This document shows positions 1-64,000 of a stretch of 64,000 nt of DNA, in pieces (position 1 is the stretch's first letter; each line of letters begins with the position of its first letter). The position numbers and the translations under genes are program-made. Below the pieces are notes generated by a model, which was not told the origin of the DNA, did no database searches, and saw nothing but the letters and a program-made list of their open reading frames with translations. Source of the stretch: Octopus sinensis (lineage: Eukaryota); the NCBI RefSeq assembly GCF_006345805.1, contig NW_021833647.1, forward strand, positions 10,932 through 74,931, in the 5' to 3' direction.

Positions 1-281
1 ATTTTTTTAGCGGCTCGTATTCAACCGTATCTCATTATGAACCGGTCACAATTATTATTGCACATGTCATTTTCGTTACGTCGTGATCTTACACTTTCTC
101 AAAAATTGGAAATAATCAATTTGTTTTATTCAAGGAGGCCAAACTCAGGCAACTCTATCTGCAAGATCCAACTGTTCTCAGTCTCAAGTTTCATGGATTT
201 TAAAGAATAGAGAAGAAATTATGTTATTTGCTGAATCAAAAAATTATTGATTTTTTTGGCAATATCGGATAATTGCATATA

Positions 282-1933
282 CAGTCTAAACCCTCTTTTT
301 GGGGCACCTAGTGCCCCAAAAACAGGGTTTCCCCAGATAGAGGGGTTTTCTAATATTAACGAAAAAAACTAACGTTTTGTTAATTTAAAACCAAAAGATG
401 TTTATTCTTAATTTCATTTAACAATTTTAGTCTTTACTTGTCGGCAAATGATCCGTTATTTTCGCTCCGAATTGATACTTTTGAATTAATCGATCCATAG
501 AAACTCAATTTCGGCTAATACTAATGTCAATTTTGATGATGCCGGGTGGCAACAAGCGATCCTGCCAGTCCGTCACGGCGGACTAGGTCTGCAAGCTCCT
601 TCTGTTTTGGCTCTCCCTTTCTACCTTTCTTCGTCATACCGCTGTAGTCCGCTTGTCCTTAGGATTCTTTCTCCCCCTTCCGAATCCGTTCTGGACCAAG
701 AGCTTTCTCATGGTATCGAAGTTTGGTCTTCCCGTGGCTTCGACATTCCTTGCTATCCCTGCTATACAAAGGCGTGGACGGAAACAATGTTTCTTCAGTT
801 ATACAATTCGCTATTATCCTCCTGTGATCAACACCGGCGCGCTTGTCTTTTGGCCGCATCCTCCTCCGAATGGAGTGGCGCTTGGCTCAACGCATACCCT
901 TCCGGAAATACGGGAACCCTGCTGGACCCAAAGTGTGCAGATTGGCATCTCTCTTAGACTTGGTCTGGACATCTGCTTTCCACACACTTGCCGCTGTGGT
1001 TCTGTCGTAGATCGGAAAGGTCTCCATCCACTTTCCTGTCGCAAAGCCCTGGCCGGATTCCCAGGCATTCTGAATTAAATTCCGTAGTAAAACATGCACT
1101 TGAAGCAGCCGGATTTCCCTGTCAGCTGGAGCCTCCTGGCCTTCTAAGGGAGGATGGTAAGAGACCTGACGGGGTCTCACTCTTTCCCTACAAGAACGGG
1201 AAAGCAATCGTCTGGGATGCGACATGCTCTGATACTTTCGCATCATCATGTCTTTCCTTGTCGGCGGTCGAGGCTGGCTCAGCAGCCAAGAGGGCGGAGA
1301 CGAAGAAGGCATCTAAGTACGCCTCCCTGATGGACCGTTTCATCTTCGAACCGGTGTCAGTGGAAACTTCCGGTGTACTTGGCCCGTCTACTCTCCGTTT
1401 CCTCTCGAAGATCGGAAGGTCATTGGGAAGGGCAAGGAACGACCCCCGTGAACTGATGTGGCTTTTTGAGCGCATCTCTCTCGCAGTTCTAAGGGGGAAC
1501 TGTTCCTCGATCCTCCTCTCGGCTGCGGTTCCGCCTCTTAATTAGTGATTTCTTTACCTTATAAACTGTCTCTTTTCAAAAAAAAAAAAAAAAAATCGAT
1601 CCATTGTCAAATTAATCGATCCAAAACGACCTGTCGAGAAATGAATGTTTATCACTATTATCGGGTTCTCTGAAGCCATCAGAACCTTCACATCCATCAA
1701 AATTACATCCATCAAAACAACAGAAACACGTTATTATTAGTCATTATAAAATAAAATTCAAAAATTATAACTAAAAAATATATAAAATATTAAATGCCCC
1801 ATAACGGGGTTTATCTTATAAAGAATAAACAGAAAAACTCCTAATAAAAATTCAAATTGCCCCAAAACCCGAGGGTGCCCCAAAACCCGAGGGTGCCCCA
1901 CGTCCGGGGTCGCCCCAATAAGGGGTTGCACTG
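282..1933. mobile_element. Non-autonomous pogo/Tigger-like TIR element, interrupted by a CRE retrotransposon
   Basis: TA|CAGTCTAAACCCTCTTTTTGGGGCACC at the left end and the imperfect inverse ...GCCCCAATAAGGGGTTGCACTG|TA at the right end; GGGTGCCCC subterminal repeats as in the 5542-7269 element; left end related to 46582-46790. Confidence 0.6.
499..1595 (+). mobile_element. 5'-truncated CRE-clade non-LTR retrotransposon (zinc knuckle plus restriction-like endonuclease)
   Basis: LPVRHGGLG, SGAWL, CRCG..HPLSC, RHSELN, EPPGL..DGKRPDG, WDATC motifs spread across frameshifted ORFs; poly(A) at 1578-1595; TSD AATCGATCCAT at 488-498 and 1594-1604. Confidence 0.9.
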
Positions 1934-3479
1934 TATCGGTTAATTCCATAAGTTTTTCCTATTTTATATGGATAGAATTAATGAAATTGACATTTTGATA
2001 TTGTTTCATTTAAAGGCGTGGTCCGTTCAGCGGACGGTGACATTTAATAAATTTACATTTCCCCGCGTGCCTCATAAAGTTAAAACTTCTTTTTTCATGG
2101 ACGTAACTCGATTTTCTAGATATTTTTTCGTATTGATTTCCTTTTTGCAAATAATTTTATTTTAAATCTTTTAAATTTTGTTGTCGGCCACTGTAGATGC
2201 CCCAAATTCCAATAACCGTATCTCCAATTAATTAATGTATTTGGCTGCTCTTTTTGATAAATCCGATTTCATCATGTCCAAAAGATGTTCTATACGTTAA
2301 TGTTTCTTTGGTATAGCGATTAACTGGTTGCAATCAAACAATTTTTTTGCATTGATCGGTGTCAAAAATAAAGAATTTCTCATTTTTTGAAACACTCTTT
2401 TTTCATCTTTCAAACACCGTTTTTTTTAGTTTCAGAAGAAAAATATTTACAATAAAGTAATTATTGTTGCAAATATTTCGGAACAAACTCGAGTTATCAT
2501 TCTGAGTTTAAATAATTTAAATTTTCATTGGACACATAAAGCAGAGCGTATAAAATACATAAGCCTAGTCCGAAATATATACTTTTTAGGAGGAACAGTT
2601 CGTCATGTGCGTCCAGTAAAACAAGAAGATTTTTTCCTACAGAATTTCAATATTGGTGATCACAGCATTTATAGATCTTCCTTTCAAGTTATTTTAACGT
2701 CATGATGATGTGTCCATGCTCATTTATGATAAACCCCAAATCAGCTTGACTAGGGTTCAAATTAGTGATCTCAAATTTTTCAGATTAATTTTGAGGCCAA
2801 CTTTTTCAACGATTAAATCTTTCTTGCATATTCTATTCCTGAGGTTTGCTCCGGAGGTTGAACAAGTGTTTGTACGTATGTGCCTAAGATTTTGCATGTG
2901 CCAGCCACACAGTTTTGCAAGAACAAGAGAGAGAACGAGTATGCTAGTAAATCTAATTAATCCGGAATGAATGAAGGTGCTCATTCTTTTTAAATTCTTT
3001 TATTTTTATTCATTTGCGTTCGGCTGTTTCTTAGACTAAGATTTCAACACGTTCCATCCGAGATTCATCTAGTACTTAGAATCATGGCGGCGTCACTCGT
3101 CAAGATCGAGTTTCCAGTAGAGGCAACCTTTCAACTACGGCGGTGAATCACGTAACGATTATTTCAATGGATATTGAGGAAATTAATGAGCGACTGAGTG
3201 AGAAAGTAGCCACCAAGAGACATCAGTGAAACCTGTAGAGTACACAGGCGCTGTATTCCAGCCATGAGCCTGGCAGAAATTGGCGGATAAAAAGCCAAGG
3301 GAGATAGCTGGAATCGATATCAATTACATTTTTATTTGGATTTAAATATTTTGGTAGGATTAAGTGGCGAATTATAGTCTTTTTATTTGAATTTTTTTCC
3401 TCTGGATCAGAAATTTGTTCGAGACTTTATTTTTATGTAATGCATGAGAACTAATGATATTTAAAATTGTGTTTTAATT

Positions 3480-3830
3480 AAAATATAGTTCATTTTTAAT
3501 TACATTTTGTTTAATTATTTAATTTTCAATGACAAAACTAATGAATTAAGCCACGTGTGACTACGCTGTTGATCCATTATGTAGCTCTGTTGTCTTTATT
3601 TGGTTTACCTTTATTTATATATTTAATTGGATTCAAAGGAATATTTCGGGATGTAGTTTCTTTTAATGGTTAAATTATTTGAAATTTCAACATTTTTGTG
3701 CTATTTTCCGATTTTATTTCTTTAATCGTTTTTTTACTTATTTTGAACTTTTTAAAACACAATTATTTTCATTTTTATTCATTCAGTTTTCTCTGATTTT
3801 TAAAAAATGAATTGCCAGTTTATTGAGATA
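3480..3830 (+). repeat. Dispersed AT-rich repeat with AATTAAGCCACGTGT core (copy 1)
   Basis: Colinear similarity to 17280-17660 (same strand) and to 14703-15070 (inverted). Confidence 0.75.
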
Positions 3831-3888
3831 ATTCATTCTTTTAATATAAATCATCCCATTCGATAATATTTCAAATTTTTTTCATAAC

Positions 3889-4015
3889 TTACAATTTAAA
3901 ATGTAAATTGATGCTAATCCGACCGTTGTCTACTGGAGGTTAATCTCCTTTTTTAGAGGAGGAAGTAACCAACATCACTCCTTGATCCTCTGTCTCCAAG
4001 TTAGATCTTGGCCAG
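3889..4015 (-). mobile_element. Probable 3' end of an RTE-like non-LTR retrotransposon
   Basis: Minus strand reads GQDLTWRQRIKE*, which resembles RTE C-termini, followed by a short UTR; 3889-3946 is identical to 16217-16274. Confidence 0.5.
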
Positions 4016-4039
4016 AATTCGTTGAAATCCGTGCAAGAG

Positions 4040-4140
4040 TTAACAAACTCACGTAGAGCGTGGACCTCGGCCTCGGCGCCTCCTCGGATACCAACTTCGA
4101 GCTGTGTTGGTACGAAGTACGGTAGAAATGCCCCAAAACC
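4040..4140 (-). mobile_element. CRE-clade reverse transcriptase fragment
   Basis: Minus strand ...FLPYFVPTQLEVGIRGGAEAEVHALREFV, matching QLGVAVKNGCEGAAHAMR of the 11823 element. Confidence 0.7.
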
Positions 4141-4169
4141 TGCCTTGGAAACCTGCCTTTAAATCCTTT

Positions 4170-4280
4170 TCAAAGGAAATGGCCTCTTTGTTTGTTTGCA
4201 GTTTCACTTTGCTTCTCTTTAATAACTTTGGGTACCATAACTTTGGATCTTTTTCGAGCAGTTTGTTTAGTTCTTGCCAT
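4170..4280 (-). other. 36-codon ORF starting with the histone H3 N-terminal tail
   Basis: Translates as MARTKQTARKRSKVMVPKVIKEKQSETANKQRGHFL*; the first 10 residues equal canonical H3; no histone fold follows. Confidence 0.6.
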
Positions 4281-4619
4281 TAGATTTGTGTAAAACTCAA
4301 ACCCCAGCCCCAACTACCCAGCTGTCAAAACCTGCATCTAAAGACCCGAACCACCACTCGCCCTTCGGCGGGGAAACCCTGTGCATCTGTTCTTACTCTG
4401 TCGCTAACCTTATATAAAAGCCTACAGTGCTTGACGATATCTGAAGTGACCACCTATCAATGGAGATGAAAATTCACACTAGTATTGTTAAACAAAAACG
4501 CATATCCACACACTACAGTCTCTCAAGGATAACTGGCCATACTATAGGAGCTTCATGCAAGGTAACGGTCGTCCTGTTGGCTACGATGAGTAAGTTAAGC
4601 AATTTCATGCTTCACTATC

Positions 4620-5130
4620 TAACATCGTACGGAGCATTGCCGATGCGGCTGTTTAAGGAAGTCTCCGAGGACTTACATGTGTTCCTTGCGGATCTGTTTA
4701 CGGCAAGTCTCAAGTGGGGCCGCGTCCGGATGATCAAAAAGCCTGCGAAGCCTGTGAATCTCGCTAGCAGCTACCGTCCCATAAGCCTAATCCCAACTAT
4801 CTCAAGGCTGATGGAAAAAATCATGAACAAGCGCCTCGAATTCCACGCTGAAGAGAAGAAAATACTGCTTCCGCAGCAATGGGGTTTTCTCTCTTGGTGT
4901 AGCTGCAGTGACGGTTTCATAACGGTACAGTCCACCATTTCGAGAGCAATGGAGTTCAAAGAAACTATCTTTTGTATGTCTGGACATCTCGAAGGCTTTC
5001 GACACCGTCTGGCACAGAGACCTACTGGGAAGGATCCATCTCTGTGAGCCTACAGTGGAAGTCTATCTCTGGCTACGCTGCTTCCTCTCAAATTGTTACT
5101 CTTTTATCTCTGAGTCGGGCTTCTTCTCAA
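4620..5130 (+). mobile_element. Jockey/I-like non-LTR RT fragment
   Basis: KKPAKP..ASSYRPISLIPTISRLMEK, QQWGF, and (shifted frame) LDISKAFDTVW. Confidence 0.85.
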
Positions 5131-5541
5131 GATATATTTTTTGAAAATTTCTTGAATAATCATTTGATATCTGAATTTTATACATTTTTTTAATTACACA
5201 TTTAAAGTAAGTGAATTAACTAACTAGGGCTAAAAGGTTTTTTCAAAGAGATAAAGGGTCTGCACTTTGACGCCGCGCTGCGTATTGAATGGCAGGTTCC
5301 GCGAAGCTCAGTGACCGAGAATCGTTGAAAAACCCAACTTGTCTCCCTCCAATCGTTTGTTTTCGATCCCAGAAATTTCGAACGATCTTGAAGGTGTTAG
5401 AAATGTCTGTATTTTATTTGTTTGTTCCTACGGGGATCTTGCAAGGTGATTACCCATTGTTCCAAATTATTCGTCTAGTAAGTAGACTATACTTGTTATT
5501 TAGGGACTACCACAGATAAATTGGCGTTTAAAATTCGACTA

Positions 5542-7269
5542 CAGTCCGACCCCAAAATGGGCAGACCCCAGGGGTGGGGCACCCTGGATTTGGGGCACCC
5601 CCGCAATTTGGGGCACTTTATTCCAAAAGTACATTTTGGCAGAAAAAATAAAAATCGATAAAAAATTATGGAATTTTTGGGGCACCATAAAATCATTTAT
5701 AAGGAATTAAAAATAAAATAAAATTATAATAAATTAATTTTTTTTGTTTTATTTTCAATTATATTTTTATTGTTGTGGTTATGGATTACGAAACTAAATT
5801 GAAGATTGCTAAAGAAATTTTGAAGAAAATTTATCTGAGAGGCAACTAATGAAAAAGTACAACACAAGTAAAGGAACAATATCAAGAATAAAACGAATAT
5901 TGTACCTTTCTTGCAACACGGCAATACTATTTCTGAGGAATATGACACATTTAAAGCCGATAAAGATAAATTTGATGATCAAGTCTTTGAAATATTTCAA
6001 AGACTACGCGTAGATAAAATTCCGATTTCAGGCCCTATTTTGAAAAAAATTGCCTTAGTTACAGCTTCAAAAATGGATTTACTTCTTTAAAGCTTCCAAT
6101 GGGTGGCTTGATAGATTTAAATTGCGGCATGAACTTCAATTCAAGTCAATATGTGGTGAAAAAGCTTCATGTGATTTATCTTATGTGAAAAATTATTTTG
6201 AAAAATTGACCAGAAAGTATTAAATATGGACCTGAGAATATATTTAATTGTGATGAAACTGCGCTTTTTATAAAAAGAACTCCTCAAAAATCATTTGTTG
6301 AACAAGGCGAACCGTGTTTTGGTTATAAACAAGGGAAGAAAGACTCACTGTTCTTCTATGCTGCAGTTTAATCGGGGAAAAACTTAATCCATTGATTATT
6401 GGAAAATATAAAAACCTCGGTGTCTAAAAAATTTTGATGTTCAAGATTTTGGGTTATTGTATTCATCTTCTCAAAATGCATGGATGACTGGAAAGACTTT
6501 TATGAGTTGGCTTACACTTATAAATGAATCGTTTTGCAAAAACAACAGAAAAATATTATTAATACTTGACAATGCGGGATGCCATAAAACTGCCGAATGT
6601 TCGAACATCGAATTTTTATTTTTGCCGAAAAATACAACGCCCTATTTACAACCTTTGGATATGGGAATAATCAAGATTTTTAAAGATTATTATTCCTCTT
6701 TCTTAATGGAATTTTTTATGTTTTCAAGATTTCGAAAACGATTTTACACATTCTATTGGTAAATTAAATTTGCGTCAGGTTATGATGCTAATTTCAGAAG
6801 GATGGGAGAAAATAGATGCTAAAAGTATTGTTAATTGTTGGAAGAAAAATCGACAGGAACCGTGATTCTTATGCAACAAAAAACTGTCTAACAGATGAAC
6901 ATTTAGATCAAGTTGTTAACGAAACAATTGATGGAGAATGCGAAGACATGAACAATAATGTTTATGATACATATTCAGAAACCGAAAATAGTGAAAATGT
7001 CGTAGCAAAAACAAAAGATCTGCTTAACAATTTAGAAGAAAAAATTTCTAATGTTGCACCAAGTATGCTCCGAGATTTTTTTGATTTTCGGCTGAAATTG
7101 ACGAACAATATCAGACAAAACTCTACAAATAAAAAGAAAATAACTGAATATTTTAGTAAAAATGTTTTTTGATGTTTAATGGTTTAATTTTTAAAAAAAT
7201 AACACCCCCTGTTTTTTGGGGCACCCCCGCATTTTGGGGCACTTGGTGCCCCATTTGGGGGTCGGACTG
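5542..7269 (+). mobile_element. pogo/Tigger DNA transposon with frameshifted transposase (about 5781-7172)
   Basis: TIRs CAGTCCGACCCC..AAATGGG at both ends with TA TSDs; CENP-B-type HTH (ASNGWLDRFK), FNCDET, LDNAGCH and LQPLDMGII motifs. Confidence 0.93.
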
Positions 7270-7860
7270 TATTTCCTTTTCCAGCTCGATAAAACCTACG
7301 TTCGAAATTTTTTTCAGTTCATGCAAAAATCACTTTCTTGTGACTCAAAAACTACATCTTAGCATATATCGAGCAGGATCGAAATTTTAAATTTCAAATA
7401 TTGCATTTTTAATTTCAGAAAAACAAACGATCAATAAAGATCTAAATGTTTGTATTCCGACAAATTGTATATTTCTCGAAGTTATATACTGATCATATTT
7501 CGATTTAGCATCCGCAAATATTAAATTTAGACGATTAAATAAATCAGTTGTATCTGTTTAAATAGTTTAAATAAGATTTCAATATTCGAAAAAAATTTTA
7601 TTTTTTTAACGATTGGAAAATTCAATTTGTATTCTTTAAAATCTAATTTGGTTGGCAGTTGATAATAGTTCACAATATTTTTCGGATTTTTTGTAAAGTC
7701 TTTTGCATACATAATTCTCAACAGTATCAAGTTTTGTTTTTTCATAAAGAATTTAAACAAATCAAAAATCTTTGTTAAGCGTTAACTGTTTTTCTTAAAT
7801 ATAAGATGTACTTCAATAACACCAGCCACATCTTCGTACAGGTATTTGTAGCATCGACAA

Positions 7861-9210
7861 GAATGAATGAATGATTTTTTTATTAAAACGGAAAAGCCGA
7901 AAAAAGAGAGAGAAAGTTAATGAGACAACGTATGCCTCTTCTCCGTTGTTTCCCTCTTTTTTTTATTTAATTCGAGATTCGAAAGGAAAAGGCTCTCTCA
8001 AGAACACTTCCAACCGTTTCCGTCGCGTCTTCCATCTCTTGAGGGATGGGTTGGTCCAGCTGGAGTTCATTTGCCAATTTGATGGCATATCGTCTCGTCT
8101 TTTCGAGCTTAGCGATAATGCCATCTCTCTCAGCAGTAGGGTACCATCCCTCGAACCCGTAGGTAAGCAATGGTTCGACGCACGTTTTATAAACATATAA
8201 AAATGTTTCCGGGCAAAGGTGGAAGTGAATTATGGTTTTGAGAATTTGAGCGCATTTCCTTCTCCTCGAGTCGATGTATCTGAAGTAAGAACCCTTGGAT
8301 CCAACTTCAACCCCAAGGTATTTCAGGTTCTCCGTTACTGTAAACCCATAGAGGTTTCTCGGCGGTTTTCGTTTAGCTCCCTGTTTTGCAATCTAAGTGG
8401 CGGTGCACTTTTCTTTTGCGAGCTTCAGTCCTTTTGATATATACCACTCTTCCACTCTTGTCACGTATCCTTTTAATTTCTTTCACGAGAAGTCTTTTCT
8501 CCACGAAGCATCCGTTATTAGTATGTCGTCCGCGTAGATCATGAGACGACTGGTAGGATCTTTCGGTTTTTGAATATCACCAACGTAAATATTAAAAAGC
8601 AGAGGGCTCAAGACCGAGCCTTGAGGTACCCCTCTTTTGAGATCGACAGATTCCCACAAACGGTTTCCGCATCGTATGTATGACCTCCTCATTGATAAGT
8701 AGCTCTTCAGCCAATTGACCGTTCTAAACCCGGGTTTGATCTTGGCGACACTTTCCAAGAGGCCCAGGTGCCATACGCTGTCAAAAGCTTTTGAGACATC
8801 GAGGCAGATAGCAATAGTCGCTGTATTGTTAGCAAGACTAAGCGAGATGACTTTCTCGAGTTCTCCGAAACAATCTCCACAGGATCTTTTTTGTCGGAAT
8901 TCCTACTGCTCTACTGCAAGTGCACCTGATTCCTCTAAGAAGTTCGAAAATCTTGTGAAGACAATCCGTTCCATAGTTTTAGAGACGGAGCATATTAGGC
9001 TTATCGGCCTATAGTTCTCTGCATGGTTTTTCATTTTTCCAGGCTTGGAATCATACGTACGATTGACTTTTTCCAAGAGTCAGGTACGCATCCAAGTCTC
9101 CAGCTTGCATTGTATAGTGCGGTCAAGTATCGTAGGAGAATATTTGGAGCATGTTTGAATACAGTAATTGGAATGTAGTCATGGCCGGGTGCATTGTTCT
9201 TGCAGCTCAT
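7861..9210 (-). mobile_element. 5'-truncated Jockey/I-like non-LTR retrotransposon
   Basis: YRPISL, LDVSKAFDSVWH, GVPQGSVLSPLLFNIYV and YADD on the minus strand; 3' end has AATAAA and a (TCAT)n tail at 7861-7885. Confidence 0.88.
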
Positions 9211-10025
9211 AGAAGTTTAATCCAAGATTATCATCACAAATTCTGCCACTTATCAAAAAACGGGATGCCCTGAAGAAAATCAAGTCCAATGACTCATATC
9301 ATACTATACGTTCGTTGAATATTAAAATTTCTGAACTGATCCGGACTAATAACGGACTCAAGTGGAGTCGCCTCGTTGGAAGATTATGTCACAGAAATTC
9401 CTGTGCCACCTTCTGGAAAACGCTAAGAAGGATCAATTGCCTTATCGGTGAACAGGACGGAGGAACTGAGGTCGTTGCCCACAATTCCTCGGAACCCGCT
9501 CGCAAACAAGATTATGAAGTACTACGTATTGATCATAAAGATTTCTCTGCACTCCACATATTGAACGGCTCGGACCGCGACTAGAACCGCATTCCAACTT
9601 CTTCACACCAGATAATGTTGACAAGGCTATTAAATTTCTACGTCTCACCCGTGCTTGTGGCCCCGACGGGATTTGTGCTGTTCACCTCAAACACCTGGGA
9701 CCCCGGGCACGGACCGTACTATCAAGAGTCTTGATCTTGATTCAAGACTATATAACGACTCCATCAACTTACGTACGATACCTAATATATGGAAAAACTC
9801 CCTAATTACGCCAATTTTAAAGCCTGGGAAACCAAAGGATGTTCCTTCTTCATACCGCCCGGTCTCAATAACTTGTGTTTTATCGAAAGTATTGGAAAAG
9901 CTTATATTAACGCGAATCTCTCCTGTTCTACAATTGTCAGAATTTCAGCACGGTTTTAGACCAGATCGTTCTACAACGACCCATTTGTGTTCTGTCTCCC
10001 AGTTTATTACTGACGGTTTCAAGAG
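9210..10025 (+). mobile_element. Jockey/I-like non-LTR RT fragment (sister copy of 62575-63775)
   Basis: IPNIWKNSLITPILKPGKPK..SYRPVSIT, QHGFRPDRSTTT; nearly identical in nucleotide sequence to the minus-strand copy near 63.3-63.7 kb. Confidence 0.88.
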
Positions 10026-10159
10026 AAATTTTACAACTTGATTACTGGAAAAATTACCCGCAAATTAAAATTAAGGATATTTATAAACAATTGTTTTAAA
10101 CAATGTTAATTTTACGTTAAAATTACAAAATTCGATGGCTAACAAAAGTAACATACTCA

Positions 10160-10360
10160 CATGGTCCCGACGGCATTCCTATAATTCTCCTGAAAAACAT
10201 AGGGAATCAGTGTTCTCACAAAAATTTACAATTGGTCGATTAACTACAACTCAATCCCAACGATTTGGAAATTGGCGAACATCCGCCCAATTTTGAAGAG
10301 TGGAAAACCAAAACAAGACCCGGCCTCCTTCAGGCCAATTTCCCTATTATGTTCCACTGC
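10160..10360 (+). mobile_element. Short non-LTR RT fragment
   Basis: GPDGIP, IWKLANIRPILKSGKPKQDPASFRPISLL. Confidence 0.8.
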
Positions 10361-11027
10361 AAAAGAATTTGTTTGTTGCTCCTTGGCTCTTAATTGTTCC
10401 AAAGATATAACCGATACAGAACAACTAGTTGTTTTTGTTAGAGGGGTTTTACCGAATTTTACTATTTATGAAGAATTTCTGTCATTATCGTCACTCCACC
10501 TCTCTGCAAAAGGAATAGACATATTTCAAGCACTTTGTCGAGCTCTTGAAGAAGCAAGTCTTGATCCTTCGAAATTGATTTCTGTGTTTACAGATTTCTG
10601 TGTCTACAAATGGATATAGAACTGGCGGCATTGTTCAAAAATGCGCCCATTATTAATTTTTACGAATTACTTCCTCGTGACAAATTTAAAAATATAACAC
10701 AAAATGCATATATGAACATCTCAATGTTTGGATCTACATATCTATGCGAATCAATATTTAGTAAAATGATTCGCATAAAAAATAAATATCGTAACAAACT
10801 CACCGATAATCACTTGAGTCAGCTTTTACGAACTTCTTCGAGTTTACTTATTCCGGATTTCAAAAACTTAATAAATAAATAATATTTTCTTTTTAGTTAC
10901 AACGCCTTTTTTAGATACTTTCTTTTTAGTTACGGCTTGGAAAATATAAAAATATTTTTTGTGCGGCCCGCGAAGCTAATCTTAATTATCGATTTGGCCC
11001 TTGAGCTAAAAAGGTTGAGAACCCCTG
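10360..11027 (+). mobile_element. Internally deleted hAT (GTF2IRD2/Spin-like) fragment with right TIR
   Basis: SKDITDTEQLVVFVRGV and FGSTYLCESIFSKM..KNKYRNKLTD motifs; terminus GGTTGAGAACCCCTG ending at 11027. Confidence 0.85.
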
Positions 11028-11029
11028 CT

Positions 11030-11797
11030 CTAACAGAAGATGAGGAGCTTTGTCAACTTCGATATAACCGCACATTAAAAATTAAATTTACTGAAATGAC
11101 GACAGATAAGTTCTGGATTTTGATAAAAGATTCTTATCCTTCAATTTTTAAAAAAGCAATAAAAATATTGCTTCAGTTCTCAACATCATATAAGTGTGAA
11201 CAAGCTTTCTCTTGTCTCGTCGACATTAAATCAAAAAACAGAAACAGGTTGTTATCAGTTGAAGATGACCTCCGCGTATGTTTGTCGCAAATTCGTCCCC
11301 GTCTGGAAATTTGTTTGCACATAAACAAGCACTTTGGTAATTTTTTGTTAAGTTTCTTGGATATATTAATTAAAAAGAAGGTGTCGGTGCAGGCGCAGTC
11401 CCAAACAAGGCACTTCCCGTTGGTGTACGGGAAAATTAAAAAATTAAAATATTCAGAGCTCAAGGACAGGTTCATAGTGCAACCGATTATTGTGGAGTCA
11501 TCTGGAGTCTTCGGTCAGGAATCAATCTCTTTCATTAGGAAACTTGGATCCCTGATCTCGGTTCAGACGAAAGATAGAAGGGAGACCGAATGGCTGTTTC
11601 AACGCCTTTCAACAACCGTTGTCAGGGGTAATAGCCACGCTATCCTTTCTGCTCTTAAGCAACCTTAATTAACTTATATTTTCTTTTGTTAATACCATTA
11701 ATTAAAAAAACATTTCTGATGAATATTGATTTTTAAGTGCCAGGAGAAAAAAACCTAGTTTTAGGTACCGCGAGCACAAAAAGGTTGAGAAACGCTG
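11030..11797 (+). mobile_element. Buster/Charlie hAT 3' fragment carrying an inserted CRE 3' fragment (about 11380-11710)
   Basis: FWI..YP...KILLQFSTSYKCEQAFS dimerisation motif; terminus GGTTGAGAAACGCTG; internal KYSEL..VESSGVFG..WLFQRLS..RGN CRE tail with a short A-rich end. Confidence 0.75.
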
Positions 11798-11822
11798 GGT
11801 TAGACTATAAAAAAATAATTAT

Positions 11823-14704
11823 ATGAACAAACAAGAAAAATGCTTTGACTGTCAGAGAGATGTGCACCTATCTTGTGCCGGCTTAACAAAGATGTCATCT
11901 GCAGCCCTCGCAATCTGGAAATGTCCAGCGTGTCTCAGTGCTTGTCCCCTAAAGCCAGCACCCCTTCAAAATCCCCCACTCCCGTCTCGTCCGGTTGTTT
12001 GTGACATCCCCTTCGAAGATTTGTTATCCTCTGTTGCCGGTCTGCGCCGCGCACGGAAGATATGCATAAAAATTCCGAAAGCAGCTCGGATTGCCGTCGC
12101 CGACTCGCTCACGAAGACCATTGTAAACGCCCTCGATTCTGACCAGCCTGCTGATTGGCTGAAATTATTTTGCTTTGGTCCCATGGCAATTGGCACACCC
12201 TACAGGGAACCTAATTCGAAGCAGCGCGGTTCACTGACTTCGCAATTAAAGGAAAATTTGACTCTCTTCGACAAAAATCCATTCACGGTCCTTCCTACTC
12301 CCCCCGCTGAATTTGAGACCCCTTTAACGAATAAACCTGAACGCACAAACCTTCGTAATAAAGTCCACGCCAAGCTTATGGAAAACGATGTTAAAGCTGC
12401 TGTTCGCCTTGTGGCTTCCGATGACGTTGTTCTACCTCCGTCGGAAGAGCTTCTCGAGGCACTCAAACTTAAACATCCGGCTGCCCCCACCGACCTCCGT
12501 GCTTTGCCAGTCCTCTCTGGAACCCCTACACATTCCTTTACGCCCTCGGAGATCTTAAGCTGCATCGCGAGTTTCCCCCTCAGCAGCAGTGGTGGCGTGG
12601 ACGGTCTTCGTCCTGGCCACCTACGTGACCTGACGTCCCCGGTTACAGGCGAGGCAAGAACCCGCCTGGTGAAGGCAATTACTGCTCTTTGCAATCGGTT
12701 CTTCTCCGGCGACCTTATCCCGTATGCACGTGACTTATTCTTCTCTGCCAATCTCACTGCCTTAAGGAAGACCGATGGTGGAGTTCGCCCCATCGCTGTC
12801 GGAAATGTCTTCAGGAGGCTGGCTGCTAAGCTTGCTTGCAGGCTCGTCTCTACTGATCTTGGCGCATTTTTCGGACCTGTTCAACTTGGAGTTGCTGTCA
12901 AGAATGGATGTGAAGGCGCCGCCCACGCAATGAGATGTTATATCGCCAATGCGTCAGCCGATTCTCGCCATGACAGGGCACTTCTCAAACTTGACATCAA
13001 GAACGCATTTAACTGCATCCGCCGGGATCACTTCCTGTCAGTTTGCTTCGACCAGTTCCCCGTTTTGTATCCCCTGGCGCTATTGTCATATGGAAGACCT
13101 AGCTCTCTAGTATTCGGTTCGGATATTATTCCTTCAAGTACGGGAGTTCAACAGGGCGATCCACTAGGTCCCCTTCTCTTTGCCTTGGAATAAATGGAAT
13201 AGCTCGGTCGGTTTCTTCCGAACTGAATATTTGGTATCTGGACGATGCCACTATTGGCGGCTCCCCAGAGACGATTTTAAGAGACGCTTTGTCGTTGGCA
13301 CCTGCACTTCTGAGGATTGGATTGGAGATTAACCCCACCAAATCCGAATTAGTCGGTGTCAACATTCCTGATAAACGCCTTGACGACCTTTCATCGTCCC
13401 TCCGCACTGGTCTTGGCCAAGTGCGCGCGACTGACGTAAATGATCTCCGGATCCTTGGATCCCCCATCCTGCCGACTGCTATTAAGACTGATCTTCTTAC
13501 CAAACATTCCACGTTAACTATTTTGCTGGACCGCCTCACGTTTTTGGACAGCCACGTCGGCCTGTTTCTTGCGAAAAACTTTTTCGCCCTGCCTAAATTA
13601 CTCTACTCCCTCAGAAGTGCACCTTGTTACCTACATGAGGACATTCTCACTGATCTCGGCGACTCCCTTCGTTCGAAGATCGAATCAATATGCAATGTCG
13701 AGTTCGACTCTTTGGGGTGGAGTCAAGCTTCACTCCCCGTACGCCACGGAGGCCTTGGAATTCGGTGTCCGAATGATGTTGCACTGCCTGCCTACCTGTC
13801 GTCACTTTCTTCATGCCAGAAACTCATGGGCACGGTTCTTCCAACCGATTTTGAACATTACGTGCCCTCTGAGTTATCATCGGCGGTCGTAAAGTGGCAC
13901 TCGCTAGGACTGGAAATCCCAGAGGATCAGCATAAGCAATTTGTTTGGGACGAAGTCCGCCTACAATCCCGAATCCAATCTTTACGTACATCTTTCGACC
14001 AACACCGCTTGGCCTGCTTTGAGACGGCATGTCGCCCTCACAGCGGAGCCTGGCTAAATGCCACTCCACTGCCGAGCATTGGGAACCTTCTGGACTGCGA
14101 GTCCGTACGCACTGGAATCTGTTTACGTCTCGGTCTTCGCCTATGCGAGCCACATGTCTGCCGCTGTGGCGCGAAAATCTGTCGCTTTGGATTGCACGCT
14201 CTATCGTGTAGACGCAGTGCTGGCCGCATCCCGCGTCACGCCGCTCTTAACGACCTTATCAGGAGAGCCCTGGAAGTCGCCGGAATCCCCTCCCTGCTTG
14301 AACCCACTGGGATCGATCGGGGGGACGGAAAAAGGCCTGACGGGATAACTGTGTTTCCTTTCAACAGGGGGAAGCCTCTCACCTGGGATGCCACGTGTGT
14401 GGACTCTTTCTCGCCTCAGAACCTGCTGATGTCGGCCTCGGCTCCTGGATCTATTGTCACAACCGCGGAATGCAAAAAGATGCGGAAGTACTCCTCACTT
14501 ACGGAGAAGTTCCAATTCCTTCCATTCGCGGTTGAGACTTCCGGTTCCTTGGGCAGTAAGGCAATCAGCTTCGTTCAGGAGATCGGATCCCGCATGTCTG
14601 CCATCACAGGCGACGCCCGCGAATCGAGATGGTTTTTCGAGCGGATATCCCTTGCGATAGTACGCTCTAATTCTTTCTCGATCGCGTCGGCTTCCCGCAC
14701 TTGA
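11823..14704 (+). CDS. Near-complete CRE-clade retrotransposon ORF: PHD-like finger, RT, zinc knuckle, restriction-like endonuclease; one frameshift near 13187
   Basis: GVRPIAVG, QLGVAV..GCE, KLDIKNAFN, GVQQGDPLGPLLF, WYLDD (in the shifted frame), CRCG..HALSC, RHAALND, GKRPDG, WDATC; restoring one G in TTGGAATAAAT joins the 456-aa and 471-aa ORFs. Confidence 0.92.
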
Positions 14705-15070
14705 GTTATAAAATGATTATTCAGAAAATTTTAAAAATTGCAAGAAAATTGAATAAAAGAAATAAAGAAAAAATATAAATTTTTTAGAAGATTCAAAATA
14801 AGTAAAGAAATGAATTAAGGAATAAAATCGGAAAATACACAAAAATAATGAATTTCAGATAATTCATTAAATGAAACTACATTTCAAATTATTCCTTTTA
14901 AATCCAATCAAATAAAAATAAAATTAAGGAGATTTATCAAAAAAATACCACAACGTGAAGCAACAGCGTGCTCACACGTGGCTTAATTATTATTATTATT
15001 AGGTTTGCCTTCATAAATTAAGATAATTAAGCAGATTATTCAGGAATTTATTATTAAATAAAATAATTTA
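14703..15070 (-). repeat. Dispersed AT-rich repeat (copy 2, inverted)
   Basis: GAGTTATAAAATGATTATTCAGAAAATTTT...CACACGTGGCTTAATT is the reverse complement of copy 3. Confidence 0.75.
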
Positions 15071-15896
15071 CAAATAAAATCAGTTTCAAAATTAATCATT
15101 TGTTATTTTGTTTCAATGTTCGTCCATTTACCGAGTTTAAGAATCCTAGTTATCTGTTTTAATAATATAGTAGTAAGAAAAACTATAAAAGCTTATAGAA
15201 AAATTTTGATGTGATATTGCTGCATATGGACAAATCAATACTCGACATTCCAGAAATTACGAACTATGTATCCATAGACACTATAAGGCGAGCGAGAGAA
15301 AGACCCAGAGGAAGCGTATTTTCACATTAGTCAATGTTCCCTATTGAAGAGGGGTGTGTATGGTTTGCGAGAAAAAAATAAGATAAAAATCCTTAATGCA
15401 CTAAGAAGTTTCATATTTAAATCCTAAATGTCTTTAATTTTTGTTTGGAGATGACATCTCGAGACAATTTGCGTATCCCCGCTGCATCGTGGATACTCCA
15501 GTTTAGAACCACTAAACTTTAATGGATGCGAACAAATGTCAATCTTACCGAGTCTTTTCGGTGGGTTATACACTGGAATAACTCTCCTTTATGTGAAGTG
15601 ATGCTATGTTTGAGGAATGTGTGTTTTCTCAAACAAATGCAATACACATCACAATTAAAGAAAAGGTCGGATTCCTGTAAATATTTTATATCAATTTTCC
15701 ATTCAGAAAATTACGTCGTTTCTCAGCATACAATACCTCTTAATAAAACAGACAAGAGAGAAGCAGTAGAGTGACGATAGGGATAGCTTTTGTGAACAGG
15801 ACCAGAGAAATGTTTATTTCGAAATGCATTTCATGTACACTCGGGCAAAAAAAACAGACATTCAAGACTTATAAACCAATTTGCCTGGCAAGACAA

Positions 15897-17028
15897 ATGC
15901 AGTTCGTGCGTCTACTGTCGAGTGCGATAACTCGTTACAACGACCGAAAGGACGACGATTGGGTAGACCGAATGAGCTATAGGTATGGCACTAACATCAT
16001 CCTCTTTTTCGCAATTGCCATGATGAGCAGGAACTTCACAGGGTCGCATCTCGTTTGCTGGCATCCGGCCATGTTTACATGTTTGTCTTGTCATAAAATT
16101 TTAAGATTCTTACACTTCATTTGGGGATTCTTACTGCTAGACTAAGGGCACATACTACGTGGCCCTTGATCAAAAACTGCCCTCATCAGATGAAATCAAG
16201 AAAAAAAGAATGTAAATTACAATTTAAAATGTAAATTGATGCTAATCCGACCGTTGTCTACTGGAGGTTAATCTGCCTGGAATAGTCAATAAATGCTCGA
16301 TTGCTCATAAAATTGAACGAATCTCAGAATAGGAAAAAATAGCGAGCAAAATCGCGTACCAAATCGACCATTATTTGCGACGGAGAGACAACTGGGATGG
16401 GACATCGAACAGAGTCGTGTCTCTTATAAAAATGCTGATGTGGTCTGGGGGACGGAAACACGGAAACTATTTGTCTTTTGCATACTGCATCACCAAAACA
16501 CTTTTCCTCTTCAATGCGTTTGGTCAATTTTTTCTGCTGAACAGATTTTTGGGCTTTCAGTTTCACATGTACGGTTTCTACATTCTGAACGAGTACATTC
16601 ACGGAAAAGAAATAAACGAGTCCTCTTTCTTCCCGCGGGTAACCTACTGCGATATCCCCGAACGGACCATCAAACAGACACACATCTACACAGTCCAATG
16701 CGTGCTTCAACAAAATCTATTCTCAGAAAAAATATTCATAATTATTTGGTATATGCTCCTAATTGTCGGAGTTGCGACTTTGATCTCGTACGTCAAGTGG
16801 CTTCTTTATTTCTCGATTCCCCGTCTACGGGACGACTACGTTAGTCAGTACATTCAGGATATTGCTCCAACTGAGAACGATCAGTTCACCAAATTCATTA
16901 ACAAATACCTCAAAAACGACGGATTCTTCATTTGTCGACTTATCGCACTCAACAAAAACTGCATGATGCTTGACACTGTTGTCAACATTCTCTGGCAAGA
17001 CTTTAAAAACAAGAACCTAAATAATTAA
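15897..17028 (+). pseudogene. Innexin (invertebrate gap-junction protein), disrupted
   Basis: DDDWVDRMSYRY, LVCWHP, SYC*TKGTYYV, GNYLSFAY, FFPRVTYCD, TVQCVLQQNLFSEKIFIIIWY, YLKNDGFF; 25-nt intron at 16081-16105; in-frame TAG at 16138 and 16330; YYQW/TM2 region absent. Confidence 0.88.
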
Positions 17029-17279
17029 TTTATTGACTTTTGTTCGGATTTTGAATTTCATAGTACGAATTTCCACTTTCCGTATTTGCTACAAATTATA
17101 AAGAATATTCACGAACTAACAAATCCATTCATTATGCTTGAAATTTAAACATTTTTATAAATCATTCCAATTTTATACTTTAGTCCGTTTTTTTGTTATT
17201 TAGAAATTCATTTATTTTTTGCAGCTGGACCTGCGAACTATTAAAAATGACACTTAAAGATTTTCTCAAAATAAAGTTT

Positions 17280-17660
17280 AGTACAATTTTGTTGTAATTA
17301 AAATAAAATTTATTTTTATTAATTATTTTTAATTATCTTAATTTTTACTAGAAAACTTAATAAATTAAGCCACGTGTTATTACGGAGTCGATTCACTTTG
17401 TTGTATTTTATCAATTTTTGATCACACTTTATTTTTTTATTTAATTGGATGTAGAAGGAATAATGCGAGATGTGGTTTCTTTTAATAATTAAATTATCTG
17501 AAATTTCATCATTTTTTGTATATTTCCCGGTTTTATTCCTTTAATCTGTTTCTTTTATTTATTTTGAAACTTCTAAACACTATTATTTTCTTAGTCATAT
17601 TATTTATCAAATTTTCTCTTATTTTTTTAAAAATTTTCTGAATAACAATTTTATAACTCG
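17280..17660 (+). repeat. Dispersed AT-rich repeat (copy 3)
   Basis: AATTAAGCCACGTGTT...AAAATTTTCTGAATAACAATTTTATAACTC. Confidence 0.75.
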
Positions 17661-17956
17661 ATTTTATTTGTTTGTTCCTTTAATTATTTTTTTTATTATT
17701 ATTAAAACCTCTCGAATCTGCCGATTTTTTGCAATTTAAATAATATTTTATAGTTGAAACATTAACTTACAATATAGATTAAATCTTTCTTTTTATGTAA
17801 AAATGACTAAATACATAAAATTATTTATATTCCAAAAATCAGAAATTTTATGTTTTTTAATTAATTTTCTTAACATTTCCCCAATTCGCATAATATTTTC
17901 GTGATCGATGATCACATTTAAATTAAACATTTAATAATAAAAATAACATTTAAATT

Positions 17957-18330
17957 TTATTTATTGTAATATAATAAGAAGTAATGCTTGATATTGTCTG
18001 GATAGAAGTTTCTATCTTTTTTTAAAATATTTTTCAGCAGTTTAATAGCTTTTTCAACGGATGCAGAGGATGCCTGACAGCGTGAAAGTAAAAAATAATC
18101 TCGTTGGCTAATTTTCGGTTCAGTCATCTCAATAATAGGTTTAAATCCGTTTTCCTCCATTCTTTTATTCATATAATTTTTAATATTTGCCTTATCATCA
18201 TAAAAATGTAGTCCTTCTATGTCATAATATTCCCGATTGATTGAATAGTCGCAACATTCCGAAACTTTGAGAATATCTATTATTTGTGAATAATTGCATA
18301 TGATCTCCGTTAATTTCATCTCAATATCGG
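17957..18330 (-). mobile_element. hAT-like transposase C-terminal fragment
   Basis: CQASSASVEKAIKLLKNILKKDRNF resembles the hAT dimerisation S..VERxFS motif. Confidence 0.6.
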
Positions 18331-18484
18331 GATAATTGAATATGCATAGTTAATAACTATTTGTCATTATTCTATTTATTTTTATGGGAAAAAAATATCG
18401 GGATTATTTACATCATAGGTAGGGCAATTTTTTTTTAACCTAAAAACTTCGATTTTTTAACCTAAAAATTTTAACTTTTTAACC

Positions 18485-20797
18485 CAGTGATTCTTAACGG
18501 GGGCGCTGGCGCCCCCCTGGGGGCGCTGGAACATATTAGGGGGGCGCTGGAATTTTAATTTTTTTTAATTATTATAAATATTTTATTAGTTTTTGTAAAT
18601 CATTATCACGTGCTTTTCTATTAATTCTAAATTCAAATTGTCTTGTGTGTACGTAAAAAAATTATTCACTGATAATATTTATAAATATTTGTTAATTGTA
18701 TTTAATATTTTAGAACTTTTTAATAAATATTTTAATTATATTTTATAGATGTCTGATAAAAAAGTAAAACGACGTATATATTCGGATGAATACCTAAAGT
18801 TTGGAGTGATACCCTACGACCATAACAATTCACTTCCATGTGTCTTATGTGTAAAAAGGTCTTTACAAATGAAGGAATGAAGCCTTCAAGAATGCTAAAT
18901 CATCTTAAGATTTGTCATCCTGACAAACTTGATGCGGATATCAATTATTTTTCTAATCTGAAATATAATTATGAAAATCGTCTTATGATTAATCAACTAT
19001 TTACAAAAAATTCGAAGATGCTTGAAAAAGGCCTATTAGCATCATACAAAATATCGCAATTGATAGCGAAATCAGGAAAACCTCATACTATTGGAGAGTC
19101 ATTAATATTACCAGCTATCAAAGAAGTGTTAAATTCAATGGTTGATTGTGATTCTGAACAAATAATTTCATCAATTCCTTTGAGTAATAGTTCTGTTTCT
19201 TCCAGAATTGATGAAATGGCATTTGATATCGAAGAAACCCTATGTGCATTTTTAAGAACAACAAAATTTTCAATTCAGATTGATGAATCGACATTCAACG
19301 ATAGTGTTGCACTTTTATTAGTTTACGTACGTTATATTAATCAAAATGATGTAATTCAAGAAGAATTTTTATTTTCTGAACACCTTGAACTCGATACAAG
19401 AGGATTAACAATTTTCAAAACTGTTGAACAATATTTTTTGAAACATGAAATACCCCTTAGCAATATTTTTGCTTGTTCAACAGATGGGGCACCTGCGATG
19501 GTTGGAGTTCATCGTGGGTTTTTGGCATATATGAAGGAAAAAGTACCGAATATTTTTACAATCCATTGCGTCATTCACAGACAGCATTTAGCTGCGAAAA
19601 ATTTAAGTGAGAGGCTGAATGAATCACTAAATGTTGTCATATGTGCAATAAATCGTATTAAAATGCACCCATTGAATTCGAGAATATTTCGACATATTGT
19701 GAACAAAACGATGAGCATTATGAACGACTTCTTTTGCATACCCATGTTAGATGGCTTTCAAAAGGAAACTGTTTGTGTCGATTTTTTGAATTGTATGATT
19801 CAATCTTAGAATTTTGTCAGTTACATGAGCAGAGAATTTTTAGGTAATTATTCCTTAATCATTTTAGTAAGTTGATTTTATTGAAAGCTGATATAGCTTA
19901 TCTAGCTGATATTTTTTATAAAATCAACCAAGTAAATATTAGCTTGCAAGGAAACAATATCAATTTAATAAATGTAAAAGGAATTATTATGCCTTTTATT
20001 GAAAAATTACAACTTTATGAAAACAATATTAAGAAAAAGATTTTTATTAATTTTCCAAATCTACAAAAATTTGGGGTTATTTTTTGTAATAATATTTATT
20101 AGGTCGAAAAATTAACGGATTCTGACTGTGAATGCTTTTGCTTGCATCTAAAAATGTTAAAAGATGACATGAAAATCCGCTTTGAAGATTTAGAAAATTT
20201 AAAATTTTTTGATTGGTATATAAATCCATTTGAAACTGAAAACGTTAATTTATCTCAAGAAATAACAGAAAATTTATTAAATCTGAAATATGACTTTGAA
20301 GCTAAAGTCATTTTCAACAAATATGGATATCAACAATTCTGGGTTACTCATAGAAAAAATATCCTTTATTGTGGAATGAAATTGAAACACTTATAATAGC
20401 ATTTCCTTCAACATATCTAGTTGAAAGAGGATTTAGTGCAGTCTCTAATATTTTGACCAAAAAAAGAAATAAATTACAAATTGTGAATAGAGGAGATTTG
20501 AGACTAAGTCTGTCGACTATTGAAGCTGACATAAAACGATTGACAAATTCCCATCAAGCACAAGGCAGTCACTAAAATTTTTTTATATAAAAAAGTTTGG
20601 TTTGTGAATACCCTTTTTATTCTAAAAAAATAATAAGTAATATTCGAAAATATTAAAATGAAACATTGGCGAAAAAATTGCCAAATAAATCTATAATTGA
20701 AAAAAAATAAATTAAATAATAGGGGGGCGCTGAAATTTTGAAGCTTCGAAATTGTGTCAAAAGGGGGCGCTGACTTAAAAAAGGTTAAGAACCACTG
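18485..20797 (+). mobile_element. Full-length Buster/Charlie hAT element
   Basis: TIRs CAGTGATTCTTAAC / GTTAAGAACCACTG; 8-bp TSD TTTTAACC on both sides; GGGGGCGCTG subterminal repeats. Confidence 0.95.
18749..20575 (+). CDS. Buster-type (ZBED5/SCAND3-like) transposase with two tiny introns and a few single-base frameshifts
   Basis: YSDEYLKFG, CLMC..MKPSRM..H, KPHTIGE, IDEST, TDGAPAM, HCVIHRQHL, RWLSKG, FPSTYLVERGFS, HQAQGSH*; introns at 19844-19867 and 20076-20102. Confidence 0.85.
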
Positions 20798-22539
20798 TTT
20801 TAACCTAAAAATAACCAATTTTTAACCTATAAAACAAAAATTTTAACCTAACAAATTTTAACTTAAGAATCATTTATTATACAAACATATAACATAATTC
20901 TCTATATTTTCAATATTAAAATTTCTGTTATCCCTCATAAAGTTTTAAATTTGAGAGAAGCATCGTTCTATGGAAGAGATGAAGGCTGACACTTAAAAGC
21001 ATACAATATTTTTCAGGAGAAATTGATGATTTGTCATTCTATAATTTGACATAAATCATTTTTTTGTAATCGTTCATTCGAATATTTTTCAATTATATCT
21101 GATTCGTCGTCAAATTTTAAATTCTTTAGCTCATTGTAAGCTAACTCTATTGAGGAGTGAGAACTTTCAAATTTGCACAATAATTCTGCTATTATTAAAC
21201 TAGTTTTACCTGGAATTGTCGAATAATTTCTAACAATAGAACTTAAGCTTTTTACTAGAGATTCATCTCTTAGGCTATTTTTTGCAGCCTGAACAATGAT
21301 TCCATCATCAGGAATTGTTTTGAAAATGTTTATCACATGTATTAAATTTTTGCATAATAAAATGCAGCAGTTAGCCAAGTACCCCATCTAGTTAAAACTA
21401 CATGAGGTGGAATTCCAATTTCATTAAATAGTCGTTTTCTCTTGTTATTTTTTGTTATTGCCGCTTGAATTGATGCAATAAGAGAATCAATTTCAGGATA
21501 AATAGTCCTGATTTTCATTGAACAATTATGCATCAGATGAGCAACACAAGTTACGTGAAATAACCTTGGATATAAAAGCTTAAGAACTTTTCCAGCTATA
21601 ATTATATGTTAAATTAAAACCTGCTAGCATATATTTAGCGGAATCTGTTATTAGGAGAAGGAAATTTTGTCTTTCAATTAAAACGCATTTAATCGTATCG
21701 TCAACAATTTGAATAATTGTTTCTTTGGTAGAAGTTTTATCAATTTTTACGAAAGAAATCAAATAAATTTTATCGGGATTTTTAAGTATCCCCATTAAAA
21801 CTGCAACAAATTTTTGGCTACGAATAGTGACCTCGTCACTTATGGCGAATACAAGTTGATTTCTAAAAAATTATATTCATAAACCTAAACTTTTCTTGAA
21901 ATAATACAATATATTCAGTTTTCAATTGTTTAACCGCACATTCTTGCTTTGTATTGGGAAGGAAGAGGCAAAGAAGTATTCTTGAATAAATTCTTTAGAG
22001 GAGGCATAGTCAATTTATGCAAGGGTATATCGCATTGAATAAATGCTTTAGTGACTTGCATTGACCAGTCATCATTGGGTAACTCGTCCAAACAAAGCTG
22101 ATAGAAATTATTCTCTAAAAATTATATTAATTTGTAAAAACTTAATAAATTTGAGTGCTTCTTCGATTCTCGGTGAGAATTCACAAAATGCTTTTTCTCA
22201 CACCTGACTGTGCATAAGCAAAGTTGACATTGCAACTCGCCATTCTCTCGTAATAAAAACTCCAGCGGATATTCAATAACAATTTTTTTTGCCTTAAAAT
22301 ACATTGTTTTTGCAGTTCTTGGCATACTAAACACCCACGCGCTATTTTAAATAAAGTTAAAATTTTTAACTTTATAAAAAAAATTTTTTTAACTTTTTAA
22401 CTTTATTTTTTTCTTTAATAAGTAACTATTTCATTTAAAAAATACTTTATTTTTACTTTTAAGCCAAAATACACATTTTCATATATTTTAACTTTTTTAA
22501 CTTAAATTGCCCTAATCATAGGTTTTCACGAGAAATTTC

Positions 22540-23075
22540 TCGCGGCGCAAATGCTAATAAAAAATAATCTCGCGGCACATAATCAAAAATCAAAACATAA
22601 TTATAAATTCCAAATTCAAAATTTATTATTTTTACATAATTTTTCTATGTCTGGCTCAATATTTGATAAGGCCAGTCGCATTTCTAAATCTAAATCCAGT
22701 AGATTTTCTCGCTTATTTGTTTTAATGTTTTGTAATGCAGAAAATCCCTTTTCACACAAATAGTAAAGAAACCTGAATTTAATCATATAATAAAACAATA
22801 TACAAGTCCATTAAGTCTTCCAGACATAGATGGTGCCCCATATGTGCATACACCAACACAATTTTTAAAGGAAATATTATGTTGATTAAAATAATCAAAT
22901 ATCAAATTGTACATATCAATTGCACGAGTAGTAGTAACTAATGCCTTGCAGAAAAGAAATTGTTCAATAATAGTTTCTGACTTTTCAGTACGAATATAAA
23001 TAAGCAACTGTGCAATTTCTGCTACGTCAGTTGATTCGTAAATTTGCAATGAATATAAATTTCTTTTTAAGCCAT
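22540..23075 (-). mobile_element. Internally deleted Buster-type hAT fragment
   Basis: ESTDVAEIAQLL, CVGVCTYGAPSM and YLCEKGFSAL..KTNKRE fused together. Confidence 0.8.
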
Positions 23076-23199
23076 GAATTATTCACGTAAAGAAAAATAG
23101 AGAAGAGAAGTTAACTAATTTAGATGAGTTGCCGAACGGATGGACAGGCAATTTCCACGTAATATCGCGAACGACGTAATTTCCACGTAATTTAGGTGA

Positions 23200-23425
23200 G
23201 TTGCTGAAAAAGCCAGCTCGTTTCACGACTGTCGTGACTCCTCCTCAAGATGATTAAACCAATCTCTGTACGAGTTCGCACTTACGACCATTTAAAGATA
23301 GACCGATCTCCGCGAAACCAGACGTGATTTTGTTAATGTCCTCCAAAGGTAACATCGTCCAAATACCAAAAATTGACATTGGACGCAAGGTTGCGTGCAA
23401 TATGGTCATCGGAGGCTTTATATTG
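23200..23425 (-). mobile_element. CRE RT fragment
   Basis: Minus strand DHIARNLASNVNFWYLDDVTFGG and FAEIGLSLNGRKCE. Confidence 0.7.
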
Positions 23426-23509
23426 GAAGTGCGAATAATTGATTTAACTCAATTTATTTTTAAGGAGTATCATCCTAAAAATGATATTTGTGTGGCCTAA
23501 TTTATCTGT

Positions 23510-23790
23510 CAGGTTCGGGGGACTAGATAATATCCTACCTGAACTAATAAAGTACGCGCCAATTAAGCTTGCTAGAACAATTGCAAACATCCTGAACAAA
23601 GAATTTGAGCAGAATAGTCTATTAGACCTCGGCAAAGGATGGTTAATTCCACTAAAGAAACCCGGAAAAAAAAGAGAAACCATACCCAACTTAAGACCTA
23701 TTAGCCTAGTATCGACGCTTCGGATAACACTCTCACTGGTTGCATTAGAAAGAATAAAAACTAAGATGGCAAATTTTCTTTGGGTCAAAA
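23510..23790 (+). mobile_element. RTE-like RT fragment
   Basis: GLDNILPELIKY, LIPLKKPGK, NLRPISLVSTLR. Confidence 0.75.
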
Positions 23791-24603
23791 ATGACAGTTA
23801 CATACATTTTTTTAAATCTGCTTTATATGGAAAGTGCAAATAATTAATCTGACTTAAAGTATATTTAAGGAGTATCATTCGAAAAATGATATTTGTATGG
23901 CATAATTAGTACAATAATTGATTTCTATAATATAAATTTAGTAAACTAGTAAATATTAGATACGTGCCAAAAATCGAGTCTGTAAATTATAGTTCACTTA
24001 CATGATTGTCTGGAAATACTACAATTATTTTTTTGATTATAATCAATTCCATAATTTGTGTACAAGAATTATTGCAGATGCTTATTGATTATATTATTAG
24101 TCAATTATTAAATTTCAATGTATTCTTTAAAAAAGTGATTTTAGCCAAAAACTCAAAAAATCAATTTATTAAACTACTAACTCAATTCGAGCAGATGCAA
24201 TATAATTACTTATATAATTAAAAAAATGACTTGTTATGATTGCCATGATTTTGAAAATGAACTTAAGTGATTAACCCAGTTGGTACTATTTACTCTCAAA
24301 CAGCCCGATTGGAAGACGCCTGTTAAAAACTGTATTTTCAGTGGTTAGATAATCATACTTTGGTTTTAGCTTGGTATTGAGTGGTACTTAAAAGTAGGTT
24401 GGATGGTTTGCACTAGGAGTCGGAAATGACTTGTTTTTATTAATCTCAAATATATTTTATTGTATTTGCTAATCTGACTGCACTCCCCTGCGGCGTCGCT
24501 AAAAACCGTATCAAAGAGCGACTTTCAGCGTAGACACCGCTCTAACATTCCATTATACATAATTAGCGTAGTTATCATTACTGTTTTTAGTTGCTGTCCC
24601 CGC

Positions 24604-25623
24604 ATGGAAGGTCAACTGAAATGTACCAAATGTAAAGAAGTAATTTATACAAAAAACCCACATTTGCGTCTTATGGACTCATTTTATCACACTAACTGTC
24701 TTCAGTGTTCTGTGTGTTCTCAAGTACTCACAGATCTTTGTTACGTGAGGGACGAGATTTACTGTTTTAACGACTATACAATGTTTTATTAAAAACTTAG
24801 TTTGTAGGAATTTTAAGTTTTGTCCGTTGTGTAACGTCCAAATTGAACTAAATACATTGGTGTATACCATCAAGTCACATATGTATCATGTTGAATGCCT
24901 CAAGTGTCGGTGTTGTAATAAAGAACTCAAAACTGGGGACTTCTTTTCCTATGCTGATAAATCCACACTTTACTGCATGGACTATTATCACAAAAATATA
25001 TGTTTGGTAATTGAGCTATTTTTAGTAAAAACTGAAAACACTGCGGAATCGAAAAGAAAAATCAAAGTCTCCTAAATCTTGTTCGGGAGCGAATGGGAGT
25101 CCTGAAAAGCTGAATCCATTAGTGAGGAAGTTCAAACCAACCATGAAGCCAACAATAACTTCAAAAAATGCAAACAACGTGGACGGAGGACATCAATCAA
25201 ACCACACCAAATTGGGCTTCTTACAGAATTGTACGAAAGTGAAAGAAAGCCATCGCGTCATACATTGGAAGAAATGACCAAATTGACTGGACTACCAATT
25301 CGCGTGATCCAAGTCAGGATGGGGGTCTCTAGTGTTAGGTCTGGTTTCAAAACAGGAGGTCCAAGGAACGGAGAAACAACCCGAGCAACTCTAGCCTCCT
25401 ACCTTCCAATCCACCTCCCAGTAACACAGAATTTGGGGTCTTCAAACATCAGTTTAATCAAAGGCCACAAATCTTCCAGAATAACAGATCTGGAAATAAT
25501 TTTTTTTCGTCATTTGTGACAGATGATCAACATTATGGGCATTATCGAAACGAATATTACCCAGAAAGTATGTTGAGGAAGCCAATAAATCCAATGCTGT
25601 TTCCTCCCTCAAGGCATTTTTAA
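24604..25623 (+). CDS. Lhx1/5: LIM-homeobox transcription factor, Lhx1/5 (Lim1) type
   Basis: Two LIM domains (CTKC..YHTNCLQCSVC..YCFND; CPLC..YHVECLKCRCC..YCMD) joined by a 25-nt intron at 24783-24807; homeodomain RGRRTSIKPHQ..KPSRH..TGLPIRVIQ|VWFQNRRSKERR with a 26-nt intron at 25313-25338; linker splicing, start and stop are uncertain. Confidence 0.88.
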
Positions 25624-25749
25624 ACTCCTGATCAGACATTCCAGTACCCTCCCAATATGCATTTCTACAGAAATCTTAATTTTTAACATTCTGCTAGTCT
25701 AATAAATATAGTGTTTAAAATGTTCAGATTGCACTTTTTCTAAGGTTTA

Positions 25750-27360
25750 GTTTTAGAATTGTCGACCGAAATGGTTCTCATTTCTCTCCTACTTTCCTAA
25801 ACATCCAAATAGTGATTTGGGATACGCTTCTTCCAGGAGATCCAAAATACAAAATAATTTTCTTTCCAGAAGTTTTTTTAGAGATTAAGGCATGATCTGC
25901 TAACGAATTCCAAGAGATTTTATTTGATTTCCTCCGTGGTAATAACATAAGTTGCTTCCTCAACAAGTATTTTATTGACTGTTTAATTAAGTACATAGAC
26001 AAGTCTGAAATCATAAGTGACAATCAAAAACTCATCAAAACGACTAATCTCTGCGTCTTTGGCTAGGCTCCAAAATCTGGAAACTTGGTGAATTTTTTGT
26101 ATTAAAAACTAGAAATTGACAAGAAATAGTTATCTTTTGATAAAAAAGAAATTTAATTTAACTAAAATTAGACACGTTTATTAATTTCTCTCTTGTTACT
26201 TTGATGTTTGCTCACTTTTTATAGCTAGATAAAAATATATGTTGTACCTTTTGCAATGGAAGATCCCAATTGGCTTAATGGGGACTTTCTAGTCATTAAT
26301 TAATTTTCCGAACAGTTTCCGCACCTTTGTCTGCGGCACTCTCGCCTATTCCACCCAAGAGTTGGTCCTGGGACGATCATATGATGGATTCAAGTTGGGA
26401 GTGCTCCTTTATCATATGATTAGTGGAGTCTTCATCTTCCCCTAGAAAACTGCAATTATCACTACGACCACCCTACACATTCACTTTGATATCACTGACA
26501 CGTGCAAACAAGTTCACTTCGCACTCCTCCAACGCGATACCCACACCAGACCGAATATGTCAGTTTGAGTGGATAGAGTAACCGACTCCTCACCATTCTC
26601 CTCAGAAAAAGCTACTTTATCCTGCCTTCGACCGTTCTTCAGTCACAGAGACAGAACTCCGGGCCAAAGATATTGTTAGTTACTGACAGTCCACGATGAA
26701 TAATTTGCTATCAATTCAGCAGTCGTCTTTTGGGAATCTCCTGCAAAGCCTACTCCTCCCTCTCCAAAGGCAGGGGAGACAGCCGTAAATACCTTAATTC
26801 ATCCCGAATGTGAGTGCTAAGGGAAACGCATCTGCGAATCGAGACAACAAAGCATCGCCAAATTGTTCAATTTTTTGAGACCCCATCTGTGTCTATCAAA
26901 TTAATTTTGAGGTGAATACATTTTTTGATCATTTGTTTCGTTTTGCTTGTTCTTTTAGAACAAATTCACGAAAAAAATATTGTTGAGATAATGCTCTTTG
27001 CAGAAGGAGATTTTTTTGTAATCAAGCGAACCATCATTTGTCAAGTCGTGAGTGCAATATATGAAGTTTGCTCTGCCACTGAAACAGTAGGACGATTCGA
27101 GGCATTTACCTAATGAAAGGTTTCAACTTGGTTTAATTGATTTTAAAGTTTGTTAGTTATTATTGTAGAATCAAAATGATTGTCTGTAGGATACACATAT
27201 TCAAAATTATATGAATTGGGTTAAAAGAATACACGATTTCATTATAAAAGTTATAAAAACTATCAAAAATAGTGATCATTATAAAACATGTCAAATTAAA
27301 AAAAAGATAGGCGTTCATTGCCCGGTTAAATAAAAGATTTGCCCCAAAATATTCTATCAT
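25750..27360 (-). CDS. Possible intron-rich gene or gene remnant of unknown function
   Basis: Short protein-like minus-strand frames (e.g. SQKIEQFGDALLSRFADAFPL) separated by candidate GT..AG segments of about 25 nt; no family recognised. Confidence 0.3.
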
Positions 27361-27529
27361 AAAATTATGAAAAACAAAAAGAACAGACGATTGTCAGACT
27401 CTCCAATTTTGGTTATGTAGCCGGTTTTATCGTCTTTTTTGATTGCATTTTGTAGCGGTCAATTTTGATTGGCATTGTCTGACATGTCGCCAACCAGATA
27501 ATACGACAAACTCTTTCATACGCTACCAT

Positions 27530-28790
27530 TCTAAACATGCTCCACTAGACCATCAGGAAATACTTAAAGACTCCTGATCAGGATTCCTGGCAATCACCAA
27601 ACTAATGAACAGGATGCTATCAGGGACACTACCAGAAACTATTTCACACATAATGTTCTCCGCCAAATTAATCGTATTCGACAAGAAGAGAAGGGGAATA
27701 CTCCCTATTTCTGTTGGCCTGGTCTTTCGTCGGTTGGCCTCAAAGCTTGTAGGCAGAAAAATCCTTCCTACGTTGATAACACAATTACAACCAGCCCAAA
27801 TAGGGGTCGGCACACCGGGGGGTTGTGAAGCGGCAGTTCATGCTCTCCGAACATTCACCAAAAAGAACGAGAAACTCCTTTCGTAGTCATCAAAATTGAC
27901 ATTAAAAATACTATCAACTCGATACGACGTGATACAATTCTGAAGAATTGCTTCACATACTACCCATCAGTATACAGCTATATTCATAGCTCATATGGAA
28001 AACCATCCAGTCTGGTACACGGCCAATATTACATCCCATCGTCTTCTGGAGTCCAACAAGGAGACCCACTGGGGCCTGCCTTGTTCAGCCTGAAAATTAC
28101 CCGTGTCACAAGATATTGTTCTACTCCCTGAGGGTATGGTATTTGGATGATTGCACTATGGGCGGCCATCCGGGCGCACCCTGCTACCAGGAAATGAAAC
28201 AGCTCAATGATATTGATTCTCTCTTTCGGACCACCATCGAACGTATCACTAATGTGAAATTTGACGACCAAGGGTAAGACCAAGCGACCCTACCCGTTAA
28301 CCTGGGCGGACTGGGAATCCCTTCACAGAAAGATCTAGCTTGCCCCGCATATATATCCTTTTTGAACTCCAGCCGACTGCTGATCAGGATGATTCTCCAA
28401 CTTCAAACAGAATCCTCTGAAATCACAGACATGGAGCATTCGCGAGGGATGATGCCTGAACAGAAAGATCTTTACAGGACCTGAGAGGATAAATATGAGA
28501 GGCTTCTGAACCAATCAAACCAACATAGACGTGCCTGTCTAGTGACTGGAAGATGCGAATCGAGTGGAGCTTGTATCAACGCATTCCCGTTGGTAGTGTC
28601 AGAACCCACCTTGACGACGATACTGTCTGCATCGGCATCAGTACTAGACTTGGACTGGAGATTTGCCGGACTCACAAATGCCGGTGTGGCGTCACCGTCG
28701 ATTGCTATGGCCTCTCTTGTAGAAGAAGTGCAGGACGATTTCCAAGACACAAGGCGATCAACGAAATTGTCAAGCGAGCCCTGGATCGCA
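27530..28790 (+). mobile_element. Degenerate, internally deleted CRE retrotransposon
   Basis: [60 protein letters not shown], with many stops and frameshifts. Confidence 0.88.
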
Positions 28791-28819
28791 GTTTATAGAA
28801 TTTTCTCACAAAACCGTTT

Positions 28820-29200
28820 CATATTCATACCAATGATACTGTAATTACCTTTGCATTGTGGATTATTCTCAGTTCACTAGCAAGCATGTCGTACGTATGG
28901 CGCTTTTCTACCTCAATTTTCTTTAAAACGATTTATCTCATTTTGTCGTGTCCGGCTTGTTATTCTCAACTTATCTGTATTCATTGTCGTGAAAATACGA
29001 ATCTCCACATAGTTATTTGCAGCCACTGACTTAACAAAATAAGTTTAAAATTTCCTATATTACTTAACTTCACACTCCCCGCATAAATCCAGATGTACAC
29101 ATTTCACTACTTTGTTGTTTTCGTATGTATCCACTATTTAAAATTCGACCAGACTTTGTTGCTAAGTGGATGTTGTCTTCTTAGTCAAGTTACAGTAACT
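28820..29200 (-). mobile_element. R4/NeSL-like RLE retrotransposon fragment
   Basis: Minus strand AANNYVEIRI, NNKPD and EVEKRHTYDMLASEL; related to 34090-34590. Confidence 0.6.
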
Positions 29201-29974
29201 GCACATTGCTCAGCATTGTCAAAAAATAAATTAAGGTCCTGGATAAAACACAGCAGCCCTTCGGTTCTCGGTGAATTATTTCATGTGATAATCAATGGAA
29301 GGATTCAGGTATCGACTTTGGGATTATTTAGACATTCGAAGAGAATCCAATGCAATTATTGTTTCTTCGCTTCCTTTTCCAAATTGGCTTCTTAGAAGTA
29401 AAGCCTTTTTTTTGTTTGCAACTTTAAAGTATAGTCGTTCCAACCTTGATATTTTCTTCGTCGTATCTCAATTTTTTTTAATCATTTTTTTGCTAACAAT
29501 AATTAAATTTTCTAATGCACTTTCTTGTGCCTCTAATAATTCCCTAGAATCAAATGCTAAAAGTTTCTCAATTTCTTCTTCATTAATTTTTCAAAGATTT
29601 CCACATTCATAAATATGTAAAATCGGATTTTTTGTCGTAGAATGAATAGTATTGTTGTAATTATAAAAATGTCTTTTATGCATGCGCAAGATTGTCCAAA
29701 ACAATTTCGAGAACTTGCCGACGATATCAGGCTTTTTATGCTTTGATTAAATGAATAAATCGACCTTTCGACTTGCCTTGTATCCGAAGAGCACGAGGCC
29801 TTTCCACGTAGATGTTTTATTACTAACATAATTTTAGAAAATATGTTTTTTGTTTTCAAATGAAATTTATTGCTAATTTTATGAGCCTGTATCGTTAATG
29901 CCGCCTGATTTATGAATTTTGAGATTCTTCATTTCTTTGATTTTTCTATATTATTCCCCATACTAAATAGGATG

Positions 29975-30105
29975 AACACCAAATTAATTGGAATCAACAG
30001 AAAATCAAGTGGAATCAACAACAAACTAAGTGGGTCTAGCAGAAAACTAAGTGGGACTAACAGTAAATCAAGTGAATTTAATAACAAACTAAATGGGATC
30101 AATAA
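29975..30105 (+). repeat. Degenerate 21-bp tandem repeat (about 6 units)
   Basis: AAC.. AAA(C/T)(T/C)AAGTGG(A/G)ATC periodicity. Confidence 0.7.
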
Positions 30106-30169
30106 AGGATTATTTTTATTATAAATATTATTTCGTCTCAGAGTGCTGCCTTATTGTCAACAAGATGCC

Positions 30170-30700
30170 TACAAAGGAGATTGTCAAACGTTTTAATCAA
30201 ACCATCACCCGAAAACTCTCCAAAATGAAAGACACAGATGAAAAAAAGTGGCTGGAAATTCTCAAAAAAGCAGTGTACCGTTATAACAAGGCTGTACATT
30301 CATTTTCAAATCAGAGTCCTTTCGAAAGATATCAAAAAATAAGCGGAATAAACACAGTTGATGCAGGTTATAATTATCAAATTATGTTTAAGAAAATATT
30401 AAAAATCATTTTGAAAATTATGTTTTAAGTTGGAATCGGTCGGCCTGATATGTTCAAATTTAGAAAATTCAAGTATTTTAACTTTGAATTTATATTTATG
30501 CGATTCTAATTGTCCAAGTCCAAAAAATTCAAACTTAATTTAAATCCGATTGATGTAAACTCAGTCTACTATAAGGCAATAAATAGGAAAATCAATGTCC
30601 ACAATAGTAAATATAAATTTAGTGTTGGAGATAAAGTTTAGATAAAAAATTATACATAGTTTCGAGTTAAAAAAAGATTATGGAACAAACCCTTCGTTGC
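30170..30700 (+). mobile_element. Ginger/gypsy-like integrase C-terminal remnant
   Basis: IVKRFNQTI..KW..L..AVYRYNKAVHS..SPF and FSVGDKVLIK. Confidence 0.7.
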
Positions 30701-30799
30701 GGTTGGATAAATTCGAGTCACCATTCTATCCGGCCGCTGAAATAATTAACAATTTATTAAATAATTGAGGTAAACCCCTTTGGATTGCACTTATTATCG

Positions 30800-31305
30800 T
30801 GTCAGAGAAGCTCCGGACGATTTCCCCGACACGCTGCCCTCAACAACATAGTCAAGCGGACTCTTGAAACTGCCTGATTCCCATCACAGTTGGAACCGGT
30901 CGGCCTGATTCAGGAGGATGGTAATCGTCCTGACAGCCTAACGATTTTCCCCTTCGAAAATGGCAAGTCGCTCATCTAGAACGCAACTTGCACGGACACC
31001 TTCTCCGCCGGAAGCATCTTTACGTCAGCCACAGAGGCGGGCTCCGCAACTAACCTGGCAGAAACGCTAAAAATCACCAGCCTCTCCAATTCCTCTTTTG
31101 AAGTGCCCCAGGTCCCAGAGTTGTATAGAAGGATTGGTTCGATTAATGTGTCGTATATCATTATTCTCTGTTTTATGTTATTTTCTTTCAGTTTTAACCA
31201 TAGGTTCTTCAGTCTGTGTAATGCTGCGTTTAACATGGTTTTTCTCCGTATGATATCTTTACTGTCTCCTAAAAAGGAGCTAAGTTTCTTTGTGTGTCTC
31301 CAGTA
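30800..31305. mobile_element. Tail-to-tail junction of a CRE endonuclease fragment (+, to about 31075) and an RTE RT fragment (-)
   Basis: Plus strand RFPRHAALN, EDGNRPD, ATCTDTF; minus strand IYDTLIEPILLYNSGTWG. Confidence 0.75.
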
Positions 31306-31464
31306 ATTAGCTATAGTTTATTTAATAAAGTTCCTGTCACAAAGATTATTCAAACAGTATTTTTTTAATAATCTAACTAAGAATTATTATTTCGTTTAAA
31401 AAGTAAATATATTCTTTTAAGAATCATTTAAAAATAAAATCCAATTTTATTGCAAAAGATTAGT

Positions 31465-32284
31465 CTACTCTGCCTCTTCCTCAGAGCTCCCCAAATAATT
31501 TTTAATGTTTTCACTAATTCCATAAACTGATAATTTCAAAATTGCCGAAACTTGATTATTAGTTGAATGATCCAAAGCCTGCATGTTATTTTTATCTAAA
31601 ATTGTTGGATCGACTCCTATTCAATTTATGTTAAAATAATACCATTTTTTAACAACAAATCTACAATATTTGCATATCCTTTAATTGCAGCTCGATGCAA
31701 TGCGGTCATTCCCAATTTATTCTAAATATAATTAAACTGAAAATACTGTGGAATTCACGTTTTCTGTAACTGAAAGAATCTTTTTTATTAATTCTTCGTC
31801 GTCAATATCCGCAGCCAAGTGAAGAAGAATATTTCCTGCACTATCCACTGTGTTACAGGAGACCTCAAATATTGAAAAGATCAAAAAAACTCCGTGTTTT
31901 ATAGATTCCAGCACAAAATCTATTTCCTTTCGTCGACAAGCAGAATGAAGTGGTAAATCAATCAAAGAACAATTTTCCTGTACTAAAATGAGTTATGGTA
32001 ATTATTATTCATGGGATTAATTAACAGGAACTAATTAAAATGCATACTAAATGAGGTCTTTATTGAACCACATTTAGAACCGGATTCCACTTTTGTTTCG
32101 CTATCCTTTTGGTCGTAGTTTTTTATATAAAAGAAACAGTTATCATCAATGTTGATTTCACTTTTCTAAAATATACTATTTTATTTTACCTTCTTTTTTT
32201 TGTAGGTTTCATGTGCTATGGCTACGGTGACATCTAGATAATTATTAAAAATAGTTAAAGCTAAAACTGACCAGGTTTATTCAT
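31465..32284 (-). CDS. OSTF1: Osteoclast-stimulating factor 1-like protein (degenerate SH3 plus ankyrin repeats)
   Basis: Spliced ankyrin region IDLPLHSACRR..|VSCNTVDSAGN..|NKLGMTALHRAAIKGYANIVDLLL|..KNYLGSSEEEAE* parallels OSTF1 ([35 protein letters not shown], acidic tail); 5' exons MNKP|DVTVAIAH.. are tentative. Confidence 0.75.
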
Positions 32285-32472
32285 TTATAATTAAGTCAAA
32301 GTGTATTTGTCATATTTTATAAAATTTAAAATAATAATTTATATTTAAAAAAAATTATTGTGTAAGTAAAAAAATAAATTTTTTAAAACATACATTTTCA
32401 GTCTATATTGGGTAATCGAATAAACGACAATTACTGGGAAAAATATTCTTAAATTCTCTTTTTTTTATATAT

Positions 32473-34066
32473 TGTCACGCGCCATAAATGAAACGCGTGC
32501 CTAAAGTGAAACGCCGTGACCTTGAATTTAACCTTCAATTAAGCTCTTGACAATTATCAAGTCAATATTAAAGATGATTGCGCACTTTGAGATAATATTA
32601 TCGAAATGAGATTTGCCAACATTGTAAAGGATGATCAGGAGTATAAGAATATTCTTGATTTTTTAATAAATAATACAATACCAGAAGATTTTTCAAGACT
32701 AAAAAGATTTCGTTTTCTCAAAAAATGTAGAAATTTCGTAAATTCTGGAAGTACTATTAAATCTAATGATAGGTGTGCTATATTATAAACAATCTGATGG
32801 AAACAAAATATTGGTAATTGCCTCAAATGATTTCGAATCCATGAAACTGCATTGTGAAAGGAATCATTCAATTTATCACTATGGATTTAATAAAATGGAA
32901 GAGTATTGCAAAAATAATTTTTGCATAATCAATCGAAACATAATTAGGGATGTAATATCATCATGCCACAAATGTCAGCGAAGTCAGCCCTTAAAGACAA
33001 AATCCACTAGTCAACATAGTAGCCAAAGAACCTCGAGAACGGTTCATTCAATAGCTTATTTTTAGCTATCAAGTTGATTTAGTCGATCTTTCGTTTTATG
33101 CAGATATAAATGATTCCTATAAATATCTTATGAATGTCATAGATATTTATTCAAAATTTTGCTTGTGCTAAAAAATAAAATAAAGAAGCAGTTACAGTTT
33201 CGGAATCATTGAAAACTATATTTCTTTCCTATGGTCCACCAAAATTCTGCAGTTTGACAACGGAACAGAATTTGTTAATTCAGAAATAACGTCATTATGT
33301 GAAGAATTTAAAATAATTCATAAAAGGGGACGTCCAAGACATCGAATCACAGGGACAAGTGGAGCGTTGCAACCAACCATTTGCAGATGGATTCAAAAAG
33401 AACTCACAAACAAACAGAAAAAATGGGTGGATGTGTTAGAAAAAATTGTATATCAGTACAATATTTCAATTCATTCTTCTATAAATATGTCACCATTTAT
33501 GGCTTTTTTCCGAACAAGAGGATATAACATTTCTTATTAAATGATGATGAATTAATTGAAGAACATGAAAATCAAACTATCATAAATGACAAATATCTTG
33601 AAAGAATGGAACGAAATTTTTCAAAAACATTGAAAGAAATTGCAATTGGAAATATTGTTTTGCTGAAAAAAGATTTTGATACAAATCAAAGGACGAAGAA
33701 GCGAAAATTAGAATCTTTTTATCATCAACAAATCTTTACTGTTGAAGATTTAATTTCAAATAATAGAGTTAAAATAAAAGATCAAGATGGAAATGAAAAA
33801 ATAGTATTTAAATCACAAGTTAAAAAAATTTAGACAGGTAAATTTTCAGGTTAAAATATTTTTAATTTTTTGGTAATTTTAAAATGGCTAACCATTATTT
33901 AAATAAATTGTTAATCTTTCAAACGATAATAATAAAAAATTGATTTCTCGGTTTTATTCCTGTTTTCATCAAAGGATTGTTAATTTTATTTTCGAGGTTT
34001 TTTGTGGTTTTCTCAAGGTTCACAGCGTTTCGCTTTAGGCACGCGTTTCATCCATTGCGCGCGACA
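32473..34066 (+). mobile_element. Ginger-type DNA transposon (gypsy-like integrase), frameshifted
   Basis: About 55-bp TIRs beginning TGTC and ending GACA, flanked by TATAT; HHCC finger (HSIYHYG..CHKC), QVDLVD, IDIYSKF, DNGTEF, QGQVER; no RT or LTR; introns at 32751-32772 and 33042-33065. Confidence 0.88.
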
Positions 34067-34089
34067 TATATTTTATCAAACCAAATTAA

Positions 34090-34590
34090 GAACAAGCCAT
34101 TTCATTCTGTCTTGTTCAGGTGTGAAGAGGATTCTAATGTTAACACCAAAATGTCTTGTGAGTGGCTGAACAAAGGGAACAATACACCACGAAGTAAAGC
34201 TTTGTATTGCCTGTTGCAAGATAGAAATTTGTTCTTTTCTGCGTGTGGTGCGCTGTGCAATCATTGCAAAAAATCTAAGAGACAGTAGACCACATGGCCA
34301 CTCTGTTAACAGTGACTATGTGAGAAGGCACGACGAGATTGTAAAATGCATCCATTTGCACGTTTGCAGACACTTAGGAGTAAAGAAAATTGGAAAGCTA
34401 AAATCCCATTCGGTTCAATCTATAATTTATGGACCAAAAATGTCGAGATATGGATGGATACATCAATATCGACAGATACCCAAGTTCAATTCAATAAGCC
34501 AGATATCTTTAGCTATGACAAACTGAAGAATGAGATTACCATAACTGAAATGAGAATTAAATTGCAGGAGAAACTCTTCAACGTGTTACA
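34090..34590 (+). mobile_element. R4/NeSL-like RLE retrotransposon fragment
   Basis: EWLNKGN..LLQDRNLF, CNHC, DYVRRHDEIVKCIH, VEIWMDT, NKPDIF. Confidence 0.8.
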
Positions 34591-34609
34591 AAGCCTAAAA
34601 TTTGTAAGT

Positions 34610-34870
34610 TCTAGGAAGACAGGAAAAACTAGCCATTATCGACGACGGGAAATTTTAAAAAGAATGAGGCACCGGAGTGTCTCTACTGAGCAGCATATTT
34701 TCCGGATAGACACTTTAGATGTCTGAAGTCCACTACAAAAACAACCGCATCTTCTCCAGAACGGACTGTATTTTGGGAACGCAGGATTCATAAGATTTAT
34801 CCAATTTTTCTTTGACATCGAGACCGTAGGCCAACTTAATGGCGTAACGCCTCGTTTTCTCGAGTTTGTT
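34610..34870 (-). mobile_element. Non-LTR C-terminal fragment related to 7861-9210
   Basis: Shared peptide KLEKTRRYAIKLA. Confidence 0.6.
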
Positions 34871-35012
34871 GATTAGACAAACCCTCTCACGAAATTATTG
34901 AGTTTTTAAAATATTCTCATCATATTAAAATTTAAAAATAGATGTATCTTTTATCTATAAAACGCGAGACCTTTACTAATTCTAATAAATATAATTATCA
35001 ACTAAATATTTA

Positions 35013-36596
35013 TAGTTTTCCACACATTTTTGCCACCTTTACAAGCAATTTCGCCACTTTTTCACAAAATTTCGTGTAAAGTAGATTATCGGCTTTTCGT
35101 TTCAAGCAATTCTGCCACTTTTTCAAGCAATTTCGTGCATAAGAAGATTATCGGTTTATTGTTTCAAGCAATTTCGTGCATAAGAAGATTATCGGTTTAT
35201 TGTTTCAAGCAAATTCGCTACTTTTCCAAGCAATTCCGTCACTTTTTCAAGCAATTTCGCCAAATTCTTAGAAAATTATTTTTTAGAAATATACTCGTCT
35301 TACTAATATAGATTTTTTGTTTAAAGCTCTATGAATGAATTAATATTTATTCAAAAAGGAAAGCCGAAAAAGAGAGCAAAATTAATGAGACAAAAGAATC
35401 ATTAAGTTTAATCAATTTCTAATGGATCAGTTCTTTTTGCAATGATTTTGCTACATAATGTAACATATTTCGAAAGAATCCATTACAATCATTTTCTGTA
35501 ATTGATTCAAAGCCTTCGTTAATTAAAATAAACAATTCATTTTCTTTTTTTGCATTTCCTCTGATTACATGATTCTTCCATTTTGAAAAAAACATTTTCA
35601 ATTGGATTTAAAAATGGTGAATATGGTGGTAGATATAAAATTTCCAAATTTAATTCACTTATTTTTGATTTTAACAGTTTTAACTGGGGATTCAATTCCA
35701 TTGTCAATACACGCAGATTTTAAGTTAACAATGTAATTCACAAAAAATTCTCCATTTATTGGTCTATTGTGTAATTCTTTCATGATCATTCCATATTTAT
35801 TCATGGAAGCAATAACGGAAAAATTTCTGCTTCTTACAGAGGCGGTGACTAAATATGGAATTGAAGAGTATTTCTTGCTTCTGGTCAGTAGTTATTATTT
35901 TAAGTGTGTAGTGAAACTCTTTTAAACATCGATGAACAGTGCTTTCGCTGATGGCTAAATTTTGTTCTGAAAAAAATTTATTTTGTAAATCACGTAATGT
36001 TATCGTAGGGTGACAATCGACCCATACTCTAATTTGATTTTTTTGATTTTCATTCAGCTTTGATGATCTATTTCCACCTGTTGGTTTTTTTATATATTCT
36101 TCCCTCATTATGAAATGTGTTAACTATTGAAACTATTGTACTCCTTGGAAGTTTAGTATTTTTGAGATTTCCGTATTGCTTAGTCCTGAATTTGAGTGAG
36201 TTATTATCAATCTTCTAGTATCATTGTTAATTTTGTTTCTACTCATGACAAAAATTTAGTGTTTAATACGTTTATAAATGTATTTAATTGACATAAAAAA
36301 AGGTAAATTTATTTTTAAAAAATTTGATGAAATTGCTTGGAAAAGTAGCGAATTTGCTTAAAACAATAAACCGATAATCCTCTTATGCACGAAATTGCTT
36401 GAAAAAGTGGCAGAATTGCTTGAAACGAAAAGCCGATAATCTACTTTACACTAAATTGCTTGAAAAAGTGGCGAAATTGCTTGTAAAAGTGGCAGAATTG
36501 CTTGAAACGAAAAGCCGATAATCTACTTTACACGAAATTGCTTGAAAAAGTGGCGAAATTGCTTGCAAAAGTGGCGAAAAAGTGTGGAAAACCCTA
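35013..36596 (-). mobile_element. Tc1/IS630-family element with long repeat-built TIRs; transposase deleted or frameshifted
   Basis: TTTTCCACAC..TTTTGCCAC / GTGGCGAAAAAGTGTGGAAAA ends with about 230-270 bp inverted arms; HTH (GGNRSSKL..PTITLRDL) and YLPPYSPFLNPIE motif. Confidence 0.88.
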
Positions 36597-37099
36597 TAAA
36601 TAATTTAATCTTACAATTCTTTTAATCCTATCCTATAATCCTAAATCCTATTTATTCTTTTATATTTTTTTAGACAATTTTTCGGTTTAAAAACCTGGAT
36701 AGTAATATAATCTTGTTTTAAGTATCGATTTTTTTTTTTTAATTTAGATTTTTTTTTAACAATTAACACCGAAAATAGTTAAGTTCCAGCGGCGAGGACG
36801 CATGTGCGTTGCCCCGAACAAAAGGCCGATGCGCTGGCGATTTCAATTAATTAAACTGCTCTCATTGTCTATCGATCCATATTTTTAACCAGGCATATTT
36901 TTAATCAGCAGGACAAAGATTTTCAACCAATCCAATAGCATTTTAAATGCAAATTTCTAAAAAGACTTTAACAAAAAATAAAGCGTGGCGTTTCAGCAAA
37001 AAATTGCTGTTAAAGACAATTAATGTTTCACCTGATATCCAAGCTCGAAATCATTAAAGAGAGGAAAACATGAACTCTAATAATCTGCCATTATAGATA

Positions 37100-38880
37100 A
37101 AAATGCTAAAGGAGAAGTATAAACTGTCGAAAATTATCTACCTTGGTTTTTATGTTTTTGATCTCCAGGGTGGTTTTTAATTTGACTCTTATTTCTGAAG
37201 TATGGAAGTTTTATTCCTATAGTCTTTCTAAACTAATTTTAAAATAAAACGTAAAACTTTGGATAAATGAAACCAAACAAAATTAACAAAACCAAAAGAG
37301 ATAGTTAAATGGTTAAAGGGGTTTAGTTAAATGGGAAAAGTAACCCCATGTCATCACCTTAAAAAAAGGCCTGCATTTTAATTTACACTCAGTGTTTTTA
37401 AGTTCACATCCTTTCTTCAAGTAATTGAATTGCTCACAGTAGACTGTCGGCAAATCGATAGCCAGGCCGCCTTTAATCACCTCAAAATTTTTAAATCCCA
37501 ATTCTGTCATTTTCGAATATAAATTTCCGATTCTGTTATTTTCAAAGATCCCAACGAGTCGATCAGACTCTTTCAAAGGATCTCATGGCCATCATGCGCG
37601 GAATTGCCAGTCGATTCGCTGCGCATTTTAACTCTTTTCGTTTATTAACAATAAGTTTGTCTTTAAAAAAAAATAATTTCCGAAAAATAACTGAATCGGG
37701 TCCGAACCTAAAATATCTTAGTCAATGCAAATACAGTCTGTCTCCGCCAACATACTCCAAATTTTTGAGAAAATTAAGATTTTTTAATTTAGCAGGAACG
37801 GAGATCATGACAAATCCTGTCAGCGCCTGAACCGAACTTAGATATTTAAAGTTCTCATTTGGAATTTTTCTAATTATAGGGATTTGCCATCAAGTACTCG
37901 TGTGGCATTATGAAAATGCTTCCGATTACGACAGAACAATGTTCAAATTGATTGATGTTCAAATTGGTGATCAAAATAACTTCTTCCACGACTTCACAAA
38001 CTATTTTTGTAAAGAAAAACATTTCTAAACTATAAGAGTTGTTGAAAAGGTTTATTTTTATTGCGAGTCCACCGATGAATACTTCCCGTTGTCCACACTC
38101 CAACTCATTTTCGCAATCGTGAGTTATTTTTGCTATGAAAATTTTTGTGATGAAAAAACTTTTAACAAGTTTGGCGCCACACGGATATTTTATGAAGGAA
38201 ATTCGCTCTTCGCCCGAATCCAACGTGATTTTTTTTGTCTTGTTGCATTCTATGCATGAATAGTGAGCTAAATTCCACCTTGTGAATTCACAAGAAAAAC
38301 CAGGGAGCTTACAATCGCTAAATAACCAAGCATTTTATCTAACGGCAAATCAATCTCCTTTTATAATAATCAGGTTACGTAAGTCTAGAAGGAGTCACAA
38401 TTAATAATCAACGATGATTGTAATAAACCGTATTATGATTTCGAACAATGTTTGATAATTAATCTATCATTTCGAAATTGCACGCAGATTAATACAGTGT
38501 ATCTCACCGCATATCTTTGCCTTGATCTCAGTGGAGACATCGGCAGTCCTCGGTCCCAGAACTAAAAAATTCCTTATTAAACTGGGGGATTGGCAAGCAG
38601 AAGAGAAATAATCATCGGGAACGGACATGGCTTTTCCAACGCATATCAATAACCATCTTGCGTGGGAATTGCTATTTCATCTTATCCTCTGCTGCTAATT
38701 AAATCTTAATAATAAAATGGTATGGTGTGTGTTGTCTGTCTGTGTGTGCACACCAACTTCAAATTGGCAAAGTACAGATAAATTGTCAAAACGCTCCTTT
38801 TCTGATTTTCCTTGGACACAAATGTTGCTCATTTCAGCAAAGTCTGGAGAAAACAAGGCCTTGACTTTCCGGAAGATCGA
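37100..38880 (-). CDS. Possible intron-rich gene of unknown function
   Basis: Successive minus-strand frames (..HYSCIECNKTKKITLDSGEERISF.., KITHDCENELECGQREVFIGG) separated by 27-30 nt GT..AG segments; family not recognised. Confidence 0.4.
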
Positions 38881-38889
38881 ATGTCTCAA

Positions 38890-39640
38890 CGAGCTGGGAT
38901 CGAATTAGATGCAAGCAAGCTTTCAATCTGCTGCTCGAGTCGTCCAACCAGCACCGCCGCGCTTGCCTTCTGTCGGCGGCATCCCCCGCTAGCGGAGCTT
39001 GGCTTTGTGCATTCCCGAACGCCCCATCTGGCACTCTCCTTGACGATGAAGCGGAAGGATCGGAGTCTCTCTGCGACTCGGACTAAGGCAATGTGTCCCG
39101 CACACGTGCCGCTGTGGCTGCACTGTTGACCCTTTCGGTCTGCACCCTTTATCGTGCAAGAGGAGTGCCGGACGTTTCCGAGGCACTCTGCAATGAACGA
39201 CATCATACGGAGGGCCCTCGACTCGGCGGGATTTCCTTCGGTCCTCGAGCCACCGGGCCTCGACCGCGGCGACGGGAAACGTCCTGACGGGATGACCCTT
39301 TTCCCCTTCGAAGGCGGAAAAGGCCTCGTTTGGGACGCAACCTGCTGCTGCGACACCTTTTCTGCTTTCTCTTCTCACTTAACTTCGTGTGCCCTGGAGG
39401 CCAAATCTGCAGCTAAGAAGGCTGAAGATTTAAGCTTTTAAAATATTCTGCCCTCTCGGAGAAGTTTTTCTCGTGGTGCCGATCGCGGCTGAGACGTCGG
39501 GTGCTCTCAGTCCAAAAACTGAAAAGTTCCTTCGCAAGCTCGGAGCCAAAATCTCAATGCGCACCATGATCCTCGGGAGGCGAACTGGCTAATGCAACGG
39601 CTCTCAATTGCCATTATCCGGGGAAACAGTTTGGGCAATC
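38890..39640 (+). mobile_element. CRE retrotransposon 3' fragment
   Basis: [49 protein letters not shown]. Confidence 0.9.
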
Positions 39641-39789
39641 CGCCAGGCTACATATCCACCATAAACATAATTCTATCTTTTCATTGATTATTATTGCAAT
39701 TAATCGATTGTCAAAATCTTTCCCCCTTATAATTAGCCAATAATGGGGAACAAGCTTAAAATCATGAACTCCTTCAAGAATCTTCCACC

Positions 39790-40650
39790 CTACGATGTCC
39801 TCGACTTACATGATGAGGTCCTTAAAACCTTCCCCCCCAAAAAAATTAAAAAAATTTTCTGCATTTTGGTTAAAATGAACAACCACGATGTCCTCGACTT
39901 ACATGATGAGTCCTTAAAACCTTCCCGCAAAAAATCAAAATATTATTTCTGCATTTGATTAAAATGAACAACGTTAATGTCCTCGACTTACATGATGAGG
40001 TCCTTAAAACCTTCCCCCCCCCCAAAAAAATTAAAAAAAATTTTCTGCATTTTGGTTAAAATGAACAACTACATGTCCTCGACTTACATGATGAGGCCCT
40101 TAACAACCTTCCCCCCCAAAAAATTTAAAAAAATTTTCTGCTTTTGGGTAAAATTAACAACTACGATGTCCTCGACTTACTGATGAGGTCCTTAAAACCT
40201 TCCCCCAAAAAAATTAAAAAAATTTTCTGCAGTTTGGTTAAAATGACAACTACGAAGTCCTCGACTTACATGATGGGGTCCTTAAAACCTTCCTCCAAAA
40301 AAAATTAAAAAAATTTTCTGCAGTTTGGTTAAAATGAACAACTACGAAGTCCTCGACTTACATGATGGGGTCCTTAAAACCTTCCTCCAAAATTAAAAAT
40401 TTTCTGCAGTTTGGTTAAAATGAACAACTACGAAGTCCTCGACTTACATGATGGGGTCCTTAAAACCTTCATCCAAAAAAAATTAAAAAAAATTTTCTGC
40501 ATTTTGGTTAAAATGAACAACTACGATGTCCTCGACTTACATGATGAGGTCTTTGAAACCTCCGCCAAAAAATCAAAAAATTATTTCTGCATTTGATTAA
40601 AATGAACAACTTTAATGTCCTCGACATTCATGATGATGTCCATTAAAACC
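39790..40650. repeat. Minisatellite, about 9-10 units of about 90-93 bp
   Basis: Unit GTCCTCGACTTACATGATG(A/G)GGTCCTTAAAACCTTCC..AAAAAATTTTCTGCA(T/G)TTTGGTTAAAATGAACAACTACGA repeated head-to-tail. Confidence 0.95.
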
Positions 40651-40860
40651 TTCGAGGCAAAAATCTCACGTATTAAGAATATCCTTGATGAAAACGACAG
40701 CGAGAATATTAACACTGATGAACTCCTAATTATTCGCGAGAAAGAAATCAATTCATCCTATGTTTTTCTCTTTAAAATTAAATGCATATATCATTATCGA
40801 CATGAATCAAAATTAAAGCTATTATCATATTGACTTTTACAGAATGTGCAATTACAGATT

Positions 40861-41055
40861 GCACGACTTTGAAATAGAGTGTGCAATTAACAGATTTTGA
40901 AAAACCACTTTGATAGTTGAAACCACATTAGCACAATCATTAACACAATTTACCACCAATTGACGCACGACCTTGAATAGAGTGTGCAATTAACAGATTT
41001 TGAAAAACACTTTGATAGTTGAAACCACATTAGCACAATCATTAACACAATTTAC
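40861..41055. repeat. Two-copy direct repeat of about 100 bp
   Basis: GCACGAC..ATAGAGTGTGCAATTAACAGATTTTG..GAAACCACATTAGCACAATCATTAACACAATTTAC occurs twice. Confidence 0.9.
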
Positions 41056-41373
41056 AACCCTTGACAGCGCCATCAGAAGAATTTGCGTAAAAATATTAAC
41101 TATTTAGTTAAGTTTTTCGTAAGCTAGAATTTATTTTCTGTATGCCTCTTTTTCCAAATATTTTTTATTATACAAAATAATTTTTTAAATATAACCAAGG
41201 AGGAAAAACGAAACTGAAGAAAAAACGGTCAGCTTAATAAGGTAATTAATTAAATCTTTTTTGTGTGTCGCTTTTTTGCCTGCCGCATCTCTGCCTGCCG
41301 CATCTTCTCTTGCCGCATTTCTGCCTGCCCCATTTCCGCCAGTGGTTTGTCTAATCAAGGTCACTAAGCTAAA

Positions 41374-42142
41374 TCTCCGGACTATAAAGGCTTTTAAGCA
41401 TTATCTTAATTGCTGTTAAAAAAAATAGACAGGTTGTTGCCGTGGCGGCAGAGATTTTTTTTGTTTATACTATTTTCACAAATTTTTAAAGTTTTTTTTG
41501 TTTTTTTTTATTTTTTTGTTTTTAAATTATTTATTTTTATTTGTTTTTTTTATTTTTTTGTTATTTTCTAAAAATTCAACCGGATTGAATTTTTAAACTC
41601 CTTAGATCCCTCTGGAATGCCGAATCATCTTTTAAAGTTAAAGATAGGCGTTCCAGTGGTTTTATTACGAAATTATGCAACGGAACGAGGTTAGTTATCA
41701 AATTTGATGGCTAACGTAATAGAGGCGACGATATTAACAGGTAAGTATAGAGGTGAGGATGTTTATATTCCACGATTCCGATAATTTATGATGAATTACC
41801 ATTTAGATTTAAAAGGCTGCAATTTCCTTTGAGGATGAGTTTTGCAATGACAATAAACAAGGCCCAGGGACAGTCATTAAAGGTAGTTGGGTTATTTTTA
41901 GAGAGTGAGTGCTTTTCACTTGGACAGCTGTATGTGGGATGCTCGAGGGTAGGCAGAAGAGAAAATTTATTCATATATGCCAAGGAAGGACGGACGACAA
42001 ACATCGTTTATCAACAGGCGATAGAATAGGGTTACATTAAACCAGGTAGTTTTATACATCTACATAAACTTATAGTTGTTTTGATGAAACAGGCCCTCCG
42101 CAGGAGCTATGTCGCGGTGAGCGAAGCGAGCTGCCGAGCTAG
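41374..42142 (+). mobile_element. Internally deleted Helitron retaining the PIF1-like helicase C-terminus
   Basis: A|TC 5' end (tentative); GC-rich hairpin then CTAG|T 3' end; EFLNSL.PSGMPNH.L.LK.G, RLQFPL..SFAMTINKAQGQSL, GQLYVGCSRV. Confidence 0.88.
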
Positions 42143-43217
42143 TACTAAATAACAGATTCTTTGATTATCAAGTCTAAATAATATTTCAATATTCGAAAAA
42201 AAATATATTGCTGTGACAGACAGTTTTAAAAAAAATTAAAATCAAAATAAATTTTAGTCAGACTTAATAATCAGAACCCTTAGTTTGCAGACAACTCGTG
42301 CATTTCAAAATATTCAGGATATGATGATGACCCTCTTCAACAGTAAATCTAAAAATCACATAAATTCATTATTTGGATTAAGTCGCATCATTAATGGATG
42401 CATATAAATTGTTTCTTTTGTAATTTTTATCCAAATAACTATACCATTTTTTAAGTTTGGCAATTACGAATTTCCAATTGCAACCGCAAAAAATCGAATT
42501 TTCAAATGCAAACTTTAAATTGCAACCGCAAAAATCAATTTTCAAGTACAACTTCTAATTTGCCAATTACGAAAATCAATTTTGCATATAAAAAATTTTT
42601 CGTCTAAATACATCAAAAATTGTTTTAGATGACTGAAGAAACAAGATATTGGTAATATGGTGCTTAAACAAAAAAATAATTGAAACACATGAACGTTTTG
42701 GTGATTGGAAGTTTCTATGTTCTTTTTAGAGTGAGTTTGAGAACAGCTTATAATTGGATTTAAAATAAAGATTATGAAAGATATCCAAAGGAGATAAAAT
42801 ACATTCAAAAAATCAAATAATTATAAATGAATTATATGCTGAATTGAAACTGATCCTCAGATCACTTTGAAAGAATGTGCGGAAAAATACGAAATAATTA
42901 TTCATGTATATGTTTCTTAAAACAGTAAAAAGTTTAGATCTATCAATGCACTTACCATAAAATTTTGTTGCAACTAACCGGGTATGGTGTTATTAAAAAC
43001 AATCTTTTTGTATAGAAAATTTAAAAATAATCGCTGCCTCAGCCAAGCGGACTCGTGAGCATCCATTTTATCTTTTGTTAGCTTTTTTTGAAATGTTTGA
43101 TTAGCTGTAATTTTAATAAAATTGATTAATAGATTCTGATTAGTATAAATAAATACACTTTCATTTTTCGCTCGTTATTAAAATTATCATTCAGCCGAAA
43201 AAGGACATTCTTTAGAC

Positions 43218-43800
43218 CAGGGTTTCTTAACAGGGGGTACATGTCCCTAGGGGGTACGCGGAACATTTTTCAATTTGTTATGATTAAGATGATTTTAATA
43301 ATTTAATATATTTTGATAGCATTTCTTTTCGTTTTTCCTTGTTTCCAATAATATTCCCTGGACTAAAGTTGGGTCGATATGCACCGTGGACTAATCTGCC
43401 ATGCTCGGACATCGATCTGGTTTTATTGCACTGATTAAGGATGTCGCACCTCATATTATCGCAAACCATTGTGCAATACATAATTATGCTCTTGCTGTAA
43501 AGACGATGCCTCAAGAATAGAAAATTGTTCTTGATTGACCGTAAAGTCAGTTAATTTGATTCGTGCGAGGGCGACTAATCATAGCCTTTTTAAATTATTA
43601 TGCGAAGAAATGGGAACAGAACATTCAGTACTAATTTTCCACAATGAAGTTCGGTGGTTGTCAAGAGGAAGGGTGCTTAAACTGGTTGCCGAACTAATTG
43701 GTGCAGTCACTACTTTTTTGCAAAAAATAAATAATATAGAACTCGCCAATATGTTCGCAGATTATGCCTTCAAACAAAAGTTATTTTATCTTATCCAACA
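43218..43800 (+). mobile_element. Buster-type hAT 5' end with deleted transposase
   Basis: CAGGGTTTCTTAAC terminus; ANHCAIH and EVRWLSRG motifs. Confidence 0.8.
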
Positions 43801-43859
43801 ACATACTTATGCGAAACTGCGATGTCTTGTTTATCATTTATTAAAAATAAATCTTGTAA

Positions 43860-44455
43860 TCGATTGAAAGTTGGAGTAAAAGAGGTAAAAGTTGTAGAGA
43901 GATTTCCAATTTGCAGATATTACCCCAAAGTACTGTTTGGAATATTATTACCCGATGGAAACAATACGGAACTGTCATTAATCGACCAAGATCAGGTGCT
44001 CCAAAGAAAATAACTCAACGTTCTTGCTCATTAATGAAAAGAATATTCGGTACAAAACCAAGAATTACTCAAAAAGAATTGGCTGATAATTTAAATAATA
44101 CAGGAACATTGGTATCCCTTCGTACAATTACTTCTACACTACCCAATGAAGGTATTAATAAACTAAGGCCCGTCGTGTTCCGTTATTAAAAAAATACATT
44201 TTTTGCGCGAATTAAATATGCCAAATATCCTTTAAATTAAAAAATTGAATTCATAAACAATATTTTATGGTCGGATGAATCAAAAATACAACATTTTGAC
44301 TAAACTACACGCTTTCAATTTGGCGTAAATCCAATCAAGCGTATAACCAAAAATGCACCATACCCACCATGAAGCACGGGGTGGAAGTATCATGCTGTAG
44401 GGCTTTTTTTCATCAACAGGGGTCAGCGAATTATTTGTAATAGATGGAATAATCG
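43860..44455 (+). mobile_element. Tc1-family transposase fragment
   Basis: STVWNII.RWK..G...RPRSGAP.K, ILWSDESK, PTMKHG.GSIM. Confidence 0.85.
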
Positions 44456-44789
44456 AAATGACTTTTTTTCCCTTAATAAATTGACTTTTTCAAAAAATGG
44501 CTAATTATTGCAGTATAAATAACTCAAGTTAGTATAATTCGTAAAAAACTGTGAAAACTCAGTTCTTTGAACAAATTGCCCACACATATTATAAATTAGT
44601 CTTTAATCATTATTTTAAACCCCTTGTGAGGTAAAACCTAAACTGATTAAGGAGATGCAAATTTTTTTTCTACATGCATCATCAAGAAATCATCCCACTC
44701 TATTCAAATGCTTGAGTAAACTTAAAGTGAGGTCATCGAGTCCTCATAATGGCTAAAATATGCTGAACTTCTCGGTCAGCAAAGAAATG

Positions 44790-45160
44790 CTATGCATGGT
44801 GCATGACTGAAACTAATACAATCACCTGGCTACTGAGCTCTATCTGATCCAAGAAGTGAATGTTAAGATAGTTCCCCTCGTTCTAATCTTGGACGGAATT
44901 GTTTCATGTTATTACAAATATTACATAGATTTGATAGAGATTGATTTCTCGGTGAGAATCTTTATCCAGTTTGTTGTCCTGAGAAAGGCCTTGAAAAACA
45001 TGATGGCAGAATTTAAGCACAGAGATTGGACTGAAGTAACTGAGCATACCCAATTGGACATCACATTCATGGATAAAGAGAACACCTAGGTCTACCTCAG
45101 GATAGCACAGCCCCGAAGTGAAGGAGTAAAAAACACGAAATAGAGAATAGGCCATAAAAA
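44790..45160 (+). mobile_element. R4/NeSL-like RLE retrotransposon 3' fragment
   Basis: HLATEL..I..VNVKIVPLVLILDGIV..Y C-terminal endonuclease motif. Confidence 0.55.
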
Positions 45161-45187
45161 TGAATATTGTTCAGAAAATTTTAAAAT

Positions 45188-45188
<1 letters not shown>

Positions 45189-45240
<52 letters not shown>
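45189..45240. repeat. 52-nt poly(T) tract
   Basis: Directly visible homopolymer. Confidence 0.95.
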
Positions 45241-45350
45241 CTTAGGTTGATTAAAAAACTGAATAATAATAACTAAATTAATAAAATAGAAATTAGATTA
45301 TAATTTTTTAAAAATAAACTCATCAAAAATTTTGTCAAGGATACACAAAC

Positions 45351-46040
45351 ATGCGAAATGTGAATGAATTCGAAGAAGACTTTAAACCTTGCATGTCTTG
45401 TGGTAGAACTTTCATGAGCTCTTCACTTGTTAAACAAACTAAAAAAATATTTTTAGAACAGACATCAATCAATTTGTGCAAAAAATACTAAAAAACGAAA
45501 AATTTTTGATTCAAGCAAACAAAGACTTGCAAATACTGATTTTAAAACTTCAAATGCTGTTAAAACACTTCCATTTGGAAAAACAAGAGTTTTAATTTTA
45601 TTAAATAATTAAAAATTTCAGACATTTCAGCCTCCAAAATCAAATTGGCGAGAAGCCCATAATTCGTTTATTTCAGCTATAAGATCTGCAAGACAATATA
45701 CAGATGCCTCTAATAAAGGAATTCCCTTGCCTACATACAAACCCTCTCCCGTCCCTTCTGGTAAATTATATTGTTTGAAATTATTTTAGATTATGTAAAT
45801 TGTCAATATTGTAATCGAAATTTCAATAAAAAAGCTGCAGAAAGGCATATTTCATTTTGTAAAGAACAAAAAATGCGATTACCCATAAATCAAACTGTAA
45901 AAGAAAAAAGGGCATCAATTGGGCTGGCTCAGAGAACACAGGTATATTATTTTATATTGATTATGTAGTATCAACCCCCTAAACCAACTTCAAGAAGATC
46001 TCTTCCTAATAGTCAGATTAAAACAACTAAATTAAAATAG
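45351..46040 (+). CDS. ZC2HC1A: Zinc finger C2HC domain-containing protein 1 (FAM164-like), five exons
   Basis: CMSCGRTF..L|NRHQSIC..KRKIFDSSKQR, SNWREAH..FI.AIRSAR, DYVNCQYCNRNFNKKAAERHISFCKEQ, RTQ|YQPP; four introns of about 27-33 nt give one open frame. Paralog (1A/1B/1C) not resolved. Confidence 0.85.
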
Positions 46041-46581
46041 ATTTTCCTCTTTATTTAATATTAATATAAGTTAATTTGTGATTTATGAATCGATGAACAG
46101 ACAATTTCTGTTAATTGGATGATTTTGAAAAAATGAATCTTAATTTTTGGTATGTCTTTTAACATCCAAATTGGCGAGAAAATACTAAAACAATTTTTTT
46201 CCTGGCTATCCACAAATATCAAAAAAAAGACCAAAAAACCTCAGAATTCTTAAATCTTACAATAAAGATTGTTAAAGTACAGGAAATGACTTGTTTTTGC
46301 TTAATCGGCTATTAAATGACGAAATGGCATTTTAAATCACTATTTTAGATTCAAATTGAAGCTGTACTAATTACTTGAAGATATAAAATCCTTTAGTTGA
46401 AATTGAAATTTTTAGATTGAATATTTTGCAAGGCCATTTCGTAACACTGATCGTGTTTGAACACTTTGTTTTTGGTGGTGTTTAAGAAATGAGGTTAATT
46501 GAAACAAAATTGGAACTGGAAGAAGTAGTTATCCTGGATAAATATTAACAGTATTCTTTAAAAAATTACTAGAAAGCAGTA

Positions 46582-46790
46582 CAGTCTTCCCTGTTTTTGG
46601 GGACCCAGATGAAGGGGTTTTTTAATATTAACAAAAAAATTAACGTTTTGTTTGTTTAAAACCATAAAGATCTTCATTTAACAATTTTAATTTAAAAATT
46701 TTAATCTGTAGTCTTTACTTGTTAAGAAATGATTCGTTATATTTTTTTCGAATTTGAAGTTTTTAATTAATCGATTCATTTTTAACTTTT
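46582..46790. mobile_element. End fragment of the pogo-like family seen at 282-1933
   Basis: TA|CAGTC..TTTTTGGGG..TAATATTAAC.AAAAAA.TAACGTTTTGTT shared with 282-480. Confidence 0.65.
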
Positions 46791-46988
46791 TAAAGTGAAT
46801 ATATTTTAAGTGACAAATTATTTAAAAAATAATTGGGAAAAATTATTTTAATCGTATCAACCAAAACATAAAGGAATTGTACTCAAATGAACACATAACG
46901 AATTCCAGGGCGAATTTATAAGTTTAAATAAAACCTATTTAAAATCTTACTGGAATAAGCAAATAAAGTTGTCAAGATATAAGAAAAA

Positions 46989-49900
46989 TCATAATTTTAC
47001 AAAATCAAAATAGAAAATGATTCTGCAGTAAGCGAGAACATTTTTCAAGACAATCACAAATACTCTTTTTCGAAATATCCCCGAGATAAACATGTTTTCC
47101 AATGAACGTCTGAACTTAAAGAGAATAATACTTGGACGACCGGCTTGATTCTGATCTGTCACAAGACCCAAACACATTTTAATATTTTCAAATACATTCT
47201 GTGCCAATTGGCTCTCCAAAAAAACATCCCAAAACGACCTCTTATCAACAATGGAGAAAAGAATATCAAAAGCAGTCAAAATCTAAGACATTAACCAGTC
47301 ACTTCATACGGCTTCCAATTTTTCCAACACAAACAACCGGAAGTCATCACTTTGGAGAGAAATAACGACGCTGCACAACAATCCTCCCAAGTGTTCAAAG
47401 AACTGAGGCAGTAAAGACGGCATTGGAGCATCCAACAACTATACTAATCAAAAGAAATACACCAATTCGACATTCTCCTTGCAAAAAGTGCAAAACTCCT
47501 TGTTCAGTAAACACATATTATCGGGATTGAGTACAGCAATCAGGTAGTTGTAGAAAGAAACGGACTCAATCTTATGAATTAACAAGTAAACCTACCAATT
47601 CTGGTTGTTTACTGACCAGGCTACTCCAAAATGTCGCGAATGGGAAATAATGGACTCCTATACTTTCCAATGACACACAAACAGCTAACAATTAGCCAAA
47701 CTAATTATCAGACCAAGCTTAACGACTGTGCTTTGGGCAGAGAAATCTGTCAGCAGCCTCAACACAAAGTCATAGTATGGGTAATAAAAGAATTTGCACA
47801 TATCCTCGGGGTGATTATTCTGTAATAGACCAACAAGATAAACTAACAAATTCGTCGGTAGATCGACTAAATATCATCCCAAACGTCGGAACTGGCAAGT
47901 TTGTCCTCTTCTTTGGCTCAGGACCGGAATAAAGTAAAAATTCATCACGCCGGTTGTGGAGATCCAGAAGTAACTTAGCGAGATAATCAACAAATTCAAT
48001 TTGGTACAAATCAACAACATGCTGCAACATTTCTAGAATGTAAAAAATGCAATACCGAGTGTGGATGATCGGATTGTGGCAGAAGTATACCCACTGAGTA
48101 GGTTAACGCACATTGCGACTAAATTCTGATCCCCGCGAAACAAAATATCCATATAATCCTCATCTGTAAATATCAAAATGTGGAACAAACCGCAAAAGTC
48201 TACCATTTCCTTGATTACAACAAGTGAATCAGAAAACAGAGAAATTATCTTTAGCAACCCCTCAGCCTCGCCGGATTTAGAGTGAAAGTACACGTCCCTG
48301 GCGTCACTAAACATCTGAAGATGAAAAATCTGAGACAAACCTTAAAAATCTTCATTAGGCCTCCATTATTCAAAAACAACTTGAGATTCGCGTTCGTAGT
48401 GAAGAGAATATCGGAAAATCTATTATTCTGCACAACCGAGGACACCTTATAAACATAGCCCACACTTGCTTTGAGGCATATATAGGCAGGATGGTGGTGG
48501 TCATGTAAATTATAAATTCATTAAATTGGCAACTGTCAGTGCATTGTTGAGGATAGTCAACAGTTAGTAGAATCACGAGATAACATAGTTCGTCAATGGC
48601 CTGGATCAGATCAATTCATCAAACCTCAGGATATGACATGAGAGGGACAATTATCTGGTAAAGTAACCGAACTGCCATTGATTGAGCCAACAACACAGCC
48701 ACAGTCTCAGATTTCTCGGCAAAAAGCAACAATAGTCGACAATAGCGGTGAATAAAAAACAAATTAAACTCGACTTGATTCGAGTCATCCTCGTTAATTC
48801 TACGAATAATCACGAAGAGTGGACAGAATGTTGCATTGGTCAATAGTGGTGCAGAGCAAAGGACACTGGAGAGCACGAATGACATTAGTCGGACAATCAG
48901 TGCAAATATGCACCCAATACACCACGATTGCACATTTGGAGTAGTCACAGGGCATTTCAGAGTGGAATATATCAGGATATAATAAATCATATAATATAGT
49001 TGTATATTCCGTGGACTACATATTGAATATAATCCATACCATTTCCTTCTCTACTCTCGTCACTGAGAAATAGGTGAGCAGATTAAAGTAATAAAACAAA
49101 AACTCGTAATTGGTTTCTACAAATTAGACATTCGTACTACTCGATATGTTTTTCACGAATTGCATGTATTGGACAAGATTTGTCAAAATTGTATGCAGTG
49201 ACAAAATACATTCCTGAGGAAGGGCAGTCGAATACGAACACATTTCTTCGTAATTGAACTGCGATATGAACTCGGGACACCCCACGAGAGTAACCAGACA
49301 CCTCGCAGTCACTACTCAATCAGAAACACAACCAATACATTGCACAACAGTAATATTCTCGTGGGAAAGACAATGTTCAATCACAAAACCACTATTCTTC
49401 ACTACAAAATCCGTCAAACTGACAAATTTGTTCCCGTGAATATTGATCCACTTAATCACCTGAATTGGGTTAGCCCTGAGACAGTCAAGTAGATTGGGAA
49501 TGACAACTTCATCCACCATATTTTTATCAAATTCTAGACTAATTATAACCAATTAACCCGATAGATAAGTAATGAAAGAAAACACATCGAAAATATACGA
49601 TCGGAGTCCCTTCACAAATCCGTCCAACATATTCTTAGTCAAATCCCAAACGGCGGGAAGCTTTTTGACCAGCAAAACAAAAATATCCGCCACGATCTCC
49701 AGGTTCTGTCCCGTCTTGATCAGGGTTGACAAAAAAGTACTCTCCTAAGTAGACAAGTCAGAAAGCCCAATACATTCAAATCGGATGCCAAGCGCTGGAC
49801 AGCCTGAGTAGTTATACATTCCGCGTTGTCTTTGAATGTCATGAATATTAATTTAATCATAATAGTCAGAGTTTCGTTCACACAGGCAACAACTTCCTCG

Positions 49901-52900
49901 GTGACTTGACTCTGTCGTGATAAAATGGGAGACATACAATCCTTTCCTCCAACGCTGCGTGATAAAATGAATAATATTTTATTAGAGCTGGCATCAAGTC
50001 TAATCTGAGGAACAAAAGGGTTAAGCCATCCTCATGTGCAATTCTGTACACAAGACATATCAAATTGGATAAATTGGGACTTGTCATATCAATCAGATCA
50101 ATCTACAGCACATAAACAAGCAAGAGAACTGTAATAATAAAAAACTTGACAAGTCCATTTTCCTGATTAAGTTCATTACTGGAATTAGTATAAAGAAGGC
50201 AACCTCTGATTGTAAAACTGTGAGCGTTGTCTTGGAATAAGAAATAAAATAATATTCGATATAAATTCAACAAATGTCTAGAGGGTGAAAAGAGAAATCA
50301 ACTTGTCGAATATGTCCAACATTGCAATAGACCGAATGTCTGGCGATCCACCTCGGAACAGATACAAAATAATCGAAAAACGACTAAAAATCTGCAAACA
50401 ACCCCACCTCGGCTATACGTGGATTGGTAGAATATGCATTTTGCACTTTTAGACAAAAATGAAGCAAATAATGTTCAGCAGTCGAATGTGTCAAAATGTC
50501 AAAAAGAAATGAAACAAAGACTGGGCTGACACAGGAGGAGTAGTTTGTTTGATTCTGCAATGGAGGAGAAAAACAAATTTTCTCAACAAAACTAGCAGAT
50601 TTAAATAAATGAACTGACAGAAAGTAATCGTGTTCGAATAACAATACTTCTCTATCCAGCACTTTATTATCATTCCAAACGAACTAGAAAGGTATGAAAA
50701 GTTCAACCTCCACCAAATCAGAATATTGTCTATTTTCTGTTGGAGGATCCGTTAGAACAAGAGCATCAACGGATTGACCGACTTTCTTATAGAAAAGCAT
50801 ATAAGCGTTGTTGCCCTAAGAGTGGAGGATTAAGCCAACTTTAATAGCGGAGCCTCCCATTCCCCCATAACACTCATTAGGAATGTCATTAGGGTTGAAA
50901 ATGGTCACTGTTGAGTCGTTGAATGAATACCACTGAAAGGGGTGAGTCAATTCTTTGATAAAGCAGTAGTAGTGGCCCGCTTCCGAATTCCCAGAATGAA
51001 CAGTAACCCCTATCAATTCAAATTGAATGTCTTCACACGTCCCTATCTGATCTGACAAATAAACAGAAAGCCCAACCCTCTAAAAGATTTGATTGCATGT
51101 ATTTGGACATGTCCAGAATGAGGGGGAAGGAGAAATGACTGTTAATCTTTTTTCGACTCATATTCGTCACGTCGAATGCATATCGCATCGTGTTTATACA
51201 CAAAATGTTTGGCAGTCGTTGGAAACAGGCTCTCTTCTGAGCTCGTACTTTTTTATCACACGGATCACACGTGTACATATTAGCGCCCTCCAACATGTCT
51301 ACTTGAGTAAACTTGTCCAGTGATTGCTAATTGTAGTAGATTATTATACATATAAGTTTTCGACATCCATGACCTGACATTCAATGTTATAAAACTCTTC
51401 ATGCCGAATACTCACGTGAGGACAGTCCTAAGCAAATAGAGTACTCGACACAACCAGCGATACGATCGAATTGGAAATGGTCCCGCAAAACATTTTCTTG
51501 ACACATTCGTTCTAATTTAGTTAATATCGACGTACCAGAGATGGGCACATGCATTCCATTTTTGTCAGGAGGTCGTTGAATATCTCAGTCATATCCTTCG
51601 GGTCGTACACATTCAGGGGCATATTCTCGTATATATAAGCCTTACATAAATTGACAATATTACAAGACTTTCTCCAACTCTCCTGCCAAATTTCCAATAA
51701 AACTGACCTCTAAAATTACAAACGTCCTCTGCAAATCTCGGAACAAAGCATAATATTTATTTACTGGCGCAACGGACGCCGCATAAATAGCATTTCTGAT
51801 GGCGGGAATCATAAACAAATGCTGCAACGTCGAGGCCAGATAACACGTCGACCCAGAATTATCAATTCCCGAATATGGGACTACTCTCCTTTGCTGTTGG
51901 TCAGAACATATCCCCCAAAGTGTCGAAGGACATGCTAAGCAGTGAGAGCTAACACGTAACCTGGATCATTATGAATTGACCTGAGTTTATCACACACTGT
52001 TGCAAAGAAATCGCCACTCTTAGGAATCTGCCAAGCCAGGAGAGTGAAGGCAAGCAGACGACTTGACCTACTTCTGCATTTTGGAACATTTTTGACGTCT
52101 TTTGTGGGAAAAGTAAAGACCAGTTCCATTAGTCTTGAAATAAATTCCTATTTTTCGTATTTAAAAAAGACCTTCGAGCTGAATCAATCTTCAAAATGGA
52201 GATGTTTAATTAATTTGCAAGCCAAACCGAGAAGATGGGCAAGTCGGGGATCTTCTTCAGCATAGACTGAAGCCGTAAAGTCCATCTCCATGAGTGTATT
52301 AACCACTTTAAAAGAAAGATCCGAATATTCCAGTAATACATCCATAGCCTATAATAAATATAGTGAATGATGCCTTCAATTCCGGAATAAGTTTGTCAAA
52401 AAAGAAAAAATAGCTTGTACAGGAGCTTGTGCATCTCTCCGCGGAAGACATGTCAGTATTCTCGATAGTATACAACTGTGTTCAATAATAATAAGTTATA
52501 CAATTTCCGGCCGGTCTTCCAAAACAATTTCCCATGAATTGACCAAACTGTCGAAAATAGCAGTCAGCCAACAGTTATTCTTTTTCCTTGCATCCTCCAA
52601 CGCCAAATAATATAAATAAAACGCCCAGTCGACGCTGTCGTAATTCTACCAATTCACCCAACCCTCAACCTTCACCAAAACTTGTACAAATCGCTCAAAT
52701 GAAGGATCATTGGGGAAAATAGTGACGACTGGATGATACCGTTCACCTGAAGTGAGTACCATTACCATCATTTTTAGGGCCAGGGAAGAGACGGAAGCAC
52801 AGTGTTCCCACTCATCAGTCCTAGTGATAATCCACATCGATGTACTTCTTTTTCAAAAGATAATAGACAATTTCGGCCATTCTCTGAATGAACTGTTCCC

Positions 52901-55900
52901 TGTCGTGATCATCGATTAGACTCTATTATATCATTTCCAAATAAAGAACCGCCAGTTCAAGATGAGTAAATAAAACAATGTTCTCCTCACTGTCTTGGCT
53001 TGGTTCTTTATTCGACACAAACATGGCTGAAATCAAAATCTCCACGACTGGCAACAAGTAAGACAGAACCTCAAGTGACCACTAAAACTCAGGCAAATGT
53101 CCCAACATTATCAAATTGGTCCATCGATGGTCGTAGTTCAATACAACTCAATAAGCCCATTAACAGAGTTGAGAAAGACCCCGTCTTTATTATTCCGTTT
53201 CTTACTACACTTGCTTGTCGTTGATTGTCAATTGGAATAGCCTGCAGTAAATAAATCATTCTGAGGAGGTGATTTGGGTTCAGTATTTCTTTCCAATGGG
53301 CAATGCAGTGATATTTTAGATCATTCATTTCTTTAACAAACATCCTTGTCGACTCAGCAGTGGGCAAGGACACACAAAACATCCACATTTTCCGGGATAA
53401 GACATAGGCCTGTTTGTGACAATTACACTCCGTCTTAATTAATTAATCTAATTCGCAACTGATTTGGCAAATTTGGAAATAATGGCGATCAAGTCGATTA
53501 ATTGGTCGATTCGATCCCCCGAAGTTATCAAGGCTAATGGATTCTTATCCTTCGGGATTTCCGGCAGACAGGAAGTGGGAACTTTGTCCATTGAGAGGGA
53601 TTCCCAGTCAAAACTCCCAATAAATGGGGAAATAGTGATTATCTAAAGTCAGAATCAAGCGCAACCTCATCATGGAGTAGACCGAGATCCTTGATTGTCT
53701 TGTCGTCATCAGAGAAAGGGATTTGACACCCTTTTATGTTCAAAACAAATAATCTATTAGACAAAATTGTTCTGACAGTTCTTGCAACGGACGCTTAAAT
53801 CTAATTGAGGACAACACAACCAATTCTGGACGAGGACATTGAGTGCTCATATGAATTGCACAAATTAATTATATCTGCTCTCAATTCCCCCACCGTGGCC
53901 GTGACTGGAATCATAACCGTGGCCTATTCTCATTTGGGGAGGGGAACCCTGGCGTAGTGATTATCATATTGCAATCTCAGCCTGATTGTAGGACTCTTGA
54001 CGGAGACGGCAGGCATCCAATGACTTTTATAGTCAATTTCCTCCTTCAAGTCGATCAATTTCAACTGGTAGGCGTATCTTCTCTTAAACAGGTTCAAATG
54101 TTCATCGAGCAATGCGACTAGCCGCCCAACTTTGTCAAATTTCTCCAAATTAAAATTGCAGTTGCAGACTGGTGAATTGGCCTACTCATTTAAGGGTGAA
54201 TGGACACTCACAAATTCGAACTCATTGAGAGCGTCCATTATCCTCGTCACGAAGACCTCCTCCCACTCGAGTGAACCACGGCCGTCTATAATGGAATAAG
54301 CAAATCAACAGCTCAGGTAAATATCACTCAGAATAGCATTCGCCTGCAACCAATCATGATTATTCACAGAGTAAAGGGCGACATTCCACAAAGCATACAC
54401 AATCTTGTCAAACTAACCAAAATACACCAAACAAGTCACTTCTGGAGGCACCGTCGAGATCAAAATGCGTTGACATAACAAATTGATCAGACTTAGTGCG
54501 GGCTGAGTCATTTCCTCAATTCCAAGACACGAAAGCTTTAATAAGTTAGCAAATCAACATTGTCTCTAAAGAAGTCAAGGGTCTCGTTGTCAAACAGAGA
54601 GGACGCAGAGATCATCTGGGCATGTATCCAGTCCAAGAAAACATTAAATGCATTTTTATTTATGCGAACTATTTCCCACGTGATTTTGATAAGATTAGTG
54701 AGACCTAAATTGAGGCATCACATCTACCAGCACTCCGAACATCCAAACAGGAGAACAAATCGCTGATAAATTTAAAGTGCGTTGTAATCAATTCAGAGGA
54801 ATTCCCCCCAAAATCACTGACCATTTCCAATAAGTCCCCGAGGAAGCATTGCGTGAAGTCGAGGTCATTCTCAATCCACCTATTTTGGACAACACGGGCA
54901 AACTCGATGGCGTATTTGCGGAAGGGGAGAGAAAAGGACTGGACAAGTCGAGGAATGGCCTGAATGGCGACAGACTTGCATCTAAATTAATAAAACACGA
55001 AAAGTAACCGACTGTGGAAAGGAAATATCTGGACACATTCCCGAATGTAATAAAGTCGGAGTATTGTGTTGGGGGATTGTGATAGTAACTCCACCAAGTG
55101 GTCGAGGGAGACTTGAAATAGATCGGGGGTAGTCGAGGGCTGTATTACGTAATAGACATATACTACATCTAATACTATTTTCCATAAAATATTGTTGGAA
55201 GGTAGAAAAGACAAGTGCAACTTATCAAAGTGTCGATCTGAGTAATGAGGAGGAGAGAGTACCAATTTTGGATATGTTCAAACGTCCTTTCTCGGGCGAG
55301 TCGGGACAATCCCCTCCAGGCATACTCTAAAGTTATTGGAGGACATAATCACATCTGACTGGACTGGCTGAGTGAGCCCATTCTCCTCCTCATCAGACAA
55401 GCAGACATCACTCCAACCTTCCACTTAATAAACACACACAACTAGTTCTCGTCTCCGCCGGCGTACTTATAACATGAGCACTACTATCGCACCTCTTTTT
55501 GGGCTGCGACACATTCCCCCTCAGCTTTCTCTTCTGATCACTACAAATCTTGAATAATTTGGATTGTTCACCAGAAAATCAGATTCATTGGAGTCGGATT
55601 GGATGGCGTGCTGCCAGAGAATTGTGGTGAGGGAGGCAATAAGATTTATGCTCTACGCACATCAGGGGGATGAATACAGTGAGGGTGAATAGGCCGACAC
55701 TCCCCAAACACTTGTAGAGATGTTGGGCCACCTCAATGCTCATTATTTTGTGGAATTTGTGAAGAAGGTTGTATATTTCTTTATTCCAGGTGGAGAACTA
55801 AGTCAGTCAAATTGGAGTACTTTGAGTGCCTCGATCAACATGTCGACATGGGTTGTGGTGAACTGCCCGAAATGGATGAGAAATTGGAGGACTACTTCAG

Positions 55901-56699
55901 ACTGGTCGACAATCTGGAGAATAAAAGACATGGTAACTTGAGAATGAGAATCGGGACTGAATATAATTCGAATGAGAGCAATTTGGTGAATCCAGTGAGC
56001 AAGGAGGAAGGACTGTTCGGGAGAAGTGGCATGGGCGATCATTGCCTGGGAATGAAGAAAGAAAGAACGTGGATGAAAGAAAAGGCATCGAGCTTGACAG
56101 TGAGGGAATGGTCTGCCAGCATCCGTCGAACAAGATTGAACACAATCGGGTCGTAAATGGGGTGGACTTGGAGCCACGAAGAGAGACAGTCGAGGAGTTG
56201 GTGGGCAGCCAGATTGGGGACATTTTTGAGGTCACCGTCCGTGAGATTGCGGAGGAAATGAAGGACAGAGGTGTTGATAGCGGAGACTTGAGGGCGGAAG
56301 GAAGGGGGGATGGACTGGCTGGCCTATTAGTAGTGAATGTGGGCAGACATTGACGAAAATGAGGGTTGCCTGAATGAGGAAATCAAAATGGAAGGCGGCA
56401 GTGTGGAAAGTGTCGAAAAGAGTGGCAATGGCGTGGAGGCCACCAGAGTGGGCGAACAAAGCAGAACGAGCAGGAATGACATTGTCCAATTCCTATTGCC
56501 TAAGTGCATTATCCAATACCTGGTAACGTCTTGCGTAATCGTACACACTCATATTCTCATTCAGCATTGACCCAACCATCAACAACATGGCATTCACCTC
56601 CACGCCCCCACACTCCTCCCAAGTCACCAGCCCCTCCTCCCCCACCACTGGCACTTTCAGTGGGGGCAGGGGGCATTTCTCTTGTTTGCTCGAATCCAC
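46989..56699 (-). CDS. USP34: Large ubiquitin carboxyl-terminal hydrolase, USP34-like, with many tiny introns
   Basis: Cys box GIDNSGSTCYLASTLQHLFMIP (about 51.8 kb); LEGANMYTC..C.KKVRAQKRACF..LP.IL..NTMRY; His box GVTVHSGNSEAGHYY; WYSFNDS; NAYMLFY; flanked by long armadillo-like minus-strand exons; example introns at 51512-51535 and 51683-51707. Ends approximate. Confidence 0.85.
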
Positions 56700-57442
56700 C
56701 TCAGAGAACTGTGATAACTCACTTTACACACATTCCGCAGGAGAGGCAGGAGGGACAGAAATTCGACCGTCATTATTATTATATTCTCGTATAGTTTCAC
56801 TACTTTATTCCAACATTCCACTTTTCCTAACAATTTTGAGCACTCGCATTTCCTTCCAATTAACCACCCAATTACTCATGATCCCTCAAACGGGAGTATT
56901 TTATCAGAATTATCACGTCACTCATTTCTAGTCTGAAATACTCGTCCGGACCATTAAATTTGGGCTCGTCTATCAAATATCGATGTGTTGGATTACATTT
57001 ATCTATCATTTGGGCTACTCTAACGCAGAAGAGTGTCATTCCGGTATATCAAGGCCCACAATACTTTATAAATTTTATTTATTTAATTCTGAGATAACTT
57101 TATTTTAATATATTATAAATAACTCATTCATGTCTTTGAACGGAATATTTATATTCAATTTCTAAATTTCAAATGATTCTCAATCAAATTTCATCAAATA
57201 GTTCAATGTGTCAAAATCCACATGAAAATAACTGATGTCAATAATGAGCCTCAAAGTTGTCATCAACGACACGAATCACATCAATAAACATTTCTTCGTA
57301 GAAATACTTTCAGTCCAATCGAGTCGATTTGTGTCCGAGCGATCAATTCGAGGACTAATATAATACGACGTAGAGTACATAGCCAAGTACGGAAAACGAT
57401 TGGCAAAATTGACTAATGACATTCAAGAATGCTTGAATCACA

Positions 57443-60311
57443 ATGCCAGGAAGTGACCTCAAAGTCAACGACCGAATATCCGAAGTTTCAGTAGATTATG
57501 TCGGACGAGGTAATACGGCGGCAGTCACATTGAATGATCTGCAAAGTCGAATCCAATTTATAGATGACAGTTGGCCACGATTTAATCATTTTTTACATTT
57601 TGATCAGTTCTCGTTGTGCCACTTGCAGGGTCTGTCGCCCAGGCAGCTCATTTCGGCAGGGTAAGAGGCGGAGGTTTTCATATTTTGTACAAAATCAGAG
57701 TTTTGGAGGATATTTTATAATCAACGGAATTGAGCGGTGTGTTCGAATTCTGTCCCTCGCCGAAACTATGTTTTGTGGAAATACTATTTTCAGGCAATGG
57801 CTCTCAAACGGAGGAACTGGAAACAACGTGGAGACCACTACACGGGGTCACCATGCGGTGTGTGGGACTCAACGAAATGCCAGCAGTTGCCTTTCCCTGA
57901 CATTCCCAGCACATGACGTTGCACTATCTGAAGAACTGTTGCACGACACTGTCGATTATGTGTGGAAGAAAGCTGTATTTGATTCCCTTTATGATAGTCG
58001 TGAAGGTGATGTGTTGGTAGGGGTTGGACGAATTGGGGGATGCTCAGTTGTTCAGAGGGATAATGGGTGGAGGACAGTTCTTTCGTGGCGAATTGTGCCA
58101 CAATCATGATGAGGAGACTACACGTGGATAAATTGTACACGAAGGCACAAATCAGGGACTATTTGGGAGGGCTTTTTCGTGATCAGGGAAGTTTTCCCGA
58201 TTGGTATTCGAACGAGGAAATAACGGAGAGAATATTGAGGGAATCCGTGTGTGTTCATCTCCGAACGGACACTGAGAAGGTGAACTGTATTTCCATCGGC
58301 CTCCTCAAGGGGGAGTGTGTGGAGGAAAATCCTGACTCGATTGCCAACCAAGAAGTGATTCTGTCTGGAAGTATGTTTTCGATCGTCCTCCAAGTCTGAC
58401 ATTCAAGTCAGCTGATAGGAAAGACTGAAATTGTGGCTTCAGGGGATTATAAAGACAATTGTCTATTCGTATGAGAAGACGGGGGATGAAGACATCAAGA
58501 AATTGCTCAACTCGGCAATCAGTCGTTCCTCCAACCCAATCTCGACCATAAACTATCTGCTCTCTACTGTGAACATTAGCGTATTCAGTGCCCACGAAAT
58601 TCAGCAGACCTTTGGATTGAGTGTGATTGATGACAGAATCAATTCCTACATTGAAATGAAGACCACTCAGATCAGGAAGATGAGGCCGGAGACTTGGGAT
58701 TGTTTCACTTGCCTACTTTAGGCTTCCTTTGTTGTGTTCAGACTCCTGACGGGCCGTCCTGTGGGTTGGTTAACCATTTGACTACTCTGGCTAATGTATG
58801 GCCGCGTGTGTATTGATAGATTGTGAATGACTACACTGATCATCACAACTTGGGGCGTGTTCTGTGTTCATATAGAGTGAATCCTACTGACGGTCCTCTG
58901 GAGGTGTGGAGGCGTATTGTGTGCTCCTTGATGGGGGAGTGGTGGGATATATTGACTGTCCCAATGTGCATAGTTTTAATAACAACTTGAGGATGTTAAA
59001 TACACAAAATAAAGTTGTTTTCTTTATGACATTCAGATTCCCAAACACTCAGAAATAGTTTTTGTTGAGAAGCCCAAATCGAGGGAGTTGTACTCGAACA
59101 GTCAATTCCCCGTAGTGTACATATTCACTTCCTCCTGTTGATTTGTTCGACCTGTCTTCAACGTGTTGTGTCGGGCGGAGGAGTTGGTTGGTTCATTCGA
59201 GCAAGTTTACCTCCAAATTCTGTTAAAATCCAAAACCGTTTGTTGTCATCGTTTAATTTCACTAAAGGAAGATCTTCTCGAGAGTGGAGAATTGGATGAC
59301 AGTTCTGTTCTCAGTCTGAATGCTTCCTTGACTCCGTTCTCTGAATTCAATCCAAGTCCCCGAAATATCCACCAATGCACGTTGTCTATGTTTTATAATG
59401 AGTTGCACGTGTGAAACAGACGAGGGCATATCCCTGTCAGAATATTGAGGACTGAGATCAAACAATAAAATGGTGTCAACTGCACTGTGAAATCTCGGTG
59501 GGTGACACATTTGCTAAGATTAGGGCCTCCCGTGGTTGGAGACAAGGTTGCGAGTAGACATTCCCAGAAAGGAGTGGTGGGCTGCTGATTATGAACCCTG
59601 AGGAAGGATATGCCCTTTTCAGAGTCGGGCATGGTTCCCGATATGCTTTTCAATCCTCAGGGAATTCCGTCTAGGATGACAATGGGGAATCTGGTTGAAC
59701 TCATTGCGGGCAAGGCTGTCAATGGTCTTTTCCAGGAGGCGAGCACGTTCAAATACGCAGGACGGGAAAACACGGTGGACTGTTTTGGAAGGCTGTTAGA
59801 ACAGGGTTGTATATTTGTGAGAGTAATATCCGTGTTTAACTACTATGGTTGGGAAAAGTTGTACAGTGGGGTTAGTTGTGAAATGGAGGCACAGATATTC
59901 CAGGACTTCGTGTATTACCAACGACTGCGGCATATGGTCATGGATAAGATACAGGTCGTCACTTTTAGTTTAGTCAAGGTTCGTTCAACTGGGACAGTCG
60001 ACGCTCTGACGAGACAGCTCATCAAAGGGAGACGGCGACATGGCGGGATCAGGTTCGGAGAGATGGAACGGGATGCTCTGTTGGCGCACGGGACTGCCTT
60101 CACACTGCAGGACAGATTATTTACTTATTCAGATCGGACTCCTGTATTGCATTTGTCTTATTCTAGATGGAATTCTGTTCTTCATGTGGCTCCCTTCTGT
60201 CGACCATACGCGAGAAGGGGAGTGTTTTGGAGAATGGATTCGAGGTGGAGGAGGAGTGTTGGACGTGTTTTCATGTGTGTCTTGGGTTACAAGGTAACAA
60301 TCAGCACGTGA
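57443..60311 (+). pseudogene. POLR1B: RNA polymerase I second-largest subunit (RPA2), internally deleted and containing stops
   Basis: [90 protein letters not shown]; the region between SPRN..QC and GDK..SRH is far too short. Confidence 0.85.
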
Positions 60312-61403
60312 TATTTATGTGAACAATATTGAGTTTTTAGAAATTTAAGAATTAGAGTAGTTATATTCACTATTTCTTTGTTTTGTTGAAGAGGGAGGAA
60401 TACGTCTTTCCAATACAATAAAATGCAGACTGCAATGATTGAAATATGACCCATCTGAGAGCCATCGAATATTTTTTCTCTGACGCACGACTTGAATGTG
60501 TGTGGAACATTGTTTAGAGAAGATGTAGCGATCCATTCCTTCGTTTTAATAGTTTGAAGTTTAGTTGTAGAACATGCAATTTCGCAACGGATTTAAGACA
60601 ATTCATCATTTAACAATACACAATAATGAATATTTAATTAAAGTTGGAATTTTCATTTAAAATATTTTTTCCTTTCCTTGTTTAGGAATTTAAAATATAG
60701 TTTCCTCTCCTCTTATAAAGCCCTTCTGGTATTTAGTGACCCCTATTTATCACAAATGGAATAACGGGTGCATCATCCTAATTCGTTTGCTATGAGATCA
60801 TGGTTCCTCCACTCCACGGTTTCCAAATGATTTCTTCGTTAAATGAGTTTGTTATCCTAAATAAACTGGGGTATCCACGTTAATCTATTCCTACAAGTTC
60901 ACAGACGCGGATTTAACTCGACAGGTTCAGAATTTTCTGAGCCGTTTCAAACCGTATTTGTTAAAAATAGGAAAGATATCACCAAGGGCTGTCGGTTTTA
61001 ATTTCGTCGGTTTTAAACAGTGAAAGTACAGGAATGTAGACATGCTGTCGCTCTGTAATATATCCTAATTAGTTGCAGTGTAGATCAACGTTCTATCTGT
61101 CCATTACGAAGAGACTGCGCTTAAATTTTAATAGGTTGTTTTTTTGCACGTGCTATTGTCAAGATTTATTAGTCAAAATGGCCCAATGTCTTTACGCTTT
61201 TTGTATTAAAAAACTAGAGACTACAAGTTCTGAGATCTCGAACGTTCATAAAGTACAATGTTGTGGAAATAAACATGCGACTCATAATTTTATAAACAAA
61301 AATATTGGAAAATTTCAATGAATATATTCAAAGTGAACTGAAAAATTAATTTTGAAAATGTTCCAACTAATAAACAATTGAGTAAGTTTAAAATTTCATA
61401 ATA

Positions 61404-62487
61404 CAGTGAATACTCTCAAATTCGCCATTTTTGGTTCCGTCATTTTGCGCGCGGCGAATTTGAGAAATGGCGAATTTCAGAATATAATCAATAATTTTTG
61501 GATGTGAGTAGAAAGTTAATAATTCGAAAACAGCCAAATTGACGTAATTGAAAAAATTAATTTTATTTTAACAAAAAAATTATGTTTTTTATCAAAGTAT
61601 ATTCCAGTCCTGTTTGTGTCTCTTTGTATTTTGATTTTTTTTCCTCAAATCTTCGAATTGAAGTAACTATACCATTTTCAAGTCAATTTGACAATTACAA
61701 ACTTCAAATGTCATCTGCAAAGATGGTATAGACGCACATCTTCGTTTTCGACAATTTCGATAGTGACTTCTCAATTTCTTTTAATTTACACCAATCTCAT
61801 TTTCTAGTGAGATGAAATTTATCTGCAGATTGTTCTTCAGGATCTTCATTATCGAAATTACTTTCTTCGATAATTGCATTTTTTTCTAAATTATTTATAG
61901 AATGAATTTGTCAATTTGATAGAATTATAAATATCTGTTTTAATTATCAATTCATCAATTAAATTTTTATCTGTAGACGTTCATCAAAATCTATTATTTT
62001 CAGTTTTTGAAGTTATTATTCAATAGTGTTTCGAGCATACGTCTTCCCAAGCCATTTTTATAAAAAAAGCAGTGTCCTTAAGATTTAAATGTTTATAGGA
62101 TCATAAACCGAAACGTTGTCAGTTTCCAAAATTATAGTGAGATAAAATAATTGGTGCCTATTAAAGTGCACTTTAAATGTTTTGATAATTCCCAAGTCCA
62201 TGGTTGAATTATTCTTATTGCATTTTTAGGAAAGAACATAATTTTATCTGCCCATGCAATTTTCTCAGACGGAATTCATGTCTTTTTCAAACTTGAACAA
62301 GACTTTTTTAAAAAGTATTATTTATCCATATTTTTGTATTTTTTATTTAAAATTTTAAAAAATTGTGGCGAATTTCAGAATTGGCGAATTTCCATTGAAA
62401 ACTAGAATTTTTTTTAAAAAAAGGAATCTAAAATGGCGAATTTAAGATTGGCGAATTTAAGATTGGCGAATTTGGGGGTATTCACTG
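61404..62487 (-). mobile_element. Internally deleted pogo/Tigger element
   Basis: TIRs CAGTGAATAC(T/C)C(T/C)CAAATTCGCCA with TA TSDs; TGGCGAATTT subterminal repeats; minus-strand FLPKN..QPWDLGII remnant. Confidence 0.88.
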
Positions 62488-62574
62488 TATGTTGATGCTA
62501 ACTTATTTAATTTGTTAATGTACAGGAATTCTCATATAATTCATGTATAATCTACTATTCAAGAGAATTAATTA

Positions 62575-63775
62575 ATTTATTTATTTATTAACTCCAAGAT
62601 CACCGAGAAAGATAGGTCAGAACTAACTAATTAGGTGATCCCTGCCTCCAACAACAGCCGTACTCTTCTTACATGATCTTCTGATGACCCGACCGTAATC
62701 CGGAAAAGCCTTCTCTTCTTTGCAGAGGAACTCAATTGGCAGTGCATTTCTTTATAACCGACCGAAAATTATCTGCATGTGCCACCTTTTCCTTGAGTGG
62801 GTTTCCCAGTTCCTTGCAGAAAGGAAGAAACGTAGGAAACCCTGTCCATTCCTCTGCGTCGCCTCCTCGGAAGCAGGCTGCAAATGGGGTGTCAGTGTGG
62901 AGCATAATCTTTCCTTCTGAGTGAGTTCAAACGTTCCGCTTTCGAACAAGCAATTGCAAACCTCCAGGCTGAGCAGGCATACTCAACCGTCGGGGCAATC
63001 ACTTGTTAGTAGACTTTGCTGACACAATCTTTCAGGGGGAAGGGACTCTTCTTTAACAGAGCTTTCAAGACGTTCCACTTCCGAAGACCTTTAGCTAGGG
63101 CCTCCTCCACGTGACTTGAGAACGTCATTAAGGAGTCGAAAACCACGCCAAGGATCTTCTGGGTACGCGAAGAGGGAATAGGTTTGTCTCCAATGAATAT
63201 TTCCGTTGGAATCAAATATCTTCCGCGTTAGGAGTTTCCTCGGGACAGAATCAAACGCCTTTTGTATATCAATGGATACTAAGACCGTCCGTAGGTGTGT
63301 TCCCATGTTGAAACCGTCAGTAATAAACTGGGAGACAGAACACAAGTGGGTTGTTGTGGAACGGTCTGGTCTGAAACCGTGCTGGAATTCTGGCAGTTGT
63401 AGAACAGGAGAGATTCGCGTTAATACAAGCTTTTCCAGTACTTTCGATAAGATACAAGTTATTGAGATTGGCGGTATGAAGAGGGGGCATCCTTTGGTTT
63501 CCCAGGCTTTAGAATTGGCGTAATTAGGGAGTTTTTCCATATATTAGGTATCGTACGTAAGTTGATGGAGTCGTTATATAGTCTTGATAGTACGGTCCGT
63601 CCCGGGGTCCCAGGTGGTTTGAGGTGAATAGCACAAATCCGTCGGGGCCACAAAGCACGGGTGGGACGTAGGGATTTAATAGCCTTGTCAACATCATCCG
63701 GTGTGAGGTGTGAAGAAGGTGGAATACGGTTCGGTCGTGATCCAGAGAATTAATCTGTCCGGTTGACATAGAATT
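62575..63775 (-). mobile_element. Jockey/I-like non-LTR retrotransposon fragment with internal deletion
   Basis: QHGFRPDRST, IDIQKAFDSV, KILGVVFD; AT-rich (TAAA)n-like 3' end near 62580; the RT core (QG/YADD) is missing. Confidence 0.85.
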
Positions 63776-64000
63776 TGTTGCCTCTAAGAAATAACTCGCT
63801 TCCTTTAGATTCTTTTAAAAGAAATTATATATTTATTAAGGAAAAAGTTAAAAAGTGGAGATCGCGACGTTAAAAAAATATGAATTTGTATCTAAGGAGT
63901 AGTTAGTTAGTGCCCGACATGTCTGACATGCAGGAAGTCGGCGGCTATCAAACGACGCACAGCCTGGGCCGGTTGTTCTCAGAGATCCTGACGCGCTGTG

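What the first reader, a model, noticed from the sequence alone, without database searches (positions are those of the whole stretch)
19844..20102. Buster hAT transposase interrupted by stop-containing 24- and 27-nt introns
Seen: removing GTAATTATTCCTTAATCATTTTAG (19844-19867) and GTTATTTTTTGTAATAATATTTATTAG (20076-20102) removes in-frame stops and gives continuous transposase (..QRIFSKLILLKADIAYLAD.., ..LQKFGVEKLTDSD..). The element keeps intact TIRs and TSD. Known: introns this short are below the size most animal spliceosomes handle. Inference: the element has acquired host-type micro-introns, which could restrict it to this host and allow splicing control of transposase (compare P-element regulation).
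Basis: partly seen in the sequence, partly recalled or inferred. Interest (0 to 1): 0.75.

Follow-up and report, generated by a model that had tools for sequence, protein, structure and literature searches.

The report
Parasite transposon that gained tiny introns
A young, multi-copy jumping gene has its transposase gene interrupted by 24- and 27-base segments that are very likely spliced out as introns; the DNA likely belongs to a dicyemid, a tiny octopus parasite for which introns this small are normal, and several unrelated jumping-gene families in the same DNA likely gained such introns independently.

Summary
Both segments are at the stated places, are GT–AG bounded and carry in-frame stops. 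They are present in 14 of 14 near-full-length copies. In three copies their removal gives an unbroken 592-aa Buster transposase.

Segment 1 fills an exact 8-residue gap against outside homologs. Segment 2 lies in a variable loop, so alignment cannot decide it. Exons downstream of the stops evolved under purifying selection (pN/pS 0.29–0.38), which argues for splicing. No RNA was seen.

The size is not special. The contig is likely dicyemid DNA inside a 2.7-Gb host assembly, and a neighbouring host gene has introns of median 24 nt, as published for dicyemids.

Not found in print: at least four separate Buster lineages in this DNA carry their own AT-rich micro-introns at 10 positions, mostly at AG|GT-like sites, while close outside relatives are intronless. 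This scan has reported the same phenomenon on other pieces of this genome. P-element-like control and host restriction are unsupported.

The parts
18485..20797 (+). Buster-family hAT DNA transposon (2313 bp here; 2318 bp majority of copies)
18477..18484 (+). left target-site duplication TTTTAACC (nnnTAnnn)
20798..20805 (+). right target-site duplication TTTTAACC
18485..18498 (+). left 14-bp TIR; subterminal GGGGCGCTG motifs follow at 18500, 18520, 18541
20784..20797 (-). right 14-bp TIR; subterminal GGGGCGCTG motifs at 20724, 20764
18749..19843 (+). transposase exon 1 (BED finger and first two acidic residues D179, D246 by recalled motif); 1-nt deletions after 18837 and 19696 in this copy
19844..19867 (+). 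predicted intron 1, 24 nt, phase 2, in-frame TAA; exon end and intron end share a 6-nt direct repeat
19868..20075 (+). transposase exon 2; pN/pS 0.29 for changes shared by older copies
20076..20102 (+). predicted intron 2, 27 nt, phase 0; the acceptor TAG is the in-frame stop (CAG or CAA, no stop there, in the 6 older copies shown)
20103..20575 (+). transposase exon 3 (E543 by recalled motif); 1-nt deletion after 20353 in this copy; pN/pS 0.38
18691..18713 (+). candidate 23-nt GT-AG segment in the 5' leader; untested
18420..22514 (-). second hAT-like element (DUF659-type transposase, 8-bp TSD ATCATAGG) into whose end the Buster inserted; predicted micro-introns at 22115-22141, 21863-21884, 21596-21620 and (weaker) 21186-21209
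15897..17028 (+). host innexin, closest named non-self hit Dicyema koshidai innexin1; predicted 25-nt intron 16081-16105
24783..25338 (+). part of a host LIM-homeobox gene with GT-AG segments of 25 nt (24783-24807) and 26 nt (25313-25338), read by eye
50278..51960 (-). catalytic region of a host ubiquitin hydrolase gene with ten predicted 23-27-nt introns

Best explanation
The two segments sit in all near-full-length copies of a recently spreading Buster transposon and are very likely spliceosomal introns, which the likely dicyemid host would remove like its own 23-27-nt introns to make a 592-residue transposase; they were likely gained after an intronless ancestor entered this lineage. Shown: fixed in the copies; GT-AG ends; removal restores the frame; absent from a close outside relative's DNA; purifying selection downstream of the stops; parallel introns at other positions in other Buster lineages. 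Inferred: dicyemid host (about 90%); splicing (about 90% for segment 1, 80% for segment 2); gain inside the dicyemid lineage (about 80%). Most likely route (about 55%): a short AT-rich filler lands at an AG|GT-like site, for example by staggered-break repair that duplicates a few bases. A spliceosome needing little more than GT, AG and about 25 nt removes it at once, so the insertion is nearly harmless and can fix by drift. A cut-and-paste element never passes through mRNA, so it would keep each gain.
For: Both segments are present in 14 of 14 near-full-length copies; 3 of 14 give 592 aa once spliced. Between anchors around segment 1, 76 of 91 homologs have 33 residues, as the spliced form does; none has the 41 of the unspliced form; the spliced form scores higher against 91 of 91. 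Metagenome element L137 has the same TIR motif and an 8-bp TSD, and no intron call. Changes shared by independent older copies give pN/pS 0.39, 0.29 and 0.38 in exons 1, 2 and 3, against 0.88, 0.65 and 1.26 for private changes; exons 2+3 Fisher p = 2.4e-4. Host gene: 12 of 15 intron calls are 23-27 nt, median 24; score 5211 against 4138-4450 for 9 control boundary pairs. The innexin is 52% identical to Dicyema koshidai innexin1, against 35-38% for the other three non-self hits. Buster families B-E carry 24-36-nt GT-AG segments at 8 further positions, several not multiples of three; 0 of 18 Buster loci on chromosome-scale contigs have an intron call. One clade for the five intron-bearing families is rejected, p-AU 4.5e-5. 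B and C (48% identical) share one position with different intron sequences. Junction repeats total 38 nt over 13 introns against a null mean of 5.9; exon ends in AG 6 of 13 (null 0.6); next exon starts GT 6 of 13 (null 0.5). AT fraction is 0.85 in 15 transposon introns against 0.64 in 13 host introns, p = 4e-5, as reported for new Daphnia introns (PMC4202315, section 34).
Against: No transcript was seen. Segment 2 lies in a loop of variable length: 33-46 residues in homologs, 38 spliced, 47 unspliced. The nearest relatives P0003 and L137 have about 43 (counted by eye), so alignment does not show a clean insertion. In 6 older copies segment 2 ends without the stop codon and could have been coding. 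Segment 1 lacks a GT or AG end in 5 of 19 spanning matches, some of which are the same locus twice. The host assignment rests on one protein plus intron size. Most outside homologs are proteins whose gene structure I could not see; only L137 and the chromosome-scale copies were checked as DNA. The AG|GT bias could come from selection for splicing rather than from the insertion event: host exons also end in G in 7 of 13 (transposon versus host p = 0.096). Buster families G and H and a Tc1-like family on the same contigs have no convincing intron, so gain is not universal.
Confidence: 0.8

Rival explanations
1. The segments are not spliced; the element is a dead gene with fixed insertions, moved in trans by an intronless Buster of the same genome.
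For: No RNA seen. Families G and H with open frames exist on the same contigs. Family C has a similar terminal motif.
Against: Purifying selection downstream of both stops. Three intact spliced frames. Frame-shifting 25-, 26- and 29-nt analogues in families B and C with conserved downstream exons.
Confidence: 0.06
2. Segment 2 arose by intronisation: part of a coding loop came to be spliced, and the later CAG-to-TAG change made splicing obligatory.
For: The nearest relatives have a loop of about 43 residues, between the spliced (38) and unspliced (47) forms. Older copies read through segment 2 without that stop.
Against: AT fraction 0.89 against 0.71 for the coding region. It looks like the other transposon introns, several of which cannot be coding.
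Confidence: 0.25
3. The introns are kept because they help the element: they mark the transcript as self, or raise its expression, in a host that represses intronless transcripts.
For: Repeated fixation in at least four lineages. In human cells HUSH silences intronless mobile DNA and introns protect against it (PMC8770142, passages).
Against: Intronless families persist on the same contigs. No such pathway was tested here. The passages I saw concern human cells.
Confidence: 0.2
4. Regulated splicing as in the P element: retention of intron 1 yields a 366-residue product with the BED finger but no catalytic glutamate, which acts as a repressor in some cells.
For: The unspliced frame ends at codon 366. 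Precedent in P and Ac, as summarised in PMC4158355 (section 14).
Against: No isoform data. Stops in 3n introns are the norm here. Intron positions differ between families, from profile position 55 to 511, so no common truncated product exists.
Confidence: 0.1
5. The introns are copies of a mobile intron-making element (introner), or arrived ready-made with the transposon from another micro-intron host.
For: Short junction repeats resemble target duplications. Introners are reported in diverse eukaryotes (PMC9860276, search listing only).
Against: All 12 and 13 genome matches to the two sequences lie inside copies of this element. Close outside relatives lack them. Old, diverged introners would escape this test.
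Confidence: 0.1

Closest known systems
Buster family of hAT transposons (TcBuster; domesticated Buster1/ZBED5, Buster3/ZBED8; PMC3499496, PMC3606216, PMC3942097)
   Same: 2.3 kb, 14-bp TIRs, 8-bp TSD with central TA, about 590-aa BED-finger transposase; exon 1 is 51-62% identical to proteins labelled SCAND3-, ZBED5-, ZBED8- or FAM200-like.
   Different: Coding region split by two micro-introns. The outside relative L137 and 18 of 18 chromosome-scale Buster loci have no intron call.
Dicyemid (and myxobolid) ultra-short spliceosomal introns (PMC2222250, PMC6543705, PMC6736024, PMC13644364)
   Same: GT-AG, 24-27 nt, weak consensus; the same size as host introns in the window (median 24-25 nt).
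   Different: They lie in a mobile gene with intronless relatives, so they are likely gains. They are more AT-rich (0.85 versus 0.64), slightly longer (median 27 versus 25) and have longer junction repeats. The conserved-domain introns described in PMC2222250 sit at ancient positions.
Intron-containing transposases: BuT2 (five exons, Tip group, PMC3942097), CACTA and plant mariner-like elements, P and Ac (PMC4158355)
   Same: DNA transposases with spliceosomal introns; some gains reported in grass mariner-like elements and one CACTA clade.
   Different: BuT2 introns are 59-154 nt by the exon coordinates given; CACTA history is mostly loss. Here many family-specific micro-introns occur in one host. 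No regulated splicing is shown.
Newly gained Daphnia introns (PMC4202315)
   Same: AT-rich new introns with short direct repeats, attributed to staggered double-strand breaks.
   Different: Those are polymorphic in host genes. These are fixed in their families: one imprecise deletion and no precise loss was seen.

Membership tests
hAT superfamily, Buster family | short TIRs (10-25 bp) and 8-bp TSD | tested here: met
   14-bp TIRs; identical 8-bp TSD in 10 of 13 copies with both ends found, two of the ten being the same site; one mismatch in one more
hAT superfamily, Buster family | target consensus nnnTAnnn (PMC3499496 passage) | tested here: met
   central TA in 8 of 9 distinct perfect TSDs
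hAT superfamily, Buster family | transposase related to Buster proteins | tested here: met
   top hits carry SCAND3-, ZBED5-, ZBED8- and FAM200-like labels; ZBED5 and ZBED8 are Buster1 and Buster3 (PMC3606216 passages). No Ac or Tip outgroup was in my trees; no Pfam hit for the five window fragments and no PDB hit for exon 1
hAT superfamily, Buster family | BED finger and DDE triad | tested here: met
   C32/C35/H52/H57 and D179/D246/E543 in the spliced L002 product; the assignment is from recalled motifs
hAT superfamily, Buster family | catalytic activity | not testable with these tools
   recent mobility inferred from near-identical copies with different TSDs
Major spliceosomal introns of dicyemid size | GT-AG ends and 21-30 nt length | tested here: met
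Major spliceosomal introns of dicyemid size | removal restores a conserved, selected frame | tested here: met
   the alignment gap is exact for segment 1 only
Major spliceosomal introns of dicyemid size | absent from mature mRNA | not testable with these tools
Dicyemid host | host proteins closest to Dicyema; genome-wide micro-introns | tested here: met
   innexin and USP introns; one protein only, no rRNA or multi-gene test
P-element-type regulated intron | cell-type-specific retention giving a repressor | not testable with these tools
   no isoform data
Introner | similar intron sequences at many unrelated loci | tested here: not met
   12 of 12 and 13 of 13 matches lie inside copies of the element; only exact matches were listed although one mismatch was allowed

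The most novel reading that the evidence does not exclude
Dicyemids actively manufacture new micro-introns. Intronless DNA transposons that invade them repeatedly gain AT-rich 24-36-nt introns at AG|GT sites and thereby become dependent on a spliceosome that almost no other animal has, which would trap them in this lineage. The transposases form a dated, zero-intron-start record of how spliceosomal introns arise.
Probability: 0.4. Interest if true: 0.7.

Novelty: new variant of a known kind. Interest (0 to 1): 0.45.

Why it matters
How new spliceosomal introns arise is an open question, and clear gains are rare in animals. Transposases with intronless relatives fix the ancestral state, so these families offer at least 10 Buster positions (plus 3-4 in a neighbouring hAT) on which repair, intronisation and introner models can be compared. 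It also predicts a testable barrier to horizontal transfer. Practically, automated annotation misses these introns (public models P0127 and P0128 stop at segment 1 or skip exon 2), and parasite DNA in a host assembly is being labelled as host. The intron size itself is already published.

Tried and rejected
1. RNA: no RNA holder was listed for the element; this is no evidence either way, and no reads were laid.
2. Copy-specific insertion: rejected, 14 of 14 copies.
3. One search aligned copies without orienting them; only its TIR and TSD lines were used, and the alignment was redone.
4. Public models P0127 and P0128 are not independent support: one ends at the segment-1 stop, the other jumps to the segment-2 acceptor by a long intron.
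5. Shorter homologs ending near codon 366: no sign of a shared intron was read from their ends.
6. Host intron age: the chromosome-scale USP relative has a 3775-aa open frame, so positions could not be compared.
7. Weak calls dropped from the counts: L072 (13 nt), L073 (35 nt, an alternative to family G's stop-free 14-aa insert without GT-AG), L078 (30 nt, decayed copy), and three long calls across an insertion in L068. D@55 rests on L068 alone.
8. One family-C copy lacking most of an intron has an imprecise deletion, not a precise loss.
9. A source for the intron sequences inside the element: only weak AT-rich matches.
10. A Tc1-like family in the window shows no intron.
11. Literature: searches found no paper on transposon introns in dicyemids, judged from listings. 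Ogino 2010 and Arensburger 2011 were seen only as citations. Supplements of PMC13644364 and PMC6736024 were not opened and may bear on the claim.
12. One host intron was offset by one base and corrected; the junction counts do not change.

Full report
Observation. The two segments are in the sequence as stated. The element runs 18485-20797 with 14-bp TIRs and an 8-bp TSD TTTTAACC. A search of the own genome (G000, 2.72 Gb, 13,516 contigs) gave 77 matches from 40 of 86 candidates scored, all on small unplaced contigs. Among the 14 near-full-length copies both segments are always present. L002, L004 and L005 read 366 codons unspliced and 592 once both are removed. The window copy differs from the majority by five single-base deletions and no substitution. 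Three of these fall in the coding region, so it is frameshifted as assembled; read error is the likely cause (inferred).

Are they introns? Against 91 outside homologs of 560-625 aa (of 119 listed non-self hits), the stretch around segment 1 has 33 residues in 76, 31-34 in 90 and 128 in one duplicated record. The spliced form has 33 and the unspliced 41. Around segment 2 the homologs vary from 33 to 46 (spliced 38, unspliced 47), and the nearest relatives have about 43 by eye, so this test is inconclusive there. A spliced aligner with a flat 12-400-nt prior chose exactly these two segments, and GT-AG ranked 4th (tied) of 256 boundary pairs. I compared 22 older or diverged copies, in 17 groups, with L002. 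Changes shared by two or more groups have pN/pS 0.39, 0.29 and 0.38 in exons 1-3; private changes have 0.88, 0.65 and 1.26 (exons 2+3 p = 2.4e-4, exon 3 alone p = 4e-4). The frame beyond both stops was therefore under selection while the segments were present. In the six older copies shown, segment 2 ends in CAG or CAA rather than TAG, so its stop is recent. No transcript was seen.

Whose DNA? The adjacent innexin is 52% identical over 99% of its length to Dicyema koshidai innexin1, against 35-38% for the three other non-self hits. A 97%-identical protein is filed under an octopus name. In the window's ubiquitin hydrolase gene 12 of 15 intron calls are 23-27 nt, median 24, and the score of 5211 exceeds all 9 control boundary pairs (4138-4450). 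Dicyemid introns of this size are published: mean 26.2 nt from cDNA and genomic clones (PMC2222250, passages), median 27 (PMC6543705, passages), and a survey naming dicyemids and myxobolids as the only such animals (PMC13644364, abstract through discussion read). PMC6736024 (passages) gives a 67.5-Mb genome with 49% repeats. The contig is thus likely dicyemid DNA co-assembled with its cephalopod host, and the intron size is ordinary for it.

Were they gained? A full-length metagenome Buster, L137 (75% identical to P0003, which is the nearest neighbour of this element in the reduced tree), has the same terminal motif and no intron call. Of 42 further Buster loci in G000, none of the 18 on chromosome-scale contigs has an intron call. 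Families B, C, D and E on unplaced contigs carry 24-36-nt GT-AG segments at 8 more positions. These were present in all but one spanning match of the copies fetched (14 loci per family); the exception is an imprecise deletion. Their copies share contigs with this element and none was listed on chromosome-scale contigs. In trees of 104 and 32 proteins the five families fall in four places among outside proteins. One clade is rejected (p-AU 4.5e-5, quick tree, 32 of the 104 rows); long branches make the exact places unsure. B and C are sisters and share one position with different intron sequences, which shows long retention. Families G and H and a Tc1-like family lack convincing introns. The Buster is nested in a DUF659-type hAT that has three clear micro-introns (13-14 of 14 copies) and one weaker one; its homologs were seen only as proteins.

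How? The 15 transposon introns are more AT-rich (0.85 versus 0.64, p = 4e-5) and slightly longer (median 27 versus 25, p = 0.014) than 13 host introns, and have longer junction repeats (3.3 versus 1.4 nt, p = 0.003). Against random same-phase sites in their own coding sequence, 13 introns have 38 nt of junction repeat (null 5.9; 0 of 20,000 draws), end the exon in AG 6 times (null 0.6) and start the next exon with GT 6 times (null 0.5). The two sequences of the finding occur only inside copies of the element. I therefore favour AT-rich filler inserted at an AG|GT-like site with a few bases duplicated, as proposed for new Daphnia introns (PMC4202315, abstract and section 34), made harmless by a spliceosome with minimal signals and fixed by drift. 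Selection for splice-friendly sites could produce the same bias, and intronisation remains open for segment 2.

Function. Nothing here shows regulation. Retention of intron 1 would give 366 residues without the catalytic glutamate (motif recalled), but stops are usual in 3n introns of this DNA (7 of 9 transposon, 5 of 5 USP; stop-free ones are harder to detect), and positions differ between families. Host restriction is plausible: PMC4158355 (abstract and first part of the discussion) cites reduced Ac splicing in foreign hosts. It is untested, and an intronless Tc1-like family is equally confined to these contigs. Protection from silencing of intronless transcripts (PMC8770142, passages; human cells) is a possible but unsupported benefit.

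Novelty. The element is a new member of the Buster family, and its introns are of a known size class. Repeated gain of micro-introns by dicyemid transposases was not found in searches (listings only; other papers in those listings were not read). The scan's own notes report it on other pieces of this genome, one claiming a spliced junction in sequencing data; I did not check that and do not count it as support. Verdict: real, most likely spliced, ordinary in size, moderately interesting as one well-supported case of a wider intron-gain pattern. Interest 0.45.

Noticed in passing
window 18420-22514 (-): A 1.78-kb hAT-like element with a DUF659-type transposase, an 8-bp TSD and about 29 near-full-length copies at 96-100% identity. 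The Buster sits in its subterminal repeat. It has 3-4 micro-introns.
   Followed up: yes
window 18485-22514: Both nested elements differ from their families mainly by single-base deletions, so frameshift counts in this contig probably overstate decay.
   Followed up: partly
window 15897-17028: The innexin has two stops and two frameshift calls against Dicyema innexin1; a 97%-identical relative on another contig is filed under an octopus name.
   Followed up: partly
window 25313-25338: A 26-nt GT-AG segment splits the homeodomain of a LIM-homeobox gene between IQ and VWFQN, an intron position recalled as ancient.
   Followed up: partly
window 57500-60200: A degraded RNA polymerase second-subunit gene (Rpb2 domains 6 and 7) with 23-24-nt intron-like segments read by eye; perhaps a pseudogene.
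   Followed up: no
G000 C8750, C9729, C1794 (L170, L172, L174-L176) and C4 (L167): Several further USP34-like pieces lie on unplaced contigs, while the chromosome-scale relative is a single 3775-aa open frame without introns.
   Followed up: no
window 35050-36500 (-): A Tc1-like element with long terminal repeats and internal deletions; the family majority encodes about 330 aa with no intron.
   Followed up: partly
window 11811-14701 (+): A reverse-transcriptase element with frames of 460 and 533 aa and no evident micro-intron, as expected for an element copied through mRNA.
   Followed up: partly
L053, L054, L062, L065, L070, L074-L076: Buster family G has a stop-free 14-residue insert at profile position 373 without GT-AG ends.
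   Followed up: partly
window 17957-18349 (-), 22616-23082 (-), 43400-43790 (+), 10565-11665 (+), 6412-6759 (+): Further transposase fragments (hAT-like and DDE_1) in a densely nested transposon region.
   Followed up: no
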